Below, piece by piece: positions 1 to 15,385 of a stretch of DNA of 15,385 bases. Made by a program: the position numbers and the translations under genes. How positions within the stretch are numbered: position 1 is the stretch's first letter; every line of letters begins with the position of its first letter. Source of the stretch: Candidatus Thorarchaeota archaeon (GTDB lineage Archaea; Asgardarchaeota; Thorarchaeia; Thorarchaeales; Thorarchaeaceae); the NCBI GenBank assembly GCA_048884965.1, contig JBHLQH010000058.1, positions 1 to 15,385 on the forward strand. The letters run 5' to 3'. Below the pieces are notes generated by a model. It had not been told where the DNA came from, searched no databases, and saw only the letters and a list, made by a program, of their open reading frames with translations.

Positions 1-1941
1 GTGAATGAAATGACATTTCCATACAAGGGATATGCTGGATATTATCTTGATATTGATTTGACAAAAGGGAAGATTCACAAGAAGGAGATGGAAGAGGAAT
101 GGGCTCGTCTTTACCTTGGAGGAGCAGGCGTAGCTGCCAGAATCCTTTGGGAACGAACAGGTCCTAGAACAGACCCGCTTTCACCTGATAATGTCCTCAT
201 CGCTGGAACGGGACCTTTGACTGGTGTCATGTTCTCGCCATCAGGGAGGATGATGTTCGCTGGGAAAGGACCATTGACCGGAGTATGGGCGGAATCCCAT
301 GTAGGTGGGTTCTTCGGTCCAGAGATGAAGTACGCAGGCTTCGACTTTGTTATCCTCAATGGACGGTCCCCAAAACCAGTCTACATCTACATGAATGACG
401 GAGAAGCTGAGTTGCGTGATGCCTCACATCTCTGGGGCAAGGAAACTGATGTCACAACCGATATGATACGAGAGGAACACAAGGACCCTGACCTCAAGAC
501 CGCAGTGATTGGTCCAGCAGGGGAGAACCAAGTTCTCTATGGTGCAATCATTGTTGACTATTATCGCGCAGCAGGAAGAGCGGGTCTTGGGACAATCATG
601 GGCTCCAAGAACGTGAAGGGTTTTGCTGCAAGCGGCTCACTCGGTCTAGAAGCCTATGATATGGACAAATATCTGGAAGCAAATGAAGTCGAAATGAATC
701 GGCTTCGCGATCCAATTTGGACTGACTCCCTCGGATCACTCAGAAAGTACGGTACTACCGATCTCGTCGCCATAATCAACGAGATTGGGCGAATGCCTAC
801 AAAGAATCACTGGACTGGATATTATGAGGAAGCAGATTCTATTGGACCAGAAATCATTGCAGAGAAATACAGGATTGGTCAAGAGGCCTGTCACGGATGT
901 GCTGTTGGATGCAAATATATCATCCGTGTAAAGGATGGTGAATATGCGACGGGACCGATAGGAGGGCCAGAGTATGAAACTCTCATGGCATTCGGATCGA
1001 ATTGCATGAATCCCAATGTAGAGTCGGTGTTCCATCTTGGCAAGCGGTGCGACCTGCTCGGGATGGACACAATCTCTTGTGGCAAGACTATTGGCTTCGC
1101 TTTGGAACTTTGGGAGAAGGGCATAATCACAGCAAAGGATACTGATGGATTGGAACTCACTTGGGGTAACGATGAAGTCATGGCCAAACTTGTCGAGATG
1201 ATTGCCAAACAGGAGGGCTTCGGAAAAATCCTGGCACAAGGAACACGAAAGGCTGCAGAGATCATCGGAGGAGATGCCTGGAAATACGCAGTCCATGTAA
1301 AGGGGCTTGAGGCATCTGGTCAAGACCCAAGGGCGCATCAATCCATTGGACTCACCTATGCGACCAATGTACGAGGAGCTGACCACCTGAGAAGCCTATC
1401 AAGCCTTGAAGAGCTAGGCTATCCAGAGATAGCCATCGCAAGATTCGGAGAGGACAAGGCCGAGGAGATCCTTCAGATTATGAATCCCACGCATAAGGGA
1501 GAGCTAGTCAAGGACATGGAAGACCTCTACGCGCTGACGGACTCGGCGGTCATATGCAAGTACGCGGTTATGTGGCCTCCCGTCTACTACTATGAAACCT
1601 TTGCAAATGTCATTGCTCCATTGACGGGCATGAAAGAATGGGCGGATTTGAGGTACGTCAAGACCGCCGCAGAAAGGATAAGCCATCTGAGACGTGCATA
1701 CAATCATCGTCTTGGTATCACGAGAAAGGAAGAAAACCTCCCTCCGCGACTTCTTTCAGAGCCTATGCCAACGGGGCCCTCAAAGGGAGGGCTCCCAGAT
1801 CTTGATATCATGCTTGATGAGTACTATGACTTTCGAGGTTGTGACAGGGAAACAGGCTATCCACAAAAAGAGAAACTTGAGAGTCTGGATCTAAGCTTCG
1901 TTGTAGAGGATCTGGCAAAGAGGAAGATGCTCGCTCGCTAG
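1..1941 (+). CDS. aor: Tungsten-containing aldehyde:ferredoxin oxidoreductase family large subunit (paralog 1)
   Basis: 646-aa ORF with AOR motifs: KGPLTGVWAESHVGG, AAGRAGLGTIMGSKNVK, [4Fe-4S] motif CHGCAVGC (889-912), GPEYET, GMDTIS, RGADH, CKY. Start is GTG at 1 or ATG at 10. Confidence 0.93.
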   Translation: MNEMTFPYKGYAGYYLDIDLTKGKIHKKEMEEEWARLYLGGAGVAARILWERTGPRTDPLSPDNVLIAGTGPLTGVMFSPSGRMMFAGKGPLTGVWAESHVGGFFGPEMKYAGFDFVILNGRSPKPVYIYMNDGEAELRDASHLWGKETDVTTDMIREEHKDPDLKTAVIGPAGENQVLYGAIIVDYYRAAGRAGLGTIMGSKNVKGFAASGSLGLEAYDMDKYLEANEVEMNRLRDPIWTDSLGSLRKYGTTDLVAIINEIGRMPTKNHWTGYYEEADSIGPEIIAEKYRIGQEACHGCAVGCKYIIRVKDGEYATGPIGGPEYETLMAFGSNCMNPNVESVFHLGKRCDLLGMDTISCGKTIGFALELWEKGIITAKDTDGLELTWGNDEVMAKLVEMIAKQEGFGKILAQGTRKAAEIIGGDAWKYAVHVKGLEASGQDPRAHQSIGLTYATNVRGADHLRSLSSLEELGYPEIAIARFGEDKAEEILQIMNPTHKGELVKDMEDLYALTDSAVICKYAVMWPPVYYYETFANVIAPLTGMKEWADLRYVKTAAERISHLRRAYNHRLGITRKEENLPPRLLSEPMPTGPSKGGLPDLDIMLDEYYDFRGCDRETGYPQKEKLESLDLSFVVEDLAKRKMLAR

Positions 1942-1984
1942 ATACCTTCATAGATTGGCAAGTCTTATCACATAGTACAGGGAA

Positions 1985-3091
1985 GTGGATAATATGGTAG
2001 ACCTAGACATTGAGATTGCAGGACTCAGATTCAGGAATCCCGTTTTTACGGCTGCAGGACCTACTTCTAGGGATGGAATGACTCTCCTAAATGCTGCAGC
2101 TGGTGGAGCTGGTGGATTGGTAGCAAAGACTGTGAGTGTTAGACCTGCTGAAGTTCCCAAACCGAATATGGCGGCTGTGGCGAATACCAGGGTAGGATCT
2201 CGTCGAGGTATGCTCAACGCAGAACTCTGGAGTGAGCTACCGCTAGAGCAGTGGTTAGAGAGGGAGTATGCTATTGCACTAAGCTCGACGCTACCCCTTA
2301 TTGCTAGTCTCGGGTACACACCAGAAGAGGTTTCTAAGATAGCACCAAAGATAGAGGCAGCTGGTGTCCATGCCCTTGAATTCTCGACGCACTATGTAGG
2401 AGGCCATGTGGACATCGCAAAAGCACTACGAGAATCTGTAGACATCCCCATCTTTGCGAAACTGAGCCCGAAGGTTGATGTCGCTGCAGTAGCGAAAGAA
2501 GTTGAGCCCTATGTCGATGGAATAGTCGCAATAAACTCGTTCGGACCTTGCCTACGTATAAACATCGAAACTGGAAGACCAATGCTTGGAAGTGAACAAG
2601 GACTTGGGTGGATGAGTGGTGCGGCTATCAAACCAATTGCTATGAAATGTGTGGCTGATATCGCAAATACTGTCGATCTCCCGGTCATCGCAGTTGGAGG
2701 TGTATCATCAGGAACAGATGCGATAGAGTTCGTGATGGCAGGTGCCTCTGCAGTTGAGGTCTGTACAGCTTCCATAATGGAGGGTCAAACGGTCTATGGT
2801 CAGATCGCAGGTGAGATGGAAGATTGGCTTGAGAATCATGGCTATGACTCGGTACTGGATATCAAAGGACTAGCCTTGAAGCACCTTGGAGACCCCGTGG
2901 ATCTCACAGAGGAGCCTATGGTGGACTTGGAGAAGTGCACCCTCTGTGGGCTATGTCCAAAGTCATGCGTCTATCACGCGATTACTGTTGATAAGAAGAA
3001 GAACATCTTCTTCATTGACGAAGAGAAATGTCAGAGATGCGGTATGTGTATCTCAGTCTGCCCATATAATGCACTAAGCGTTGGAACCTAG
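1985..3091 (+). CDS. Dihydroorotate/dihydropyrimidine dehydrogenase (PreA-like) FMN TIM-barrel protein with C-terminal 2x[4Fe-4S] domain; atypical active site
   Basis: NPVFTAAGP, VAKT, AKLSP, AINS, GWMSGAAIKP, AVGGV and GASAVEVCT match DHODH/DPD class 1. C-terminal CTLCGLCPKSC and CQRCGMCISVCP motifs. The usual ELNxSCP loop is replaced by EFSTHY. Start is GTG 1985 or ATG 1994. Confidence 0.85.
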   Translation: MDNMVDLDIEIAGLRFRNPVFTAAGPTSRDGMTLLNAAAGGAGGLVAKTVSVRPAEVPKPNMAAVANTRVGSRRGMLNAELWSELPLEQWLEREYAIALSSTLPLIASLGYTPEEVSKIAPKIEAAGVHALEFSTHYVGGHVDIAKALRESVDIPIFAKLSPKVDVAAVAKEVEPYVDGIVAINSFGPCLRINIETGRPMLGSEQGLGWMSGAAIKPIAMKCVADIANTVDLPVIAVGGVSSGTDAIEFVMAGASAVEVCTASIMEGQTVYGQIAGEMEDWLENHGYDSVLDIKGLALKHLGDPVDLTEEPMVDLEKCTLCGLCPKSCVYHAITVDKKKNIFFIDEEKCQRCGMCISVCPYNALSVGT

Positions 3092-4293
3092 AGATACATC
3101 ATATCATCGAGCCCAGGAGTGAGCCGCTCCGGCTTCCCCGATCTGACAACATAGTCATTCTCCATACGCACTCCGCCGAACTTCTTTAGATAGACACCGG
3201 GCTCAATGGCTACGACATGTCCTTTCTCATAGAGGGCTTCGCGCTCGTACATGCTAGGTTTCTCATGGACAGCCAACCCAATCCCGTGTCCAAGTCCATG
3301 CGTCATGCCTTCCTCTGCACTAGGATTCAATCTTGAGGAATCAAAGCCCTTCTCCTTGAGAGTATTATAGCAGGCTAAGTTGACCTCATCCATTGTGACT
3401 CCTTCTCTCAAGGCATCAATCACTGCATCAGCAGCTGCAAGAACCCCATCGAACATCTCTCGAACCTTCGGTTCAGGGTTTCCCTTGACAACCGTTCGAG
3501 TAACATCAGCGACATACATCTCTCTTTTGAGACGTGGGAATACATCCATAATAATTGGCATTCCCGCCTTGAGGGGATCATCAGGTTCTCCTAGATAGTG
3601 CCAGTCGAAAGCTTTGGTGCCAACTGCGATGATAGCATCTTCAGCTGATTCAGCTCCTTGGTCCAGTAGGAAATGATCTAACGCCTTCTTGATGACCCCG
3701 ACTGTAAGAGGTTTTCCACTCCACATCAGATTGTCATTACTACCAATATCTGCATCTTTTATCATCTCCAGAATCTGAGTGATTGCATCGATAGTAGCAG
3801 ATCCAGCTTTCCTGATCAGATCGACCTCACGATTAGACTTGGTAGCTCGAGCATCCATGAGAAGATCAGGGACTGGCTTAACATCAAATCCTAAACCCTG
3901 GATTGCAAGAAGATGTGATGCTGGGATATGCTCTGGTACGCCAATGACTTGTCCTGAGAAGACATTGTCAAGAATCTCTTTGTACACCATCTCTGGATGA
4001 TTCCTAGCTCTTTTCCCAGAAGCCATCAAGGATCGATATAGCTCCGTCAGGTCATATGTTCTCTTGATGAATCCCTGAGTCTTTACACGGTCAAGGGTAT
4101 GAAACCCAGCAGCGACAACTGTCTCCTCACCGCGATTATGAATGGCAATGATCTCATCAGGCGACCTGAAGCCGGTCATCCAATAAATATCTGGTACTTC
4201 GAAGGCATTCCCGACCAGAATGATCGAATCAATGCCGATATCTTCCAGCAGTCCATCTAGATCTTCAATCATACTCTCCACTTCGTCATTCAC
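3088..4293 (-). CDS. M24-family metallopeptidase (Xaa-Pro aminopeptidase/dipeptidase-like)
   Basis: Pita-bread metal ligands are intact: MDVFPR..YVADVTRT, HGLGHGIGLAVHEKP, AIEPGVY, GGVRMEND. N-terminal creatinase-like domain. Confidence 0.92.
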   Translation of the reverse strand: MNDEVESMIEDLDGLLEDIGIDSIILVGNAFEVPDIYWMTGFRSPDEIIAIHNRGEETVVAAGFHTLDRVKTQGFIKRTYDLTELYRSLMASGKRARNHPEMVYKEILDNVFSGQVIGVPEHIPASHLLAIQGLGFDVKPVPDLLMDARATKSNREVDLIRKAGSATIDAITQILEMIKDADIGSNDNLMWSGKPLTVGVIKKALDHFLLDQGAESAEDAIIAVGTKAFDWHYLGEPDDPLKAGMPIIMDVFPRLKREMYVADVTRTVVKGNPEPKVREMFDGVLAAADAVIDALREGVTMDEVNLACYNTLKEKGFDSSRLNPSAEEGMTHGLGHGIGLAVHEKPSMYEREALYEKGHVVAIEPGVYLKKFGGVRMENDYVVRSGKPERLTPGLDDMMYL

Positions 4294-4343
4294 GTGAAAG
4301 CAAATACACTAGAAAAGCGTTGTCAAAGAAGCCATCATATAGC

Positions 4344-5228
4344 CTAAATATACGAGCTCATACGTTTTTCGACCAGAGCGCGAGTTGGAAGATTGTAGGG
4401 ACCCACGTGCTCAAGGTTATAGGAAGCACAAGTAGCTCCAAAGAGACCTGCACGTCTGACATCTCCTGTCCGCATGTATTCTAGGAGGAATCCGATGATG
4501 TAGGTATCACCAGACCCGGTGGTATCGACCATAGCATCAGCGATGACCATTGGTACATCGATCCTTGAGTTCCGAGTATATATCGTAGAACCAGCTTGAT
4601 CCTTAGTGACAATAACAATACGCGGGCCAACTGATTGAATCTTGGTCACCAATGCCATCTCAGTACCCGTACCTGTTGTGAGCTCAAGCTCAGCTTTATC
4701 ACATTTTACGACATCAACGTAGCGGAGAACCTGCATAGCGTCAGTCCAGAGCCTAGGAATGACCTTTCCATTATCCACAGTCCTCGTGTACCCCTGAACA
4801 TCAAGAGATACAAGTGCGCCATATTGTCTAGCAGATTCAATGCAAGAGAAATGCACTTCATGCATCAAAGGTGAGAAATGAATGATATTCGCTTGAAGGT
4901 GTGCAAGAAGAAGATCAGATGCACGGATCTCGGGGGCGATGGCATCCACTCGCTGAGTCCTTTTCCCGTGGGCATCATATTCGTTGACAAATCGCGTTGA
5001 ATGATTTCCAGCTGTACGAAAGCCACTCAGGTCCAAATTCGATTCTTTCAGGACGTTTATGTATTCCTGCTCAAAATCAGACCCGACCCTGGTGACAATT
5101 CCTGCACCAAGAGCTCCAAGATGAGGTGCTATCATTGCATAGGCAGTACCGCCACCCAATGCCTCGCGCGTATAGTCGGGAGTGACTATCAAGTCCCTAC
5201 TAAGGTGGCCTACAACAACTATCTCCAA
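4344..5228 (-). CDS. PfkB/ribokinase-family kinase (resembles the archaeal myo-inositol kinase-like clade)
   Basis: VVVGHLSRD, ALGGGTAY, DVQGYTR, KCDKAE and VDTTGSGD motifs. Start moved from 5339 to TTG at 5228 because GGAGGT (5235-5240, minus strand) precedes it, the fold begins there, and the longer ORF would overlap moaD. Confidence 0.88.
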   Translation of the reverse strand: MEIVVVGHLSRDLIVTPDYTREALGGGTAYAMIAPHLGALGAGIVTRVGSDFEQEYINVLKESNLDLSGFRTAGNHSTRFVNEYDAHGKRTQRVDAIAPEIRASDLLLAHLQANIIHFSPLMHEVHFSCIESARQYGALVSLDVQGYTRTVDNGKVIPRLWTDAMQVLRYVDVVKCDKAELELTTGTGTEMALVTKIQSVGPRIVIVTKDQAGSTIYTRNSRIDVPMVIADAMVDTTGSGDTYIIGFLLEYMRTGDVRRAGLFGATCASYNLEHVGPYNLPTRALVEKRMSSYI

Positions 5229-5319
5229 TAGCGAACCTCCTTCATTTTGTCTACCTACCATAGCCGTCATAAGCGTTAAAATCTGTTGTATCCTTGCTTT
5301 TGAGGTGCTGTGATTCAGA

Positions 5320-5601
5320 ATGGCAACAATAACCGTCAAGTTCTTCGCAACTGTCCGCGAAAAAACAGGAATTGGGAAGATTGAGATGGAGGCTGAGGAT
5401 ATCAGAGGACTCCTTCAGCAACTCAGGATAAAGTATGGGAAACAGTTCGAGGAAACGGTCATCGACCCTGAAACCCAAGAGCTGAAGCGTTTCTTCTCAT
5501 GTATGATCAATGGGAAACGGATCGAGCTTCTTGAGGGATATGACACCAAACTCCAAGATGGCGATGCAGTGGCGCTCTTCCCACCCGTTGGAGGAGGATG
5601 A
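5320..5601 (+). CDS. moaD: MoaD/ThiS/SAMP ubiquitin-like sulfur carrier
   Basis: 93 aa; VKFFATVRE N-terminus, INGK, LQDGDAVALFPPVGGG C-terminal diglycine. First gene of an operon containing an AOR. Confidence 0.9.
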   Translation: MATITVKFFATVREKTGIGKIEMEAEDIRGLLQQLRIKYGKQFEETVIDPETQELKRFFSCMINGKRIELLEGYDTKLQDGDAVALFPPVGGG

Positions 5602-6977
5602 GGGTGAGTACTGCAGACCTTGTGATAAGGAATGCCAAGTTACTCCTTGAATCAGGTATCGTCGGAGGAGGCATAGCTATTCTAGATGGTAGGATATGTG
5701 CCATTGCTTCAGATGACCATCTGCCCAAAGGTGAAGAGGTCATTGATGCAAAGGGCAACATCGTGATGCCAGGCCTGATAGATGGCCATGCACACATCCA
5801 TGATAGTCAGATGGATGACCATGAGGATTTCACAAGTGGATCACGCGCTGCAGCAGCTGGTGGAATAACGACCATCATTGACATGCCACTCGTTACTCAG
5901 ATGGACTCAGAGGAAGCACTTGACGCCAAGATACAATCAGGAACAGAGATGTCCCTTGTGGATTTCTCATTCAATGGTGGCATGTTGAAGGAATCTAATT
6001 ACATAATGATCGAACGCCTCCTTGAGAGAGGTGTGGGAACCTTCAAAGCGTTTACCTGTGAACCGTTCTATGCTAATACAGGGACGATTGTAAAAGGATT
6101 AAGCGAGGTCTCTGAGCATGGAGGCATAATCATCATCCATTCCGAGGATCAAGGAGTACTGGATGAGTTTGCAAAGGACCTAGATGGTGAATGGGATGCC
6201 CCCATCAGTCATTCTCTGAGTAGACCACCTCTCGCAGAACAGCTAGCAGTCAAACAGAACATAGCAATCGCTGAACAGACAGGCGGACACCTCCATATTG
6301 CGCATATCACGACAAGGAACGGAATCCATGAGATCGAACAGGGACGACTTCGGGGAGTCACGGTCACAACAGAAGTCTGTCCGCATCATCTTGTATTCTA
6401 TAGAGATGATATGAATCGTCTAGGTCCTAAGAGTAAGCTGAATCCACCTCTCAGGACTAAGGAGGATAGAGGGGCCCTATGGTCTGCGTTGCTCCGAGGC
6501 TCAATAGAGATGATAGTTAGCGACCATGCGCCTTGTCCCATTGCTAAGAAGGAGGCAGGAGAGGATGATATCCGGTGCGGGTGGGCAGGAGTCGATGGTA
6601 TCCAAATGATCCTACGAGTATTGCTTTCAGAGGGAATCAACCGAGGAAGGATATCCTTTGCTAGACTTCTTCAGATTGCATCCTCGAATCCAGCGAAGAT
6701 CTTCGGACTCTATCCAAGGAAGGGCACTCTACAGATAGGTTCTGATGCTGACTTCGTCATTGTTGACCCCGGAAGGGAGGACACAATCAATGCAGATATG
6801 ATGTTCTCCAAGTGCGGCTGGACGATATATGAAGGCATGAAGTTCACCGGTGCACCTATCATGACCTTTGTAAGAGGTATCAAGGTATTCGAAGAAGATA
6901 GAACCACAATTAAGCCAGGTCACGGGCGATTCCAACCAATGGGACAGGTTCCTGACCTTCGGAGAGATGACATTTGA
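5598..6977 (+). CDS. Cyclic amidohydrolase (allantoinase/dihydropyrimidinase/dihydroorotase family)
   Basis: PGLIDGHAH, AAAAGGITT, FKAF (carbamylated Lys), IHSED, HIAH, EVCPHHL, KLNPPLR, SDHAP, NPAKIFGL. No Arg after the HxH motif, so probably not a true dihydroorotase. ATGA overlap with moaD. Confidence 0.9.
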   Translation: MRVSTADLVIRNAKLLLESGIVGGGIAILDGRICAIASDDHLPKGEEVIDAKGNIVMPGLIDGHAHIHDSQMDDHEDFTSGSRAAAAGGITTIIDMPLVTQMDSEEALDAKIQSGTEMSLVDFSFNGGMLKESNYIMIERLLERGVGTFKAFTCEPFYANTGTIVKGLSEVSEHGGIIIIHSEDQGVLDEFAKDLDGEWDAPISHSLSRPPLAEQLAVKQNIAIAEQTGGHLHIAHITTRNGIHEIEQGRLRGVTVTTEVCPHHLVFYRDDMNRLGPKSKLNPPLRTKEDRGALWSALLRGSIEMIVSDHAPCPIAKKEAGEDDIRCGWAGVDGIQMILRVLLSEGINRGRISFARLLQIASSNPAKIFGLYPRKGTLQIGSDADFVIVDPGREDTINADMMFSKCGWTIYEGMKFTGAPIMTFVRGIKVFEEDRTTIKPGHGRFQPMGQVPDLRRDDI

Positions 6978-7465
6978 TTGAACACAAGTTCGTTTACGGA
7001 GATCCTGAGATTTGCACAGGCTGCATGATATGCGTCACGACCTGCAGTATGTTCTACTATAAGGTCATCAGCCCAGCGCGATCGCGTGTGCGAGTCATGA
7101 GAGTCGAGCCAGGACTTGATTTCCCACTATTCTGTCAGAACTGTGATGATGCCCCATGTATGGAAGCCTGTCCGGAAGAAGCAATCACTCGAACCACCAA
7201 GGGCATCTTGATAGTGAATAATGGAAAATGCGTAGGGCATGGTGCATGCGTCGCAGCGTGCCCCTATAATGCAATCATCATCAATCCAGACACAGGAAAA
7301 GCAATCAAATGCATCCAATGTGGGCAGTGTGTGAAGCGTTGTCCTGTTCAAGCGATTTGGACGACCACTCAAGATGGCCTAAAAGAAAGGGACAAAGATG
7401 GGCGTCTTGCAAGTATCTATGAGGAACATAAGGAGGTCCTCTACGAGAAGGAGGGACCTACATGA
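6974..7465 (+). CDS. 4x[Fe-S] electron-transfer subunit (DmsB/CooF/HydN-like), probable AOR small subunit
   Basis: Four Cys groups: CTGCMICVTTC, CQNCDDAPCMEACP, CVGHGACVAACP, CIQCGQCVKRCP. TTGA overlap upstream and ATGA overlap with the downstream AOR gene. Confidence 0.9.
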   Translation: MIEHKFVYGDPEICTGCMICVTTCSMFYYKVISPARSRVRVMRVEPGLDFPLFCQNCDDAPCMEACPEEAITRTTKGILIVNNGKCVGHGACVAACPYNAIIINPDTGKAIKCIQCGQCVKRCPVQAIWTTTQDGLKERDKDGRLASIYEEHKEVLYEKEGPT

Positions 7466-9342
7466 TTAAGGGAATTGGCGGCCAGAATATATGGGTTGAC
7501 CTGACCACCGGGAAGATCGAAAAGAAACCCGTTGCAGAGGATACAGTCAAGAAGTACCTCTTAGGAGCAGGATATCTCTCAAGGATCCTCTACGATATGA
7601 TCCCTCCGGGGACCGACCCATTATCACCTGAGAACGTCCTAGGTGTCGCAACAGGTGTCTTGACAGCTTCAATGTTCCCGCAATCGTCTCGGCACGTCAT
7701 AGCAGCTCTGTCACCACTAACTGACGTTTGGGGGGAGAGCCATGCAGCAGGATTCTGGGCACCAGAACTCAAGTTCGCAGGGTATGATGCCATTATCTTC
7801 AAAGGAGCATCAAAGGACCCAGTCTATCTCAACATCAAGGACGATGAGGTGGACTTACTTGATGCCGAGCAGATTTGGGGAACTGATGTCTTCGAAACCG
7901 ATGACTACCTAAGGGAGGTGCACGGGAAGAAAACAAGGACCCTTGCCATCGGCCAAGCTGGAGAAAACCTAGTTAGATTCGCAGCAATTATGAATGATCG
8001 AGATCGTGCCTCAGCTCGTTCAGGCCTAGGAGCGGTCATGGGATCGAAGAAGCTCAAGGCAATCTCTGTGAGAGGAACTGGTAAGATCGAAGTTGCAGAG
8101 CCGCACGATTACCTGAGGAGTATGGATGAGTTCCATAAGCGAATGCTCGATAATCCATTCACTCCTGAACGGGCTCGTTTCGGAACGACGAGTCTCGTAG
8201 AGCTCATGCAGCATATTGGAAGACTACCATCATATAACATGAAACAAGGTGTATTCGATGGCTACAAGAAGATTGGCGGGGATGCGATAAATGAGAGCTA
8301 TCTTGTCAAGCCGCGTGCCGACTTCTGTTGTCTTCAACGTTGTGGACGATATACAATGGTACGTAAGGGACCCTACAAGTATGTCGGAGGGTCTCCAGAG
8401 TTCGAAACCCAATCATCACTTGGATCACGCTGCGGAAATGATAATCTAGAATCTGTGCTCTTTGGACATCATCTTGCAAACCAGTGGGGAATGGATACGA
8501 TTTCTCTAGGTGGTACCATCTCTTGGGCTATGGAGGCATGGGAGGAAGGAGCTATCACTAAGGAGGATACAGATGGAATAGATCTTAGTTGGGGAAACCA
8601 CGAGTCGATCATCAAACTCATCAAGATGATTACCTTCAGAGAAGGCTTTGGCGACATCCTTGCAGAAGGTAGCGCGCGAGCTGCTGAGAGGATTGGCAAG
8701 GGATCTGAGGAATATGTGATGACGGTAAAGAAACAGGAGATCGCTGGACAGGAACCACGAGCACAGAAATCCATGGGTCTTGCTGCAGTCACCGCGGCTA
8801 GAGGCGCAGATCATCTCTATGCGTTCCCTGTTCTTGATGAAGTTGGATTCGATGATGATATCAGAGAACGATTCGGAGAAGAGTATTTGCCAGAAATGGC
8901 GGATAGACTCAGTCCAAAGTACAAAGGACTCATGGTAGCAGAGTGCGAGAACTTTATGGTAATGATTGAGAGTGCAGGTCTTTGTAAATATGGAACTCAG
9001 ATTCCTCCGGAATTCTACTACGAGGATATCTCAAGGGCAATTGAACTTCATAATGGGCTCGCTCTGAGCGTAGAAGATCTAAGAGAAATCGGAGAGCGTA
9101 TCGTCAATCTCAATCGTATGTTCAATATTCGACTGGGAATCCGACGTAAGGACGATCAATTACCAAAGAGGCTCACTGACCACCCTGCACCCATTGGGCC
9201 TTCCAAGGGTCAGATTGTTGAACTCAATCAGATGCTGAATGACTACTATGTTGAAAGGGGTTGGGACATAGATACAGGGATTCCAACAAAAGATACTCTT
9301 GAGCGTCTTGGATTACTAAAAGAAGTTGAGGACCTACCGTAG
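7462..9342 (+). CDS. aor: Tungsten-containing aldehyde:ferredoxin oxidoreductase family large subunit (paralog 2)
   Basis: 626 aa; LSPLTDVWGESHAAG, ARSGLGAVMGSKKLK, SPEFET, GMDTIS, RGADH, CKY. The cluster motif is a variant, DFCCLQRC (8320-8343). Confidence 0.92.
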   Translation: MIKGIGGQNIWVDLTTGKIEKKPVAEDTVKKYLLGAGYLSRILYDMIPPGTDPLSPENVLGVATGVLTASMFPQSSRHVIAALSPLTDVWGESHAAGFWAPELKFAGYDAIIFKGASKDPVYLNIKDDEVDLLDAEQIWGTDVFETDDYLREVHGKKTRTLAIGQAGENLVRFAAIMNDRDRASARSGLGAVMGSKKLKAISVRGTGKIEVAEPHDYLRSMDEFHKRMLDNPFTPERARFGTTSLVELMQHIGRLPSYNMKQGVFDGYKKIGGDAINESYLVKPRADFCCLQRCGRYTMVRKGPYKYVGGSPEFETQSSLGSRCGNDNLESVLFGHHLANQWGMDTISLGGTISWAMEAWEEGAITKEDTDGIDLSWGNHESIIKLIKMITFREGFGDILAEGSARAAERIGKGSEEYVMTVKKQEIAGQEPRAQKSMGLAAVTAARGADHLYAFPVLDEVGFDDDIRERFGEEYLPEMADRLSPKYKGLMVAECENFMVMIESAGLCKYGTQIPPEFYYEDISRAIELHNGLALSVEDLREIGERIVNLNRMFNIRLGIRRKDDQLPKRLTDHPAPIGPSKGQIVELNQMLNDYYVERGWDIDTGIPTKDTLERLGLLKEVEDLP

Positions 9343-9496
9343 GAGCCTAGCAGGTCTATCATATGTCGTTATACTTTCTAGAGTTACGATAAAGTTGAGC
9401 TTGTACTTCATTTACTAATTCGGAGTCTAAATGTCCGCGTACTCTAACTAGAAGCGTCTGCCTCCCACCTCATCACTTGCAAAACAATAGACACCA

Positions 9497-9736
9497 CTAG
9501 TCACAACTGGCACAGACGTTCGTAACTGTATCCTTGACACCATCCACTTTCCTAAGACTATCTACGACGAAGGAGCTGAGACCTTCAGGAGTCTTGAAAA
9601 CACCTTTGATCAGCAAATCAAATGCACCATAGATCAGATATGCCTCTTCAACCTCATCAAGAGCTCGTACGCTCTCAAGAACATCGCGTGCCTTCACAGA
9701 TTCGACTTTAGCCATAATGAACGCCTTTATCGTCAT
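9497..9736 (-). CDS. Stand-alone Lrp/AsnC ligand-binding (RAM) domain protein, no HTH, C-terminal CxxC
   Basis: 79 aa; KAFIMAKVE...EVEEAYLIYGAFDLLIK...LRKVDGVKDTVT is the RAM pattern. ATG at 9736 is preceded by AGGTGA (9745-9750, minus strand), so the track's GTG at 9748 is part of the RBS. Confidence 0.85.
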   Translation of the reverse strand: MTIKAFIMAKVESVKARDVLESVRALDEVEEAYLIYGAFDLLIKGVFKTPEGLSSFVVDSLRKVDGVKDTVTNVCASCD

Positions 9737-9972
9737 CCTATTTATCACCTGATACCGAAAATGGTTCTATACCTCTCTTTAACACGCAACATAAAAAGGG
9801 TTCTTATTTGCATTCGCAAGTTAATATAGTAAACTAGATTTTTCAGAATGTTTTCAATTTCGGTCATTTTCAACGCAGAATGTGTCCCTTTAGAGCCGCA
9901 AACACCGAAAACATGTCCTCATTCTGAATCGTGAACGTTAATAGGGGGATTCGAAAACTGCGCCAGTATCCC

Positions 9973-9986
9973 GTAGGAGGTCCTAC
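9973..9986 (+). promoter_or_regulatory. vhuD ribosome-binding site (AGGAGGT) embedded in an inverted repeat
   Basis: GTAGGA-GG-TCCTAC; AGGAGGT at 9975-9981 lies 10 nt before the TTG start at 9992. Confidence 0.5.
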
Positions 9987-9991
9987 AAGTC

Positions 9992-10459
9992 TTGACGGCA
10001 TTCAGCCAACAAACCTCTCATCCCTCCAAGTCAAAGAAGAAAGCAAAAGGCGGCTTTGAGCCACGTATCGTCGCTTTCTGTTGTAACTGGTGTTCCTACG
10101 CAGGAGCAGATCTTGCTGGCACATCGCGCATGCAGATGCCACCCAATGCTAGAATCATCAGGGTAAACTGCACGGGACGCATTGATATCTCTTTCATTCT
10201 TGACGCTCTTAATCAAGGGGCAGATGGCGTTCTGATTTCAGGTTGCCACCCAGGTGATTGTCACTACACGAGTGGAAACCTGAAGATGCGAGGAAGGTTC
10301 GCACTACTCAAACAGCTGGTAGAAGACGCAGGAATTGATCCTGATAGGATTCATCTGCAATGGGCTAGCGCAGCAGAGGGAGATGTATTCACGAAGGGCA
10401 TCACCGAGATGGTAGAACGCGTGAAGAAGATAGGACCGAACCCGGTAAGGAAGGATTAG
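9992..10459 (+). CDS. vhuD: F420-non-reducing hydrogenase [2Fe-2S] subunit D (MvhD/VhuD), all-Cys form
   Basis: FEPRIVAFCCNWCSYAGADLAG, RVNCTGRID, GADGVLISGCHPGDCHY, WASAAEG. Confidence 0.95.
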   Translation: MTAFSQQTSHPSKSKKKAKGGFEPRIVAFCCNWCSYAGADLAGTSRMQMPPNARIIRVNCTGRIDISFILDALNQGADGVLISGCHPGDCHYTSGNLKMRGRFALLKQLVEDAGIDPDRIHLQWASAAEGDVFTKGITEMVERVKKIGPNPVRKD

Positions 10460-10462
10460 ACC

Positions 10463-11374
10463 ATGGCCAAACGAATTGCTCTTGCACAGCTGAGCTCATG
10501 TTGGGGCTGTGACCAGTCGCTAGTTGACCTTCATCTTGGACTCCTTGATTTATTACCTCAGCTGGAAATTGTATTCTGGCCTTGTGTGGTTGACTACAAG
10601 CTGAAGGACTTAGAGGCGCTCCCAAAGAAGTCAGTTCATATTGGACTCGTTGAGGGGAGCTGCCGAACAAAAGAAGATGAGCACATCCTCCATCTGATGC
10701 GGGAGAAATGCAAGATCCTCGTCGCATGGGGATCATGTTCTGTCTACGGAGGTGTGCAAGGTCTAGGCAACCAGTGGGATATCAAAGACTTGCTGGAACG
10801 CAAGTTCATTAGAGCTGATACTGTCACAGATCCACGAATACCAGAAGAGAACCTTCCCGGTTTCACAGACCATATCATTCCCAATCCACAGATTGTCGAG
10901 TGTGATGTCCTTTTCCCAGGATGTCCCCCGACCAGTCAGAATACTCTTGATGCACTAACTGCTTTGTTGACTAACAAACCATTCGATTTGCCTACCAAGA
11001 CGGTCTGTGACCAATGTCCTATGGAACGAAAGGACAAACACATCAAGAAGTTCAAGCGTAATCATGAAGGCAAGATCGAGCCAGGCAAGTGCATACTGGA
11101 CCAAGGATATCTGTGCCTTGGGTTCGCAACGATCGGTATGTGTGGTGCACAGTGTCCGACGGTCAATACACCTTGCAAGGGGTGCTTTGGACCCCCTCCA
11201 GCAGTCACGGACCATGGCGCGAAGATCATCTCAGCCCTTGGGGCAGTCGCAGAGATGGAACCTGAGGAACTTAAGGCTTCCTTCCCAGACCCCATTGGCT
11301 CATTCTATTTCACTGACTATGCAGCATCCTATCTCTCAAAGATGCGTGGAAAGGAACGTGAGAAGAAACAATGA
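10463..11374 (+). CDS. vhuG: F420-non-reducing [NiFe] hydrogenase small subunit (MvhG/VhuG)
   Basis: SSCWGC, VEG, AWGSCSVYGG, PGCPP, VCDQC, CILDQGYLCLG, CGAQCP..NTPCKGCFGP. Confidence 0.95.
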   Translation: MAKRIALAQLSSCWGCDQSLVDLHLGLLDLLPQLEIVFWPCVVDYKLKDLEALPKKSVHIGLVEGSCRTKEDEHILHLMREKCKILVAWGSCSVYGGVQGLGNQWDIKDLLERKFIRADTVTDPRIPEENLPGFTDHIIPNPQIVECDVLFPGCPPTSQNTLDALTALLTNKPFDLPTKTVCDQCPMERKDKHIKKFKRNHEGKIEPGKCILDQGYLCLGFATIGMCGAQCPTVNTPCKGCFGPPPAVTDHGAKIISALGAVAEMEPEELKASFPDPIGSFYFTDYAASYLSKMRGKEREKKQ

Positions 11375-12681
11375 CCGAAGAGAAGACAGTAAATATCGCC
11401 CCAGTCACCCGACTTGAGGGGCATGGCGAAATCATGATGAAGCTCGGAAAGGATGGCAAGGTCAAGGACATCCAGTTCAATGTTTCATCCACCCGATTCT
11501 TTGAGAAGTTCTTAGAAGGGCGTTTCGGAGAGGAAGCCGTGCGAATCGCTCCGCGAATCTGTGGCATCTGCCCAGAGCCACATCATCTTGCCGCAACCAA
11601 GGCGGTGGAAGCGGCGTGGGATATCACTCCACCTCCAGCGGCTGTCAAATTACGTCGACTGCTCATCAATGCCAAGCAGTTCAATAGCCACGCAATCCAC
11701 TTCTTTGCCCTAGCGGCACCAGACTTTCTTGCTGGTCCACTTGGAGACCCAGCTAAACGAAATGTCGTGGCAGTCATTAAAGCATTACCAGATGTCGGGA
11801 AAATGGCGTTGCAGATGATGCAGTATGGACAGGACCTTTGTGCCGCTGTTGGGGGTAAAGCAATTCACCCAGTCACTTCTATCCCAGGAGGAATCATGAA
11901 TCCCTTCTCAGAGGAGAAGCGTGATGAGTACCTGAAGCGTAGTGAGGAAGTCCTCGGATGGACCACCGCAACAGTGGATCTGGCGAAGAAGGTCGTAAAG
12001 GACTACTGGGATCCCATCACCAAGCTAGCAGTCGTTCCAACCTACTATCTGGGAATGCATAATCAAGGCAAGCACGAGATCTATGATGGGAACCTTCGGG
12101 TGATGGATCCGACAGGCAAGATTGTCGCGGACTTCAAGCCCAAGGACTACCGCAAGTACTACGGCGAGTATGTGGCCGACCACTCCTATGCCACACATGT
12201 CTACTACAAGCCAGAGGGATATCCGAAGGGAATCTGGCGAGCCAATACACTCGCACGATGCAATGTCGTGGACGAGATGGCAACTCCTCTAGCTCAGGAG
12301 GCATTGAAGGATATGCGTGATGCCCTCGGTCGACCCATTCATGCTACCTTTGCATACCACTGGGCACGAATCATCGAGCTCGTGGAAGCACTAGAGGAGA
12401 TCATCGGCCTCTTGAAGGACCCACAAATCGTAAGCAAGGATGTCAAGCTTTCAGACGTCAAGCCCAAGAAGGGTGATGGCGTTGGATGTGTAGAGGCTCC
12501 ACGAGGTACTCTACTTCATCATTACTGGACTGATGAGAAAGGAATCATCACCAAGGCTAACATGGTCGTCGCAACGAACAACAACATCGCTGGTGTTGAG
12601 CAGAGCCTTTTGAAGACTGCCAAGCAGATCTTCGAGGATAAGGCACTTGACGACCTCAAACTACCTGAACCAATGATCTAG
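11371..12681 (+). CDS. vhuA: Split [NiFe(Se)] hydrogenase large subunit, N-terminal part (VhuA)
   Basis: TRLEGHG, RFFEKFLEGR, L1 motif RICGICPEPHH, GGKAIHP, EAPRGTLLHHY. Ends at TAG without the C-terminal DPCxxCxxH (L2) motif. Confidence 0.95.
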   Translation: MTEEKTVNIAPVTRLEGHGEIMMKLGKDGKVKDIQFNVSSTRFFEKFLEGRFGEEAVRIAPRICGICPEPHHLAATKAVEAAWDITPPPAAVKLRRLLINAKQFNSHAIHFFALAAPDFLAGPLGDPAKRNVVAVIKALPDVGKMALQMMQYGQDLCAAVGGKAIHPVTSIPGGIMNPFSEEKRDEYLKRSEEVLGWTTATVDLAKKVVKDYWDPITKLAVVPTYYLGMHNQGKHEIYDGNLRVMDPTGKIVADFKPKDYRKYYGEYVADHSYATHVYYKPEGYPKGIWRANTLARCNVVDEMATPLAQEALKDMRDALGRPIHATFAYHWARIIELVEALEEIIGLLKDPQIVSKDVKLSDVKPKKGDGVGCVEAPRGTLLHHYWTDEKGIITKANMVVATNNNIAGVEQSLLKTAKQIFEDKALDDLKLPEPMI

Positions 12682-12691
12682 GAGAACTAAC

Positions 12692-12844
12692 ATGACAGAC
12701 GAGATACCTGAAGGCATCCTCAACCTCCTTGAGATGGTTGTGCGATGCTACGATTGCTGACTATCCTGCGCCGCTCATATGGTCGTCGTTGACGAAGAGG
12801 GGCGCGAGATAGCACGGAAGGAATTAGTGCTGGGCGGTGGATGA
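12692..12844 (+). CDS. vhuU: Selenoprotein VhuU (50 aa, Sec23 from in-frame TGA 12758-12760); supplies the L2 Ni/Fe ligands
   Basis: Manual translation: MTDEIPEGILNLLEMVVRCYDC(U)LSCAAHMVVVDEEGREIARKELVLGGG*. The TGA sits at the Ni-ligand position of DxCxxCxxH, the motif missing from VhuA. AGGAG RBS at 12680-12684. The tail after His29 fits a cleavable maturation extension. Confidence 0.95.
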
Positions 12845-12895
12845 AGGTCCGACCAAAACTCAGGTCGGGCTGGACGACCTCGCAAGGGTCGCCCA
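12831..12895 (+). promoter_or_regulatory. Eukaryote/Asgard-type SECIS element
   Basis: Core ATGAA (12841-12845) opposite GGAC (12872-12875) gives tandem G.A/A.G pairs. A 9-bp helix GGTCCGACC (12846-12854)/GGTCGGGCT (12863-12871) closes the loop AAAACTCA. Possible lower helix TGGGCG (12831-12836)/CGCCCA (12890-12895). The core lies 83 nt after the Sec codon. Confidence 0.85.
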
Positions 12896-12922
12896 ATAGT
12901 TCCTTTCAACTCTTTTATCTCA
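12856..12922 (+). repeat. Direct repeat copy 1 (SECIS loop + 3' arm + GCAA hairpin + T-rich tract)
   Basis: GTCGGGCTGGACGACCTCGCAAGGGTCGCC (12864-12893) aligns without gaps to 13713-13742 and 14174-14203. Confidence 0.85.
12899..12918 (+). terminator. Probable archaeal T/pyrimidine-rich terminator of the vhu operon
   Basis: TTCCTTTCAACTCTTTT tract directly after the SECIS and GCAA hairpin, between convergent genes. Confidence 0.45.
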
Positions 12923-12963
12923 TAGATCACGGAAAAGAAAAGATTTCAGGATTCATTTCAATA

Positions 12964-13632
12964 TCAACCTGAAATAATCTCTAATTGACCATCCTCAAAA
13001 TTCAACTGTAGCGCTTTCAAAACGAATGCACGATGATTAGCACCCATCACCAGTGCCACACGCGAACCCGGATGTGCTTGAATGAAATTGACAATATTAC
13101 GATTAATCTCTTGATCACGGCGTTCACGAACCTGTGTCACCAATTCATATTTCGTATCCTGAATTATCTTGTCAAGAATCTCATAGTATCGCTTAGTAAT
13201 CACATCATATCGCCCATCATCAAATGAGGTAGGTGTTGCAGATTTGCAGATGTCAACCTGTTTGGAGAAAAGCTCATCGAGTTCCTCACTTTGAAACATC
13301 GGATCTTTATGCAATTCCCGTTCAAGCTGCTTGTACACACTCTTCTCTTGCCAATAATGGACAGGGATTGGATTACCCTCAATATCAGAGCCCAACCAAT
13401 CAAAACCGAAACATTGGTCCGAGTACCGCTTTGATAGTTCGACCATCTCGAAGGGATAATTCTGCATCAGATAAGAAATATCTGCACCCAAATCTTCAGG
13501 TCGAATTTCTACTCCAATATGATCTGGTTCAAAATCCTCAACTACTTGGAATAAGGTTTCATAGTCGTAGGTTGGGTGATCTTTATGAAAGCCATGCATG
13601 GAGGCAATCAGCTTAGCCTTTGTCTGCTTCAC
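12964..13632 (-). CDS. Hypothetical protein with TraB/GumN/Tiki (EreA/ChaN-like) metallohydrolase motifs
   Basis: 222 aa; ASMHGFH, FEPDHIGVE, RERRDQEINRNI and VALVMGANH follow the H..E..R(N/D)..GxxH pattern. Visibly AT-richer than vhuA. Confidence 0.65.
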   Translation of the reverse strand: MKQTKAKLIASMHGFHKDHPTYDYETLFQVVEDFEPDHIGVEIRPEDLGADISYLMQNYPFEMVELSKRYSDQCFGFDWLGSDIEGNPIPVHYWQEKSVYKQLERELHKDPMFQSEELDELFSKQVDICKSATPTSFDDGRYDVITKRYYEILDKIIQDTKYELVTQVRERRDQEINRNIVNFIQAHPGSRVALVMGANHRAFVLKALQLNFEDGQLEIISG

Positions 13633-13678
13633 TGTTCAAATTCCTGGTTCGTTCTTCATCAAATCTAGCAAGTTATGT

Positions 13679-13695
13679 GGTTCATAAATTATATG
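13679..13695 (-). promoter_or_regulatory. Putative TATA box for the 12964-13632 gene
   Basis: Minus strand reads CATATAATTTATGAACC, about 47 nt upstream of the start. The 10-mer TTTATGAACC is also found upstream of the DUF362 gene. Confidence 0.4.
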
Positions 13696-13704
13696 GCGCA
13701 TTCG

Positions 13705-13759
13705 AAACATGCGTCGGGCTGGACGACCCCGCAATGTTCGCCTGCTCTTTTCCTTCACA
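13705..13759 (+). repeat. Direct repeat copy 2
   Basis: 13713-13742 matches 12864-12893 at 27/30 (first 16 nt exact). AAAC at 13705-13708 aligns with the SECIS loop at the same 849-nt offset. Lacks the AUGA 5' arm. Confidence 0.85.
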
Positions 13760-13784
13760 TTCTATTCTGATTGATTGATGATAT

Positions 13785-14075
13785 CTATTCTTCCTTACTG
13801 TGTGGACGAAAGCCATAATTACCCTTTCCCGATGGCCCCATGCCGCTTATAGGAAAAGCTCCTGTGGATGTACATGTATCATTTGGGAAATATGACATGG
13901 CTGCTCCTTGTGCTGCAGAAATCGGACCTGAGCCATCAGCGGGGCGTGGTTTGCTTTGAGCATACCCTCTTGTAGTTGGACGCACGGTACAAGCCTTGTA
14001 CATCACCACCAGAATAAAGACGAGGGGCCCTAAACCTGATAGAATTGCGAGAAACCATGTTTCAAGGCTTTGCAT
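13785..14075 (-). CDS. Small hypothetical single-pass membrane protein with Gly/Pro/Ser-rich tail (96 aa)
   Basis: ATG at 14075 preceded by AGGTGA (14081-14086) and an AT-rich TATA-like tract (14097-14108). Hydrophobic segment WFLAILSGLGPLVFILVVMY. Fills the space between repeat copies 2 and 3. Confidence 0.55.
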   Translation of the reverse strand: MQSLETWFLAILSGLGPLVFILVVMYKACTVRPTTRGYAQSKPRPADGSGPISAAQGAAMSYFPNDTCTSTGAFPISGMGPSGKGNYGFRPHSKEE

Positions 14076-14166
14076 CTTCTTCACCTTACATATACGTATT
14101 ATAATTAACAATAGTGAATATTAGTTCTTTGTTAGAGCACACAACTACCTTGTCTCTAGAAACTGC

Positions 14167-14232
14167 AACTCAAGTCGAGCCAGATGGTCCAACAAGAGTC
14201 GCCCGCGCTATTCTTTCACAAATTTTGACTCA
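14167..14232 (+). repeat. Direct repeat copy 3 (degenerate)
   Basis: 14167-14204 vs 12857-12894 is 27/38 ungapped with 10 of 11 mismatches being transitions; 42/66 over 14167-14232. The tail GCGCTATTCTTTCACA matches copy 2 GCTCTTTTCCTTCACA at 13/16. Confidence 0.7.
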
Positions 14233-14316
14233 GTTTTGACCGTCGACTTGATAGCACGCCTGAACCATTACTCTTATATGGTTGGCATAACAAACTATTT
14301 CATTCAAATCAATTCG

Positions 14317-14326
14317 TTTATGAACC
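14317..14326 (+). promoter_or_regulatory. Putative TATA box for the DUF362 gene
   Basis: TTTATGAACC about 51 nt upstream of ATG 14378. Confidence 0.35.
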
Positions 14327-14377
14327 CAATAGAGGTTTCATGCACCGATGAGAGAACAGATTCAGGGATGAAATAAG

Positions 14378-15385
14378 ATGACGCAGAAACCAAAGGTCTA
14401 CTACGGCTCAATCTATGCAGGTAGGACTGCCCGATTCGCTAATCTGAGCGAGAAGCTCAATAGGATTTTAGAGAGCCTTGACTTGAGTACTATCGAAAAG
14501 AAGGACAAGGTAGCGATAAAGATGCACCTGGGCTTTGATGATGGATATCAGACAGTCCCAGTCTTCTTCGTCCGTCGAATTGTTGAAGCAGTTAAGAAAG
14601 CAGGGGGATATCCCTTTGTCACAGACAATCCCACAGCTGTGTATAATGCTGCAAATCGAGGGTATACATCAGAAACCTGTGGGTGTCCTCTTGTGCCCAT
14701 AGCAGGAATAAAGGATGGCTACAAGACAGACAAAGAAGTGGATTTCAAGGGAATTGACAAGCTTGCTGCGGCAGGAGCTATGTTAGATGCAGATGTCCTG
14801 ATCAACTTGACCCATACAAAGGGCCATGGTGCGTGTGGATATGGTGGTGCCTTCAAGAATATCGCACTTGGAGGATATCACGGCCCAAGTAGGTGGTACA
14901 AGATACACGGTGTCGTTCAGTATGACAAGTACTTCGATAAGGATAAGATGACCAAGGACCATATGATGAAGATCCTAGAGGCTTGTCCAAGAAAAGCACC
15001 GTCATGGAATGATGAGAAGAATATAGGCGGCCTCATGTTCTACGAGTGTGACCAGTGCCATGGTGCAGAAATCAAGCCATGTGTTGAAGCCGATGGAGGT
15101 CTCACTGGGTGGAGCATCAATCAGGAGAACTTCAGTGCGTTCCAAGAACTAATGGCCAGAGCTGCCAAGATTCTACTCGATACATACGACAAGAATAAGC
15201 TATTCCATATCAATGTCATGATGGATATCACTCCATTCTGTGATTGCATGGGGATGGGGATGCCACCTGTGATTGACGATATAGGTATTCTTGGAAGTCG
15301 AGATATCGTAGCCGCTGATACAGCATCATTGGATCTCATTGCTGAGACTGGCTTGAATGAGAGGTTGGTTCGCAATATACCTGAG
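14378..15385 (+). CDS. DUF362-domain Fe-S protein (3'-truncated by the window edge)
   Basis: Open frame of 336 codons from ATG 14378 to the end, not in the ORF track: MTQKPKVYYG...KVAIKMHLG...GGYPFVTD...DADVLINLTHTKGHGACGYGGAFKNIALG...DITPFCDC...DIGILGSRDIVAADTASLDLI. Confidence 0.88.
   Translation, partial: MTQKPKVYYGSIYAGRTARFANLSEKLNRILESLDLSTIEKKDKVAIKMHLGFDDGYQTVPVFFVRRIVEAVKKAGGYPFVTDNPTAVYNAANRGYTSETCGCPLVPIAGIKDGYKTDKEVDFKGIDKLAAAGAMLDADVLINLTHTKGHGACGYGGAFKNIALGGYHGPSRWYKIHGVVQYDKYFDKDKMTKDHMMKILEACPRKAPSWNDEKNIGGLMFYECDQCHGAEIKPCVEADGGLTGWSINQENFSAFQELMARAAKILLDTYDKNKLFHINVMMDITPFCDCMGMGMPPVIDDIGILGSRDIVAADTASLDLIAETGLNERLVRNIPE

Follow-up and report, generated by a model that had tools for sequence, protein, structure and literature searches.

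The window, by which we mean the whole stretch of 15,385 nucleotides that was analysed, lies on contig C58 of a Thorarchaeota metagenome assembly (the source genome, G000; 4.09 Mb, 95.7% complete, 7.2% contaminated). Among the closest relatives of its vhuA, those bearing a name are labelled Thorarchaeota. The array and its surroundings contain the following features:

9992-12681, plus strand: vhuD(mvhD)-vhuG-vhuA, the split [NiFeSe] hydrogenase operon and conserved upstream anchor (Pfam FlpD, Oxidored_q6, NiFeSe_Hases)
12692-12844, plus strand: vhuU, 50 codons, Sec (TGA) at codon 23, stop codon TGA at 12842-12844; orthologues in relatives
12841-12874, plus strand: eukaryote-like Asgard SECIS; AUGA overlapping the stop codon, 9-bp stem 12846-12854/12863-12871, loop 12855-12862, GA at 12873-12874
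12875-12925, plus strand: second (GCAA) hairpin with a pyrimidine tract, closing the duplicated segment on its right; conserved, 99% paired in 34 alleles
12964-13632, minus strand: cargo gene 1, 222 aa, DUF5694-like (Pfam E 5e-4, below cut-off)
13695-13779, plus strand: copy 2, a displaced vhuU 3' end from about +4 to the T-tract, with a diverged 5' arm and no AUGA; core 13713-13742
13785-14075, minus strand: cargo gene 2, 96 aa, N-terminal hydrophobic segment, no Pfam family; homologues in 7/85 family genomes
14165-14240, plus strand: copy 3, an older, decayed vhuU 3' end, starting at about the loop (+13)
14378-15385, plus strand: DUF362 gene (domain match), the distal neighbour, running off the contig

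All offsets are counted from the T of the vhuU stop codon (12842 = 0). Within the operon the best NCBIfam matches were VhuG and VhuA, both scoring under their curated cut-offs. Directly after the Sec-UGA gene lie an AUGA...GA core, a stem and an A-rich loop, the features that define a eukaryote-like Asgard SECIS, and the source genome encodes a tRNA-Sec. The SECIS fold gave z = -3.0. Across 34 alleles 91% of the cells of the 9-bp stem were paired, with double changes at 7 of the 9 pairs, and both loop length and stem sequence differed freely. The overlap of the stop codon with AUGA is already known from Asgard vhuU (PMC4989117, PMC11227280). The GCAA hairpin and pyrimidine tract that follow are probably the terminator of vhuU. 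The DUF362 gene is not a fixed flank of vhuU: it is inverted near vhuU in genome G006, and the remaining vhuU loci in the comparison showed no such gene over a distance of 6.5 kb.

The first-pass annotation had proposed that single-gene cassettes accrete here at the SECIS, whose DNA would act as an attB-like site for a recombinase supplied in trans. The repeats behind this proposal were recovered. Copy 2, at +849, matched copy 1 without gaps at 27 of 30 positions (13713-13742 vs. 12864-12893), as reported. For copy 3, at +1310, the repeat and its excess of transitions (10 of the 12 differences) held, and the 27/38 identity given for it became 26/38 when recounted in the register used here. From the loop to the T-tract copy 3 was identical at 34 of 53 positions. 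Among 8.2 million genome positions a score of at least 34/53 was reached only by copy 3 (34), copy 2 (39), the paralogous vhuU on contig C13 (42) and the site itself; the best unrelated position scored 31/53 against the vhuU-end 53-mer. The paralogous vhuU has no downstream copy of its end. A dispersed REP/BIME-like repeat or a generic terminator was rejected, the repeat being confined in the source genome to two vhuU ends and two downstream copies. No Y1 transposase, looked for as a test of association with REP elements, was found in that genome, and Rfam gave nothing significant for the window repeats. The repeats of the window are neither chance matches nor dispersed REP-like elements.

The homology had been said to begin in the 8-nt loop. 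Copy 3 appears to do so; for copy 2 this is true only against the window's own allele. When copy 2 was compared with sister-genome alleles, 11 of 14 positions matched at +4 to +17 (binomial p ~4e-5, uncorrected for the five alleles tried). A diverged 5' arm is thus present, and the homology of copy 2 does not start in the loop. As first described, each interval between repeats held one minus-strand ORF and no integrase or transposase ORF; both ORFs have homologues elsewhere. A separate promoter for each cassette was not confirmed: AT-rich, TATA-like stretches were noted by eye only, and a sigma-70 promoter scan of the window, which does not cover archaeal promoters, remained at background level.

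The data consist entirely of metagenome assemblies, in which several contigs are broken at vhuU, as might be expected if the array were an assembly artefact, a local tandem duplication or a reused terminator. We find this reading barely credible. An independent assembly, GCA_048883545.1, reproduces the array at 99.9% identity, and the copies resemble other strains' alleles more closely than their own target. The repeats of the swapped and nested loci described below differ or share fewer than 20 identical bases, and such repeats should be beyond an assembler's power to permute. The whole array is also spanned by a single contig from one sequencing run, possibly that of the source sample. No skip or circle joint of 849 bp or 461 bp was present in the contigs of four runs; contigs drop rare variants and cannot show absence.

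The DNA 3' of vhuU was hypervariable between related genomes, and the expected variation in cassette number and content was found. In a stricter screen, limited to loci whose flank measured 700 nt or more, downstream same-strand copies of the vhuU end occurred in 29 of 69 related loci, and none was found upstream or on the opposite strand. A vhuU-end profile gave 43 matches in 399 kb downstream, all of them same-strand and a few weak or unrelated, and one weak opposite-strand match in 155 kb upstream. Two sets of loci recorded the movement of units. Genome G104 carries unit A (2.7 kb) followed by unit B (1.3 kb), and G076 carries B followed by A, with identities of 96% for A and 93% for B. In a nested series the single unit of locus L066 is contained in the two units of L217, and these in the four of L121; between L217 and L121 the displaced 3.6-kb block is 99.8% identical and the additions adjoin vhuU. 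This series bore out the proposal that cassettes accrete with the newest unit adjoining vhuU and the old 3' ends displaced. At L048 one duplication extends about 230 bp past the terminator into the previous cassette. The prediction of empty sites held in part: less-filled alleles exist in other genomes, but no exact empty vhuU-DUF362 allele was found, and at the closest orthologous locus (G004, 87% identical) that position is occupied by a HepT/MNT pair.

These comparisons confirm the vhuU locus as a real cassette array, with accretion, polarity, mobility and less-filled alleles. The mobile unit consists of its own allele of the anchor's 3' end with the terminator, one or two cargo genes, and the 5'-truncated start of another anchor end. 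Once a unit has arrived, its allele serves as the working end of the gene, and the resident end is displaced downstream with everything behind it. Units move between strains and genera, change order and stack newest-first, and the exchange points vary in position within the 35-150-bp repeat.

Cargo gene 1 had no homologue in 60 related genomes. A protein search returned 57 matches, and the clusters of look-alikes were for the most part bacterial; no vhuU repeat lay next to the homologues at four loci checked. The GC content of its unit is 40.5%, vs. 50.7% for the vhu operon. The second unit of the window recurs in another genus (genome G094) at 75% identity, from the vhuU-end fragment corresponding to copy 2 to the loop-level start of copy 3, and at the latter junction 14 bases are identical to the loop and the start of the 3' arm. 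Both homologues of cargo gene 2 in G094 adjoin vhuU-end fragments. Other vhuU loci carried as cargo an alpha/beta hydrolase, a DUF6036 nucleotidyltransferase and MNT-HepT pairs, the last in both orientations; cargo lies in either orientation.

We mapped 38 independent copies of the vhuU end. Their 5' starts were scattered from -64 to +59: 14 lay in coding sequence, ahead of the entire SECIS, one in the 5' arm, two in the loop (copy 3 of the window and the copy in G006), three in the 3' arm and 18 from +34 onwards. On the 3' side most copies ended at +79 to +95, near the T-tract. Because decay makes a start appear farther downstream, some of this scatter postdates insertion. Decay moves starts in that direction only, however, and therefore does not explain the 14 in coding sequence. 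Copies at least 90% identical started at +24, +36, +39, +46 and +50, and also at -64 and -59.

Four exchanges were mapped in all, at three or more separate positions of the vhuU anchor; a single fixed crossover window was not what we observed at this target. In the swapped pair G104/G076 complete SECIS alleles, 5' arm included, had moved with the DNA to their right, which places two exchanges upstream of +5. The exchange between L121 and L217, whose alleles have diverged, lies within 4 nt of SECIS loop sequence, at +15 to +18. That between L066 and L217 lies near +52 to +56, past the second hairpin, and is less exact because the strains are 96% identical. The expectation of breakpoints in the SECIS loop was thus borne out for one of the four exchanges and not for the other three.

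It is very improbable, on these data, that the SECIS apical loop is an attB-like site for a trans-acting tyrosine recombinase. The loop-level starts of copy 3 and the G006 copy and the L121/L217 exchange are what such a site would leave. Yet only 2 of 38 copies start there, the SECIS travelled intact in the swapped pair, and its alleles differ freely in the length of the loop and the sequence of the stem. Arrays of the same kind also stand behind genes for actin and acyl-CoA dehydrogenase and a porB-like gene, which have no SECIS. Neither a loop crossover of the tyrosine-integrase type nor the SECIS DNA as an attB-like site survived this comparison, and the reading is largely refuted. Exchange can take place in the SECIS loop, but the loop does not define the process.

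Several other arrays of the source genome were found by a scan for short direct repeats. On contig C3 the last 14 codons of the actin gene and its terminator are repeated behind an LRR gene, and actin-end copies occur in many genomes across the family. In 21 selected loci 35 such copies were counted, of which 31 start at -70 to -39 and most end at +48 to +68; no opposite-strand copy was found in these loci. The actin loci were picked from BLAST matches that favour copies with coding sequence, so that the distribution of starts is biased and 35 in 21 is not a frequency. The source genome also holds three copies of the end of an acyl-CoA dehydrogenase gene (starts at -59, -59 and -64), one of a porB-like gene (-63) and one of a further gene (-40). 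Gene-end copies hardly pass about -70, apart from one copy of the porB-like gene that reaches -120. For tRNA-Ala(GGC) there are at least seven fragment copies, both with and without the intron, several of which start at the anticodon loop. Rfam identified only tRNAs in these other arrays. A genome-wide screen of gene ends was noisy because cargo genes adjoin the repeats, and it missed the acyl-CoA dehydrogenase array, which was recovered separately. In its stop-spanning subset, the only informative part, there were five downstream matches (one from a doubtful ORF and one starting at -1) vs. none upstream. Cassette stacking is therefore not specific to the SECIS: several conserved gene ends are used, including that of actin.

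No integrase, transposase or reverse transcriptase of the families looked for turned up in the source genome, which gave no match to PF00589, PF16795, PF00239, PF01797, PF00078 or Cas1, an absence that, in a metagenome assembly, is not proof that the enzyme is missing. RadA is present, and there are five matches to the Rad51 family. The first-pass annotation's view that no recombinase is encoded in cis was supported, since neither a tyrosine-integrase homologue nor a remnant of one was found in 505 kb of vhuU and actin array DNA. Its orphan or trans-acting tyrosine recombinase of the Xer/Int type was not found in the source genome. Among 61 family genomes, however, 24 encode a tyrosine recombinase.

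Each gene end could nevertheless have been targeted, probably a little 5' of the stop codon, by the site-specific tyrosine integrases of transient elements that later lost these enzymes, with the displaced fragment eroded by deletions and islets of cargo left behind, as in tycheposons or the islands catalogued by Islander. The family's tyrosine recombinases fit such visits. So does the clustering of fresh copies at -70 to -39 at four protein-coding anchors, and the anticodon loop, at which several tRNA-Ala fragments start, is a classical integrase sub-site. Tandem accretion with partial target copies is, moreover, seen in tycheposons (bioRxiv 10.1101/2020.12.28.424599). We hold this history to be a minor possibility. 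It would require a separate enzyme for each of at least five unrelated anchors and leave no integrase or remnant in the arrays or the source genome, and it sits poorly with exchanges at three or more positions of vhuU and with the scattered starts of copies that are still at least 90% identical.

The same clustering, with fresh starts 40-70 nt before the stop codon at four unrelated genes, would also be produced by a dedicated and so far undescribed machinery of Thorarchaeota that recognises the 3' ends of transcripts or the hairpins of terminators, perhaps by means of R-loops or of a nuclease guided by the hairpin, and duplicates 100-150 bp of the gene end as it inserts cargo. Copies mostly stop at the pyrimidine tract and rarely exceed 150 bp, the anchors are presumably highly expressed genes, tRNA-Ala copies occur in both intron states, and all recombinase families searched for are absent from the source genome. 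We nonetheless judge such a machinery distinctly unlikely. Neither a candidate protein nor a reverse transcriptase came to light, conservation itself stops at the common 3' end, the duplication at L048 runs well past the terminator, and cargo lies in either orientation. It also seems unlikely to us that an undescribed, integrase-free cassette system with machinery of its own captures and shuffles single genes in Thorarchaeota at the terminators of conserved genes, using gene ends (vhuU, actin, metabolic genes, tRNA) as interchangeable att-like sites genome-wide.

We lean, by a modest measure, towards reading the array as one case of a Thorarchaeota-wide, homology-driven and additive gain of genes behind conserved gene ends. 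Exchanges would be carried out by general homologous recombination (RadA) or by annealing. A unit could arrive through integration of a circle, or through two crossovers of a linear donor, of which one falls in the conserved operon and the other in a short repeat. Each new junction may first have formed in a one-sided event, homologous at the anchor and illegitimate at the far end, an origin that would explain the scattered 5' starts. The scatter of junctions and the presence of RadA are consistent with homology-facilitated illegitimate recombination. As an anchor vhuU may be well suited: from strain to strain its final codons, SECIS and terminator are conserved, and they close an operon, so that the gene stays intact when DNA is inserted behind it.

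Several observations weigh against a homology-driven process. Neither an enzyme nor an intermediate was observed, and the near-ceiling at about -70 is tighter than random fragment ends would give. The 4-nt loop exchange between diverged alleles is short for RadA. Homology-facilitated illegitimate recombination is also rare in the bacteria tested (PMC5361080), and the mapped exchanges number only four. Separately, instability of long repeats or assembly breaks at repeats could hide longer copies.

Asgard genomes are rich in acquired genes, and the routes of acquisition are poorly known. What stands is additive gene accretion at conserved gene ends across Thorarchaeota; a SECIS-specific att mechanism does not. 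The arrays represent a lineage-wide route of gene gain, apparently without a resident integrase, for which the final codons and the terminators of core genes, actin included, serve as landing sites. The process also exchanges the anchors' working SECIS and terminator between strains. The order of gene gain is preserved in the arrays, and their junctions are precise and can be tested by PCR. Annotation is affected as well, since searches for selenoproteins can be misled by orphan SECIS copies that lie behind genes of other kinds.

No description of Thorarchaeota gene-end arrays or of SECIS-targeted integration was found in the searchable literature, which comprised mostly papers free of subscription. 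With the loki-type vhuU SECIS of Asgard archaea, as presented in the available passages of PMC4989117 and PMC11227280, the element shares the AUGA/UGA-stop overlap, the 9-bp stem, the A-rich loop and the GA after the stem; the loop is 8 nt here vs. 11 in Lokiarchaeota, and those passages make no mention of downstream SECIS copies. Some Atabeyarchaeia elements have tyrosine integrases and short att motifs (PMC11529989). As in the tRNA/tmRNA islands of Islander (PMC4383910) and the tycheposon islands of Prochlorococcus (bioRxiv 10.1101/2020.12.28.424599), the target 3' end is restored, the old end is displaced downstream in direct orientation, and units accrete in tandem with the newest at the anchor and partial target copies between them. 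In Thorarchaeota, however, the anchors include protein-coding ends (vhuU, actin, acyl-CoA dehydrogenase, porB-like), the units are 0.5-4 kb long with one or two genes and none with an integrase, and fragment starts and exchange points are scattered rather than fixed. Integrons, including archaeal ones (PMC9668308), likewise have single-gene cassettes, polar addition and shuffled order, and the toxin-antitoxin cargo (MNT-HepT pairs, DUF6036 nucleotidyltransferase) is integron-like. In contrast to integrons, the Thorarchaeota arrays lack IntI, carry cargo in both orientations and have no fixed exchange point, and their repeats are copies of host gene ends in which attC core sites (RYYYAAC...GTTRRRY) were not seen by eye. 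With no integrase, no fixed crossover and no attC, the arrays belong neither to the integrase islands nor to the integrons. The Rhs/T6SS effector-immunity arrays formed by C-terminal displacement offer another parallel, being integrase-free, built by anchoring and displacement, and trailed by orphan 3' pieces; they have been attributed to homology-facilitated illegitimate recombination followed by spread through homologous recombination (PMC5361080). They differ in that here the end of the anchor's protein is swapped for an equivalent allele, what is displaced amounts to a short non-coding relic, cargo and anchor are unrelated, and many housekeeping loci are involved.

The genome that contains the window (G000) carries two paralogous vhuDGAU operons, each with a SECIS element, one in the window at 9992-12925 and the other on contig 13 (locus L001, G000:C13:30832-34000). 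The array, in which cargo genes alternate with displaced copies of the gene end, is found behind the window's operon only and not behind the contig 13 paralogue. VhuU of the contig 13 type has a four-residue insertion. In a vhuU paralogue of the relative G018 (contig 63, L078:1819), selenocysteine is replaced by cysteine and the SECIS-like end is absent.

At L121, the most filled locus of a nested series, the exchange in the loop left the target vhuU end with a chimeric SECIS containing two stem mismatches, and cassette arrival may therefore affect selenocysteine insertion. At L128, L198, L200, L206, and L212, displaced copies found downstream of unrelated cargo genes still contain a full SECIS that looks intact; these are orphan SECIS elements. 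In L048, from contig 283 of the relative G006, positions +80 to +300 and +1330 to +1550 from the vhuU stop codon represent one duplication, which extends approximately 230 bp beyond the terminator and into the older cassette's first gene.

No tyrosine recombinase, XerA included, was detected across the whole G000 genome, and only 24 of the 61 family genomes contained one. For this reason, the family may be without a conserved chromosome-dimer resolvase.

Gene ends other than that of vhuU, and additional repeats, delimit arrays as follows:

L226:2995-5030 (G000:C3:190994-193031), actin gene end; further loci L238-L257
L227:735-5416 and L233:2850-4440, acyl-CoA dehydrogenase and porB-like gene ends
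End of L231 and L232:1-11560 (G000 C91-C9), tRNA-Ala(GGC)
L228 (C81:4919-6850), L229 (C17), L230 (C86), L234 (C8), and L235 (C45), additional repeat-delimited arrays in G000

The last 13-23 codons of actin are copied together with the terminator behind cargo genes in many Thorarchaeota (L226, L238-L257), with at most three copies per locus in the loci examined. Acyl-CoA dehydrogenase has three gene-end copies and the porB-like gene one, starting -59 to -64 from the stop codon. In the contig 81 array, the repeat is located directly upstream of an EF-1alpha-like gene and had no Rfam match; it may correspond to the end of a small RNA gene that lacks an annotation.

Behind the intron-containing tRNA-Ala(GGC) there are at least seven copies of the 3' half; two still include the end of the intron, and in four the anticodon loop is continuous, with no intron. 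Elsewhere in the genome, 17-19 tRNA genes are clustered within 2.4 kb on a single strand (L237:10884-13297, G000:C4:160883-163299).
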